Shown here: one piece after another, positions 1 through 64,000 of the stretch
Numbering within the stretch: the stretch's first letter is position 1
Layout of the letters: each line of letters begins with the position of its first letter
Assembly (NCBI GenBank): GCA_903813345.2
Contig: CAIIXF020000001.1
Location: 14,818,001-14,882,000 of the forward strand
Source of the DNA: Owenia fusiformis
Lineage: Eukaryota
DNA: 64,000 bases
Reading direction: 5' to 3'
The notes under the pieces: model-generated
The model's database searches: none
Seen by the model: the letters and a program-made list of their open reading frames with translations, nothing else
What the model was told of the DNA's origin: nothing
Made by a program: the position numbers and the translations under genes

Positions 1-149
1 ATTCCTGTAACTTTTTCCATTTGTGAGTTGAACCATGATACTCGGCAAATTAATGTAACTTTGGATGAGCTTTAAAATGATATACGACACATACATGGAG
101 TCATTGGTATATGTCTGCCTATGGGGGCCCATAATTTCGGGACACCCTG
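1..149. mobile_element. Right end of a Tc1/mariner-type element or MITE, truncated by the window edge
   Basis: Ends in ...TTTCGGGACACCCTG followed by TA (150-151), the reverse complement of a TA|CAGGGTGTCCC mariner-type TIR. The partner TIR is not in the window. Confidence 0.4.
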
Positions 150-491
150 TAGCATAAAGTCATCTTGGATTAGCTAGTAAAGATCTCTCCATGAACTCCT
201 TAAGATTATTAAAATTCATAAAAGTGCAACTAAACATAACGTAACGTACCAACGTCGAGTGGTTAAAGAGGTCGGAAGAAAACACGCCGTGGTCACATAT
301 TAGTCACCATATTAATACTTTCATAAAATAAAATAGCATTCAACGAAAAAATCCCTTTTACCTGTTTATCTGTACTAGGGATACAGGAGCAAGTTCGTTG
401 AACATCACTTGTAACGCATAAAACCCTTAATGCATTTTGAAATTAAATCATTGCAATGTTTAATATTATAACTCATGTATTTCAATTACAG

Positions 492-505
492 GGACAACAT
501 ACACT
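492..505 (+). CDS. Possible 14-nt microexon upstream of the arginine kinase exons
   Basis: Flanked by acceptor ttcaattacAG and consensus donor GTGAGT. Read as (n)GG ACA ACA TAC ACT it ends in phase 0, matching the phase-0 exon at 1024. Could equally be UTR or chance. Confidence 0.3.
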
Positions 506-1023
506 GTGAGTTGACAACGACATTTCTGATTTTTTAAATTATATCAAATGCATGAATGTTTATTAAATGTTCACCTGTCCTAAACTGTGTAGTTTAGAGA
601 AACACATTCTCATAAAAATATTCGACACTCTTAGACGTAATGGGAGAAAATTATCAAAGGAAATGTGTAAAAAACAACATTTTTCCAACCGAAGAATCGT
701 ATGGGTAGACTAACAACGAAAAAAATCGAGCACTGCTCGAAGATCTTTTAACGTTATTAGAAAAATAAATGTCTTCGAAATCGAATGCACGCGAAATCAA
801 ACATAAAATCCTTTGTGTTCTCCTAAAATTTATTTTTGAAAACCTGCATCGAACCTACATCATGGTCTTCGCTCAAAATCAGTTAATAGTGACATAGTAC
901 ATCAAAAGTGTACTACGGCATATTTTGTCACCTGTCACGTGACTGTACCTTGTCGATGGTTAGGCGTGTATAAATGAAATAAAGTGTGCAACATGTGAAC
1001 ATTTGTATGTATTTCAATTTCAG

Positions 1024-1174
1024 TGTTCACTCTCTGGTGATGATATGATCAAAATCTTGGTTGACTCCAGTTCTAAGTCTCTGCTGAAGACATATCTCAC
1101 ACAGGCTGTGTATGACAAAGTGAAAGACCGCAAGACTGCTCTTGGAGGCACTATTGCTGACTGCATGAGATCAG
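1024..1174 (+). CDS. AK: Arginine kinase, first securely identified coding exon
   Basis: tttcAG acceptor; encodes CSLSGDDMIKILVDSSSKSLLKTYLTQAVYDKVKDRKTALGGTIADCMRS(G), the phosphagen kinase N-terminal domain; donor G|GTATGG, phase 1. Confidence 0.93.
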
Positions 1175-1578
1175 GTATGGAACCATTGCTCTGGCTATTT
1201 ATTAATGAAATAGAATAGTTGTTATTCCTTGAGTATCAAGGTAATTCTTAATGTTAGGACAATCTGAACAATGGCCTCGAGAGGAAAAGAATAAGAATAC
1301 TTGCGACTGTCATTTTTCATGGAAATGTGGTCTGGGGATAAGACAGTGGCTTTTACTAGCAGAGAAATAAATAGAGAAATGATGAGTGGGTTTTGTTAAA
1401 GAGAAAAGATACTGCATGTATCCAAAAATTATTTTGGTCAGGAGAAAAATGCTTAGAACCTGCAGGAGCCAGTGGTGTACCCTTTACTTAACTGTAACAT
1501 GTAAGTAAGTCCACTGTACTTAAAGATATGTTTACTTCCAATATGTTTGTCAAACTTCATTTTGCTGTATTCTTCCAG

Positions 1579-1841
1579 GTGTTGAGAATCTGGACTCTGG
1601 CACTGGCATCTATGCCTGTGACCCTGAGGCTTATGAGACCTTCAAAGAGGCATTTGACCCCATCATTATGGACTATCACAAATGCAAGTCTATTGCCCAT
1701 CCTGAGGCTGGACAGTTTGGAAATACGGATGATCTTGGTTTCACTGATCTAGACCCTGACAACAAATATGTTGTTTCCACTCGTGTACGTGTAGGGAGAT
1801 CATGTGAGGGATACGCTTTCCCACCCACTATCAAAACAGAG
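1579..1841 (+). CDS. AK: Arginine kinase exon (guanidino-specificity region)
   Basis: ttccAG acceptor, phase 1; [19 protein letters not shown]...DPIIMDYH...[11 protein letters not shown]...PPTIKTE; AK-type Asp (NLD), Tyr (GIY) and Tyr (DYH); donor GAG|GTATGT. Confidence 0.96.
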
Positions 1842-2207
1842 GTATGTTAATATCAACAATTTCAAACAAAAATTATAAATTGAGGTGAATAATGGCAATA
1901 AGGGTGAAAACTTCATAAAGATCAAAAATCACCAAGAATAAATCAAAACAAATCACAACAAATCAAAACAGCAGCCAATCTCAGTCAGCGGGGATCATTA
2001 AGCACACCACCCTAAATTGACACAAATTATTGAAATGTTGTGAAAATACAAATGTGTTGATAATGAAAAGCAAATTTTTCATTTGCTTCAACTTGTTAAA
2101 ATTAGTCCTAGTTTCTATATGTCTTATCTTGTTATGGAAGTATGGGAAAATATATTCTATCCTTTATACCCCTTAATTGACCTAACTATATTTTCTCCCA
2201 CTCAAAG

Positions 2208-2356
2208 GCACGTGAGGAGATGAAGTGTAAGATGGTGGAGGCATTTGATACATTCGAGGGAGAGCACAAGGGCAAGTACTACCCACTAGAGGGTATGTCA
2301 CCCGAGGACCAAAAGAAACTTACAGAGGATCATTTCTTGTTTAATGACTCTGACAG
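2208..2356 (+). CDS. AK: Arginine kinase exon
   Basis: aAG acceptor, phase 0; AREEMKCKMVEAFDTFEGEHKGKYYPLEGMSPEDQKKLTEDHFLFNDSD(R); donor AG|GTAAGT, phase 2. Not in the ORF track; translated by hand. Confidence 0.96.
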
Positions 2357-2775
2357 GTAAGTGCAGGAGTAGTGATGGGGCCATATATAGGTAAGGGCAA
2401 GAACTGGAATAAGATGTGAGGGCCATAGATACTAGGTTAAAGATTGGAATTGATTTTAACCATAGCGGAAGGCCATAGGTTAGGTTAAGGATTGGAATCA
2501 ACGTCCAGTGTCTGTATTAACTAGAGAAGGGTCGGTCACGGTTCGGTTCGGTACGATTCTCGGTTCTTGTCTCTCGGTTCGGTCGGTTCTTCAATCATAT
2601 ACTTAATAAGGTGGGCCTCATAAATTGCAATTGGTGCCACAAATATGGCAAGATAAAAAGGTGTTTCACTTTTATTTTGTATTATTAGGGGATATAATTT
2701 TATTTTCAATCTTATAAATGATCAATATGGAATGATGATAGCTGATAATCATTGAATTTTTATGGAATTAAATAA

Positions 2776-2906
2776 CTAGAATTGAACTATTTGGAGATGG
2801 CTATCAACAAGTCGCTTGCCCCGTATTAGATGGGAGGGATTTCTTTTTAAACTGGGTCTGGTTGGGTAAGACCTTTCAATATGTTTCCTCACGGCAGATG
2901 TGTTTC
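2776..2906 (-). pseudogene. hAT transposase remnant, second exon (second half of BED zinc finger)
   Basis: Minus-strand acceptor ttttcAG (AG at 2908-2907), then (G)NTSAVRKHIERSYP, matching the BED motif GNTSxLxxHLxxxHP with the last His changed to Tyr. Phase matches the donor at 10704. Confidence 0.7.
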
Positions 2907-3040
2907 CTGAAAACTTAAATCAAATCACGTGATACAAGATGGAGGGTGGAAAATAAATTTGCTCGTTCCGGGAAAAGTCCAAATTGTGCATATCTAGGAG
3001 ATAATTATACACGTTATATGGATAAATATTATATATAAAC

Positions 3041-4090
3041 CAGTGATCTCCCCAGGATTTTTTCATAGCAGGGGGGGATTTTTTAACAAGTTTCGCCGCT
3101 CGCTTCGCTCGCATGATTTTTGTGCCAATTTTTGCCGCTCGCTTCGCTCGCTATATAAACACCAATTCTCAATTAGAAAACCTTTTATTTAACAATACAT
3201 GATAATATGCTTGTAGTGTCATGACTATTCATTGTTCATTGTGTTTCCTTGAAGTCTTCTGTCCCTACATCTTCTGGGGTGCATGTCAAACCACCTCCCC
3301 CATGCTGCCTCAAAATCGAACACCTCTTCCCTTGGTCCATTTATGATAATGTTGAGGACCCTGTCCACTGTTTCTACTTTCATTCTATTCTTTAGATAAG
3401 TCTTTTTAATTTTACCCATTTTTTTTTGAATTTCCCGCATAAAGAACCGGAAGTCGAACTTCTTTATCATGACAACCATCAAAAGCATGATTTGAACATT
3501 AATTCGTTCGCAATTATAATAACTAAAAATAATACTTCATTGTCAAATTGTAGTTTTAGTCGTTTTTATGTTTGTTTTATTCCAAATTGGCGATTTTGAT
3601 GATCGGTGATCATATCATTCCGCGTTGCAGTATAGGGGTAATCTGCGCCAGGTTCAACTGTTAACTTTTTCTAATTTTCTGAACGCACGCATCAAATGAA
3701 CGATTTTGATAGGTTAGAATGTTTTGGGCGCATGCGCATACGTAGTCAAATCAAGTGATCGAACCGAACCTGGGGCAGATTATGTCGATGACGCACGATT
3801 AGTAATAGATAATTTGATTGGATATTTCGTAACTAATCATGAGTTTTGAGCCAATCAGAAGACATTTAAGATTCGGCCTTCGGAATGGCAAATCGGGAAA
3901 AACTTTTTGAAAACTTTTTGAATTTTATGTGATTTCGTCGAATATCCAGGAGAATAAAATAATGTACGTAAGTTTTGAAGTAGCGGGGCGCTTAGCAGGG
4001 CGGGCTAAGCAAGCAGGGGGGGGGAACAGGGCGGGGAAAACGAGTGAGCAGGGGGGAGCGCCATGCAATTAGATTCTGGGGAGAACCCAG
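3041..4090 (-). mobile_element. Non-autonomous hAT (hAT5-like, 5-bp TSD) inserted in the retrotransposon 5' UTR
   Basis: Imperfect TIRs CAGTGATCTCCCCAGGA / TTCTGGGGAGAACCCAG (13/17); flanking direct repeat TAAAC on both sides; GC-rich subterminal repeats (GCCGCTCGCTTCGCTCGC x2, AGCAGGGGGG); transposase C-terminal remnant inside. Confidence 0.75.
3225..3420 (-). pseudogene. hAT transposase C-terminal (dimerisation-domain) remnant, ZNF862-like
   Basis: IKKTYLKNRMKVETVDRVLNIIINGPREEVFDFEAAWGRWFDMHPRR fits the KTxxRNRL..xLxxLMxIxINGP..FDFxxAxxxW tail of ZNF862-like hAT transposases. Confidence 0.7.
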
Positions 4091-4156
4091 TAAACATACC
4101 GTTTTTGGAACAAGTGAACTTTCAAACAAGCCTGCGCTGTCTAAAGAGCATAAACC

Positions 4157-5422
4157 ATGCCACCAAAGAAAACACATGGATTTTCGAAAGACGAAATGGA
4201 GGACATATTGGATCAATATGTGCAAAAACAAAATGCCAGCATAATAGAGACGGTCAACAATGCAGTTAGAGATTCGTTGAAAGTCGAATTAGGAGAAGTT
4301 GCGAAAGCTTTGGAAAATGTAAGTGCTATTTCCACTGAGAATGCAAATGCAATAAAGACATGTAAAAATGACATTCGAAACATTGAAGCCAGGCTAACGT
4401 TGACAAATGAACAATTGGCAAACACAGAAAGTCAATTGAAATCGGCTATGATCAAACTTGAAGACAAACAATTGGAAATGGACGTCTATTCGAGGCGAAG
4501 TAGTCTCCACTTCAAAGGAATCCCTGAAGCTGAAGGTGAGAACTGTGAAAATTTGATAAAAACTTTCATAAGGGATAAACTAGGCTTAGATTCGGAAAGC
4601 ATTAAATTTGAAAGGGTACATAGGATACCCCTAGGTCCTAAAAGTAAATATAAGTATAACAGAATGATCACAGCAAAATTCAACTGGTATAAAGATCGTG
4701 AAAGTGTTTGGAACAATAGATATAAACTCAAGGACCATCAAGGCTGTTATATAGAAGAAAGCTTTCCCGCTCAGGTAGAACGAAATCGTAAGATCTTGCT
4801 CCCAGTTCTGAAATTAGCAAAGGAACAACCTAACATTAAAGCGTCCCTGATCGCTGACACCTTAGTAATTGAGGGCAAAAGATACAAAGTTCAAGACCTA
4901 CACCTCCTACCTGAAAATATAAACCCATATCTTACATCTATCCGGAGAGTAGGAGATATAATACTATTCAACAGTGCCACATCCCCACTCGGAAAGGGAT
5001 ATCCATGCTCGTTTACAGAAAAGGGCAAAATCTTTAACTCAGTGTCCCAGTATGTTGCATATCAACAAGCCATTGAATTTCAAGATGTAGATTCTGCTCA
5101 CAGAATCATGAATTGTCAAAACCCAGCAGTGTGCGACAGAATTGGCAAAAATGTGCAAGGTTTCTCACAAGCCCTATGGGGAATGAAAGAAGATAGTGTC
5201 CAGGAAAGAGGGGCAACCCTCAAGTTCAACCAGAACCCACATCTGAGAGTAGCCCTTGAAGCCACAAATGGTTCAACTATAATTGGTGAATGCAACCCAT
5301 ATGATCTCGTATATGGCAATGGGTGCAAAATAACTGATATCAAAGCAGGAAAACCTGAGGAGTGGAGTGGAAAGAATGCTGGGGGACAAATAATCCAGCG
5401 CGTAAGAGACAATATGAAGTAA
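4157..5422 (+). CDS. Retrotransposon ORF1p (421 aa): coiled coil + L1ORF1/Tnp22-type RRM-CTD + C-terminal NADAR (YbiA-like) domain
   Basis: Heptad region aa ~20-110; YSRRSSLHFKGIPE...FERVHRI...ITAKF...YIEESFP...RKIL...LVIEGKRY is the L1 ORF1 RRM/CTD pattern; aa ~268-421 has NADAR motifs LKFNQNPHLRVALEAT, ECNPYDLVYGNG and WSGKNAGGQIIQRVR. Confidence 0.9.
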   Translation: MPPKKTHGFSKDEMEDILDQYVQKQNASIIETVNNAVRDSLKVELGEVAKALENVSAISTENANAIKTCKNDIRNIEARLTLTNEQLANTESQLKSAMIKLEDKQLEMDVYSRRSSLHFKGIPEAEGENCENLIKTFIRDKLGLDSESIKFERVHRIPLGPKSKYKYNRMITAKFNWYKDRESVWNNRYKLKDHQGCYIEESFPAQVERNRKILLPVLKLAKEQPNIKASLIADTLVIEGKRYKVQDLHLLPENINPYLTSIRRVGDIILFNSATSPLGKGYPCSFTEKGKIFNSVSQYVAYQQAIEFQDVDSAHRIMNCQNPAVCDRIGKNVQGFSQALWGMKEDSVQERGATLKFNQNPHLRVALEATNGSTIIGECNPYDLVYGNGCKITDIKAGKPEEWSGKNAGGQIIQRVRDNMK

Positions 5423-6487
5423 GTTGTACCAGACGAAACATTTATTCTTTGTATTTATCAGCAAAAACTACTTGTTAGACTGAGTAGAATTATCTCTTGG
5501 ATAGCTTAGAAACAGTCCCTTTTTCAATCAAACAATTGAATATTTCTTGTTTATTATGAAATACATATATTCAAAGGGACAAATGGAGCTACAGTGGCCT
5601 GGTAATGTTAAAAAAGAGAGCAATATCATTAGCTAATCAGAAACCTAGCAGATAGTGATAAAGGACTCTTGCTGAAGACTATTGTTTACAAAATACATAT
5701 TCCTTTTAGTTTGTAATTTGCTTGTAATACATCCAGTGTACTGGAGAAATAGTTGAAAAATATTTTCTAGAATGTAACAATCTCAACATTAGATCATTCA
5801 TATAGCTCATTTCAATAGCTTTGCAGTTAAAACTTGCACTGCCTGTTTACATGCACATTACTTATGAAGGGATATTGCTGCCCTGAGATGGTCAACCGAT
5901 CGGCCAATGAAATTAGCGCTAGCTTTCTTTAAGGTAGTTGCACAATAAGCAGAAAATACATCAAATAGACTACTGGCAATATGAGATTTCAGAAAATATG
6001 ACATAAAATCTTTCATATTGTGGAATTTATGGTTCACAACTGGATCTGCACTCATAGTTAGAAGAAAGAGTCATGCTCTCTCATTTTAAATTAAGATTTA
6101 CCATGGATAATTAAGCATAAACAATTATTTTATAACATTACCGAATGTTCAACTACCTTAAGTTCTGTTTCTTCTAAAAAATGTTTGGAAATGTGTTCAG
6201 AATATGATTTTGAAAATTATGTTTCTGAAATACATGAATTATTCTGGTAATTTATGTTACCTAACAAGGTGATTTTTATTTTAAATACTAGTCTTGTAGT
6301 AAAATGCACAAAGGATGCAAATAAAGGACTTTTTCTTTTCTTGTATCAGTGAAAATAGGGAAAGGGGTATACTATAAGGGGATGTGTTGGAGGAATGAAA
6401 TTTCAATGAACACTGGAAAGCAGTTACATTTGCATTGTGTGTGCAGCGTTTACTACATAGACAAGGGGTAAGATAAAATTTTGTAGT

Positions 6488-9400
6488 GTGAACTGTCAAG
6501 GCCTTTGTGACCCAACAAAAAGAGTAGATGTCTTCAATTACTTGAAACAAAAACAAATGGATATTATATGCTTGCAAGACATCCACTCTTCTAAGGAAAC
6601 TGAAACAGCTTTTGAAAAGGACTGGGGAAACAAGGCTTTTATTAGTTCCTATAAAACCAACAGTAGAGGCGTAGGCATCTTTATAAGGGAAAATCTAGAC
6701 TATAAAATTTACAGTACAGATATTGATGTAAAGGGAAATTTTGTTATACTAGACATTGAGATAGAGGGTAGGAGATTTTCACTAGTTTCATTATATGGAC
6801 CCAATACTGATTCACCTTCCTTCTATTCAGAACTGAAAAGCAAACTAGAAACTATTGAAAATGCCTCTATGCTCTTGATGGGAGATTGGAATCTAGTTTT
6901 AGATACTGATCTCGATACCTTGAACTATAAACATATCAACAATCCAAATTCAAGAAAAAAGGTTCTAGAGCTATGTGAACAATTAGAACTATATGATATT
7001 TGGAGGGAATTAAATCCTGAGGAGAAAAAATTCACTTGGGTAAGGAAAAAACCACGTCAAATGGCAAGACTTGATTTCATTCTTGGAACAGAGGACTTTA
7101 TTAATTTAACACGGAGTTGTCGTATTTCACCGAGCTATAGATCTGATCATTGTTTAACATTGCTAACCATCGAGAACAATCTTCCAGAAAGGGGTAAAGG
7201 TTTCTGGAAATTCAATTCCTCACTACTGAAAGACCCTGTTTATATCTCTTTAGTTAAAGAAACCATCCAAAACATTAAAACTCAATACGAAATCAAGGCA
7301 GATATTTCAAAATCAGAAACTACTGCAGATCTTTCAATAAATGATCAACTCTTTTTTGAAATGCTTAAATTGGAGATTAGAGGCCAGACTATAAAATATT
7401 CTTCTCAGAAGAAAAAATCGCGAGAGAAAATTCAGCGTGATCTAGAATACAAACTTTTAGTTAAAGAAAAAGAAATAGATAATCTCATTAATAAAGAGAA
7501 ATTTCAAAATGGAATATTTGAGAAAGATATTGAAGAAAAATATGATGAGTTAGAAAAAATTAAAAGTGAAATGAAAGAATATAGAGAACACTATGTGAAA
7601 GGTCTTATGACCAGGGCAAAATTAGAATGGTACGAATTTGGTGAAAGGGCGACTAAGTATTTCAGTGGTTTAGAAAAAAGAAATTATGTAAATAAATTAA
7701 TTTGTCAGGTGGAAGTTGATGGGGAACTGATAACAGATCCAAAACTTATTCTTTTGGAACAGAAGAAATTTTACGAAAACCTTTACAAAAGTAAAATACA
7801 AAATAATGAGGAAAATAATGACTTCTTTTTAAAAAATAACAATGCCATTAAAACCTTAAGTGAAGAACAGAAACAATCTTGTGAAGGCCTTTTAACCGAA
7901 AAAGAATTGAAATTTGAATTGAAAAGTGCAAAAAATGGAAAATCCCCGGGATCGGATGGTTTTAACGTTGACTTTTACAAATTCTTTTATCCTGATATAG
8001 GAAAATACTTACTCAAATCGTTAAATGCAGCCTATACACTTGGCGAATTATCAGTGACACAGAAACAAGGGATCATAACATGTCTACCCAAGGTGAACAA
8101 AATCAGAAAATACTTTAAAAACTGGAGGCCAATCTCATTATTAAATGCGGATTATAAACTCCTCTCATCAGCCTTAGCAACAAGAATGAAGTCAGTTCTG
8201 CCGCATATTATTTCTATAGATCAAAAAGCATATCTAACGGGTCGAGAGATGTCAGAAAACACGCGTCTAGTCTATGATGTTATAGATCATCTGAATCGAA
8301 AAGGACACCGAGGGCTATTACTATTAGCAGATTTTGAGAAAGCCTTTGATAGTATCGAATGGGTATACTTAGAAAAATGTCTGAAAAAATTCAATTTTGG
8401 GGACGGATTCCTTAAATGGTTCAAGATTCTATATAATGAGTCTGAAAGTTGCGTTATAAATAATGGCTTCTTTTCAAGTTTTTTCAAATTAAAGCGTGGC
8501 TGTCGGCAGGGAGATGCCCTCTCCTGCTATGCATTCATCCTAGCTCTGGAACCTTTATGTTTAAAACTTAAAAACGACAAAGACGTTGAGGGTATTAAAG
8601 TTTATAATGAAGAAGTTCAAATGGGAATGTATGCAGATGACACTTTTGTATTTTTAGATGGTACAGCAAAATCACTAAGACGCTGCCTATGTATTTTTGA
8701 TATGTTTTATGAAACGTCAGGATTAAAGTTAAATATAGAGAAAACGTCAGCTATCTGGTTAGGTAGTAAACAAGGTTCTAAAGAAATATTATGCCAAGAG
8801 ATTCCACTTAAGTGGGAAACAAATTTCAAACTTCTTGGAATACACCTATCTTCTGATTTAAAAGATGTAGAATCTCTCAACTTTGAAAACAAAATTACTG
8901 AAATGCAAAATGTTATAAGTAGGTATAAAAGAAGAAATCTATCCTTAATGGGAAAAATTACTGTACTCAAATCCTTTGTGTTGCCGAAGGTAGTACATTT
9001 GTTCCTTGTCTTGCCAAAATTGTCAAACCCCTGCCAAACTAGAATCAAACAATTATTTACTTCTTTCATTTGGAACTCAACAGTTGCAAAAGTAAGTTTT
9101 TCACAAATTGTACAAGATTTTGACGACGGAGGCTTAAAAATGATTGATCCCAAGATCTTTGAACATTCACTCAAATTGACATGGTTGCAAAAACTTCAGA
9201 AATCTGGCACATGGCAAGACATTGCACTTAATATTTTAAATGTGAATTCAAAACGTGAACTCTTTGCATATGATTCCAAATCCTTAAAGAAAATAGAAGA
9301 AAATATTTCAAATAAATTTTGGAAAGATCTTGTTTACACATTTAGAATATACACTGAACAAAAAGAGAAAGAGGCAAAGAATGATTCAAAATTGAGTGCT

Positions 9401-10288
9401 GAACTTGCTATGTGCAACACTTGGGCAAAGCTTACAAAGAACCAAAATGTCCAAAAAATATTGAAGAATGTAAGAGTCAATGGAGAGACAATTGTACTAC
9501 AAGATATGTTTCATCAGTCAAATAGAATTCTGAATCAAGAGGAATTCAATGAAAAGTTCAATACAAACATTAATTTTCTTGATTATTTGAGTCTCAGAAA
9601 TACAATTCCTAATCAGTGGTTGAGCGATATTAAGAAAAACGGCGATAGTTTAAATAACTTTGAAAGACAAAAACAACACATAAAAAAGTTCATGGGCCAA
9701 AGTAAGATAAGTAAAATTATATATTGGGAACTTATAAAAAGTGAAGAGACAAACATAAAGTACATCACTGGTTGGAATAAAGATCTGAATCTGTTACTTA
9801 ACAAAGAAGATTGGAAAATGATCAATAGAATCAATAAAGTCAGCAATTTTGAACCAAAATTAGCTTCTTTCAATTTTAAAATTCTTCATAGATTTTTGGC
9901 CACCAACACATACTTGAAAATGTGTGGATTAGCAGAATCAGATCTGTGTACTTTTTGTAAAGTAGAACCAGAGTCAATTTGTCATCTCCTCTATGAGTGT
10001 AAAGTGATAATGGAACTCATAGTAGTCATTAAAAACTGGTTACCAGAGGAATTGACAGGACTTTGTACAAAACAGAATATTTTAATAGGACCAGTATGTA
10101 TAAATGATAGAACAATTATCCTGACAAATATGTGGAGTATATTTAAAAGATATGTGTACCTATGCAAATACTCAATGTTAAGACCTACCTTTAAAGGATT
10201 TAAAGCAAATGTAATATCTTATTGTAATATTGATAAGCAAATAGGCAGAGAAAAAAGGTGGGAAATTATGGGTACTAGATTAGATTAG
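6488..10288 (+). CDS. Retrotransposon ORF2p (~1270 aa): APE endonuclease + reverse transcriptase + C-terminal CCHC (zf-RVT-like)
   Basis: EN motifs NCQGL, CLQDIH, LYGPN, GDWN, RLDFIL, SDH; GFWKFNSSLL; RT motifs KSPGSDG, NWRPISLLNADYK, DFEKAFDS, GCRQGDALS, YADD (8630-8641), LNIEKT, KLLGI; CTFC-x8-H-x4-C. The frame is open from 6461 but has no ATG ahead of the EN domain. Confidence 0.97.
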   Translation: MNCQGLCDPTKRVDVFNYLKQKQMDIICLQDIHSSKETETAFEKDWGNKAFISSYKTNSRGVGIFIRENLDYKIYSTDIDVKGNFVILDIEIEGRRFSLVSLYGPNTDSPSFYSELKSKLETIENASMLLMGDWNLVLDTDLDTLNYKHINNPNSRKKVLELCEQLELYDIWRELNPEEKKFTWVRKKPRQMARLDFILGTEDFINLTRSCRISPSYRSDHCLTLLTIENNLPERGKGFWKFNSSLLKDPVYISLVKETIQNIKTQYEIKADISKSETTADLSINDQLFFEMLKLEIRGQTIKYSSQKKKSREKIQRDLEYKLLVKEKEIDNLINKEKFQNGIFEKDIEEKYDELEKIKSEMKEYREHYVKGLMTRAKLEWYEFGERATKYFSGLEKRNYVNKLICQVEVDGELITDPKLILLEQKKFYENLYKSKIQNNEENNDFFLKNNNAIKTLSEEQKQSCEGLLTEKELKFELKSAKNGKSPGSDGFNVDFYKFFYPDIGKYLLKSLNAAYTLGELSVTQKQGIITCLPKVNKIRKYFKNWRPISLLNADYKLLSSALATRMKSVLPHIISIDQKAYLTGREMSENTRLVYDVIDHLNRKGHRGLLLLADFEKAFDSIEWVYLEKCLKKFNFGDGFLKWFKILYNESESCVINNGFFSSFFKLKRGCRQGDALSCYAFILALEPLCLKLKNDKDVEGIKVYNEEVQMGMYADDTFVFLDGTAKSLRRCLCIFDMFYETSGLKLNIEKTSAIWLGSKQGSKEILCQEIPLKWETNFKLLGIHLSSDLKDVESLNFENKITEMQNVISRYKRRNLSLMGKITVLKSFVLPKVVHLFLVLPKLSNPCQTRIKQLFTSFIWNSTVAKVSFSQIVQDFDDGGLKMIDPKIFEHSLKLTWLQKLQKSGTWQDIALNILNVNSKRELFAYDSKSLKKIEENISNKFWKDLVYTFRIYTEQKEKEAKNDSKLSAELAMCNTWAKLTKNQNVQKILKNVRVNGETIVLQDMFHQSNRILNQEEFNEKFNTNINFLDYLSLRNTIPNQWLSDIKKNGDSLNNFERQKQHIKKFMGQSKISKIIYWELIKSEETNIKYITGWNKDLNLLLNKEDWKMINRINKVSNFEPKLASFNFKILHRFLATNTYLKMCGLAESDLCTFCKVEPESICHLLYECKVIMELIVVIKNWLPEELTGLCTKQNILIGPVCINDRTIILTNMWSIFKRYVYLCKYSMLRPTFKGFKANVISYCNIDKQIGREKRWEIMGTRLD

Positions 10289-10411
10289 ACTAGTGTGGTT
10301 AGATGCCTTAAAAAAGAATATGATGGAAAATTGTGTGATTTCTATGATATTATGAATATTGTATATGTTAATGTAACTGCTTTCAAATGTTTTCTATGAA
10401 TAAAAAAGGAA

Positions 10412-10442
<31 letters not shown>

Positions 10443-10704
10443 ATATGGATAGCACAGATGTCCTTCAGTTGGGAATAACAGTGCAGTGGGCTAGGGGGGT
10501 GTTTACCCAAATTCTCAACCTGACTTAGGGCCTGGGGTAGGACACATGAAAAAGTGTATATATCAGTCATAAAAATGTTACTATGAGCGGTAATAGAAGG
10601 CAGTTACAAGATAGGGAATGAATGGAAGTCTAATAAAGATCGTAGTCTTAATTTTTCAAATTGAAAAAAATTCACAAAAAGTTTCAATCACAAAAATTGG
10701 AAAC

Positions 10705-10866
10705 CTGCAGCGTATTTCAATGTCGTGGTGCACAACCTACATAGGGTAGACGTATTCTCATCGTAGAAACCGAGTACTTCCAAGCATCAAACTTCGGCAT
10801 TGCGGGGAAAGGCTCTATTATGGTTTTACTAGCTCTTTGCCTAAGACTTCGAAAACTGTCCGCCAT
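10705..10866 (-). pseudogene. hAT transposase remnant, first exon (first half of BED zinc finger), one frameshift
   Basis: ATG at 10866: MADSFRSLRQRASKTIIEPFPAMPKFDAWKY. Restoring one T gives (F)GFYDENTSTLCRLCTTTLKYAA(G), i.e. WKYF...CxxC...KY, ending at donor CAG|GTTT (10704). Confidence 0.72.
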
Positions 10867-11424
10867 TTTTAAAACACAAGAGTTCCCGCGCAAAATTAAT
10901 TCACGCTCGCAAATAGAATTATGTTCCCTCGAGACGTGGAAGCACAATGAAATATCCAAGGAGACGATTTTGTTACCGTATGGATCGTTTAAAGTTGTTC
11001 AATTGTCGTTTAAATGGTACTTTCATTCGCTATTTAGATGAAATAGAGCTATAATTATTTGCGCAAAACATTGGTATTCATGTTACACTGTACGAAAATA
11101 GAGTATTTCCCCGGGAATGATGCAACCGTTCTGGACTCGGTTCTTGGTGATCAGACGGTCCCAGTAGAACCGTGAGGTCAAAAACCGTGGTTAATCGAAC
11201 AGAACCGTAACCGACCCTTCTCTAGTATTAACCCTAGACGTGTGCTGAGTGAGTTTACTCGCTGTGACGTCACATTCCATGTAGACGATCAGCGAATTTA
11301 CTCCTCACTTGATTATGTTGAAATTGTTTGCAAAAAGTCAGAAGTCATTACCTTAATTAATTTGCTGCTATTATGTCACCACCAAAAGTGGTGACATATT
11401 GTTATGGTCTCCGTTTTTTGCGAC

Positions 11425-11486
11425 GGCGGTTGGCGTCCGGCGGTTGGCGTCCGGTGGTTGGCGTCCGGCGGTTGGCGTCCGGCGTC
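11425..11486 (+). repeat. 14-bp tandem repeat (GGCGGTTGGCGTCC) x ~4.5
   Basis: Directly visible tandem copies. Confidence 0.9.
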
Positions 11487-11539
11487 TGTAACAATTTCTT
11501 ACAACTTCCTATAACTTAACAAATACTGTTTAGACTGAC

Positions 11540-12730
11540 TTCAATTTTTTTCTAAATCATCTACATGTTCTCAGAAGTTCAAATCTGACTTTAGATTTGA
11601 CATTTGACCTTCAATGACCTTCTCAAGGTCAAAAAGGTCTTTTTTCAACTTGCTTCACATTGACTAAATTTTTTTTCAAAATCATCTACATGTTCTCAGA
11701 AATTCAAATCTGACTTTAGATTTGACTTTAGATTTGACATTTGAGCTTCAAATCTGACTTTATATTTGACATTTCACCTTCAATGAAAAGGTCTGTTTTC
11801 AACTTGCTTCAAATTGACTAAATTTTTTTTTCAAAATCATCTAAGTGTTCTCAGGAATTCAAATCTGACTTTGGATTTGACTTAAGATTTGACATTTGAC
11901 CCCCAATGACCTTCTCAAAGTCAAAAAAGGTCAAAAAGGTCTTTTTTCAACTTGCTTCAAATTGACTAAATTTTTTTTTCAAAATCATCTACATGTTCTC
12001 AGAAATTCAAATCTGACTTGAGATTTGACATTTGACCTTCAATGACCTTCTCAATGTCAAAAAAGGTCAAAAAGGTATTTTTTTATCTTGCTTCAAATTG
12101 ACTAAATTTTTTTTCAAAATCATCTACATGTTCTCAGAAATTCAAATATGACTTTAGATTTGACATTTGACCTTCAATGACCTTCTCAAGGTCAAAAAAG
12201 GTCAAAAAGGTCTTTTTTCAACTTGCTTCAAATTGACTAATTTTTTTTTTCAAAATCATCTACATGTTCTCAGAAATTCAAATCTGACTTAAGATTTGAC
12301 ATTTGACCTTTAATGACCTTCTCAAGGTCAAAAAAGGTCAAAAAGGTCTTTATTCAACTTGCTTCAAATTGACTAATTTTTTTTTTCAAAATCATCTACA
12401 TGTTCTCAGAAGTTCAAATCTGACTTTAGATTTGACATTTGACCTTCAATGACCTTTTCAAGGTCAAAAAGGTCTTTTTTCAACTTGCTTCAAATTTACT
12501 TAATTTTTTTTCAAAATCATCTACATGTTCTCAGAAGTTCAAATCTGACTTTACATTTGACCTTCAATGACCTTCTCAATGTCAAAAAAAGTCAAAGAGG
12601 TATTTTTTCAACTTGCTTCAAATTGAAGAATTTTTTTTTCAAAATCATCTACATGTTCTAAGAAGTTCAAATCAAACCTTCTTAAGGTCAAAAGGTATTT
12701 TCCAACTTGCTTTAAATTGACCAAATTGTT
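11540..12730 (+). repeat. Satellite array, ~136-bp unit, ~9 copies
   Basis: AAAATCATCTACATGTTCTCAG recurs at 11981, 12116, 12252 and 12388 (spacing 135-136), with more degenerate copies on both sides; units are rich in TGACCTT/AAGGTCA. Confidence 0.92.
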
Positions 12731-12947
12731 TTAGGTGGTGACATTTTGTCATGTTAATGCCTTGTTCTTCAATTGTGATGGTTTTGATAGTTGATGGTGT
12801 TGTTAACATTCACACAACATAATATTTTAACAAAAGTTAAATAGACACAATAATTAATGAAACAAAAGTATTTTTGAACTTTATATTTCAAAAATATTGA
12901 CCGGAAGTGAACATTTTTTTTTATTTTTTGGATTAAATTGAAGAATA

Positions 12948-13432
12948 CTGTAGATTGGGTTAATTTGGCACTACTTAATTTGGTGATTTTGCCATTTTTG
13001 GCATATTGGCGGCTATTTAATTTGGCGGATATGCAAAAAAAATTTAATTAACTTATGCGTTGTTTGCGAATTTTATGTTAATTTTTTCTTTTGAGGACCA
13101 CTGGCAATATTCACCACGTTTGTACATTTTTGTGAGATCATCCTTTACATTTTGCACCTCGATTGATGCTGCTACTATACTGCACTTTTCCTTTCTAGTT
13201 TTTCCCTGAGTATTAATAAGTGACTGACCAGTTCTGAGCCAATTTATGAGAGACATTTTTTCATATTTTTGGAAAAAACTAAACCGGAAGTGACCTAAAT
13301 ACACTCGACGAAATACCCTAGATAATTCCCGGGGATTCATTCTAAATTTTGGCGAAGATTTATATTGGCGAATTTTTCAATTTCGCCAAATTCGCCAAAT
13401 TAAAGCGGGTGCCAAATTAACCCAATCTACAG
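12948..13432. mobile_element. TA-TSD MITE (Tc1/mariner superfamily-like)
   Basis: Perfect 24-bp TIRs CTGTAGATTGGGTTAATTTGGCAC / GTGCCAAATTAACCCAATCTACAG; TA on both flanks; subterminal TTTGGCG/CGCCAAA repeats. Confidence 0.85.
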
Positions 13433-13596
13433 TACTCATCAAACATGAGGAAATTGATCACAATGTATGATCAGGTGATGATATAGTTTAGTTTAGTTTA
13501 TTTATTATTATTTATTTATAGTGGCCAATCTTATAATTCAATATAATATAAAAAAAATTAATGACAATTTTACCCAGGCTATGCTCTGTTTGTTAG

Positions 13597-13762
13597 GTTC
13601 CTGAAATCAGCTGGAGGCTACAATGACTGGCCCAAGTCTCGTGGAATCTACCACAATGACAACAAGACATTCTTGGTGTGGTGTAATGAGGAAGACCACA
13701 TCAGGATTATCTCCATGCAGATGGGAGGCAACTTGGGAGAGGTTTACAGTAGACTGGTAGCT
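13597..13762 (+). CDS. AK: Arginine kinase exon (NEEDH catalytic motif)
   Basis: ttgttAG acceptor, phase 2; (R)[55 protein letters not shown]; donor GCT|GTAAGT. Translated by hand. Confidence 0.97.
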
Positions 13763-14241
13763 GTAAGTAACCATCTCATAATAGGAACTGTATGCTCAGT
13801 GTCTTCAATATAGTCAATATTCTTACATTCTTTCATTATCTAGATTTGATATCCAAATATCACTTTGAAGCTAGGCTTAATATCATCATTTTTACAAGAG
13901 TAATATTTATGTTAGATAAATATTCACCATTGAGTGGGCGATTATGTAGCATCATTGTCTGTCTGTCTGTCTTTCCATCTGTCAGGGGTGTAACTTATAT
14001 AATAGTGTACTAATAGTGTATAATAGTGTGTAGTTTTCTTCAAATAGATGAATAATGATAAAATAAGAATAGAAGTTACAAATTGTAGATGATATGACAG
14101 ATGCTATTGATAAGAGCCTAACATATTTGCTTTCTTTTATTTTATTTATCATATTGCATTGTATTTATTAATTCATAAAAATGACATACATATATCCTAG
14201 TAGTAATAAGTTGGTATTGTAAATTGCATTTTTAATCCCAG

Positions 14242-14422
14242 GGAATCAAACACATGGAGAGCAAGACCAAGTTTGCTACCAACCCCAGACTGGGCTATCT
14301 AACATTCTGTCCCACCAACCTTGGAACTACATTGAGGGCCAGTGTCCATGTTAAGATCCCACTCTTTTCACAGCACAAGGACTTCAATAAGATGTGTGCC
14401 AGTTGGAATCTACAACCAAGAG
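14242..14422 (+). CDS. AK: Arginine kinase exon (CPTNLGT signature)
   Basis: cccAG acceptor, phase 0; GIKHMESKTKFATNPRLGYLTFCPTNLGTTLRASVHVKIP...NLQPR(G); donor G|GTACAA, phase 1. Confidence 0.96.
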
Positions 14423-14713
14423 GTACAATGCATTTATAAACATCTGTAGTTGTTTTGTTCTATAACTTAGCCTGCTGGGAAACTCAACATTGTTAAAGTT
14501 CTGTCGATTCTATAAATACAGAAGACATTTTTTAAGAAAAAAGACACAGATGAATATTGTAAGCTTGGAAACTTGAAGGTTTTGAAACAAACTAAATGCT
14601 CTAGGTTGCAATATAAGAGAGATGTTTAACTACTAGTATCTATTACTTTATAGATTTCATTCCACTTTTAGTGATAATCTGATTAGATGTTGTTGCACTA
14701 ATGTTTGTTTTAG

Positions 14714-14907
14714 GTATCCATGGTGAACACACAGAGTCAGTAGGTGGAGTTTATGACATCTCCAACAAGAGACGTCTTGGTCTCACAGAGTACCAGGCTG
14801 TCAAAGAAATGGCTGATGGCGTCATGAAAGTCATTGAAATGGAGAAAAAATTGGAAAGTGGTGAAAAGGTGGGCGAGAAAAAATCAAGTTCCTGTGTCCT
14901 GATTTAA
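14714..14907 (+). CDS. AK: Arginine kinase last exon, CaaX-ending form
   Basis: ttttAG acceptor, phase 1; [64 protein letters not shown]. Confidence 0.95.
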
Positions 14908-16554
14908 ATCCCTGTAGGGCTAGTATTAGTGGGTCTGAGAGACAGATTCATCAATTATAGACAACAAGTCAATGAATTTCAATGGAGATTTGGGATTTGA
15001 GACTGAAAGGGGAGCCCAGGAAATTGAAATGATCATCACTGGGAAATATGCTGATAAGGTTTAAAGACTCAGACTAACTATGCTTGGGTCCCAACTGTGC
15101 TGCATGTAATTCACATAACCCACCTGTAGTCTACACCCATCATTGAGCCTGTATTCAAGTTATGAAATGCTTAAATCAATGCAATCTTTTGTACTGAAGA
15201 ATTACATTTAATTGTCTATATTTTCATGGTTATTTGTCTTATTTATTCCATATTACTCAAATGTCTTTGTTATATGCAGCACTGGTTCTGAACCCTTTGC
15301 AAAGTGGATGTGATTTTCCCCTAGCTTAGAAAGGCGTTGCTCTTCAAGTGTTGCATGAAACAATATGTTGCTGTGTGGTATTTGAAGATTTAAATCGTAG
15401 TGTAAATTATGCTTGCAATATATTCTATTATAATTGTATATAAGATATTTAAAAGATATTTACTCTGTATATATGGAGAGCAGCGCCTTTTTGACCAAAC
15501 CTTACTAACCTGATTTACCAGTAATTAATGCAATTTAATATCATGCCATGAAAATGGAAAAATCAAGGAATTATTTTATGTCAGTATAAACACAAAAATT
15601 GATTTTTCTTCTGCATGGTGGCAAAACTATAAGAGGTTTCATTTTGGAAATTATGTTTCATAGTTAGAAGTGATTTATGGTAAGGTTTGAATATACTATA
15701 TCATGTATATGGAAATCCATGGTAATTGGCACTTGCATCCTCGTGATCTCACCTGATAGCTTTACTATTACTTATTTAAAACCATTTTCTGTTGCTTGAA
15801 CCTTTACTTATATTTTCCAACACTTTGCCGAAAACTTCACTCTTGCCTCCAGCTTTTATAAAGCTGTTAATTTGCCAAATCTCATTATTTCTGCTCCTGA
15901 AATATTGCCAAATTTCATCATATTAGAAAATATTTATTAATGGGTGAAAATGATCTGAGGTTTTGACAAGACAATGTCTTCTCCAAGTTATTCAACTGTC
16001 AATGTACTTTTATGTAGAGGGACCACCACGATTTAGGCTCATTGTAAGCTTCATGATGCATGGATTGTGTGAATTTAAGTTTGTAAATAGATATACTCGT
16101 ATAGTTAATATAGCAAGTACTTGTACAATGGCATACCAAGTAGTTTCTTGTTTTGGGGCACACGTTTTTGCAAAATATATGTTGATATGCTTTGTTTTTG
16201 TACAGATTATATATTCTCAGATACTCTTTTGTAAATTTAATGCATGTTTTGAAAACTATTTTTTATCGCATAACGGACATTTTGTACTTACAACTTCTGA
16301 AAATCTTCTATATTTTCAATAATTTACTGTTTAAATCTTATTTTTTGTATTATGTTTCCCAAACTGCCCTGATTTGACTCTACCATGAGGCATACCTCTT
16401 ACACTTCAAATGATCTCAACTGATTGAAGCTAAACCTAATGTTGTCAAATGTTACGTCCTTATGTTTCCATTATGTTGCCAAGGTAGATACCCTGGTTAC
16501 CATAATGTTGCCATGGTTACCATGATGTTGAGAGGTTTACTCTTATCCTTGCAG

Positions 16555-16650
16555 GTCCAAAGTGGACTGTCCACCCCCATGCTCCTCCTGCTAGCAGGCA
16601 TTCCCACTGTAATAGTAATAGGCGTACTCATTAAGAAGTTCTGGTCATGA
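16555..16650 (+). CDS. AK: Probable alternative terminal exon of arginine kinase encoding a C-terminal transmembrane tail anchor
   Basis: Strong acceptor ctcttatccttgcAG; phase 0 gives VQSGLSTPMLLLLAGIPTVIVIGVLIKKFWS*; in frame with the internal donor AAG|GTGGGC after 14868. Confidence 0.6.
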   Translation, partial: VQSGLSTPMLLLLAGIPTVIVIGVLIKKFWS

Positions 16651-18690
16651 TCAAGACACTATAGACTTAGTCACATGACCATCACATGACCACACACAGT
16701 GACACCTATGTTTGAGAATGAGAATCACGTGATAAGCAGTTCAACACAATGACAATTTATGATCTGAATTAGACGACAGCTCAAAACCTGTAGTCACAGT
16801 CATATGTTAGTTTGATTGATTTTTTGAGTTTGGACACTGAAGTAGGAAATAGGTTTTTGCTTTGAGGATTTTGGGATTTGATTACACTTTTCGGCAAATG
16901 CAATTTGGAAAATCTAATCTAAATTCACCTGCATGTGTAATCTTGCATGACTTATTCATCTACATTTTCTCTCATCCTTTGTTGTTCTTCCAATTGCCTT
17001 TAACATGATGAGTGATTCATGAGCCATTGCTTTTCACCCTGATTGTTTAAGCCACTTTGTGTTCTGTATTGTTTGCATTTCTCTTTATTTTGCTTATTTC
17101 CCCATAAGGGACTCCTGACTGGTTTTGGTTTGTAATGTTAAACATATCTTTGTAACAAATGATCAAATGTTAAATGTTTTTCTTATTCTTAGTTAATTCT
17201 TGAATTTAATAATAGTTTCATTTTGATTCTTTGGCCTTGTAACTTAAATTCATGATGTGTTTGCAACTTTCAGATCTAATGCTGTAAGGTCACACCCATA
17301 CCTAAAGGAGTCTAAATGTCCCACAAAACTTGTTTACTAACATAGTTAAAGCACTAGGCCTATTTATTTATTACTTATTCAAAGTAGAAAATGAAAACAT
17401 TTTAAGGAAAGATGTTTGAACTTGTGACTTTTTCAATCTTACATTTCTGTATTCTCAGTAAATTCTACTTATCATATTGGGACTTGAAAGTATGAGAGCA
17501 ATTGTAGATGAAGTATTAGGAAAGTTGTGTAATGATATTGCCAAAAATGTAGATTTTGCCTGGTCAGGAATTAGGCCATAAAATTTTGAATTATTTATTA
17601 GTGATATTAAAATATTGTGCATGTGTATGTGTTTGAAAGAGCTCGGGGCAGTGCTATTGGGATCTGTTTATGGTGAGCTTGTGCAGTCTTGAGTGTGTAG
17701 CGATTAGTGTGTCTTGTATAAGATATATGCAGCATGCATTGTTTATATGCAGGGGATATATGTACTACAGCGTGCATGATTTATGTAGCATGCAGGGGAT
17801 CAACTTGATAGGTATTTCCTGAGAGACGATAGGACATTATCTAAGGTTTTTTTAACACACCATAAATGGATAATACAGAACTTGTCTATAAAATATGTTT
17901 GCTCCAGATGTAAGGCTGTAAGGTAACTTCCTAATACAGTAAACGTTTAGCCTTACATCTCGACATGTATCCAATATACCACTACACACCCTCCTGTCTG
18001 ACCATTTGTTCATAAATTGTGTGTCATACTTAAAAATGTACCAAATTGTTTGCACTGAACAATTTTTGTACTCCTCTATTATCATATCTGAATTTGATTA
18101 AACTTAAACACATATCACTGTATTATTGGTTTGTGGTGATATAAAATCATGTATTGAATTGCGTCTTGCATTATTTCCAAAATGTTTAATTTAGTGCCCT
18201 AACATCAGTATTAGTAGTGTACTCACTGGCGAGGTAAGCTTTGTAATAGTGAAATTTTATATTTATCTCCATACAGTTAGTCTAAATTATAGGTTTACAA
18301 TAATTGCCAAACACATGGGAAACCTAGTTACACCATTCTTATTTATTGTTTATTTAAAACTATAAAAACTCCAAAATATTGTGATAGTAAAATTAGTGAA
18401 CATGCCAAAGGTATGTCTTTAATTCCATAATATACAGAATGTAAAAACACTAAAGATGTCAATAAATGTATACTCCAGACAATTTGTTGCCTTTGAATTC
18501 CTCACCAAAGAGTTATTTTTATTATTTCCAATGCTATGTACATGTTTGAATTATTATATACTGTAGTAAGTGGCTTTCACAAGGGCCTTCATGTTTTGCT
18601 TTAACACTGTTTTGTGTGGGAAATAAACAATAGAAATCAAAAATGCATGGGTTTTGTTATAGTGTGTACGAATATACAATCTCTTATAGA

Positions 18691-19217
18691 TCACACCGGA
18701 ATAGCCTAACTACGGTAAATTCAGGCACGGTTGTCACAAATGGCGAACATTACCGTCGCTTCAATGGTTTAATGACTTGGTCCTCATTTCATGGGATTTT
18801 ATCGTCGCTAATTCTGTGCATGCATTAAGCTCTTGTGACAATATATCATATGAAATCCCATTTTCGATCAAATTGGGTCGTGAATCGCCACAACATAGCG
18901 TTTTCGATATTGTCAATGACAACGGAATCTGAATTTGAGTAATTTAGAAAGATAACGGCATATGGTAATTACAGTGTCCGTTGTCCCGTTTTTCATTTCG
19001 ATTGGTTAAATTAAGACTTTATTTCGATGGTAGAACATTATTAACTGTACAATGAGTATAAAGACACTTTGATTGATTGTTGTTCCAAATTAAAGGAATT
19101 TAGTCTAGGTGCTCTATTAAACATAAAGTTCATGAAAATATAATTGAAGCGACGGTTATGTCCGCCATTTGTGACAACGGTATCCAACTTTACCGTTGTC
19201 CGGCTATTCCGGGGTGA
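18691..19217. mobile_element. Old MITE-like element with ~75-bp diverged inverted termini
   Basis: 18691-18765 (TCACACCGGAATAGCC...TTGTCACAAATGGCG...ACCGTCGCTTCAAT) is the reverse complement of 19143-19217 at roughly 80% identity. No clear TSD. Confidence 0.7.
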
Positions 19218-19460
19218 GATGAAATACTGTTTCATTATTTGACTGTGCTCGACTGTACATACCAGCTTGTACATAGGATACCAATAATTGCATGCCCAAT
19301 TCAGGCCACTGGAGACATTTTATATATATTATTTATTATATTGGCCACAGAAGAATCCCAAGGTTCTGAACTTCATGTTGCATAATCCCATTCGGTGCCT
19401 ACACGCAGCAATAGCAAAAATGCAAGAATTATAAAAAAGATGGCGAACTAGTCTAGTCCG

Positions 19461-19553
19461 CTAGTCTAGCTACAAGCTTGTATGACCCCCCTCTACTTGA
19501 CTAAACACCTCACACAGTTGTGTTGTGCAAGGGCTTGTACATAGCGAGACTAG
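19461..19553. repeat. Short dispersed inverted-terminus repeat; related copy at ~25402-25490
   Basis: CTAGTCTAGCTACAAGC...GCTTGTACATAGCGAGACTAG; TAGTCTAGCTACAAGC...TGACC.CCCTCTAC recurs at ~25402. Confidence 0.5.
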
Positions 19554-21721
19554 TCTTCCACTAACGCGATCATCAGCTCCGTGCCTCGCGAACTACGTAC
19601 CTTCCACTCGAACCAAAGTTCTCAAAACGCGAATATCGATTCTTTAGTGGTGAACCACCAATTCCTCTTTCCCGAACATATTTCTCCACTCGCGAACTGA
19701 TTTCCCACATCGCGATCGGGAGCCACAAAGCTGTTTGTTTAGCGATGGGGAATTCGAATGTGATGTTTCGAAGAAATGGAGGACGAAGTGGCTCAGATAA
19801 TCGGAGTTGCCTCCATTTTGGTCTGTAACGCGTTGCAGCCTCGTTTTGAACAGCTACGCGTGGCTGCGCCGCGTCACCTCAACCCACCTTGATATTGAGA
19901 AAGATTCATATTACGAAACAATTGTTGGTAATGGCACGCTCGTCACGCTATCACACCCACCCGGCTCATTATCGGTAGCGTAACTGCGTGTACCAAGGGT
20001 GAGATATGGAGTGTTAACATACCGTATTCAAATAACATAATCAAGATATGACCGAAATTACAAAGCCAAAATTCCATGTGTAAGTGATGAAAACGAAAAT
20101 TTTCGATTCTTGTCAAGTAATTTGAAAGATAGGTACAGTGTAAGCATCACGATGATTTTTATGGACATTACAGATTGACACTAATCCAGGGTATGATGTT
20201 ACACCCCTGGGAGGTGTTGCAGATATCTGTGGATGTAGATTGCCCGAGACTGGCCTGCAATGCAATTTAGTCATAACAACTGAAAAAAGGATTCTCCATT
20301 GCGATCGGGAGAAAAATGAGCGTTGATGCGGCTACTGATTAATGCGGGCATTAACTATTGCTAACTATAGCCAGCAAAATGTCCAGAACACTAGCCATAT
20401 ACATTCATCTCCAGCTAGATCTAAAGATGCCTTGGTAGTCTGATGATGCATCCTCAGAAACTATCTAATGAAATTAATTTGTTCCCATGTGACGTCATTG
20501 ATTAACGTAAATAAGATATAATTCACGTGAAATTCATCAATATTACTAAACATCCCCGATAGATAGCCATTGGACATATTTTATTCTAATCATAGTGATT
20601 CCCAAGCTGGGAGCGATCGATGGACTATATTTAGCTTTCGCCTACTCAAAACGATACTGACTAGTGATAAATATAGATCTGAGAAGGTTATAAATAGACC
20701 ACAACCACTGTTATACTGCGTAGACTTCCACAAAATGCACCGGGTTGCTTTCTGTGATTCATATGCATATACTCATTTGTTTTATGCACTTAATTGATAT
20801 CACATGTGGTATGTTTCGCAATCCCAACTTTCTACCACAATAGTTGGATATCGTGAATGTCATGAGTGTCCTGGTTATGGGTATCAGAGCCGTCATGCTG
20901 GATTACTCTCGAAAGTGATTCAGTGAAATACGCCCTAGATTGAAGATACTGGTCGTCCAGTTGGTCCAAACCCCGATCCGAACCCACTGGTCCCAAATGC
21001 GTAAATAGTCCTTTGATCTAAAAAGATACTGAAGAATCGTAATATCTCACAAGATATCCCGAATAGAGTACACGCTGATGTCCAAAAGAGCATCAATCCG
21101 CATGTCAAATGTTCCCAAATATCAATAGTACGATTAAATAAAGATCAAATCTCAAATGAATATTCTTGATCTTCGATACACTACAAATCGAAATCAAACG
21201 ATTATAATTACAAACCACGAAGTCTTGTTTTTTACACTTCGATTGCTTTAATATTATCAGACACTAAATTAGACAAATACGTTGTTCCAATCAAGAAAAC
21301 ACAAGCGATAATTCTCCGTCTATGATATAGCTGTAATTCACTTGGAACTGTTCATTGTGCCTGGACAATACGAGCGTTAATCAACACGTCAGCAGGCATC
21401 TTTACCAATAAGGCCAATCAATGAATTAAACCACACACTCAGAATCTACAAAAACAAACGGAAGACTGACAAACAAACAGTAACTATCGTGAGAGATCAT
21501 AGCCTTCCATCATTTTGCTATTGCTAGTTGAAAACAAAATATGAAACGAGTATCAGAATCTGAACAATTGCAAATAGTTACCGACCCGTGACATTTGACA
21601 AACAGACAAACAAGGCAGTAAAATGCAAAATGTCACAACCTGCCATTTGTTACTGGCGCCGAACTCCGACCACCGAACTGCGTCCTCAAAAATTTGTAAA
21701 GTAGCGAATAAGTAAGTTCAT

Positions 21722-21812
21722 ATACCCTGCGCGCAGAGTCTAGTTATAAACTAAAGAAGAAGCTCTCTTTTAAAAAGCGACGTCGAACGATTGCAAAGAG
21801 TAGTTTAAGTCC
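21722..21812 (+). repeat. Dispersed repeat (transposon-end-like); inverted copy at 37841-37932
   Basis: ATACCCTGCGCGCAGAGTCTAGTTA...GAAGCTCTCTTTTAA...ACGATTGCAAAG matches the reverse complement of 37841-37932. Confidence 0.7.
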
Positions 21813-22452
21813 ATTGTTGTTTCAAGAATTTACTTCAAGTAAACTTGCATTTCTCGAAAGTTAGTAACTTTGCGAAATCAGTAACTTTGGAGCTTCATAG
21901 TGTCCATACGGTGCCTATTTTCGAACTTTTGGATAATTTTGGCTTCATATGCAATGAACCGAGGCAATTTGCTTTTCCATAAGAAGGTATTCCTCTGCAA
22001 AGCCTTATATAGTACAATGATATTCGATCAGTAATCATGACAGTGTGTTACAGGCCTAATCTATTATGACAAAGACAAATTGATTTTTACAGGAACACTT
22101 TTCGAATTGTTTGTCGTTTACACAGAGATATACAACAACAAAGAACGATGTGCAAGGATAATCTTAATTAGGTCAGGTCCCGTAGATAAAAAATAAAATA
22201 AACACCATGTCAGTCACGTCATCCAATATGCAAATTGGAGAGGATGACCTGGAATAATATACAATGACACTATAACACAGTGACATTACAAAAAAATACG
22301 CCCAGGGAAGAATTCCCAAGAGGCACTAAAATCAAATGCAAAGAACATAATTCAGAAAATTCCCGAACGTCAGTAAATGACGGTATATTCCATATTTTAC
22401 ACTCAAAGACAGAGACAGAAACCCGAGGGAAGACCCGAAGGAAGAGTTCTGT

Positions 22453-22547
22453 GTACTTTTACGTGCACCGATACACAGACATACAAGCACACACCACAAC
22501 CATTTATAAATACATACATAGTATATATAGGAGTTGTGGACCACTGT
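22453..22547 (-). mobile_element. Possible decayed SINE central-domain fragment (Meta/MESC-like)
   Basis: CTTTTACGTGCAC...ACAGACA...AAGCACACACCAC...AGTTGTGGACCACTG resembles, from memory, the reverse strand of the conserved molluscan SINE core. Not verified. Confidence 0.3.
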
Positions 22548-24083
22548 CAAACACCCTGAATTTACCATCCATATAAATGGAAAAATAGATGGCATCATGG
22601 GTGTTGGTAGGGCTAGAATACATGGGCATGTATTAGGAAGAGTCACTTAATCTCATGATCTAACAAGTAATTCCATTTGCACTGGTGATCCACTCGATTA
22701 CGCTGGTTACCAAAACGGTTCGTTTTGGTAACAAAATGTCGGAACGTCGAAGGTACGATTTTTCTCTCAGTTTTCCTTATTTCACACGTTGTAGGCAGAA
22801 TTCCCACGACATTTTTTAACACAAACATGTGTCAGTATCATATGTTTAAGAAAATGTACATACGTGCGGACAAGTAGTTCAGAAGAAAACAGAATCGTCG
22901 ATTTAATTCCTCACTTAAGTTACATAATCGGTTTTGGTTAAAAGTGTAGATCTTAACTGTTTTTCGAAAAACCGTTTATGTAACTGATGGATCAAGATGC
23001 TTGAAAGTGGGATAAACTAATCAAGGACATGAAGGACGGACAGACTCTCTGTATCCCTCATGAACTATGTTTGTGGGATAATAAAGATACATACACGGCT
23101 AAAATCAAAACAATTAGGTGGGTCGGAATTTCAAAACAGAACACTACATGGAAACTCTGATTACAGACAACAAACTTCAATTCTGTTTACATGATCGACA
23201 AAATCACTCGACTTTCGCTGTCCCAATTTACACATCATCAACTCCTTTTCTTTTATCCACCCTTGTAGTATAGGAAGATTAATCAGTTTGTCATGCCTAT
23301 CAATAGTCCTGTTTCCTAAGGTGTAATGGATTTAACTGGAGTTGTCTCTACAAAATCATGATTAATATTACCCTAGATGGGTTGCTTGTATAACATCTGA
23401 TTTATGTCAGGCTAAGAAACAGTTAGCTTAACTGAAAAAATTATATTCGGTTTTAGTATGATCTGATGGTGTATGGGTGAGATCATGACCGATGTCGTAA
23501 ACTTTTGTTGCGTCGATCTTTGATAAGAATGTGAACAAAAGTTCAAACGTGAATCGCACATTCCTCTGCATTTGTTTATTAAATTCCTGTTCCTGTTCTT
23601 GTTAGTTGTCTTCGTAGAAATGTCGCGTGGTTTTACAAAAACTTATAGACCTACTTGTAATACATTGAAAATATAAGAAAGCAACATTTCGATTGTATTG
23701 TAGTTTATTAGTTTTTGCAGCCCGGACGCACATTTTGCAATTCTAAGTAGCAACTTATTATTGAAAAGCTTGCGCGGAAAACATACATCTTGGAATATAA
23801 GGAAACATACACGGGCTTTGCGATCATTGATATTTTCAAAATCAATCGTTCTACTAAAGCCTGCGGCGTGTGTGTTGATACCAACGACATTTAATGTGTG
23901 CTATTTTGATGTCATTACGATTTGGTTATCATAATCATGCGATATATACTGCAAATATTGCTTAATATTTCTCAAGAACAGCTTAAATGATTTGTTTGTC
24001 AAAAAAACAAAAGTTTTGTTTTGCCGGATTACAGCACATACAGGGCATCGATTGCGTTGATATTTTTCAAACTACATAAAAAA

Positions 24084-24230
24084 GCGAATGCAACTAACGC
24101 CTGTCGGCTACCGGATTAACCTACTCATTTAAATATGAATGGAATAGTGACAGGTACTATTCACATTTAAATGAGTTGCCCATAAAATAGTAGGTTAATT
24201 CGGTAGCCGACAGGCGTTAGTTGCATTTGC
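24084..24230. repeat. 147-bp foldback / small MITE with nested inverted repeats
   Basis: 42-bp arms GCGAATGCAACTAACGCCTGTCGGCTACCGGATTAACCTACT and its reverse complement (2 mismatches), plus an inner IR ACTCATTTAAAT.TGAAT / ATTCA.ATTTAAATGAGT. Confidence 0.85.
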
Positions 24231-27200
24231 GAATACAAGCTTGGTTAGGCTATGTTGGTAGTTGCATGGTACTTTGAAATGAAAACGAGAGTCCATAAAA
24301 CGTATACATTTCGGTTAAAAGAGCAAGCCACATAAGCCTGAGCAGATCGTGCCATCTATACCACCGGTCATCAATCCGCCAAAATTCACTGTCAGACAGG
24401 TCAACCCCCGGTACATTCAATCCAGGATTAGTATCACTTCAACCATACACTGCCCCACTAATCCACTAAGTATGCTAACATATAGGAGTTTCCCTAAGTG
24501 TACCATTAAAATAATCACATGAGACGGATCAACAAATGTAAATACTATAAAACTAATAATAAGAGACTGGAGTGAGAATAAAAGACTTCAGCCATTCAAC
24601 AGTTTACACCTTAAATAGTTTGACAAATACAATTCATTGAAGAAAGAATTATTAAGTACTGTATATTGACTTTCAGGAGACTTCAAAATAACATGTAGGG
24701 TTGTACAAGTGATAGGTATACAATACATTTAGTATAAACTAATGGAGAAACATTTGAGAAGTTGACAAAACAACTGGAAATATACCACAAGATGCACCTG
24801 TAAGGACAATGATAATTGCCAATCAGACTGAGATTGACACCTGGACAGAGACCTGCAATGAACCGTCATACTTGTAAGTATAATCTAGGTATAATCAAAT
24901 GGTTGGGACAAGAGGTTCTGTGACATGCATGTGACAAAATGCTATAGCTATCACAACTTGTGAAAAATTGGTTAAAACGATTACTAGTAATTGTCACTCA
25001 CTGGCAGACTGCTGGTTGATGCATTAAAAAGATGGGTAAGCCACAACGTCAGAAGAATAACTGGTTTAGAGACTGAGAATCAAATAGCATTGTAGCATAC
25101 CACAGTACTAGTAGATGATCTAAGGTTTTGTCCATTCTAATACTCATAGCATCTTTCTGTTTCACCTGAAACATTATCTCAGGGCTGAGAGGATTTGAGG
25201 TATCATGGTTTATCATGATGGGTTTGTCTATGAAGACAGAATTCGAGAAGGACTACATCCTTCACACATCATATAGCCTAGTGTTGGATTCTCCAAAACG
25301 AAGAGCTCTAGACATCATCGGCCAAGCTGTACAGTTGAAGCTTATAAGCTCCCATACACTGTTGTCAACTGCGATGCGTTCAGAATCAGCTCAGTAACCA
25401 GTAGTCTAGCTACAAGCCTCTCTGACCACCCTCTACCCACCCTCTCATAGTAGTGTGGGGGGTTACAAGGGCGTGTTGGTAGAAATTAGTTGACAATAGA
25501 AAAATCCAATAAAATACAAATTAGAGCGAAGACTTCAGAATAGTTTCCTGGAGTACTGAACAGGGTAGACAATCGCTTTGTGGTTCATGGTATAACATTC
25601 TTCACCATGATCTAAGCAAGAAAAGAAAAGCCCCGAGTGCCGGGCAAATCAGGAAAAGTTTAAACGTCATCAAACCACTCCAAGGTGTAAGTCAATATAG
25701 CTGTCGGAAGGACTCTTGATGCAGTTGAGGTGGATATAGTACTGTCAAATGCAATGTGAGTGTTTGAAGAGGATGTATCTAACTTGCAAACTGGCTCTGT
25801 TGGGTAGTGTGGTATGTGTCAACCTTCACTTCTCTCTCAGCGTTGAGATGCAGCTCAGTCCAAGTTTATTTTAAGCCGGGTTGGCCACATAATATAATTC
25901 TAAACAATCTGAAATGACGAAATATACAAAATAAATTAAAAACAAATGCTTGGGACCAAAGTTATAAATTTCCGAACAAGGTGGAGAATGTGACTCAGGT
26001 ATATGGGACAGACAACGTCATTAAGATTCAAACATTGAAAGTTTTTGATATGCTATCACATGACGGATGGGAGTGTACAGTATGTCCCAATATTAACTTT
26101 CTAGACGCCTAATAGTTCTGATTAATATATGCAGGACACATTACAAAATGTACGATGCGAAATGTATATATGCATGGTTTGGTATCGATAAATAAATCAT
26201 TGCACTAACAGATTGAGAAGAAAATCTTATTGATAGGAGCTGAATAATTAATACGTAATTTGTAAGGCATGTCCGGATCTTACCATAATCCAATTAAGGA
26301 AATTATGCCTTGACCAGTCTTTCGTCTCTTCAAACAATACGTATAAGGCACATCGGATGCCAAATCGTCAACAAAAGTGTTGTTGTCCAGGCAACCTGGT
26401 GTCTGGATAAAAGTGTCTCCCGTGGGAGATATTTACGCGTGTGAGTTTGATATCAAAGGCATGTATCTCTGGAATGAAGATGTATAATTTCTCTATTTGC
26501 AAAATAAATAATTCAATCTTTGATCAAATCAAAGTCCGTAGTCGAATGCATTGGTATACCTTTCTAGGAGGCGTCGTCCCTGGCCTCTCCCGCAGTGGCC
26601 TTCATCGATCAAAATATCTTGGGCAATAATGCCATTGTCATTGTTCCCAGAGCTAAACTATACTGCGATAACCGCACCGCGCGCCCCCAATAGTCTTGAT
26701 CTCACCCAAAGTTCTTTCGCAAATAACCGACAATAGGTGGTCTGGTTCACCAGAATGCTGTTCCACCGTTCGAATGATATATAATTATATATCAATATAA
26801 GAAAATGCCCTAAAGATTTAACAAGGTTTCTTACATCTATTCTACAGTTCTATATTTTAGCGCCATACTTCATGTTTCGGGAGTCTCTCGCAGTTAATCC
26901 GATAGACCAACGATCGGGAAGTAAAACATGAACGTAGGAGGTTAGAATGCAGAGGGTCACATCTGTCTATCTGTTCGTTCAAAGAATTGCTACGTCGGGA
27001 TTGTCTTGTTCGATAATACAACCTCAACCCAGCCTCCCGGCGGTTTTAGTTTTAAAGCTTCTAGTTTATGATGTTCCTTAGCTAGATAGCCATTATCATA
27101 TATCACAAAACTATAGGAAATAATTCAATTTGCCACATAATGAAGTGTTATTCGTTGACCCAATGGGCATATTGTGTAGGCCTTCTGTGCCAGAATTATT

Positions 27201-30200
27201 TCAATATTTCTTCCTATAATACCCTCAGGCGATTAGAAATATGCATGGCTATATAAATATTAACAATAAAAAATTCCACCAATTTAAAGTGCCGTATTGG
27301 CCTAACAAAAAGCTATTGCGTTTACATATTAAGGACCACTCACTTGATCGTCACAGATCTTCCAGGTACTTGATTATTGGTTATACTTATACCTTTATTA
27401 CTAAATAAATAAAGACTGGATTACTTCTGCTACCTTGTGGTTAAATTAGTTCTAAAAGAGCGCAAATCGTTTATTCTTTCCGTGTGAGAGATAACACACG
27501 TTAGAAGTATGGTCTTGGCGTTGTCGTGGCAACGGATTTATTAATTCATTTCAACTGCGCCGTGTGTAATAAATGTCGTTGTGTACAGATTATTGAACAT
27601 AGATGTTGTAATGTACTAAAATACGATTATAAAAATGAACAATATCTTCTCATTGTTACTCTGATAATTACGAATTGGAAAATTGAATTGGAAATGAGCA
27701 ATCAATTTTAATTCAGATGATAACATTCGTATATTAGTAATCCGTCTGTTTTTATTTATATGTTATTGAAGATTTATCAACCAGAAAAAGCTTCCGATGT
27801 TGATCATGGACCTGGGAAACATAAATATGATAATATTCATCTGCTTAGTTTAATTTTCATATGGGTAGAGGCATTAATAGGTCCCTGATATGGAATATAT
27901 CAACTTAGATTATTCATCACTGGTTGATTGTGGTATACAGAGAAATGAATCCGGATGCTGGCCTAGCAGGCACAATTACGCATGCGCGTCGGAGAGGATG
28001 TTAATTTCAAGATGAAACAGACGGATTAACACGGTGTATCTCTTCTTATAAAATATAAATGTGTACTTTGATTATTCATTAAGCAATTAACACTCCAAAT
28101 GGATATATACGTTGTGATATTATAATGAAAAGAAGAATAGGCCTAGCAGATATGTGAAATATCCAAGAGATAAACACAAGTAGATTTAGGGAGAACATAT
28201 ATATCAAGATGATAATGGCACGGATGAATACGAATACATTAAACTGGTTATGATATTAAATAGAAAAATATACTAAGCCATAATATAACCATGAACCGAG
28301 ACATTATGATGGCGATTCTAAGGATGGAAGAGGGCAGGGAGTCATAATTCACCGTTAAGTGTGGCTTTGCCCGCAATAAACTCCAGGAAATTGCACATGT
28401 TGGAGAATATTAGATCTACCAGCACCGAAGGGGATATATTAATACAGGTCGGTTGATTCAGGCGTGTTTGGTTAGAGGATACATGAACATATTCTCATTA
28501 ATATGATTTTTTCATACCTAAATAATGTTCAGTACCTAATTGAGTACCTAAAAGAGAGCAAGTGTGGCAAAATCAAGCTGTTCATACAATCGGTCGCCCT
28601 GAAAATTAAAATAGGATATTGTCTTTCCTAGAAAGCTTACAAATGTATGAGAAGTATGCTACAATATCAATATTACTCGTATTTTACTACTACCGGATAA
28701 AAATCCATAGTTTACAGCTGAAAACACTAGTCATTTTATCATGGTAGTATCGGATATTTCTTGGGGTCGTAACCTCCCTTTCCATACTACTTTGCTTAGT
28801 CCTGATAAAGACTGCACAGCGTGGGCTATAACTTATGTCTACATACATCACCGGTACATGATTTCAAACCCACAAGATTCCGAGCACCAGATTTGTCAAG
28901 ACGTCAGTATATCGTGTTACAACTACAGCTAAACGCGATAGGTAACTAAGTATTCTAAGAAAAACCAGCTGTTGGCTGTACTAGACATGGTAGACACGAT
29001 ATCACAAGGCTTCTTTCATCTAGATACATGTGATATAGATCAAGAAGATGTGTAACTAGTATTAGAACACGTGCCTAGTATAAGATATATAGCTTTTGAT
29101 ACTGATAATTATACATATTCTAAATTTACGCTGATGATATAATGCGAAATATTAAATCGCGCGTAAGCGATCTAAATGGGACTTCCGTTTCTGGAAAATG
29201 TATTGTTCATTAGCAAACTGTAATATTGATAGGGCAGGTGTCACCATCTATCTTAAATCAGAGTTCTACACATGTATCTGCTTTGTTTTTGTTATTCAAT
29301 GCGCTCAGAACCATGCCTTTATCGGTGACGGACACGGACGGTGAAACGCAAAACCACGATACCTACGTGTCTGTAAGACGGTCCGCATCGACGTCAGATA
29401 CAGGTGTTACTGTTTATTTTAGACCGTGGCTGTCACCTCCCAATAATCCGGACCATCAATAAGCAATATTTTTATTACCATATATCGGTAGATCGCGTAG
29501 GCGTTTAACAATAGCATAGTAAGCTTTTTCAAATCGGATTTGAGACTACGCTGACAATTACACTCCGAAGTACGAATGCGTCACATGCTATTTATTAATT
29601 TAAACCTACATAGACAATATATCACATTATGTAATTCATTGTGTACATTTATTGGCTTAGATACTAAAACATAATGTATTTCAACGAGTTTACAATCATT
29701 CGAATATGACTGGTCAGTATCAGAAGAAGGTAACGACTGCTACCTTCTTTTAACACAATATGGTAAATGTTGATTTCGATATTTCCATCGAATTAAACGT
29801 TTCCGTTTAGCTTTGAATTTTCGATAATATCAGGCTTTTAATGGCATATAAAATCCACAAACTGATAAAGAGCTCCTATGTCATGTGGGGACGCCACGAT
29901 AGGGATTATTTCTAATGTTTAGGCCAGGGTACGATAACGTGAATCTGTCATTGGCGGTCGACGAATTCACGTTATCGTTCCTAAGTGATAGAACATGTAG
30001 GACTGTTGTCCCTACTCGATATATGAACACTCCATCACGTTGTGAAGTTTCTTCATTGTATAAAACTTGGGTGGTCGAAATGTCAAAACCGAATCTCCAC
30101 GTTAAAGTGGTTTAATTCGATGAAACTAAAGATTGACCAATGAACCGTTACTCGTTTACCAGTTTGATTTTTAATCAAAGTTCATACCTTGGTAGCCAGT

Positions 30201-30885
30201 GACTGTGATATTAATAAACGGTTCCAACTAGAAATCGATTTTAACAATTAGTTTTTAGATTTTAACAACTAGTGCGGTAGGTTAGTTCGAATATTTAATT
30301 GTCCTCCCATTAGAATAAACTTCTGCCAGACATCAACTCGACTCATCTGCAATAAAATAAAAGGTTACACACTCAAATAAAGTACCAGTAAATTACTTAG
30401 GAATTGACGCACTTGGAAAAAACATCATCTAAAAGGGCAAATGGTGAAATGCCATGCATTTTGAATGTTGACTAAATACCAGACTGAGATGCAACTTAAT
30501 ATTGCAACCTCAATAATACATGTTTCAATTAACCAGTTGAAAGAGAGGCTCAGTATCCAGTTGTCAAATTTCCAAATAGGCCCATGGCAGATTTCACCGG
30601 CCGTCATTCAAGCAACGTCTATGTCAATGAATGTGAATGACGCAATGAAGGTTTGTGATCACAAGAGTACGTGGTAGGAATGGACGGGTAAACAAAACCC
30701 TTTGAATGTTGCAAGGTTGATATTCTCTTTTACATAAGAGATGCTCAACTATGTAATGCATAAGGCGCTATATTCGAAGCTTGACAGCTGGAAAAGGGAA
30801 AATAATTAATTAATCTTGAATTATTAACCTAAACATTTAGGTATACACCACACTGTTCTATGTAGGTCTATGCATTTCACACATA

Positions 30886-31761
30886 CACTCCCCTCCATAA
30901 GTTTGGCAACCTTAGCTCCCCCATTGAACTACGTGTTAAAGCCTCTTTACCATTGAAGTTTTATTTACTTAACCTACGATGAAAATACTTATACTATTGA
31001 TGGAAACGTAATTTGACTTTATTTCCAATACCTCCAAATTTTCTCAAATTTTTTCCTCAATTACAATAAGTCGAAAATTGATGATACATTTGATGAATTT
31101 TTGAAAATCGACATTCCCATGTTAACCAATGGGAAATGGTAGGTTTGCCGCAAGTCATATGGTAGAATATCCATCCATCCGAGTCATTGCAAAAAATACG
31201 AGCTAGGCAGGCAATTGAATTTGCTAACTTTATTTAACAAAAAATTTATATGTTTCTTCAGGATGAACAAAGTAATAGGACTTTAAAGTCAAAATTGTTT
31301 TTCAAAAAACCTCTCCCATTGAAATTACACATTAGGCGAAACATTATTTTGAAAAATGACTTTGAAGCGCTGTAACTTAGTATTCATAAAATAAACTAAA
31401 CACTCAGTGTACAAAAAAGTTGGACAATTCACTTTTCCGTATAAAAATATTTTTTGCTGAATCTTTTACTGAAAATATATCCTGATTTCTGATTTGCCCC
31501 GAACCCTCCATTTCCCATTGGATTACATGGGAATGACGATTTTCAAAAATCCATCAAATTTATGATCACATTTTGACCTATTGCAATTGAGGGAAAAAAT
31601 TGAAAAAATTTGGAGGTATTGGAAATAAAGTCAAGTTACGTTTCCATCAATATTATAAGTTATTTCACCGCCGGTTAAGTAAATAAAAATTCAAACGTGA
31701 AGAGGCTTTAACACGTAGTTCAATGGGGGAGCTAAGGTTGCCAAACTTATGGAGGGGAGTG
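30886..31761. mobile_element. Non-autonomous Tc1/mariner element with long (~250-bp) TIRs
   Basis: TA|CACTCCCCTCCATAAGTTTGGCAACC...GGTTGCCAAACTTATGGAGGGGAGTG|TA; the outer ~60 bp are perfect and similarity continues to ~31143/31505. Confidence 0.92.
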
Positions 31762-32836
31762 TACGCGCACGAGGGTAATGACACTAATCAGCGGTGTCCC
31801 GAGGAATTTTACAAGGGAAGCGTCTTGTAAAGAGCAAAAATGGTCTCCATCATCATAACTTGCCCTTTAAAATGTTTAAGCCTGGCTTCTCCACCTCTTG
31901 GGCCAGATCAAATGGTTCTACAACGTTCAAATATTCTTGGGAAATGAGGTGTAACTCATCAAAAAGAACTCAAATATATCAATCTTAGATATCCCAATAT
32001 GCCCCAAGTTTACAGTGACATCAATTAACGTAAATACTGACGAAAATTGGTTTTGATACATAAAGAATTGGTTGCTTTATCAGAGAAGAATAAATTGAGA
32101 CTACCACTGTGAGGATGTTGAAAATAATTGTATCCTCATCGTTGTAATTGGCTGTTTGACAGTTTGATCGAACACCACAATTCGCTAATGGTAAACCTAT
32201 TGGCGTAGAAACATGTTTTAAATGTATTTGTAACAACTTTTTAACAGTAATGTCATGGGCTGAGTTTTCCAGCTGTGTATTAATAGGAACTGTAAAACAG
32301 GAAGTATTGTATCACTTACTTCAATGTCAATCTCACCCTTAGTGCTCCCTGGAAAAAAATATGGGCCAATATGTTCAGGCTCATTGTTAAATCTTATATC
32401 ACGCTTGGGAATTTATTACGCATATATACCTTAGTGTTTGATTTCAGATGCTCCCAAAGATGTAACTTGTCTAAGAAGAGCGATACCCAACTATCACAAA
32501 CCACACAATCACCACATCCTTGTTGTAACACCGAAGCCTAAGGCAACTGAATACACAACACCAGGAGATATTTTCCAGAATACAATGTTAATGTAAAAGG
32601 AACATGGAGTTTTCATGAAACATGGATGGATGCGACCATCATTGATCCAATTGTACATCGTAGAAAATAAATATAAACGTTACGAATATCACCACAGCAA
32701 TACAATATATCATTTTGAGTATAAAATTTATCACCAGTCGTACTGGTCTCACCAACTGAAGTTATATATAGTTCCTCACATATAGATGTCTCTATGATTG
32801 TATGCATGAGTTGCTGTGTGCTGCCTGACACTGTGA

Positions 32837-33148
<312 letters not shown>

Positions 33149-36100
33149 TAGGGAAAATAAGTAGTATAGACAGTAGAACGATTTAGAAAGTAACTTAATG
33201 TAATATAAGATATGTAAATGCGTATTTTCCAGCAGTGGTGTGAGAGGACGGGGCTTCTTAATTATTTATGATTATGATATACGTGCTGTATAATGTTATG
33301 TAGTTACTAATTACTCACTCTCCGAATTTAATTCATGATGTTTGAAACAATTAAGGTGGCTGCTTACTCATGCAATTAGTAAATGGTAGATAGTGGTTGG
33401 CAATGGCATCGGCCTACTAATATTTGAAAATACCTAATTTATAGATATCAAACTTAAATGACAACTTTAAAATAAATGTTTTGAGTAACCGATTGATGTA
33501 AATGTTGATCAACTTGTGTAAGGTTTCAACGTGCAGTGTATCACTTATACATATCACCCCACAATCACACGGATTGTTTTACTGTCTCCAAAAGCAACGA
33601 CATCTCTATTCCTCAGAATACATTATGCTAATTATAGGTAACTACATTTCGTTGGCATTGGAACATAGCTGAATGCCAGTTTAAATTGACATGTAATCAT
33701 CGTGTATGTATCGTAATTCATAACTGTGCTGTCGCTGTGTTTGTTGTGTGATGTCATAATACCCACTGTATTGTAAGTGTATATGTAGTAACTTCTTATT
33801 ATCCGTATAGTGAATAGTTATCACCCCATCCATCTGTTTACCTTGCGTCATGGACACCTAATACAATCACCTCATTACGAACCTGATTAATTATATGTTA
33901 GATGTAAAGGAGTTGATTAGAACAGGGTGAATAGAAATGTTTCATTTATATGCATGAAGTACTGTAGATCTAGAAGATTAATCACACATGTATGGCCTAT
34001 TTGTAATGTGCCTGGATAATTGTGTATGATCTAGAAACCTAATATGATGGATTGGATACATCTGTGGATATAATTATAGAATATACAAAATATTGATACG
34101 AAAATGAGAAAACGTCCATGTCCAATATTGCAGTTGCAAAATCGAAATCCAATTTGTAGTGACAGAAATAAATGAATAAGTTCAACAAACGTATAGTCAG
34201 AAAGTGAATTTGAACAAGAAAATAATACATATCCAATATTTATATAAAATGAAACTTAAATGAATTAACTATTAATTTGGTATTCAACCAGTCTCTATAA
34301 ATGTCCAAATAATTAAATCGTTGTGCCTTTCATCATTGCTTTATTCATAAATTAGGAAGTTACGTCTCCTCATTTCTTAAGTTACGGTACGTTTTCTAAA
34401 TATGTATCAAACTACCATTTATAGTGATTTGGCTCGTTTCAATCGTTACTTTGTGGCTTCTGATTGCAAAACAGGAAATTGAAATCAGACCAGGCAGCCT
34501 TCAATGCAAAACGCATCCTCTCTATTGTATTATAATCTCTTAAATGAGTATATACTGATACTGCTGTTCCATGTTTCCCCGAGGTCCAGGTATACTATAT
34601 GAAATAATAAAAGGAAGTCTCCGTCTGCAGTTTTATTATGATATCATGAGTTTAGTAGGAAACAATGGAAACCTGATGGTTGCTCCTTTAGGACATGCCA
34701 TACATGACATGTTGACTTCACAATTGTCATATACATCTAAATGCACAACTGTATGCTAATCTGTAATCGATGGATTAGTAGACCCAATATGCAATGCCCT
34801 GAGAGGTATCTGGTTTGTGTTCCAGAACATCAATAGCCACGTGCTGTCGGTATTCCCAATCGAACACTCCACCACGTATCTATCATAAATGCCATACTAA
34901 AGTTTCCTTATTGACACCTACATAACTCTTTTGAGGGATTACGATTTATTGAAATTATTAAAATATATTATTTGTATTTGTTTGCTTCTGTAAAACGGGT
35001 TATATTAATGAATGTGCTCATTTTAACATAGGCCTGGGTGTCATATAGACATCATGGTCCACGTTTCTAGCTGGTTCTTGTAAATATGCAAAAGCAACAC
35101 AATGTTTTGCTGTTATTAGTTGTATAAACAGAGTGTGAGACCTCAGAATAATGATACTTCAGTTTTGTTTTATTAGTAACATCATATCCATTGTACAGTC
35201 ATGCATTTGTTATGGCACTAAAGGTCGGGCAAAAGGTATCATCGTAAGAAATTAGATTGCTGAATTATAGCATCAGAATATTTATGTTGATACATCCGGT
35301 ATTAACAAAACGACAGTGAAACATATTCATTCTTATTTTTTATTCTTACATACAAATAAAAAATGTCAAGTTATACTTGTATTTCATCCCACTCATAATC
35401 AGGTTGTTTTTCTCATATTAGTGCACTGTATGGTACACGCTGTGTCTACATCAACGCACTTTCATTTAACAATTATGGCTGATGCATTATAAATAGATAA
35501 TCACACAAGTACCAAATATTACACATGGGAATTGCTTTCTTATTATAAATAGATGATCCAAATATATATTGTACCAAACATATTGCAATCAGCAGCAGCT
35601 GCAGGCCTGTCTCAATATGGGTTTTAACTGTATTGTGGAGCACGTTTATAGAAGTGCTCGATTATTACCTGCCCCCCACTGTGAAAAATAACAACTAGAA
35701 TGATATATGTTTTAAATATGGCAGAGTTACTAGTTAATATCGATCAGCACTAGTAATTAAGTCATAGACATTTGTATGTGTTAGTAATATGGTGAGAAAA
35801 AACTCATTATTCTATTATATTGCTTCACATTACACTAAAAAGACGAACGTAACGAAGCAAGGCAAATATCTCTTGTTTGTTAACAATACGCAGTGTTGCA
35901 TTATCACGAACAGTGAATACATTTTAAACAATTTTATGAACCACTATAACTTAGCAATATTTCATATTGATATTAATTATGCAGGTTGATACCATACATT
36001 TGTAATGTAAAACATCTGCTATTCAATTTAGTCCACCAAATAACAATGAATAATTTATCAATTAATTTAGGTTTTCGGTTTTTAAACATGCCTGAACAAT

Positions 36101-37840
36101 CGAAATGTGTCTCACGTTGACTTTATCAGTTACCATAAGTTCATAGATACATGCATACTCCCAAAGCCAAGATTTCCCATTTTGCAATTTCGCTGTGAGT
36201 GCTTTAAGCTTCCAAAATGCTTCCACAAAACATCTGTTACTGTAGTCTCTCAATTTAAATCTAGTTCAGGTATGAGTCATTCGGTGCAAATGATGGATTT
36301 TACTGAGATAAAATTGATGAAATGCAGATTGGTCCAAGTGTAGCACTACACACCTGTTTGAAGAGATTACTATTTTTGGAGTTTGAAACTTGCTGGAAAG
36401 TACCATGTCTTGCATGTGGTGATAAGTTCAGTAAACTATCTCCTATGGTTATCTAGTTGCTTGAAAAACGAAGGGTCCCTCAACACATCTGTGTTATGCT
36501 TTTTAGCTTGAGTGGAATTTGTATGCAACGACATGAAATACAGAACCAAAAAGACCAGTTCACAATACCAATCCTGTATCTACAAATTGTAGCACAGGAG
36601 GTATTTCTAACTGTGTCCAAGTCTTTATCAGGTGACCCATTTCTAGCAAATGAGATTTGTGTGTGTGTAGCAATAGAGCATAATTGAGAATGTGATCACA
36701 GTCATCCTTTAACCTGTAAATTGATTTCCTTAAGTCTAGCAATTTCCACCAGCTTTCAGAAGTCAATGATTCTAATAAAATCTTGAAATTAGTTCAAGCA
36801 TGTACAAACTAAGAGACTATCAATGCATTTATTGTATCCCAGTAGATGTTTCTTCATAGAGGCAGATGCGATTTATGACATATGATTATGTATTCATATG
36901 CTTGATATTATTCCATTATGAAAATCATGACGTTTAAAGAATCCATGACAGCAAGGTGCATGTGGGTTTAGATGAGGAATTATACTCCGCAAAGGAATAT
37001 CAAATATGTAAAACATATAAATAACTATATGGTATATGAATCTATTATTAGAATATTCTGTCACAAACGTGGCTATTATATTGATCCTTAAAAAATAGAC
37101 AAAAACATTTTCAAGATAAAAAACATTTCCATTTGTAAAAAAACATTTTCATTAAGTCTTTTTGGGATTGGTCATTGTGACAATATACACGGTTTTAGAA
37201 CTGTAGAATGTAAGCATACACGATGACAATGTAATTGGCAAATGTATAACCTGCATATGGAAAGGTTATTACAGTTACAATTACACCGCAGCTGCTCAAA
37301 ATCGAAATTAATAAAAATCTAAGATTGGCTATTAAATGAGGTTAGGCTGACCGTCCAAATGGTTGTATATCTCTCCAAGAGCCAAAGATACCATATCATT
37401 CGATAGAGCATACATTGTAACACTCTGTTGGTTGAGGATTACATATGAAATATGTTTACGCTATAAACCATCGACCTTATCTGAATATATTTTATTTTAC
37501 TACTATTTTATTTCATTTTGTCAATATTGAGTGCTGATACAATTTTTTCTAGTCAGTTGACCTTTAGAAAAGAAATAAACACATATTATTTATTATACGT
37601 TTAGTAATGTAATTATGATACGTGTTGCATTTTCCTTTTCTTGGTTAGCTTTAGAGACCAAAGTGATGTTCACGAGCCATATTCCAACATTCACCGCTAA
37701 TAAAGATGGATTTCACAGTGATATGTCTCAACACAATGACAAATGTGACAGAAATCCAATAGTTTTCCTTCGTAGGATATGGGAATATTATTGTAAGCTT
37801 ACTAATGTTTTCATTTGACCATTCACTACTTCATACATTC

Positions 37841-37932
37841 GACTCTTACTAATACCCTTTGCATTCGTTTGACTTCAATTCTTAAAAGAGAGCTTCGTCT
37901 TGTAGTTTAACTAGACTCTGCACGCAGGGTAT
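37841..37932 (-). repeat. Dispersed repeat; inverted copy of 21722-21812
   Basis: ...TTAAAAGAGAGCTTC...TAACTAGACTCTGCACGCAGGGTAT. Confidence 0.7.
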
Positions 37933-38119
37933 CTTGCTAACTAAACCCCCGATGAATTTTGAGCAATATATATCCCCCAATCGACCCCTCGGTTAATAAA
38001 AAGAAATTGTCGAAAGTGAGGTTGTTTTCTAACTACAATCATTCATGGTTTCTTTTGGGCCACCTGAGAAGATTCAAGTGTATGTTTTAAGTATTAAGAC
38101 ACAATTAAAAAATAGATGA

Positions 38120-40180
38120 ATACCATGGTGAAATGGACCATGGCCATACCATGGTATACCATGGTATGACCATGGTATACCATGGTATATGGCCATGAAA
38201 TGCAATGAAATACCATGGTAATACCATGGTATGGCCATGGTCCATTTCACCGTTAAATGGCACCATTGCATTTCATTGTTAACAGTGCGTTTTTAACATG
38301 GAGTTTTCCATTGAAAAAATACTGCCGTTTCGCAGTATTTCATGGTCAGAAACCATCAAATGCAATGATATCATGGTCAAGTTCTCGGCCATGATATCAT
38401 TGCATTTGATGGTTTCTTGACCATGATATCATTGCATTTGATGGTTTCTGACCATGAAATACTGTGAAACGGCAGTATTTTTTCAATGGGAAACTCCATG
38501 TTAAAAAAACGCTCCTGACCATGAAATGCAATGGTGCCATTTAACGATCATGATATACCATGGTATACCATGGTCAATTAACATGTAATTTTGTATCTAA
38601 AAAATACCACCGTTTCACAGTATTTGATGGTCAAATACCATCAAATGCAGTGATATCATGGTCTAGACATTTAACCATGATATGCAATGGAGCCATTTAA
38701 TTATCCGATCTACCATGGTATACAGTGGAAACTATACTTAAAATTTTGCATTTAAAAATACTGCTATTTTGCAGTATTTCATGGTTGCAAACCATCAAAT
38801 GCAATGAAGTACAGTCAAGATGTTTAATCGAAGACTGGAGGTTTGACTTACAAAATATTAAGTTGATCTCCTATTTAACTGACAACAGTCAAATAAAAGT
38901 AAAGCATATTTGTTTAACAAAAAAAAATTGTTTCTAGGGTTATTAACTTAATTATTTATAATAGAAATTAATTTATTAAATAAAGGAACAAAAGTATATA
39001 AATTTGTGATTTTGATGAATATCAGAATCACTAATTATAATAATTTGGTTATCTAATTAACATTTATTAATAAAGATATTTCATGTAAAAAATACTTTTT
39101 GAACATGGTCTTTCATTGTATTTCACTGCATTGCAAGAAAGACCATTGCATATCATGATCAATCATTGTATTTCATTGCATTTCATGGTTAAACGTGGTA
39201 TTTCATAGCATTTCATGATCCATTTCAACTCTGACCAAATTTAGACTTGAGACTCTTGTAGAGTTCTTTTTAGCAATGAAATACCATGGTATAACCATGG
39301 TATTTGATGGTCAGGTTTGACAATGAAATGCTATGAAATACAATCAACCACGAAATGCAATGATATGCCATGATAAATGATAGTTATGATTATGGCAATG
39401 AAATACCATGGTATGACCATAGTATTTGATGGTCAGGTTTGACAATAAAATGCCATGAAATACCACCAACCATGAAATGCAATGATAAAACCATGATAAA
39501 TGAGAGTTATGATTTTGGCAATGAAATGACATGGTATGACCATGGTAATTGATTGTCACACGGTACAATGAAATGCCATGAAATGTCATCAACCATGATA
39601 TACAATGGTAATACCATGGTAAATGATGGTCAGGTACATAACAATAAAATATCATGGTATGACCATGACATTTGATTGTCAAATTGTACAATGAAATACC
39701 ATCAACCATGATATACAATGGTAATACCATGGTAAATGATGGTCAGGAACATGGCAATGAAATACCATGGTATGACCATGGTATTTGATTGTCACATCTT
39801 ATAATGAAATGCCATCAACCATGATATACCATGGTAAATTATGGTCAGGAACATGGCATTGAAATACCATGGTATTTGATTGTCACATCTTACAATGAAA
39901 TGCCATGAAATGCAATCAACCATGATATACCATGGTAATACCATGGTAAATGATGGTCAGGAACATGGCAATGAAATACCATGGTATTTGATGGCAAACT
40001 TTGGACATGAAATACCATGAAACATGGTATAACATGATATACCATGGTCAAAAATTGACCAAAAAAACATCATTGCCACCATGGTCAGAGTTGATGGTAA
40101 TTTCATTGCCGATCATGATAGACCATGGTAAACCATGGTATACCATGGTATCATGGTTTACGTTTAAACATGGTAGCACA
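38120..40180. repeat. Complex palindromic satellite built from TACCATGGTA / CATGAAATGCAATG motifs, in two blocks separated by an AT-rich spacer
   Basis: Dozens of CCATGG 10-mer variants at 38120-38810 and 39100-40160; higher-order ~100-120-bp repeats at 39275-39995; ~130-bp inverted arms at 38251-38380 and 38416-38546. Confidence 0.88.
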
Positions 40181-43100
40181 CAATAGTGCATGCCTTCATT
40201 TTATTAAAATAGGATCACTAAAGTGCCCTATAATTTTTTTAATTATGCTATAAGATAGCTGAAAACAAAATATCTCTGGACAAATGTATGTTGACAAAAT
40301 GGAAAAGGAATAAATATATTTGTCAACGTATGAAATACCTCATTGTCATTACTAATAAAATAAACTATACGAGTAAGGTTATTTGTTGACACCAAGAGTA
40401 TTTGTCAGTTTGGATTGTGATAATGGGGTAGAGGGTGAAAGGCATTATTTCTTTGTCACTGTTGGATAATTTAGGGATATCGGGGATTAGAATTCCTTAT
40501 GACTGATTGACATTTACGAAAATATACTCTGCTGTAGTATATAGTTTAACCGACCTTTGCAAATGTTATTTTATTGCCCTGATATACCTTAGATGCTTTC
40601 ATACAAAAACGTACCTTATGTATCATTTATGTATCACTCATTAACTGAAAGATGCCTGCATAAAAATATCATCAAAACTAGATTTTCCAAATAACTATAA
40701 TAGGCTCACCCAAATTCAACATCAAACCACGACATGAAAGAATGTTATTTCAGAATTCCCTTCTGTTGAAGGACCAAACCCGACTATCTTAATCCGATAC
40801 TCACTGGTGTATCATCAAATTATGCTCATGCATTAAAGATGATAATGCGAGGCTGAATGCAGGTATAAAGATCCATTTATTGATGCAGATTATTTTGTGT
40901 ATGCCATTCATGGATTCTTTTAAGTTATTTCCCAGTTTTCCTTGATCCTTTGATGTACCATGGTTGGGGTAGAAGCACATTGTTCTCAATGATCATGCAA
41001 GTAATAATGATTTTTGCAATATACATGTTTCAATACAAATATTCAGTATTATTGATATCTCAAGGTAAAGACCTTACAAATACAGACGGATATTTTTTCA
41101 AGTTCAGAGTTTCAATAAATTGACAACTCACATAATTGCATTTACTCCAGGGTGACCGAAAATATAAAATCCTCTATTTTATAGATCATAGGACAAAATT
41201 GACAAAGTTATTCCAAAATTAAGGGTTTCATCTTTTTTATTATGTTCATAATAACAATCAAGAAATGACCCAAATAATTGCAAAGACAGAAATTTCCATT
41301 TTAGAAAATTGAATTTTGAAGTTATTTGGATGGTTATATATGAGAAGATACATATAGTATAGACAGAACATGATCTAAGTTTAAGATGCAAGGACAAAGG
41401 TGAACCGTTGCACCATTGAATGCTACAAAGCAAGAGATTTGAATGAATTCAACCTAAATTGATAGATACTCCAAATATATAAGTACAAGTGCCAAAGGGA
41501 AAATACCAAAAACTGTTAAGAAACCTAGCAAGGTTACATAGTGATTGCATTCGCCCTGTGAATACCTGATGCAAAATACAACTTGCAAGGTCATTATACT
41601 TTTGGCATTATTTGGGATATAGCCCTATTGTTGATGTACCTATGTTGATGTACAAGAAACAGTAAAGCATTGTTTTTTCTGTTTAGCCTTCATAAAGCAA
41701 TATGTAATCCACATTGGTCCTCTGGGTGTCAAATAATAATCACCGAATGTGTCATGGGAACTCATCAAAAGTTCTGACACGCATTTTGAAAATGTTCCTT
41801 GATTGAAATTGAATGTCCCTGCAGGTTTGAACTTTCACAAGCAACATTTATAATATATAAAACTAATAAGATCAGACTTCACTCTTCTGATTATAAGAGT
41901 CTCCAAGGAGATATGATGGCATTTAGAACAAAGTTAGGATGCTGAAAGAATACTGTATGCATTATGCATGAACCTTTGCCTAGCTGGCTCTTGAAGACAA
42001 TACAAAACTTCAATGTTTATTGTTTATCATCATAAAGAGTCTTGTGTTAAAGGATTAGATACTCATAATTTTAATGTTTTATATTTGAAATTGTTTTTTT
42101 CCAGAAATTGCATGAAAAATAAATGAATAAGAATAAGTTTGGAGGATATTTACAAGATGATCAAAGATCCAAATCCAATACTAGTTGTATGGTCTAAACT
42201 GTTCTGACAATACGACATGAACGATAATTCAATTTCTAATTTATTTTGTGTAATGAGATTGCTGTGTTACTGCCTATTAAAACTGCCCAAATAAGGCTAC
42301 TCATGAGTCTGGAATCTAATTTATATGTCATGTGCCATATGACAATTACAATATATTATTCTAGGTAACATGGAAAAATAATAGGCAGTAATACAGCATG
42401 TCATTATGATCTTTGAAAAATGGAAAGTAAAGGTGCAAAAAGTCAAGAAGGGGTGCAAGGTGTTAATAACACTGTCCATGTGAACCATTACATTCCCCAA
42501 AGTGGAATCATTTCAAAATGAAACTTACACTTTGTGTTGACCACCTGAAGTGCACAAATTTCTTAATCAATTGTCTGAAAGGAGATCTGCAATCATTTTC
42601 CAAGTGGAGAGGAATATCAAATTTTACTTGATGCCTAAGTTAACAATATTACTAAGTATTGCTAAAAAATTCTCCTTTCTTACATCTTCGTCTCCCGAAT
42701 GATTTTTTTATTTGGTGATAGTTTGACTACTGAGTCTTCTGACAGACCAAGTGATATTCAAGACATTTGTCTTGCCTGAATGAAAGATAAGTCAATAGCG
42801 ATAAAATATATAGCATAGACATTCCAGGAAACTAGCAACTTAATAATGTGTTCTGGAGAAAAAAGACACGAATCCACATTTCACTTAGCCACAGAGCACT
42901 TTTATTTTACCTAAGAGTTGTTCAGTCTCAGTTAAAGTAGTGTAGCATTTACACGCACTGTTAACATTTATTTAGATTACTTGGTAATGAGCACACCTGT
43001 GAATGCTTTGATGTACACAGGTAATCCAGCTCACCTGAAACTAGACAAAATCACCTGTAAATAATTCAATTAGACCTAACACTTTCTTGCCTTCAGCTGA

Positions 43101-46100
43101 GGTTGTTATTTTAACAGCCAGTTTATAAAGGCAAACTAACATACCCATTCAATTACATAAAAGGATTGACTCAAGTCTTATGTAGATCTTACAGGTTGGA
43201 ACTTGCTTGCAAAGTTAAGTCAACCAGCTAAACAGGATAATAAAACTATCTCTGTTCTTTAAACGATAAATTTTGTCAACCTAATCCACCTAACAAAAGG
43301 AAGCCTCACATCAGCCTTTTATATTACCCATTGCTTTACTAGTTGGAATCATACATTTGGATAATTATTTAAATCTATTATAAATCAAAACTGGAATTAC
43401 TCTTCCAACCTAATGGTTTCAATATTAGATATATTGGAGCATTCAAAACATTTTATCACACCTCGGATCATAAAACAGCGTAATCAACCCAAGACGTGAA
43501 AAAGTAACACAACCATATCCCAAAAGAGCCATCAGACCAAAATAAAGAATGCGCAATCATACGTTAGGGTGTGTTATATGTGAAATATTAGTCTCCAATG
43601 TATTTCGCCAGACAGGCACCTTTTGCATTACATGTAAAAAGATTGAGACATTTTCATATAGACACTGCTTCACTAATCAGAAGAATACTGCATAGAGTAA
43701 ACATAAAGATAAGACCAACTGTCATTGAAACTCATACATGCAATCATTCAGGACAATCAGAAACATGAAAAACCACAGACTGGTGGAATATGAATAGTAA
43801 TATGTTATAAGATATCTTGTATGTAAGAGAAATAACATATTATGCAAAATGAGGTTGAGAGGGTTTATCATGCAAAGAATAACAATTTAAAACATGCCTT
43901 GAAGGGGCTAGTACTCAATGTACTATTGCATCCTTATTGTTGCTCTTTTAATATTAAAAACCTGTTACCTTTCAACTTCTAGTATTTGAAGCAATCTATG
44001 GTATGACATATTAGATATATTTAGAACTGCAATTGATTCTGTATCTTCATCTCAATAGATGTGCTAATCAATTACATAATTCTTGTGTTTGCTCATGTCT
44101 TGGTGTAAATTACTGGAAGACTACATTGAGTGTTATGTTCTTATTTCATTTACGTATGCAAAAAGCCTTGAAAAGTGGATTGATGCATTGAGGTATTGTT
44201 GATATAAGTGTCAATATATTGTATTAATGAAAGCATGAAAAACAGTGATAATGAATTTATCCATGTTTCAATGTTGTTCAGTAGAATTATGTGATCAGGT
44301 GTGAGGCACCTCTGGATTCTTGATTACCTAAAGTATGCTTGCCACTATGCACTATTTAATATAGAACTGCTCCTAGCAGAGCTTTGATATTCCCTTGGAT
44401 ATCTTAATATGATAAATGTGATCTTAAAATAGACAAGCTGGTTATAAATAGCTCTGTGATGATCTGGGCAAGGCATCTGGATGTGGAATATTAGTGCAAT
44501 CATGCATTAGATAAACCTCTGGTATCATAACCCAAACAGAAACCTAATTTCAAAATGTTCTGTACCTTGTCATTGATTACTCAAAGACACAGTAACCTGA
44601 AGGGAGAAAACTTTGGACAGGCAATGGAAATATAGTTGCAATCAATCAGAGAATATGTTATGCATGAACAATTTCCATCAAACAATAGTACTATGAACCT
44701 AGAACCTTAAAATGAATTCTTGAAATAAAGGTTGATAGCTTAGATATTTGCCATTCATATCAAAATACATGTTCTAATTTTTATACATTTCATAAAGAAC
44801 AAAAGCAGCCTAAAAGGCCAACAGACAGTTTCAAGGGACAAAAATGTACAATTGGTATAACAGACACCATTCAGTGACAGAAAGCTCAAATCCGAACCAC
44901 AAACTGAATTGTAACATTCCCTTTCACAGGAAAGGGGGAGGAGATTATGAGTATAGTCTCTTATTTTCTCATACTTATAGAGCTGTATCTGAGAAGACAC
45001 AACCTAGACCCTTTGGGGCTCTTGAACTTTAGGTTCTCTCACACCACATCCAATGAATGGTTGATGTATAAAATCATGCACATTGTATGCAAAGCTTTTC
45101 TGACAGTATAAGCCAAGCTTACTATGAAGTGGATATGTCCTAACAGTTCATAGCATCAACACATTTGCATGTTTATTCATACTTTCAAAAAATGATTAAT
45201 ATTTGTCAAGTGGACAGAAGATTAGTGTGCAGCAGAAATCAGAATAATCCATATCTAGTTCTTTGGAACACCATCTCAATTTTGATAAATGGACAAGCAA
45301 TTAGAGAGTTTCCTGAGAACTGCACCAGCCAACATGACCTGTGTAGAGGAGTCAAGAAGGGGAAATGACTACAGGGCTGAAAATAGCATGCCATATCTCT
45401 GAGATGAAGTAGTTTACATGTAGCTATCATCATCAATAAGAGAAATGAGATGCCTATCTAAGCCAACCTGCTGTCACCACATTCTATATCTGGAAAAGAC
45501 GGCTATTTCTTGACAGAATTACGCCATTAGAAGCTTAACATATAGTATTTTTAAGGTTTCATTTTTCTGGAATCAGAGAAGTCTAGTCATTCCTATAAAC
45601 ATCCTGCTGTCATATCTCTTACCTGAGAACACCTGTGCAGTAGACCACATGGGTGCTTTTTCGATTTGATAATATTAATATGCTTTACTGCTGCCATATA
45701 GCAGGGAACAGGCTCGAAACTTACCAATTACAAGTATCAAATAGACTGCTGTACCAAAACATGAGATTACAGGTACATTTACAGGGCTATAAGGAAATGG
45801 AAATATATTTGTCCTAACAGTGTTAATGTCTGTCTTAAATACATTGTCATTTATTCAGTCTTAATCAAGAAAAATGTTTGTGTGAATGGGGATGTACAAA
45901 GGGCAATATTTGGAATAACATCCAAGAAGGCCACAAATTATTTTTTTAGAAAATGCACAACATAGTGTACCAAATTAAATACATATCTTAACCTCAATGA
46001 TACATAAACAAAGGGGAAAGACACATGAGTATCAAGTAATATAGCAATACCTGTTATAAGGAAAACAAACCTCCAATATCCAAAATATGATAAACAAAGA

Positions 46101-47699
46101 AACAATGTGTAACACACCCTCCATCAACCATTAAGGAATCATTATCACAATACAAAACCACAAATCATTAGACATTTCATTCATACTCATTAGATGACAT
46201 GTTGACACACAAATGAATACCAGTATACCCAGAACACATATATATATTACCATTTCTAAACTCATTGATTAATGGTTGATATCTTATTTTTGCAATGAAC
46301 AATGAATTAATACTCACATACAGTGCTTTAACCCATTGGACTTGTTCACTGGAAATAGAAATATTGTATAAGATTGAAATACTCACAAACTGTCTTGGTA
46401 TGTAACTCATATAAGCAAAATTAATACTATTAAACACTGAGCTGACTAACACACTGGTCACATTTGTGTCAGGTGCCCTAGCTTGTGCCAGCTGATTTTG
46501 GCCTAAAACTCATCAGCCAAACGCCAGTTCAGAAACAAGAGCAAATCTGACTGAGGTATAAACAAAAGGTACCTTGCACATTTCATGATTGAGTTACATA
46601 TATTAATAATTTCTGTCATTTATTGAAAATAAACTGCGACATGTAAATATAAAGCAAAATGTATCTGCATCACATACATTACCATATATTACCTTTACTG
46701 GCACAATCCAAATTCATAAAAGTTGTTGTTACTCATTGACTTCATATGCCATGGTGCACATGTGGACAGCCATACAGAATCACAGCAGTTGCAATCACTG
46801 AAAATAAAAATACTGGTGTTAATTTATGGACAAGTATGTATTGCAGGAAAGTATACCCCAACTATCCCAAATCATAATCAAAGATGAAAAGAAACGTTGT
46901 CTAATAATCCCACCATTTAAGTACCAATATCACAATCCACGACCATAACACCAAGGGACATTTCTTTCATACTGAAGTCAATACAATACATCAAGACATT
47001 CCTGATACTCATCTTATCTTTCTGTTTCAATAGAAACTCAAGCCTGGACATGAATGAGATGTTACGGCATACCATTATGGTACTATTTCAGGATAAAGGA
47101 CCATTTGGTCACATCTAAATTCAAATGGGGCAATTTTTTATTTTGTAAATAATATTGGAGTCTTATTACATAACATGAAGATGTTTCATTTTCTTGCTCT
47201 TGTTTGTAACACTTTCTTTTTTCCCTTTGGCACTTTTGTATACATATTTGTACTGTTTGAATCATAGACATCACAAAGTTGACTTCAATTCAACTTCCAA
47301 ACATAAGTAGTGGTAATTATGTCAAATGAACCAATTTACTTGATACTTTAAGAGATTTATGAAACACAGGATTTAGACTGTCGTTCTAAAAAGAGTGCAC
47401 TCAATCTCCACTTCTTTTCTAAACATAGTTGATGGCTAACATTAGAGGCTTTAATTACCAACTTAATTATGAGTAATTATTACCAAAATAGCCATACTTA
47501 CCTGTACTCAGGCAGTCAGGAACATCTAATTCTACGATCTTCTGTTTTCTTGAATTCTGCTCGATTGTACTTTGTCATCAAATAAGGACTTCTCATATTT
47601 TTAACCTTTCTTTTGCGCATTTAGTAAATTATGGATGTACAATATTTTCAAAAATACAACAAAATCAAAATGTTCTCCTAAAATGTTATTCAAAAACAC

Positions 47700-48110
47700 C
47701 TTTTGACAAAAAGGAAGATTACACTCTAAATTTGCCTGGAATTATCACTTTAACAAAATTATGTACAATATCCAAAATGACAGGGCACCCTCCTATGTAA
47801 CTGATATATTTCTACCATTCAAATACCACAATCCAAGATAACTCTGATATCCTCGTGACTACCAAATACCTCCTAATATATCTTCAAAATTCAGAAGATC
47901 ACCATGCATTCAGTTGTTGGAAAAATGGGACTCAGTTCCCAAGAATATCAAAAATAGCCCAACTTCTTACTCCTTCAAACAAGAGATCATATGTAAAAAC
48001 AAAATTATATCAACTTCCAGTTTAACTTTATCACAATCTCAAGAAATCATACTTAACAAATGAGAGTTGACTTATTTTTAACTTCATCTTCAAACCCATC
48101 TTGTCAGAAA
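47700..48110 (+). pseudogene. Decayed 3' end of a CR1/L2-type LINE ORF2
   Basis: From 47761: MYNIQNDRAPSYVTDIF...*L*...KFRRSPCIQLLEKWDSVPKNIKNSPTSYSFKQ, matching the MYKIxNxxAPxYL...WNxLPxxIxxSxSxxxFK tail; in-frame stops present. Confidence 0.6.
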
Positions 48111-49638
48111 AATACATATTTTCACATATTCTATGTTCTTTTTAAAAGACTGAACCTAAAATGCTAACCTCTTAGTGACTGGTCACTAATATTGCGAACA
48201 TCAATATTGTAAACAATGATATAAAGAAATAAAACAAATTATAAAAAATGCTATAAGGCAAAGTGGTCTCAACTTTCCACATTGCCTTTTAATTAACGAA
48301 AATAAAAAAGAATACTGCAAGACTTTCATAACTTGTAGAAGAAATGTCACACTCTGCACAAATCCCCAAAACTTCCCTTTTTTCGAAAACATCAATTAGT
48401 GGAATACAATAAAGATAAAAGACATTCAAGATGCATTTGGAACATTGTTATGAAAGCTAATAGCATTATATCTCTGATTAGAAATTTCTTGCATTTGACA
48501 TGTCAATGGAAACATAAAGTATAATCTACAATTTAGTTCAGTGAAGTGTACAAACAACTTTTCTATAATTTCTTTGTATGAGAGCACATAGAAAGGTTTA
48601 TTCAAAGACAAAATTAGGCTGGAACCTCTTTAAACCATATTTATCATATTGGGATTTGTTTTTCAAATGTTTATGCTCTTTAGATGTCCTCTTTCATCCT
48701 TGACCTGACATACTGATATTTTGTACTATTCTATAAGACTGTAACAAGAGTGTTAAGTAAAACCCCTTAAACAATATACAACTGGATTTTTGCAACAAAT
48801 AATTACAATGATCGTGCCATTAAATAAAAAATCTCCTTTAAATATATTCTCCCGTGGAGAAATCATGCAATTTTTATTTGAATTAAATACTTTTATGAAA
48901 AATATCCAACAGCTTAGCATCATTACATAAATTGAAATCCTTTTAGCTTTAGAAAATTGTAACGTGATGGATAACCTATAAACTGCAAATAGGGCATCCA
49001 TGAAAATCTGAAAAATATCTGATATATTTATGGCAAATATCCATAGCATACATGTTCAATGCTGTAAGCAGAGTATTCAATCAGGTCAGGAATGTGAAAT
49101 TCTCATTTATGAATGTATTGTTAATAAATCAATTAGAGGGGGGGGTGTATAGAGATATTGTATATCGTATAAGAGGCTGAAAATTTATTGTATATTGTAT
49201 AAGAGGGGGCAAAATTTATCGTATATGGTATAAGAGCTGTAAAAAATATGGTATATGGTATAATAGAAAATATGGTATCTAGAATTAAAAAAGGCTAATT
49301 ATGAAGAAAGTGCACCCTAAAGTTCCCCATTGTGCCAACTCTCTTACTGTAACCGTGTTGGAAAAACATGGAAAAGTAGTCTCTCTAATTGGTTCCACAT
49401 TCCAGGTCAATCAATACTGTAAGTTTAGAAAAAATCCTTCTCAAACTAAGAGATCTAGCTGATTTTTGGTAGAAAATTCAACAAATCTTGAAGATTCATT
49501 TTTCAAGAGAAAGTTTACAATTGAATGGCTAAATGAATAGACGCAGTGGACGGGGGAATATGTTAGGTCTTCTTGGATTTTTTTGAACTGTGGAGTTCTA
49601 AAATAAAAGATCTATTAAAAAAGTGCAGCGTCGACAAT

Positions 49639-50130
49639 GTGCAAATGCCAATTTTTTGCTATAAATCAACCAACAGGGGTCTACACCTGTAATAAATACT
49701 TGTAAGTGAAGTAATTATCACAAAACTATTGTCATCATTGGTTTTGTAAAACACGTTACCATACGTTATATAAAAAGTAATCTAACGTTATCAAAATTGA
49801 ACGGAGGGGGGAGTAATATGTCTATAAGACATATGAAAACTTCCATTAACTCCATATGTCCCCATTTTTCACTTTTCAGAGTTGTAACATCAAGTACACA
49901 AATTTTTGGAAATTTCTTCCACCTTAAAGACATATTACTCCACCCCCCCCCCCCTCCGTTCACTCCCCCCCCCCCTCCGTTCAATTATTCGATTATTTTT
50001 ATCTATCATTTGGAAAATTATTTTAAAAAACCGGCAAAGAATTTTGTGATAAAAACGTTGCTTATATATTTATTACAGGTCGTACAGACCATTGTTGCTT
50101 GATTTATAGCAAAAACATTGGCATTTGCAC
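49639..50130. repeat. Nested inverted repeats inside the G8/C8 element
   Basis: GTGCAAATGCCAAT...GCTATAAATCAA...ACCTGTAATAAATA (~49639-49698) is inverted at ~50068-50130; an inner pair AATTGAACGGAGGGGGG..GAGTAATATGTCT (~49795) is inverted at ~49929-49987. Confidence 0.7.
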
Positions 50131-50323
50131 GTTGGCGATGTTGAATCATCTTAACTTTGATGAAAAATATGGTCACTATGGCTACTCCGTGTTTCGGGGT
50201 ATGTGGGATAAATCATTAAAATATTTGAGTATAAAGTGTTCATACAGCGCATGTTTTAATACAAGCATCACAATGCTAATATAGCATAATATAGCAAAAG
50301 GTTTTTATTTGGTCTTCAAACTG

Positions 50324-50859
50324 TCATATGTTGGATTTCGGCTATTTATTGGGGATTTGAACAGGTGCATACTGTATGTTAGGCCAATGCATTAACTCCA
50401 GATCAAGCAATTTGATTGAGCAATTGATGATAATTTGGACTTTGAGACAGGGAAGGTTTTTTCTGAAATTTTGTTCTGATTTTTAGCCCTTTCCATATTC
50501 CACTCATGTGATCCATTGTTTTCAGCTAAATTTTGGTCATTCAAAATTGATGTCTTTAAAACCCCTGCATGAATCATATTTTCATTTAAAATGCAACAGA
50601 GTGATCGATGCAACAAACATTGAAAAACAGGTGTGGAAAGGACTGGAAATCAGGACAACATTACAGAAAAAACATGTTGATGGGGTGCAAATTTGCACCT
50701 TCCCTGACTTAAAGTCCAAATTATTTTATGATCTCTATAAATTGCTTGTCCTGGAGTTAATGCATTGGCCTAACATATGCACCTGTTCAAATCCTCAGAA
50801 AATAGCCAAAATCCAATATATGACTGAAATCTGTTGCGATATCGTCTGTGGTCCTTTAA
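50324..50859. mobile_element. MITE with ~85-bp inverted arms and a Kolobok-like right end
   Basis: ~50324-50412 is the reverse complement of ~50739-50825 (TTTGAACAGGTGCATA...TGTTAGGCCAATGCATTAACTCCAG); right end ...TCTGTGGTCCT|TTAA; the matching left terminus is not seen. Confidence 0.6.
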
Positions 50860-53800
50860 AAGAAAGTTATTTCTAGTTGCATAGAGTAGTTTTCATTCTC
50901 ATCAAGACATCTTTGCCTTGAAATCATTCGTGAAACATGTGGTTTGAACTTTATGGAAATTTGCTTTATTTTGACACACCTTTATTTAACTTATACTGTC
51001 TTTAAGGCTGCCTTATCTGAAACCCCGAAGTGTCTCTTGTTTCAAATGTTTAAACAATCAAGTCTCGTCTTGTCTTTATTTCAAACTCTAATTTCCAGAC
51101 TCGAGTCCAATCAAAAATGAATTATCTACATGGAAGTTTGTGAAGTCCTTTATTTCTGAAACTGTTTTCAATACTTAATATTTTCAGGTAACTGCTTTAC
51201 AAAATCATTGTGCATTGTGAATCTTCATTACCTATCTGATACATATTTTCCTCGGCAAACTTTATTTTCATAGAACACATGATGAATCTTTTATTCCACA
51301 TTCTCAATTTTGCATCAATTACTCGTATGTTTCAAGGATTTTTTTCCCTGGCTCACTATGAAGGATTCCATTGACATTAAAATATGTCATGGGAAAGTAG
51401 GTCATAAGAAAGAGGAACACTGAGTTCCACCCATTCCAATGATGCAGGTTTTGTGCTAATTTTGAATATCTTTATGGTACTTTTACAGGTAATGAGCTAA
51501 TGGCTTTAGCAAATTGCAGAAATGTTAAAGTTAGTTTTTTGGTCAAAGTAGGTTGTGAAATCACTAAAGATAAGTCATGAATCTTATATCATAAATGTGT
51601 TTTAAATCAACTTGTTTACCTGAAAATAAAATGTGGTCACAGCTTTTCTGAACATGCGGATGTACCCGAATGGTGTCTTATTCATAATGTAATAAATGAA
51701 ATCATTGTGGTATGTATGTGGAGTCTATTTCCCTTATAATAATACATTTACTTTAGTACATGGATTCTCTCCTAATATTATTTCCTTATAAATATCCAAA
51801 CTTTAATCAAAAGCAGTTTCAAAATTATCGTATATTGTATTTCACCTAAAATATTGTATATGGTATAAAAGGGGTGAAAAAATATTGTATATGGTATAAG
51901 AGAGCTGAAAAATATTGTATATGCATTTCCAAGACCCTCTATACACCCCCCCCATTAGAGTTAAAATGAACATCATCAGGTCTAAAACTTTGCTCTGTGA
52001 CCCTGCACTATGTTATTAAATTGCTTGATATTTAACCTAATACCTAAAATAAGCCGAGTAAAATATGCAATAACAGATTCCTAATGCATCATGGGGATTA
52101 TAGCCATTGTTCTAATACATTTCATGGGTTGCACATCACATCCTTTCTTTTTTAACTAATACAGACTACAGGTGTATTGAACTAGTCACTGAAGGGTCAA
52201 TAACTGTTTCCTGGGATGAAAGCTTTGTTAATGCGTATTGCTATCGTATTTGGAACATTGTGCTCTCATTTAATTTTGCATTCATTTAACACAGAATCTA
52301 GTCCCACACCATTTTTAAAACCGTTTTGTAAAAATCATAAGAATTCATATTCTGCCTTATGGAAATCATTTCAATGCATATTTTATATCAATTAGAATAA
52401 AAAAAATCTTGGAATAATAATATATATACTTTGTGAAATATGATAAGAGGATTGAGTCATTTATTTATTCCTGTTTATCCTATGCCAAGTAGAGTTTTAG
52501 GGAGATAAGTTGGTAAGATATATCCCGTATCCTGATTTTGAGGTTTCCATATCCAGAACCTCCATATCTCCCGCCATATCTCCCGCTTCGGTGCATATCT
52601 TCCCGCTTCCGGTGCATATCTTCCCGCTTCCGGTAATGCAATAAAATGACTTTGCATATGAATGATTTGTATATTTTTACACCTTGTAGTATTGAAATGA
52701 CTATATGCCCCTGAAAACTCAACTTGGTATAGGATAAAGCAGTTATGTACGGTCGGTTTGGATATAGGGTTCATCCCTCGTGAGATATGCACATCTACCT
52801 TCGGTCCCTACGGTCCCTCAGGTAGATATGCATATATCCCTCTGGATAAACCCCATATCCAAAACCTCCCAGTACATAACCCTTATATATCCAGACAAAC
52901 AAATTAAAGATGAACTGAAATGAATTTCGAGAAGATGCTTTAAGTGTATAAGTAGGTAATATAACAATGATAAAGGTTGCAATTAGACCAAAGTTATATT
53001 CATTGTACTGTGAAGATATTCCCAAACCAGTGCTTATACGCATCAGATATCTTCACTTTTGACATCTTTACACAACTTGGTCAATTGATTGTATCACCCA
53101 ATCACATAAAACCCATCATGGTTTCATTCTACCAAATATATACTTTGAGCAGTGAAAATTTGTTAATAGCTCTAGAGTTCTGAATCAATACCACTAAATA
53201 TACAGTAGGCTTGGATAAGTTTTACCCTAACTTTTCATACAAAGGAGTTGAAAATGAAAAATTTCCGATGAGCTTGGGAATAAATGAGCGTGAATTGAAC
53301 CTTGTAATGAAATAGAGTCTTTTCCTCATTTGTTTTATTTCTCTCATTTGCAGCTTAATATTCTCTTTTCAATAAATAAGGCTATTAGCTATATGAGACC
53401 ATTATTTATATCAGGCTATTTCAGTCAAATACATATTCAAACTTAAAAGTCTGCCATTATCCTTGGGATTTGCATATACTCTCATCATCTGCATTATTGT
53501 TTTTTTCACACTCTTCTTATAGAATGGATTAACACCTTCTTCTGAAGCATTTGTTATATTAACGAGCATAATTACTGGAATGCATCGTTCATGCTTCAAT
53601 GATTTAACCTTCCATAATAAATCAGGTATACAGTATTTTCGAAAACTGGAGACAACTTTGATATGCTGTTCAAAATCCAACATTTGATTTAAACATAAGA
53701 TGTCTCTAAAGGGTCTTGTCTTGTCTTCACTACAAAATTCAAATACTGCAATGGTGTTTACAATTAAGATAAAAAGATGATAAGTGATTAATTGTTATTT

Positions 53801-55631
53801 GGACTCTTGTGATGAATTTTGCAATAGAATTGTACATATTACATTGGGCAGGACCTGAGTGATGCAGTAATACCTTCAACTTGGATCCATAATCTTTGAA
53901 TGAGGGGAACATCATATAATAGTCCTGTGCATTATTGAGTATTATCTAAGTATATAAGCTGTCCAGGTTCTTAACTTATTATTCATATGCAGTTTGATCC
54001 AGATAAATAAATATCAATACCCAAACAATATTTCCTGGGACAATATACTGTTTTTTGACCAGCCTTTAAACATGGCTTGTCACCTTAAAGAAACCATTTC
54101 TAAAGCAGATATCTTTACAATACGCTTTAATAACTTAGCACACAAATGTTATTTCTTCATAACTGTGTACAATTCACATCATTATTGCACTTGAATAACA
54201 CTAAAGGTTTCCGATAAAATGTTTTGTATTTTCCTCTTAGCTGTCAATTCAACTGACTCTTTGATGTAAATAATTTGAAAATAATATTCTCTCACGTTGA
54301 GATATGTCTTAAGCCTCTATAGAGCTGTCCTACTGAAGTATTTTCTTTCAGTAAAATATTTCAATGCAATAATCCAAAGGCTCCACCAACAATGGTTATG
54401 ACCTTTTAGTATTGATTAGAAAAGATGTATCGTAGGATGAAGACAGAATTAAAACCATTATTTCTAAGAACACTTCAAACCTGTAATGTTAAAGCAGCAG
54501 AATGTATATATTTTCACACATGTGTCATTTATTCAACTCATATTCAATATTAAGAATTTGTGTGATTTGAATATCACAGTGTTGTAACCATTGTAGAAAC
54601 TACAGTTTCCGTAAAATTTACAAACTTTTATATAAAAATCATCTGTGTTCTTTGCTCACTGGAAATACCTAATTTCATTAATTTTTGAGAGAATTAAGAA
54701 CATGTACTTCAGTGGAACAGCATGTGCCATCTAGGGTCTCTCTGTTTGGTCATATCCTGATAGAATGTTATGATAGCCTTTGCTTCAATCAATTCTCTCT
54801 AACTGATGTTTTGTAATAAATAATTCATATTTCATTGTAAGTATTTTGTTTCTTATAATTAAAACAGACAACTGCATAGAAAATAAAGCTGAATTAAATT
54901 GAATAAAATGTATAGGACTAAACAGTCTTTAGGGAGGGGAATCTTATGTCAGTGGTCTGTATCACATTGGACTAGGATATGCTAGGCAGGGTTCAGCCAA
55001 TATTATGCAGAACACTCAAATTTCTGCTATGACATGAATAGAAAAAGGATATTTGGGGTTAATCTTATGGAAATACTTCCATTGATATTTTTCTAATGCT
55101 ATGTTTATCAGAAAATCTAAGAAAAGAACAATAACTATTTTTAAGCTGAAAAGTCATTATTAATATTGTTAATTGTTAATTAAGTGTGAAGCACTTTGGT
55201 ATTACTTTTATGCATTTCCGCCATAAACCTTTAATTAATACAGCTGATAATCAACAACTCATTATTTCTATGAAAAACATTCATTTTCTGAAGAAGTACA
55301 AATTGACTTTGACTTAATGAATAACAATGCTAATATCTGAGTTGAGTGACCAGCCCATGGGGGATTGCTCATATTGATTTAACCCATTACCAATAAAAAG
55401 TAGTAGTTATGTTTGCAATACTAAGTTAAACATTATTATCTTATTTTCAATCAATTATGTTAATCATTTAAAGTGGCTTTGGTCAAGCATTTATCATTGA
55501 TTTAAAATGATTGATGTATTTTTCGTGAAGACTTCCATTGGTTTTAAAGATATATTGATTGCAAAGAGCCATTTATTAAAAGCCTTTCATTACTGTAGGA
55601 GTTAATCACTTGGCATATATGGGGACCCTAA

Positions 55632-57300
55632 GCACGGGGGATAAGCAAAACGAGGGCGAAGCCACGGACTGCGACTCGCGTAATTCAAAACGAGGTTACA
55701 ACGCATTATAGCTGAACAATGGCAGTAAGTCCAAACTTAATTTGGAAGGCATGTTAGGATTTGGGGTAGATTATTGGTTTGGATATTCTACAGAATAGCT
55801 AGTATGTTCCAGTCGGTGATCAACATATTCATACTCCATCTGCAATGGCATTCTTGGTGCTCGGCTGTCCAATAGTTTAGCATGAACACAAATGAATTCG
55901 AAATCTGCCACAAAAAATGTAATTTTGTCAATATTTGTCCCTAATATACCGATTTAAACAAAGGAATCAGAAATGATATCGAATTAATATAATTATTCAT
56001 GTTCTGTTGTTACAATTACATCTTCGTGTGATATTTGGTAAGCGGAAAACGTACAATTACATAGAAAATTGGAATTTATAATAGTCGCAGTCCATCCATC
56101 TGCCCAACGCAGTCCGCGACTCAGTGTTGCTTTATATCTGAAGCTGAACGCAATCACAGCCAAAGGTAGATAGCACAATGTGAGTACAGGTGTGGCCGAA
56201 ATGGAGCAACTTTGGACAAAATTGAATATAAAGGGCTATTTTAATAAACCTATATCGTGTCTCAATCCATTCTGCAAATATATACAAGCTGTCAAATACA
56301 GCTGAAATCATGAATTTATGGTAGCTAGCAATATTGATGGACTGTTGGAAAGATCATCCAAAATTACATTAACTCACCAACTCTCCAATTATTTGATATT
56401 TTCCTGATATCTTAAATACTAGTTAATGTACCCTTCCCCAACAGCTTTTATTGCATCATCAAAAAGTTAATTGTTTCGCATTTCTACTTCTTATAAAAAG
56501 TCTCACCACTATCCAATTATCTATATATTTAACCCTATCCACAAATTGGTTTGTAATAAACATATTACGTTGTCATCTTGCGCTCGACTGTTCTGCCAAA
56601 TACGCTATTGAATTGCCATATTTCTAGGTCTTAAACGATACAATATAGCAATTTGGGACATTGGTTCAGGTAATAGATATATGTTAATCAACGTAACTTT
56701 GAATGATAATCTGGATGCTGACTTTTCTTTTCCTGAAACAATAATAGCGTAGGAATATAGTTTACACTATCTTATTTATTTCGTGTTCGCGGCTGGACTG
56801 CGTTACTTAGAATATAAATGGAGGCTGTGTTGCGTTGTTGAAATAGCTTTGTTTACTGGACTGCGTCCACTATGAATGCGCAGTTTGAATCTAATTTTCT
56901 CCTCATGAACACATTCTATTATCAAATCATTTTCACGAATTATACTCGGAGCCTTAACTAACCTTTAGATATCAGAAACGTGTTAAAAACTCCTTTCAAA
57001 TGTATAGTAAACTAAATAATATGCACATATTTTACAGGTAAAATCAGAACTTTGCTAAAGTTTTAGCTTGATCTGGACAACTGCTTATTTTCTTATCTAC
57101 AGACCAACAGTAGATACAGAGTAATATTTTGGTCACCGATTAGACACTACGATAGCATTTAAAATACCTGGATTTCTCTATTTTGTCGGAAGAAGCAGAA
57201 GGCACTGCAGGATGTCCCTCCATTTTGGCGCTGGGCTGCGGTGTAAAGTTACGCGAGTCGCAGTCCGTGGCTTCGCCCTCGTTTTGCTTATCCCCCGTGC
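55632..57300. mobile_element. Non-autonomous PIF/Harbinger-type element (1669 bp)
   Basis: Perfect 52-bp TIRs GCACGGGGGATAAGCAAAACGAGGGCGAAGCCACGGACTGCGACTCGCGTAA; 3-bp TSD TAA (55629-55631, 57301-57303); no long ORF inside. Confidence 0.88.
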
Positions 57301-58798
57301 TAAGGGGTATGAAGTAAAAGGTGATAGGGTGACATAGTGGATTTGGCGCATCTAACTTGAAAATTGAGAAAATCAATGTAACAAGGACAAAAAAAAGATT
57401 CTGTCAGTATGGAGAAAATACAGGAAAATCAGTATTTCAAGGTCAAAATAGTAATAAAAACATTTATGTTCCATTCTTCTATGTCAGAATGTGTCCTTTA
57501 CAATGACATTTGAAAATAATCAAAAAAATCAGCAAAATCGGGCAGAACTATGACAAAATAAAATTAACATGCAAAATGCCACCACCTACCATTTGTTACA
57601 GACATAGATCACAAACAAACGAATGTGGTGGTAACTTAAAATCCAACAAAAACAACAAGCCATTACCCTTAGAGAGATAAAAGTGGTACCTGTAGTGACC
57701 CCCAGGGAACTCCCATATATCTACATGTATAAGGAAATCCTGGACCACATACAGTATATACTATGTGAAACAAAAAGCAAGAACAAAGTCTGTATTACCA
57801 AAAACAATGTATCTCAAATTCCATATTCTTATCAGATTAGAACATCACAATGAATGTATTTTCTGTAATTTTAACTTGTATAACTTTACCATAAATAACG
57901 AATTGAAGTTATATTTTTTTATCAAAGGAAAGACTAGATATTAGGGGAATACCAAGGTCATAATGTCAGAATTCTATTCATCAGCCTAGATAACAAAAGA
58001 TAAAAGAACTCTAGTTCCGTAATATATTGTGCAAGGTAATATATTAAGAGCAGTGTTTCCAACATGCAGTAAAACTATGTGTTGCACAATGAATATGCCA
58101 AGACATGTTGAAGCTGCAAATGGGAAGAAATAGGATCCACAAATTAGGTTAATTGTAAATACATAGCTGTTGATATTGAACAAGGTCCCTTCTTCTCATT
58201 TGACCCCCTCATAAATGAACCTGACAATAGGGGGAAGTAGATGGGAAGAGTGGGGGAGTCCAGAAGATTAAAATGCTGAAAGCTATCTAAACATTCATCC
58301 TCCGATCACAGGGCTTCAAAATCCAGAATATATTCTTTCTTTTTACGCCCTCTGATAAGCAGTTAGCATTTTTCCGATTAAGAACTCGCAATCTGATTGG
58401 CTGTCACAACACTGCGACAGAAATCATGTATAAGTCATTGCGCATAATTAGAACACGTGATTCAGTTTAATCGGGTGCTTCCAAATTGGTTATAGCAGGG
58501 GGAAGAAGGAGGTACGGATTCTGGATACCTGCTTGGGAGGGTGAAGAGCATTATGCCAATATTTTTCTTGCAATATCTTAATTTCATTTTCTGAAAAAAG
58601 GATATCTGAGGAATAATGGAAGCTATTGAAGATTGCAGATGAAGAAATTTCAAAATTCATTTTTTGCAACACAACCTTAGAACTCAATGGATCATCCTGA
58701 AATGAATACAGAACTGTTGGACTTTTCAGAAAATGGGCATGACATAGAATGATGAGAACAAAGAATACTGCAATATTGTGACAATCTTATGAAACTTG

Positions 58799-59180
58799 CT
58801 CCCATCTTATCTTTATCTCTTCTTTTCCCATCTTGTCTCTATCTCTTCTTCTCCCATCTTGTCTCTATCTCTTCTTCTTCCACCTTGTCTCTGTCTCTTC
58901 GTCTCCCATCTTATCTCTATCTCTTCTTCTCCCATCTTGTCTCTATCTCTTCTTCTCCCATCTTGTCTTTGTCTCTTCTTCTCCCATCTTATCTCTATCT
59001 CTTCTTCTCCCATCTTGCCTCTGTCTCTCCTTCTCCCATCTTATCTCTATCTCTTCTTCTCCCATCTTGCCTCTATCTCTTCTTCTCCCATCTTGTCTTC
59101 TCCCATCTTATCTCTATCTCTTCTTCCCTCTTGTCTCTATCTCTTCTTCTCCCATCTTATCTCTATCTCTTCTTCTCCCT
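58799..59180. repeat. 26-bp pyrimidine-rich minisatellite, ~14 copies
   Basis: Unit CTCCCATCTTRTCTCTATCTCTTCTT; copies at 58851 and 58903 are 52 bp apart. Confidence 0.95.
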
Positions 59181-60418
59181 CAATGTACCTCACTGTCAAA
59201 ACATGAACCATTAAAGTTCCACTTAACGGATGCAATCCACCGAGTAATACAAAAAAACTGCAATTGTTATAAAAGTCAATCTAAATATGACTTGGAAGAA
59301 CTCTTGGAAATTGGCACAATTAAGATAATGTTTCCAGAGATAGAAACATTGGCATTCTATTTAATGCTAAAGTCACAATGACAATTCTTTGATGTATGGT
59401 CGCCTTACATGCCACACAAATGTCTGATCCCGCTCACCATCCTGATGCAAACACTGGTGATATATGACATCGCAAATTGCTTATAGTAATTATTGATTCA
59501 TCTATGCTCCAGTCATAAACTCCAGTAAAGCAAAAAATTAAGCTTACATGCTGTCAAATAAATGAATTTAACACACAAGAAATGTTGTTAAGGCCTGTCA
59601 GACAATTGAACTAACACACATTCACAACTAATAAGAATGGTCACTGAAGCATGCATTAATATCCTTTCTTATTATGCTCAACTAAGTTGAAAACTATCGT
59701 GGCATTGTGAAATTAGGTCTTGAATGCCATTATTAGAAAGGTTTGCACTTCTCTTCTTGGATTTATCATTGAATTGAATTAATTTGTTAAAAGAAATCTT
59801 CAAATAACAAGAGACGATGAGAGAGCCGTAGAGTAGGAAGAACTGAAAAATGTTGAACATGTTCTGTCACATAGGCAGAATGCCTTTGGTGAATCTAAAA
59901 TGTATAATGACATCACTAATAATATCCAGTAGTTGATTTTGGTACTCTGGATCAAACATGTAACTTCATGGTATACCACATATTGTAAAACACTTCGATA
60001 GATCAAGATTTCAATGCTCTTTTTGTTTTTTGTAATCAGAGAATGTAACTACAAGCAATAGAGACATGGCAGTCTGATTATTCCGAACAAACCTGTGCAA
60101 TTTCTCAGTCAATTCAATACCTGATGCAGTGCAGCATCAAACCCAATTTAGTAATAAATTAGCTCATCTTTAGGCTTAAGTTCTCAAATAAGTTCAACAA
60201 CATATAAACACTTACAGGGGGTTTCATTAATCAGTATAGAGTATAGATTTACATGATGCAGCTCAATACAACATTCAGCTTTGAAGCAGGACCTGTTTAA
60301 GACCAGCACAATGGCCAAAGGAGTAAAATTTAAGAAACACAATAGAAACAGAATACAGGAGAGGACTTAGAATAGGCAGTAGACTCTGGTTCAATCCTTA
60401 TCATTATGTTAAAACCAC

Positions 60419-60545
60419 CAGGCCCGTAGCCAGGATTTGCCAAGGGGGGGGGGTTCAATTTTCAAAAATTTCCAGGGGGGGTTCACATTTGACAATTTTG
60501 GTCCAGTCGCCCGAACCCTGCAAACCCCCCCTGGCTACGGGCCTG
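60419..60545. mobile_element. 127-bp hAT-type MITE with 5-bp TSD
   Basis: Perfect 16-bp TIRs CAGGCCCGTAGCCAGG / CCTGGCTACGGGCCTG; ACCAC on both flanks (60414-60418, 60546-60550). Confidence 0.82.
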
Positions 60546-61821
60546 ACCACTATAAATCATTATACTGTAGGATAATGTAATGAACACATAGACGAATAAA
60601 ATATTCTTAATAACAAACAGAACACAGAAGAGTACAACCTGTTTCAAAGAAATGAACCCAACCATCCAACAAATGATCAAATTCAGCAACAGTGCCAATT
60701 TAACTCATAAATTACAATATGTTACAGCAAAACAAATTGTAAGCTTGTTTCTTCAAAATAATCAACATTCAATTCCATCCAAACAATACATTGTAGTGCC
60801 TAATACAAGCAAGAAAACAACTTTCCATATTTAATCCAATTCTGAATCCATTTGTTCATCCTGCAAATAATATAGTCATTACAATAATTTAATTATGTAA
60901 AGATGGATCAGTGGATTGTGCTACCAATCAGTTATGACTTGAAGATGTATCAGATTCCCTAATGCTAAGAAATAAGCATACAATTCAATTATGATCAAGT
61001 GACTGAGAATTCACAGATCCTCCCACTGATGGATGGATGAAGCATCTTCACATGTTTAGGGTTGCCTTTATAATATATACGTAGAGATATCATGCACAAA
61101 TCTTATATGAGCAGTACCTTGCACAGGGATGCAGCCATGATCGAAAAACTGCAAGGCAAATTCAAAACCAAACCAGAAGAGGAAATTGAGCTCCTATGAG
61201 ACACAATTTCCACAATTTTAATTGTCCAAATGACCAATATCATATTTGCATATTTGCATGTTTCTATGGTTCTAGTGTTCAGATCTGATACAGCAACTGT
61301 AAAACCTGAGATAGACTGGACCGTGAAATTAAAAGCTAATCTTCTTAATTTAGATTGTGGTCAATGGAAAATACAATTAGATAGAAGTCCTTAAAATTAC
61401 TGTAGTACTCATATATTAAACATCTTTGATATATCTTGGAATTGAGTGAATACATTATAAATTTTGAAGGGGTTGCTTTGACTTATCTATATTTGTGATG
61501 ATTCTCCCTGCATCTCTAACATGATAAGATCTCATCAAGTCGGATAAAATCATTAATACTTATACATAAAGGCATTACTCTGAGTTGGATCCATTTTCAA
61601 TATTTCTATAAAGAGCTTCACCTTTCATGCCAATCAGTAAACTGCCACATGTTGTTTTCTTCGGATTCACTCCCTGGTTCATCATTACTCATAATTATTC
61701 TCCTGTTCATCAACAACCTTTTGAAATGCTTTGCTTTTATCTCTTTTTATATCAAGTGAATATCACTACATGTATTTCCTTATTTAGTTATAAATGAATA
61801 TCTCAGTTAGAAAACAACACA

Positions 61822-61923
61822 GGGAATAAGTCATCCCCCTGTCTCTATTATACCCAATACAATAATAGTAATACCGGGTATAATAGAGAGAGTGGGAGAG
61901 GGGGGGGGGGCTGACTTATTCCC
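61822..61923. repeat. Small foldback element
   Basis: GGGAATAAGTCA.CCCC / GGGG.TGACTTATTCCC plus inner CTCTATTATACCC / GGGTATAATAGAG; TAGAAAACA occurs near both flanks. Confidence 0.65.
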
Positions 61924-62614
61924 CATAGAAAACAGGTGAATATTCTGATATAGAAAACCTCAGCCCTTTTAATACTGTTAGTTTTTAAATTTTTTGATGT
62001 TTTATCTAATTACCATGACCTCAATGAAGATTTACTCCAATCAAGATTGTCATAAACTCGTTTCAAAATGTTTGGAATTAGAATTACATTATACTCAATA
62101 TTCATTTAATTAATTAATCTTTCGCTATTTATCAATTACAGGATTTGATGTATTGACTTTTTCAATTAGAGATTGTTGCTTTGTTCTCGGGTGAAGAAAG
62201 TAAGCTTTATTTACATATATAACTTGGATGCATATCTTGGCTACTTGTGAAATATTTGAGATGAAGTAAGGCGGCTCCTGATTAATCACTCATGAGGTCT
62301 AAGTGAATTTAACAAGCATAATCCTCGGGGACACCACAAAACCAGCTCACTGTGATTTATAGCTCTAAAAATACATGAACAATTTTTCTAAGGTCAAATT
62401 AGATTTTCATTAATCTGACAATATCTTATTGAGCAATGATAGAAATACTTGGCTATGGCTGATTTTGAAAATCTTGTTTTAATTTCCTTACATTTCGCCC
62501 TGCATGTATTATTAGTTTCAAAACTCAGATATTTAAACATTTTTTAATTGAAAATGTATGTTCATATATTTACCAACATTGAACATTTTTCTCGGCAAAG
62601 AAATGTTCAATATA

Positions 62615-63112
62615 CAGTAAAACCCGTCTTAGTAAACACCTCTCTCTAATGAATACCTTTCTCCAGTGGACATACTCTACTGTCGACTGCTGGATAAATT
62701 ACCCTCTCCATAGTGAAAACCTACTAACAATGAACATTATTACCACCTTATCGGGCCTGTTCTAGGGGTATTAGTGCAAGTTTCATTAGAAGGCATTTAT
62801 TTTACTATATCGACTTGAGCAGTATGTGACGTCATAGTGGCGGGCCATATTGACGGTCAATAATGCAATAAACGACCGGCAATTTTCCCCGGGAAATTAG
62901 ATATCGTTCAGTGCATAAGATTTTCTTGCTATTTCAGCCCTGGTCATTAAAGGTGGTAATAATACTAATAACGTCATTTCTGCGGGCAATATTGTGAAAT
63001 ATTGGACCTTCGGCTCTCAGGCCCTTGGTCCAATATTTCACTATATTGCCCGCAGAAATGACGTTATTGTCCTTTCTCACCAAAAAAAGTTCAATATACA
63101 CAAGTTTTACTG
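62615..63112. mobile_element. pogo/Tigger-like MITE with an internal hairpin-bearing insertion
   Basis: TA|CAGTAAAAC...GTTTTACTG|TA with diverged inner TIR; internal 42-bp-arm hairpin at 62967-63068. Confidence 0.55.
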
Positions 63113-64000
63113 TATTTAAAGCAGGTACAGCATCATCCCAAAGATATGTCAGATATGCGTGTCAGACAACTGTGTCATTTTATTAATTTACATTGTTGTA
63201 TTATGTCCTCAGCAGCATCAGATAGAAGTGTCAGATCTTTTTTTTAATATTAATTAACTTACCGTTGTTGGCACTGAAACATTCATCACACATGCGTAAC
63301 AAACCATTTCTCCTTAAATGGAGAAATTTGTTGAAAATAGTCCCTTTTCATCATAGATTTATTTTCTGATAACATGTTACATATGTATTCTTTTAAGTTA
63401 CTTAATGTATTTTGTCATATAATGAAATATAATACACTATAAGAAGAAATATCCATTGAAGGAATTTTAGTTATAATTTTGCTGATAAAAGTTTACCGCA
63501 CATGTGGCTATTAGTTAATACGGGCAGTGCAACCAATTATTTATGTGAAGTCACCATGCGCACGGTGAAAGATTTCCTGCTGCAGTGGTATGTTGAAGGC
63601 TAGCACTGCCACGGAGAATGTGATACTACATAATGTATGAATCAGAGCAAAGCTCTTATTACAATTTGAACAAAAGACCTGACAACAAATGCTGAGTATC
63701 TATTCAATAAATATACAACAACAAAAACATCCTTGTAGTAAGCATTATCTTCTAATCATTCTTAAATTGATTTCTTGATGATATATTTCTTCAAAGCATT
63801 GTGAATTGTGTGTGTCACATTGTTAAGAAGGTGACAATTGATGACGTCAGATGAACAGCCAGGTGAATGCCAAGGTAAACACAAAGGTGCATGCCTGGTG
63901 AATATACCTTAAAGTAATGTCCTGATATATTGAATGAAACCCACGAGCTATTAGCTCACTGAGGCCACAGAGAGAGAGGAGATAATCATTCAATTCATGG

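Follow-up and report, generated by a model that had tools for sequence, protein, structure and literature searches.

The locus described here lies in a 64-kb window of the Owenia fusiformis genome (by window we mean the entire 64,000-nucleotide stretch of DNA that was analysed) and holds a LINE copy with two genes, whose features are collected in Table 1. The target-site duplication TTATATGGATA occurs twice in the whole window, both strands counted (3014-3024 and 10441-10451), and this exact 11-bp repeat together with the tail of 28 A identifies the copy as one that inserted recently, in agreement with the youth ascribed to it in the first-pass annotation. Both flanks belong to a high-copy repeat in which one insertion is visible, and no second copy of the LINE was found in the 64-kb window. 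Sequence-specific insertion into a repeated target is typical of many Tx1 families. The genes of the element are ORF1 and ORF2 only, with no other ORF of at least 150 aa near them; Rfam families were absent from positions 2000-12000, and two ORFs near 58.8 kb gave nothing significant with Pfam.

Table 1. Features of the LINE locus, in window coordinates
Feature	Position	Strand	Remarks
5' target-site duplication copy	3014..3024	+	TTATATGGATA, exact 11-mer
LINE element incl. nested insertion	3025..10440	+	7,416 bp; bounded by target duplication and poly(A) tail
Nested repeat in LINE 5' UTR	3036..4090	.	1,055 bp; not LINE sequence
ORF1	4157..5422	+	421 aa and a stop codon; one open frame for coiled coil, RRM, CTD and NADAR
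ORF1p long helix, aa 11-112	4187..4492	+	single helix in model; presumed trimerising coiled coil
ORF1p RRM (aa 116-201) and C-terminal domain (aa 205-250)	4502..4906	+	model secondary structure, Foldseek
NADAR domain, YbiA type, aa 262-420	4940..5416	+	Pfam, NCBIfam, 8BAU sequence and fold matches
ORF1-ORF2 spacer	5423..6460	+	1,038 bp
ORF2, stop to stop	6461..10288	+	1275 codons
ORF2 endonuclease	~6473-7162	+	Pfam, structure matches
ORF2 RT	8105-8848	+	Pfam, structure matches
ORF2 zf-RVT	9839-10009	+	Pfam match
Poly(A) tail	10413..10440	+	28 uninterrupted A
3' target-site duplication copy	10441..10451	+	TTATATGGATA, exact 11-bp match to 5' copy

The apparent 5' UTR of 1.1 kb is inflated by a nested insertion of 1,055 bp. 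We assign positions 3036-4090 to this insertion and not to the LINE because they are absent at the same locus from the contigs of other runs; in contigs of runs X1 and X5, position 3035 is joined straight to 4091 (with 5 shared letters) and the left flank 2925-3035 is retained. The inserted sequence has TAAAC at both flanks and short terminal inverted repeats (3047-3058 and 4073-4084), its word depth in run X5 is 10-40 times that of ORF1, and an 87-aa minus-strand ORF inside it gave no significant Pfam match.

ORF2 encodes the enzymatic machinery expected of an APE-type non-LTR retrotransposon of the L1 superfamily, which is the level at which we place the element. Pfam recovered RVT_1 (1.5e-31) and zf-RVT (2e-6), with Exo_endo_phos at 4.1e-5 and 23.9 bits, slightly below the cut-off of 24.5, and the protein matched human L1 ORF2p (8SXT, E 4.5e-98 over residues 5-903) as well as the L1 endonuclease (E 7e-24 to 7e-21). 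A ‘Bacteria’ taxon label given to ORF2 by the Protein Atlas was set aside, as it rests on 1-2 members. The first-pass annotation had described ORF2 as open over 3.8 kb, and the frame is indeed open throughout, but there is no ATG ahead of the first endonuclease strand: none occurs in frame between the stop codon at 6458-6460 and position 6557, where the first ATG lies past that strand, as against relatives L016, L017 and L023, in which an ATG precedes it by 3-6 codons. Initiation of ORF2 at a non-AUG codon is conceivable. The QE(T) endonuclease motif has Asp in the ORF2 of the window and Glu in three relatives. Since the spacers of nine related elements measure roughly 0.4-1.8 kb, the 1,038 bp that separate ORF1 from ORF2 are typical of such elements, and this spacing of about 1 kb distinguishes the element from human LINE-1.

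ORF1p has the coiled coil-RRM-CTD order of human LINE-1 ORF1p, upstream of an EN-RT ORF2 as in the human element, and ORF1p proteins are known to trimerise. Our AlphaFold2 model has a mean pLDDT of 93.6, and in Foldseek comparisons its front part matched the human L1 ORF1p trimer (2YKP/2YKO, E ~7e-7, TM 0.64 on target), with the end of the 11-112 helix falling inside the match; further matches of the RRM-CTD were to 2YKQ, 2LDY and 2W7A. This predicted likeness is one of fold only, as sequence similarity to the human protein is too low for Pfam Transposase_22: this L1 RBD-like family gave no match to ORF1 at E<=1, and was matched by 1 of 72 ORF1 relatives (E<=0.001). Whereas human ORF1p stops after the CTD, the protein encoded in the window adds about 160 aa of NADAR. 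The domain matches Pfam NADAR (PF08719) over ORF1 residues 283-420 (E 2.4e-26; 93.4 bits, cut-off 35.1), covering profile positions 18-162 of 163, and TIGR02464 over residues 276-420 (E 1e-25, 90.8 bits against 73.7); its pLDDT is mostly 94-98. In Foldseek the model matched the YbiA-subfamily NADAR of Phytophthora nicotianae (8BAU, E 2.4e-9, TM 0.77 on target) and E. coli YbiA (2B3W, E 1.9e-5, TM 0.73), and the fold is common to all three, although 8BAU and E. coli YbiA are free-standing proteins and the NADAR of the window is fused to ORF1p. The profile and structure comparisons thus bear out what had been read from the letters, namely that an ORF1p of the L1 superfamily continues in frame into a NADAR domain.

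We are nearly certain that ORF1 is an L1-superfamily LINE ORF1p with a C-terminal YbiA-type NADAR fusion, and that it belongs to a family of such proteins. A chance reading frame, the private capture of a host exon or an assembly chimera could in principle mimic the fusion, but the strength of the Pfam NADAR match and the 143 of 144 listed relatives that are co-linear over both parts dismiss these possibilities, and an independent contig from another run spans 4091-5944 with 4 letters that differ from the window; we give an artefact practically no chance. A search of a protein library with ORF1 returned 10,758 matches at E<=1e-3 and 444 cluster representatives at E<=1e-30. The count of 143 in 144 refers to the listed matches of 300-650 aa, in which both the RRM-CTD and the NADAR were covered, so that the fusion is not private to the copy in the window, and Pfam NADAR was present in 72/72 relatives scanned. 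The closest proteins are from Owenia fusiformis itself (35-58% identity), and the NADAR frame is open across families that are 32-58% identical in the domain, among them at least four Owenia proteins; in one relative, P0004, similarity is lost some two thirds of the way through the domain. In the Protein Atlas, the clusters nearest to ORF1 were 100% NADAR and labelled Annelida (with 3 and 1 members of known phylum), and homologue searches with a 72-row alignment and with the NADAR region gave 7 matches and 1 match, respectively. Metagenome loci, which we sought with a 10-row alignment of the family, showed a long same-strand ORF downstream in all 13 cases with at least 2 kb of downstream sequence; among the downstream ORFs scanned, RVT_1 was found in 8/8 and an endonuclease domain in 7/8. 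These downstream reverse-transcriptase ORF2s are of at least two very different types, one L1-like and shared by the window element with L016, L017 and L023, the other distant and seen in L004, L007, L010, L014, L015 and L020. The family of NADAR-bearing ORF1 proteins is large and old, and the fusion is common in the LINEs of marine invertebrates.

The first-pass annotation knew of no characterised ORF1-NADAR fusion, but the library contains hundreds of diverged full-length relatives and the fusion is on published record. PMC12477816 mentions that several Crassostrea gigas families of Tx1 LINEs, taken from Repbase entries, carry a YbiA-family NADAR in their ORF1 protein, so the element in the window adds a further member to a fusion already in print. 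In a literature search whose coverage lay outside subscription journals and Repbase Reports, this was the only article found to link NADAR with transposable elements. The oyster elements, which that article mentions in passing, share with ours a YbiA-type NADAR on a lophotrochozoan LINE ORF1; ours comes from an annelid, and its NADAR lacks the conserved Glu and Lys.

To compare this copy with its family we used a 145-row alignment of ORF1-NADARs in 8BAU numbering. Glu occupies the E43 position in 138/145 rows and Lys the K50 position in 131, where the copy in the window has Ser297 and Gln304 (both read from this one copy of the element), and the Trp found at the W133 position in 124 rows is Tyr386. 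On the other hand, the copy agrees with the majority at W89 (Trp in 141 rows; W341), at D130 (Asp in 126 rows; D383) and at E125 (Glu in 140 rows; E378), and keeps the glycine motifs of the domain. The six key residues are thus S,Q,W,E,D,Y as opposed to the canonical E,K,W,E,D,W, a change in three of six, whereas all six canonical residues are present in 17 of 24 metagenome ORF1-NADARs. Set directly against 8BAU, the copy also has Lys for R79, Phe for Y84 and Asp for K75. The first-pass annotation had seen the NADAR motifs in order from end to end; the profile does match nearly end to end, but the reading of GKIFNSVSQY as a NADAR motif overlooks the replacement of the conserved Glu by Ser. In the Owenia-like relatives of the copy this Glu is likewise replaced, by Ser or Thr, and two relatives (L019 and L021) have Ile instead of the conserved Lys.

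The residues at issue have been studied in E. coli C7 NADAR, where E43 and K50 of 8BAU correspond to E88 and K95 and are largely conserved across the superfamily (PMC11543638). In that enzyme the Lys is essential for hydrolysis of ADPr-guanine, while replacing the Glu by Ala mattered little in vitro (PMC11543638). Glu at the E125 position defines the YbiA subfamily, and phage NADARs have His there as opposed to the Glu of the window NADAR (PMC11543638). C7 belongs to another, DarT1-associated NADAR subfamily, and it is from its mutagenesis that loss of function is argued here.

Substitution rates indicate that the NADAR domain of the family is under purifying selection. Omega was 0.07 between L019 and L021 and 0.10-0.24 where L020 was one of the pair; dS had reached saturation in three other pairs, with dN at 0.24-0.26. 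Because L019 and L021 lack the Lys and yet show an omega of 0.07, non-canonical variants can be strongly constrained. The identity of NADAR relative to that of RRM-CTD was 0.55-0.77 in the Owenia-like group versus 0.93 in the remaining pairs, and by this measure NADAR evolves faster than RRM-CTD in the Owenia-like lineage. Since the active-site residues are conserved and selection is purifying (omega 0.07-0.24), the NADAR of the family at large is probably an enzyme. For the copy in the window it is likewise probable, to judge from the residues themselves, that the domain has been weakened or changed.

The proposal that the NADAR in the window is an active eraser of guanine-linked ADP-ribose, shielding the RNA or integration intermediates of the element from a host transferase of the pierisin/CARP-1 type, is weakened for this copy because Ser297 and Gln304 replace a Glu and a Lys conserved in the superfamily, the Lys being essential in C7 NADAR. 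It also presupposes restriction of LINEs by an ADP-ribosyltransferase, of which we know of no case, and we consider it rather unlikely. For the family at large an eraser is plausible. What speaks for one in this copy is that it retains both the fold of a NADAR and the Glu of the YbiA type, in a family whose active site is conserved under purifying selection, and the recent insertion, which suggests that a master element with Ser297 and Gln304 probably transposed. Published precedents point the same way: the P. nicotianae YbiA-subfamily NADAR hydrolyses ADPr-guanine (PMC11543638), orphan NADAR-type antitoxins of phages act against DarTG1 (according to the accessible part of PMC11825919), and homologues of CARP-1 occur chiefly in Bivalvia, with others known from Cnidaria, Porifera and other Bilateria (available portion of PMC12945103). 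Alternatively, the domain might process the RNA of the element in some other way or act on a small NAD-derived molecule; it may act on RNA ends that bear ADP-ribose or NAD-derived groups, or carry out a YbiA-like N-glycosidase reaction. The match to TIGR02464, which is named as a riboflavin-intermediate N-glycosidase, the RNA-binding character of ORF1p (a fold match) and the RNA processing that PMC12477816, in its available text, proposes for the NADARs of transposable elements and RNA viruses would all accord with this. It is hard to see, however, what purpose a metabolic glycosidase would serve in the RNP of a retrotransposon, base-linked ADP-ribosylation is reversed by every NADAR family tested, and Table 1 of PMC12945103 assigns end-linked groups to macrodomain-type enzymes (both statements from the portion of that article available), such that we regard this explanation as distinctly improbable.

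There is a third way to understand the domain in this lineage, as a dead relic whose frame is open by youth, or as a binding or scaffolding module that helps ORF1p to fold or assemble. The three changed residues of six, the faster evolution of NADAR than of RRM-CTD in the Owenia-like group and the truncated similarity of P0004 are in keeping with it, as are the lack of a start codon before the endonuclease and the Asp for Glu in QE(T) of the accompanying ORF2. Against it stand a frame that has stayed open in families as little as 32% identical and in at least four Owenia proteins, a confidently modelled domain, and the retention of E378, D383, W341 and the glycine motifs; we hold this explanation to be doubtful. 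Because those three residues are kept, residual or altered activity of the NADAR in the window is possible.

The account toward which we lean, with modest confidence, is that the NADAR of the family is an enzyme acting on ADP-ribosylated nucleic acid and that it has drifted in the window copy. NADARs are known to cleave ADP-ribose off guanine and cytosine in both DNA and RNA, and by analogy with these characterised enzymes we tentatively put forward base-linked ADP-ribose on nucleic acid as a possible substrate of the family NADAR. ORF1p would coat the LINE RNA, each ORF1p bringing a NADAR domain with it, and NADAR would clear base-linked ADP-ribose from that RNA or from the DNA ends of target-primed reverse transcription. 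In the window copy, as in the Owenia-like group around it, the domain has drifted; given the Glu, Lys and Trp substitutions and the faster evolution of NADAR, we infer that it is probably weakened, re-specialised or merely binding in the window. Although speculative, and in our estimation unlikely, it is attractive to think that LINE NADARs are active erasers of G- and C-linked ADP-ribose on the RNA or integration intermediates of the element, selected by pierisin/CARP-1-type nucleic-acid ADP-ribosyltransferases of marine invertebrates, or by such toxins from microbes, that restrict retrotransposons. If so, the conflict between phage NADAR and DarT1 would have its parallel in animals, and the Ser/Gln variants of the Owenia-like group would mark a later shift in the arms race, to a changed substrate or to a decoy or reader role.

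The phage comparison extends to orphan NADARs of T4-like phages that neutralise DarTG1 and that, as in our element, are carried by a mobile parasite without a partner toxin (accessible part of PMC11825919). The phage-bacterium system has a known transferase in DarT1 and for the LINE none is known: Pfam found no ADP-ribosyltransferase domain in ORF1 or ORF2, and unlike in the DarT1-NADAR pair there is no adjacent transferase toxin gene. Precedent for an enzyme domain in a LINE ORF1 comes from the esterase of CR1/L2-type elements, which differs from NADAR in its SGNH fold and lipid-related chemistry (available text of PMC3905857). Retrotransposons have also captured a YbiA-family NADAR independently, in the Gypsy LTR elements of Ectocarpus, where according to the available text of PMC12477816 the domain sits at the N-terminus of Pol in a brown alga, as opposed to on an RNA-coating ORF1p.

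Taken alone, the copy in the window is one more example of a fusion that, by the accessible text of PMC12477816, was already in print. Its family is of wider interest: a NADAR with conserved active site is found on the RNA-coating ORF1p, under strong purifying selection and alongside ORF2s of two or more widely divergent lineages, and this provides indirect evidence that, in marine invertebrates, the nucleic acids of retrotransposons encounter base ADP-ribosylation. We know of no role of nucleic-acid ADP-ribosylation in animal genome defence. The NADAR-LINE family offers ready enzymes with which to test such an encounter, and the window copy is a natural variant without the Glu/Lys pair, useful as a contrast to canonical members. 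In raw RNA reads from two runs, of which about 6% each was sampled, ORF1 was covered to a depth of 0-1.3, and a peak of reads at 8748-9315 traces to a divergent copy that lies within other sequence.

The frame of ORF1 closes with a NADAR domain, as the first-pass annotation had read from the sequence. Residues 283-420 match positions 18-162 of the 163-position Pfam profile PF08719 (E 2.4e-26; score 93.4 bits, gathering cut-off 35.1), and the NCBIfam model TIGR02464 is matched at E 1e-25 (90.8 bits, threshold 73.7), the domain taking up the final 140-160 residues of the protein. Among solved structures, the sequence finds one relative only, NADAR 8BAU of Phytophthora nicotianae (E 9e-9). A confident AlphaFold2 model built on 72 relatives (mean pLDDT 93.6, pTM 0.74) comprises one helix (aa 11-112), alpha/beta domains (aa 116-250) and an additional domain (aa 262-420); when the NADAR part was compared with the PDB by Foldseek, 8BAU was found at E 2.4e-9 (TM 0.77 on target) and E. 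coli YbiA (2B3W) at E 1.9e-5 (TM 0.73), so that the profile and fold comparisons proposed earlier both agree with the original reading. The front part of the protein resembles the human L1 ORF1p trimer (2YKP, 2YKO and 2YKQ; Foldseek E ~7e-7, TM 0.56-0.64), with the RRM-CTD and RRM structures 2LDY and 2W7A as further matches. The Pfam L1 ORF1 model Transposase_22 found no match in the protein, and its identity as an ORF1p therefore rests on fold and context. We regard it as virtually certain that this is a LINE ORF1p-NADAR fusion and a member of a large family.

The downstream ORF2 has an endonuclease match besides RVT_1 (1.5e-31) and zf-RVT (2e-6), and human L1 ORF2p aligns with it over residues 5-903 (E 4.5e-98). 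The exact target-site duplication, whose 11-bp word has no third occurrence anywhere in the window, the pure tail and the uninterrupted ORF2 bear out the suggestion that the element is young: an L1-superfamily LINE was inserted here recently by a genuine target-primed event.

Features of the LINE element and of the repeat nested in it (window coordinates)
Feature	Position	Strand	Remark
Target-site duplication	3014-3024 and 10441-10451	+	11 bp, exact; flanks element
Nested repeat	3036-4090		1,055 bp, within LINE 5' UTR; not LINE sequence
87-aa ORF in nested repeat	3225-3488	-	open frame
ORF1	ATG 4157 to stop 5420-5422	+	single open frame, 421 aa
Spacer ORF1-ORF2	downstream of ORF1	+	1,038 bp, between open frames
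ORF2	6461-10288	+	1275 codons, open from stop to stop
Poly(A) tail	10413-10440	+	28 A, uninterrupted

The autonomy of this copy is in doubt: after the stop at 6458-6460 the first in-frame ATG of ORF2 comes only at 6557, and the QE(T) endonuclease motif has Asp where three related metagenome loci (L016, L017 and L023) have Glu. The ATG at 6557 lies past the first endonuclease strand, whereas in those three loci an ATG precedes this strand by 3-6 codons; either the window copy is non-autonomous, or the family starts ORF2 without an AUG. RNA reads from two runs cover ORF2 at 8748-9315 to a depth of 11-14 on one strand only. All of them carry an identical set of differences and one common foreign sequence upstream of 8770, and we rejected them as a transcript of this copy in favor of a diverged ORF2 fragment inside another transcript.

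A full HMMER pass with ORF1, covering 1.84 billion cluster representatives, gave 10,758 proteins at E<=1e-3; tightening the cut-off left 3,503 at E<=1e-10 and 444 at E<=1e-30, the looser counts taking in proteins that match one part only. From the best listed matches, word-search matches and Haliotis isoforms we assembled 156 proteins, of which the 144 of 300-650 aa were aligned, leaving out P0003, P0005, P0007 and P0131 as too short and P0006, P0008, P0011, P0013 and P0153-P0156 as too long. Among these, RRM-CTD and NADAR were both covered and co-linear in 143 of 144, which rules out a fusion confined to this copy, and Pfam NADAR was present in all 72 relatives scanned. Five related proteins (35-58% identity to the window ORF1) come from Owenia fusiformis itself, and the closest Atlas clusters are labelled Annelida, a label drawn from very few records. 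The relatives also include multi-NADAR proteins of the abalone Haliotis rufescens. Tandem Pfam NADAR stretches were seen in P0006 (4,240 aa, 7 stretches) and P0011 (3), which are H. rufescens XP_048255699.1 and XP_048255702.1, as well as in P0008 (5) and P0013 (4); they are ~28-35% identical to the LINE NADAR, and these proteins may be host genes akin to the one that donated the LINE domain, or may derive from it.

When metagenome contigs were scanned with a 10-row alignment, 31 loci came up, and 23 of these match both parts of the window protein by tblastn. All 13 loci with >=2 kb of downstream sequence have a long same-strand ORF there, with RVT_1 in 8 and an endonuclease domain in 7 of the 8 scanned; spacers are as a rule ~0.4-1.8 kb, so that of the window is normal. 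These loci have ORF2s of two markedly different kinds. Those of L016, L017 and L023 share 32-39% identity with the window ORF2 over their full length and are L1-like, human L1 ORF2p matching that of L017 at E 2e-106. Those of L004, L007, L010, L014, L015 and L020 either have no tblastn match to it at 1e-5 or share 24% in the RT only; human ORF2p matches that of L015 at only E 4e-17, and zf-RVT was found in none of these six. Hence an ORF1 with NADAR is found alongside at least two LINE lineages that are deeply separated, suggesting an old origin or an exchange of ORF1 modules between LINE clades.

In 8BAU, ADP-ribose is held by E43, K50, R79, Y84, D86, W89, R93, E125, D130 and W133; according to the same source, E125 defines the YbiA subfamily, and it is the residues corresponding to E43 and K50 that are largely conserved superfamily-wide (PMC11543638). 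There, the lysine of the E. coli C7 NADAR is essential for ADPr-guanine hydrolysis, with Arg able to substitute in vitro, and changing the Glu to Ala matters little in vitro yet abolishes rescue in cells (PMC11543638). Residues were matched by HMMER alignment to 8BAU, whose chain numbering is 2 off that of the paper, with five landmarks in agreement.

Active-site equivalents in the window copy and in the family (145-row alignment)
8BAU	Window copy	Family
E43	S297	Glu 138/145
K50	Q304	Lys 131/145
K75	D327	Lys 108/145
R79	K331	Lys 46/145, no majority
Y84	F336	Phe 54/145, no majority
W89	W341	Trp 141/145
E125	E378	Glu 140/145
D130	D383	Asp 126/145
W133	Y386	Trp 124/145

All six key residues (E43, K50, W89, E125, D130 and W133) are kept in 17 of 24 metagenome ORF1-NADAR frames, including L016, L017 and L023. 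Neutral evolution of the domain, the outcome that would have spoken against a function, was not what the related loci gave: NADAR omega is 0.07 between L019 and L021 (dN 0.030, dS 0.433; 157 codons) and 0.10-0.24 in pairs with L020, while in three further pairs dS is saturated at dN 0.24-0.26. Selection on RRM-CTD is similar. Conservation, selection and an unbroken catalytic set together point to an enzyme, and judged from sequence the family NADAR is probably a working hydrolase.

At the six positions the window copy itself has S,Q,W,E,D,Y. Among its Owenia relatives the residues are T,K,-,E,D,S in P0001, T,K,W,E,D,F in P0002 and T,R,W,-,-,- in P0004, while P0003 carries Ala in place of the Glu; Glu is thus lost across the Owenia-like group and Lys only in the window copy. 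Within this group identity is 0.28-0.51 in NADAR versus 0.50-0.73 in RRM-CTD (ratio 0.55-0.77), compared with a ratio of 0.93 over 9,870 pairs of the remaining proteins, which argues for looser or different constraint on NADAR in this lineage. The NADAR frame is still open in several diverged Owenia-like families. Since the exact duplication and pure tail imply little change after insertion, the active master of this copy probably had Q304 too. In L019 and L021, Ile, Asn and Ser replace Lys, Asp and Trp; lacking the Lys and yet evolving at an omega of 0.07, this pair counsels caution before a non-canonical site is taken for a dead domain, and shows that such variants can be strongly constrained. 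On its residues, the NADAR of the window copy is rather unlikely to have canonical activity.

The first-pass annotation knew of no characterised ORF1-NADAR fusion. In the full-text literature, to which most subscription journals and Repbase Reports are external, only PMC12477816 (Genome Biology 2025) ties NADAR to transposable elements: it remarks on the same fusion in oyster Tx1 LINEs, describes a YbiA-family NADAR at the Pol N-terminus of one Ectocarpus Gypsy lineage and suggests a role in processing RNA intermediates. The fusion itself is therefore already in print, as a remark only; our finding is real and not new as a kind, an annelid-side member beside the oyster fusion. Added here are the family's size, its conserved catalytic set under purifying selection, the pairing of NADAR-bearing ORF1 with two very different ORF2 lineages, and the finding that the window copy's lineage has lost the Glu/Lys pair.

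LINE RNA is coated by many copies of ORF1p. From this coating and the enzymology of free-standing NADARs we infer that a LINE-borne NADAR could act as an eraser of ADP-ribose within the RNP. For the family, ADP-ribose linked to bases, whether in the element's RNA or in integration-site DNA, is a plausible, if somewhat doubtful, candidate substrate. According to PMC12945103, cytidine ADP-ribosylation, too, is reversed by enzymes of the NADAR and YbiA types, and CARP-1 homologues are found chiefly in bivalves, with others in Cnidaria, Porifera and further Bilateria. That the domain would counter a transferase of the host, as originally proposed, or of a microbe seems unlikely on present analysis; counter-defence is an attractive hypothesis for the family rather than for the window copy.

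The apparent 5' UTR of 1.1 kb is not all LINE: 3036-4090 is foreign to the element. In contigs of two other public runs, which retain the left flank and the element's first 11 bases, the sequence passes directly from 3035 to 4091, with five letters (TAAAC) common to the two joined ends, leaving a true 5' UTR of only ~77 nt. The interval is bordered by TAAAC at each end and has 12-nt terminal inverted repeats (3047-3058 / 4073-4084) and a word depth far above that of ORF1, and a Pfam search of its 87-aa ORF gave no match. Being absent from the same locus in two runs, it is a nested, polymorphic and recent insertion of a high-copy repeat. The LINE insertion site (2500-3024, 10452-11000) is a high-copy repeat itself, one contig with a word depth of ~497 running from ~10494 straight to 2919. 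Set against other copies of this flank repeat, the stretch immediately before the 5' duplication is longer here by 93 bp (2921-3013), which may be a variant of the flank repeat or 5' sequence carried in by the LINE.

Follow-up and report, generated by a model that had tools for sequence, protein, structure and literature searches.

Phosphagen kinases serve best when they are fixed beside the producers and consumers of ATP, and two ways of fixing them are known, namely mitochondrial presequences and N-terminal myristoylation. The flagellar creatine kinase of sea-urchin sperm is built from three contiguous domains, is N-myristoylated and held at the membrane, and serves a phosphagen shuttle. It resembles the enzyme of the annelid Owenia fusiformis discussed here in being a multi-domain phosphagen kinase with a lipid anchor (a predicted one in Owenia), whereas it belongs to the creatine substrate class, carries its lipid at the N terminus and has no alternative transmembrane tail. 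A lipid-modified arginine kinase directed to a specific membrane compartment has been described in Trypanosoma brucei, where, according to a preprint, flagellar targeting of AK3 needs both myristoylation and the carrier Unc119 (bioRxiv 10.1101/2020.05.07.083568; see also PMC4517888). AK3 differs from the Owenia enzyme by its N-terminal myristoyl group and by the use of separate genes for separate locations, in contrast to a predicted C-terminal prenyl group and a single gene. Judged by title, it was the only lipid-anchored arginine kinase in the literature searched, and the preprint deals with myristoylation, not prenylation. On the arginine kinase of Owenia itself, the literature searched held no paper.

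Alternative 3' exons are known to decide the C-terminal lipid anchor of other proteins, as in Cdc42, with its prenylated and palmitoylated last exons, and in OAS1 p46 and ZAP-L, which gain a CaaX box through alternative splicing. They are like the present locus in this respect; to our knowledge, however, they are not phosphagen kinases, and in none of the three is the CaaX box traded for a transmembrane helix. The re-addressing of a tail-anchored enzyme between organelles by C-terminal alternative splicing has a precedent in the variants FALDH-ER and FALDH-PO of FALDH (ALDH3A2), as set out in the corresponding article (PMC5450235). Both FALDH forms are tail-anchored, and it is the charge of the tail that varies, whereas in Owenia the tail anchor alternates with a prenylation box. 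The closest relatives in build and lineage are multi-domain arginine kinases of gastropods, chitons and nemerteans that end in a CaaX box (Lottia, Patella, Haliotis, Gigantopelta, Littorina, Liolophura, Lineus, Tubulanus). These kinases and the Owenia enzyme have a homologous tail in common, ...(S/A)GK-x-K-S-S-S-C-a-a-(L/I); none of the gastropod, chiton and nemertean entries listed carries a transmembrane tail, and Owenia adds the switch from CaaX box to helix. No description of the prenylation of these kinases was found in the literature searched. Nor were lophotrochozoan arginine kinases found there, by title, paired with CaaX, prenyl, farnesyl or tail-anchor, a provisional result as much of this literature is in subscription journals.

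The gene lies on the plus strand of the window, by which the whole stretch of 64,000 nucleotides analysed is meant, and encodes the second of the two kinase domains of an arginine kinase identical to the public model P0121 (788 residues). One GT-AG exon set only, found by script, reproduces residues 403-788 of P0121 exactly, including the segment 16555-16650; the sequence-only reading, which had thought of a mollusc, was mistaken on this point, and the gene is annelid. P0121 is named arginine kinase in UniRef. Both of its Pfam domains, the catalytic PF00217 (E 2.6e-153) and the N-terminal PF02807 (E 6.1e-49), occur in two stretches, of which the window holds the second set, and an acidic linker rich in Ala, Pro and Glu lies between the kinase halves. 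A second Owenia fusiformis protein, P0007, matches the last exon with 98% identity and is a cluster mate of P0121. The database names of the relatives read arginine kinase or taurocyamine kinase-like, and arginine is the predicted substrate.

The first exon of this domain in the window (1024..1174), which opens with CSLSGDDMIKILV... and matches P0121, follows an acceptor, ttcag; it is thus an internal exon, with domain 1 encoded upstream of the window. Two further exons that match P0121 extend over 1579..1841, ending in ...PPTIKTE, and over 2208..2356, ending in ...EDHFLFNDSD. The intron of 11.2 kb downstream of the latter contains a LINE-like element. For the 3' part of the gene, stranded RNA-seq runs X20, X21 and X22, which carry the same species label and all come from one study, were placed on 13400-19400, and counts are given below in this order of runs. 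The loose ends of reads before 13595 match the end of exon 2208..2356 (42, 19 and 18 reads), and the next exon (13597..13762), again a P0121 match, is joined to its successor by junction 13762^14242 (42, 24 and 15 reads). The phosphagen kinases have a reactive-cysteine motif of the form C-P-(S/T)-N-(L/I)-G-T, and the active-site stretch FCPTNLGTTLRASVH in exon 14242..14422 conforms to it. Junction 14422^14714 (27, 14 and 29 reads) leads to the last coding exon common to all forms (14714..14868), which ends in ...ESGEK.

It is at the end of this exon that the gene offers a choice. An in-frame donor, AAG followed by gtgggc, stands after 14868, as the sequence-only reading had described, and so do the acceptor in phase 0 and the two tails, each with its stop. 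When the donor is passed, translation would run through a coding extension of 12 residues (14869..14907, with the stop at 14905-14907) that ends in CVLI, a CaaX box placed right after a K-S-S-S motif and coding only with the intron retained. When the donor is used, a facultative GT..AG intron of 1686 nt (14869..16554) is removed up to the acceptor ctcttatccttgcag (...tccttgcag), which precedes GTC at 16555; the resulting tail VQSGLSTPMLLLLAGIPTVIVIGVLIKKFWS, of 31 residues, is encoded by an alternative terminal coding exon (16555..16650) and reads VQSGLSTP-MLLLLAGIPTVIVIGVLI-KKFWS, with the stop at 16648-16650. Both forms run into a common 3' UTR (16651..18643). Neither AATAAA nor ATTAAA occurs between 14869 and 17605, and AATAAA is present at 18461 and 18622, so that the polyadenylation signals had been read correctly from the sequence, with no AATAAA in 14908-16554 and candidates near 18461 and 18622.

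The idea that intron retention and splicing on one long 3' UTR yield mutually exclusive C-termini agrees with the RNA data, in which both mRNAs occur in all three runs. Junction 14868^16555 (GT..AG) was covered by 18, 14 and 9 reads, whose starts fell at 14, 11 and 6 different positions, and read-through past the donor gave a depth at 14913 of 37, 18 and 14; this was the very comparison by which the sequence-only reading had proposed to judge the two forms. Depth persisted throughout 14869-16554 (12-34, 9-25 and 4-10), while a constitutive intron of the same gene (13802-14203) had a depth of 0 in each run; the RNA that passes the donor is therefore mature mRNA and not pre-mRNA. From junction reads set against the depth at 14913, the spliced, tail-anchor share of transcripts is ~33%, 44% and 39% in X20, X21 and X22, and the mRNA of the CaaX form, with the intron kept, makes up ~56-67%. 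Depth climbs toward the 3' end and drops after ~18625, and the ends of molecules cluster at 18628-18643, just past the AATAAA at 18622. Both mRNA forms are thus abundant and have the same 3' end near 18640. The first mate lies on the minus strand in nearly all reads, which indicates one sense transcript and no antisense transcript. Run X1, placed on the same interval, and the other contig runs of uncertain RNA label were rejected as expression evidence, since they behave like DNA: depth over introns is even, and in X1 all four splice junctions of the gene are missing. A weak donor was considered as the cause of retention and is unconvincing; GTGGGC is off consensus, but GTACAA at 14423 is so too and is fully spliced, hence donor weakness alone cannot account for retention.

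On these grounds it is probable that the splice choice within the last coding exon sets the C terminus of the enzyme, either as a CaaX box or as a tail anchor, the two being mutually exclusive. What carries this reading has been observed: both mRNAs and the share of each, a CaaX box that is conserved, and a spliced product with tail-anchor anatomy.

As to the CaaX box, C-V-L-I followed by the stop places a cysteine at position -4, aliphatic residues at a1 and a2, and then the C terminus. A C-x-x-x ending was present in 24 of 120 relatives, among the matches listed to the last exon, and, in a search with the whole protein, in 4 of 150 cluster representatives (50% identity). When 22 CaaX tails of other lophotrochozoan kinases were aligned with the window, they proved to share the pattern (K/R)-S-x-S-C-a-a-(L/I), given more fully as ...(S/A)G-K-x-K-S-S-S-C-a-a-(L/I), into which the Owenia read-through fits. 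Along these lines, the alignment obtained by tblastn with a chiton CaaX kinase continues through 14904. Two-domain CaaX kinases end in CTVL in Lottia, CVVL in Patella, CAIL in Haliotis, CVVI in Gigantopelta, CTII in Littorina and CNII in Nucella; the tail is CHVL in the two-domain kinases of Biomphalaria, Bulinus and Physella, CSLL in those of Candidula and Bradybaena, and CSIL or CVIL in chiton kinases. Among nemerteans, the kinases have three domains and end in CTLL in Lineus and, by cluster look-up, in CEIL in Tubulanus. The latter also has an alternative tail, isoforms X1 and X3 ending in KPPSKSCEIL and X2 in KPPSL, i.e., the loss of the CaaX box through an alternative tail is modelled in a nemertean as well. 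The CaaX box is therefore a tail conserved in sequence across phyla. Of the two tails that the sequence-only reading would have sought in relatives, this one is borne out, and the frame 16555-16650 was not found in the relatives searched.

In the close family the last residue, X, is always L or I. A leucine or isoleucine in this position directs a CaaX protein to geranylgeranyl transferase I, isoleucine being less typical than leucine. The cysteine of CVLI would, by its sequence context, be prenylated and, given the L or I of the family, most likely geranylgeranylated. The stretch ahead of the cysteine lacks another cysteine and has, besides a glutamate, just two or three lysines, a composition that does not imply a plasma-membrane address for the CaaX form. 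The read-through form is absent from both members of the cluster formed by P0121 and P0007; the unannotated isoform is the CaaX one, and the tail-anchor isoform is already the public model P0121. Because the coding end of the conserved isoform falls into what the public models treat as an intron, this isoform is missing from them. The less expected part is this conserved form, together with the broad family of CaaX kinases to which it belongs, the tail-anchor form having been annotated before.

The tail produced by splicing is built like a tail anchor, as the sequence-only reading had recognized. The 18-residue helix MLLLLAGIPTVIVIGVLI has a Kyte-Doolittle GRAVY of 2.79, which falls to 2.56 when the preceding Pro is included and to 2.40 with Thr-Pro, and is followed by the five residues KKFWS, of charge +2, which end the protein; a single hydrophobic helix is thus placed at the extreme C terminus and followed by a short tail. 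The N terminus of P0121, MADERYDEYVKK... (MADERYDEYVKKLEENESKS), is hydrophilic and, by eye, without a signal peptide, and the expected topology is therefore that of a tail anchor rather than that of a GPI-linked or secreted protein.

It is somewhat unlikely that only the CaaX form matters and that the 16555 exon is a lineage-specific exonisation of 3' UTR sequence, its product being neutral, unstable or mislocalised and of little function. The CaaX tail is the conserved state, and the retained form makes up the majority of the mRNA. No hydrophobic C terminus was found in any of the 120 relatives, among the matches listed to the last exon, or in any of the 150 cluster representatives (50% identity). 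When the tail itself served as query, the picture was the same: a 40-residue reference set against proteins of 71-2000 residues yielded 47 candidates, none with E<=10, and residues 749-788 of P0121 set against proteins of 30-432 residues yielded 18, again none with E<=10. These searches cover cluster representatives only, with P0121 itself hidden behind P0007 and no close oweniid genome included, so the absence of the tail from relatives is weak evidence; the exon 16555-16650 may be lineage-specific, or may simply be unannotated elsewhere.

Several features speak against exonisation of little consequence. The tail-anchor form was the one chosen by public annotation, and its junction, at ~33-44% of transcripts in all three runs, is used at a level that is high for noise. 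The 96-nt exon has a G+C content of 49%, as against 33% in both flanks. In a chance control, every plus-strand AG in the window was treated as a phase-0 acceptor, and peptides of 20-60 residues were retained if an 18-residue window with GRAVY >= 2.5 ended within 8 residues of the stop. A tail-anchor-like peptide of this kind arose at only 3 of 3289 AG sites, and between 14908 and 18640 at 1 of 170, the single site being the 16555 exon with its clean helix, KK and stop.

The opposite reading, that only the tail-anchor form is translated, is improbable. Read-through RNA would then be detained or incompletely spliced, and the CaaX-like codons would be a relic. Retained-intron RNAs are in general often nuclear and may be detained there, and donor 14868 is the one used by the public models. 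Splicing of the gene is, however, otherwise complete, as seen from the zero depth in the intron 13802-14203. Moreover, the 12 codons in the "intron" keep K-S-S-S-C-a-a-X and the stop, in alignment with the tails of gastropods, chitons and nemerteans; the preservation of motif and stop across phyla argues for translation and calls for selection acting on it. That the hydrophobic tail serves as a signal for GPI attachment or secretion instead of as a tail anchor, as the small residues S, G, S and T ahead of the C-terminal hydrophobic run might suggest, is very improbable and was rejected, as full-length P0121 has a hydrophilic N terminus and no signal peptide, the enzyme uses cytosolic ATP, and KKFWS comes after the helix.

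For the tail anchor, the target membrane may be considered in the light of mammalian rules. Peroxisomal tail anchors require a highly positive tail, according to Costello et al. 2017 (PMC5450235). In the same work, ACBD5 is redirected to mitochondria when its tail charge is reduced from +4.9 to +2.9, and to the ER when it is reduced to +0.9; a transmembrane domain with GRAVY of 2.4 already counts as "highly hydrophobic" (PMC5450235). By these rules, a tail with GRAVY 2.79 and charge +2 is compatible with either the ER or the outer mitochondrial membrane, both of which are possible, while peroxisomes, for which a much higher charge would be needed, are an unlikely destination (PMC5450235). The sequence-only reading had named the mitochondrial outer membrane or peroxisomes. 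Mitochondria remain a fit by these rules; the proposal was too narrow in leaving out the ER, and its peroxisomal half is unlikely.

The preferred reading, a splice choice between two anchors, can be cast as follows. The anchor switch would be a single intron, weakly committed to splicing, within the last coding exon. With the intron kept, as in the majority of the mRNA, translation would pass the donor and end in CVLI, a box with homologues at the ends of the gastropod, chiton and nemertean kinases, and the prenylated form would have a peripheral, reversible hold on the cytosolic face of a membrane. With the intron out, as in at least a third of the mRNA, the CaaX codons would be lost and the 31-residue tail substituted; this form would enter the ER or the mitochondrial outer membrane post-translationally, by way of its tail anchor, and leave the kinase part in the cytosol. 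Both mRNAs would use the same polyadenylation sites. As no splice junction follows the stop in either of them, neither should be subject to EJC-triggered nonsense-mediated decay. From the two tails we infer lipidation, membrane insertion, the target membranes and a role in local ATP buffering; a buffering of ATP at two membranes would be reasonable by analogy with the lipid-anchored flagellar kinases. A phosphoarginine shuttle with both ends supplied from one gene, as imagined in the sequence-only reading, would be conjecture.

Beyond the single locus, it is possible, and proposed here only tentatively, that prenylated multi-domain arginine kinases form an old class in lophotrochozoans that has yet to be described, and that Owenia gained a splice switch between prenyl group and tail anchor that stations the enzyme on two membranes. 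If this is true, one of them could be, e.g., the ciliary or plasma membrane and the other the ER or mitochondrial outer membrane, and a phosphoarginine circuit would be had without separate isoenzyme genes. The C-terminal CaaX box in annelid, gastropod, chiton and nemertean kinases would represent a third and widespread mode of fixing a phosphagen kinase. A switch by splicing between a prenyl and a transmembrane anchor in one gene would be an unusual way of re-addressing an enzyme.

Two minor observations concern forms of the enzyme that would carry neither anchor. A candidate third terminal exon (17274..17279, plus strand), inferred from the end of P0007, consists of ATC TAA after ctttcag and would give ...ESGEKI followed by the stop; junction 14868^17274, expected for this tail-less form, was covered by fewer than 3 reads in the RNA runs X20, X21 and X22. 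Furthermore, an extra A in the run of six A after 14844 was present in 12 of 57, 14 of 37 and 7 of 21 reads in the three runs. This A7 variant would stop the protein before either anchor, and some transcripts or alleles may thus encode a tail-less enzyme.

CaaX C-termini are also found in other phosphagen kinases. In the nemertean Tubulanus polymorphus, the models of a three-domain kinase (P0003, P0122, P0123) differ at their ends, isoforms X1 and X3 closing with KPPSKSCEIL and isoform X2 with KPPSL, and a CaaX-deleting alternative tail has therefore been modelled in a nemertean too. Two database proteins of ≈ 1,790 residues (P0001, P0002), which combine several phosphagen-kinase domains with other Pfam domains, likewise terminate in CaaX motifs, CVLL and CSII.

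Close to the end of the last coding exon shared by both Owenia tails lies a run of six A residues within the codons for MEKKLE (window 14845-14850). An additional A after 14844 was present in 12/57, 14/37 and 7/21 reads of the three RNA runs, and none was seen in the depth of the contig run X1, which behaves like DNA. The frame shifted by the additional A would continue to ...MEKKIGKW and a stop upstream of both anchors. Its source could be allelic variation, slippage or reads from a close paralogue.

A further C-terminus is that of P0007, the cluster mate of the public Owenia model P0121, which ends in ...ESGEKI without either tail. A candidate acceptor at window 17272-17279 (ctttcag followed by ATC TAA) matches this C-terminus and would account for the tail-less isoform; a splice junction to it was represented by fewer than three reads in the stranded RNA-seq runs X20, X21 and X22.

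Within the 3' UTR, 12 reads of X20 and 22 of X21 match only from 17584 on and carry unrelated letters upstream. No AG is present at this break, and the haplotypes probably differ structurally here. The read-through depth in X20 falls from ≈ 37 at 14913 to ≈ 13 at 15410-15610 and then climbs again; this dip (window 15000-15600) may reflect early ends of some CaaX mRNAs at a non-canonical site, or coverage bias.

The last exons and the 3' end of the gene are flanked by high-copy repeats, at window 13400-13600 and 18626-19228, where the depth of the DNA-like run X1 rises from ≈ 14-20 to ≈ 2,100 and to 20,000-64,000, and where RNA reads map to both strands with numerous odd joints.

The 11.2-kb intron 2357-13596 harbors a LINE-like element on the sense strand (window 4154-10288) with two long open frames: one of 1275 residues, comprising endonuclease, reverse transcriptase and zf-RVT domains, and, upstream of it, one of 422 residues with a NADAR domain (E 2.4e-26), an uncommon companion for the first ORF of a LINE. 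In the same intron, a 136-bp unit is repeated six times in tandem with 90% matches (window 11878-12673), and the array is visible in translation as recurring HLTFNDLLKVKKGQKG frames.
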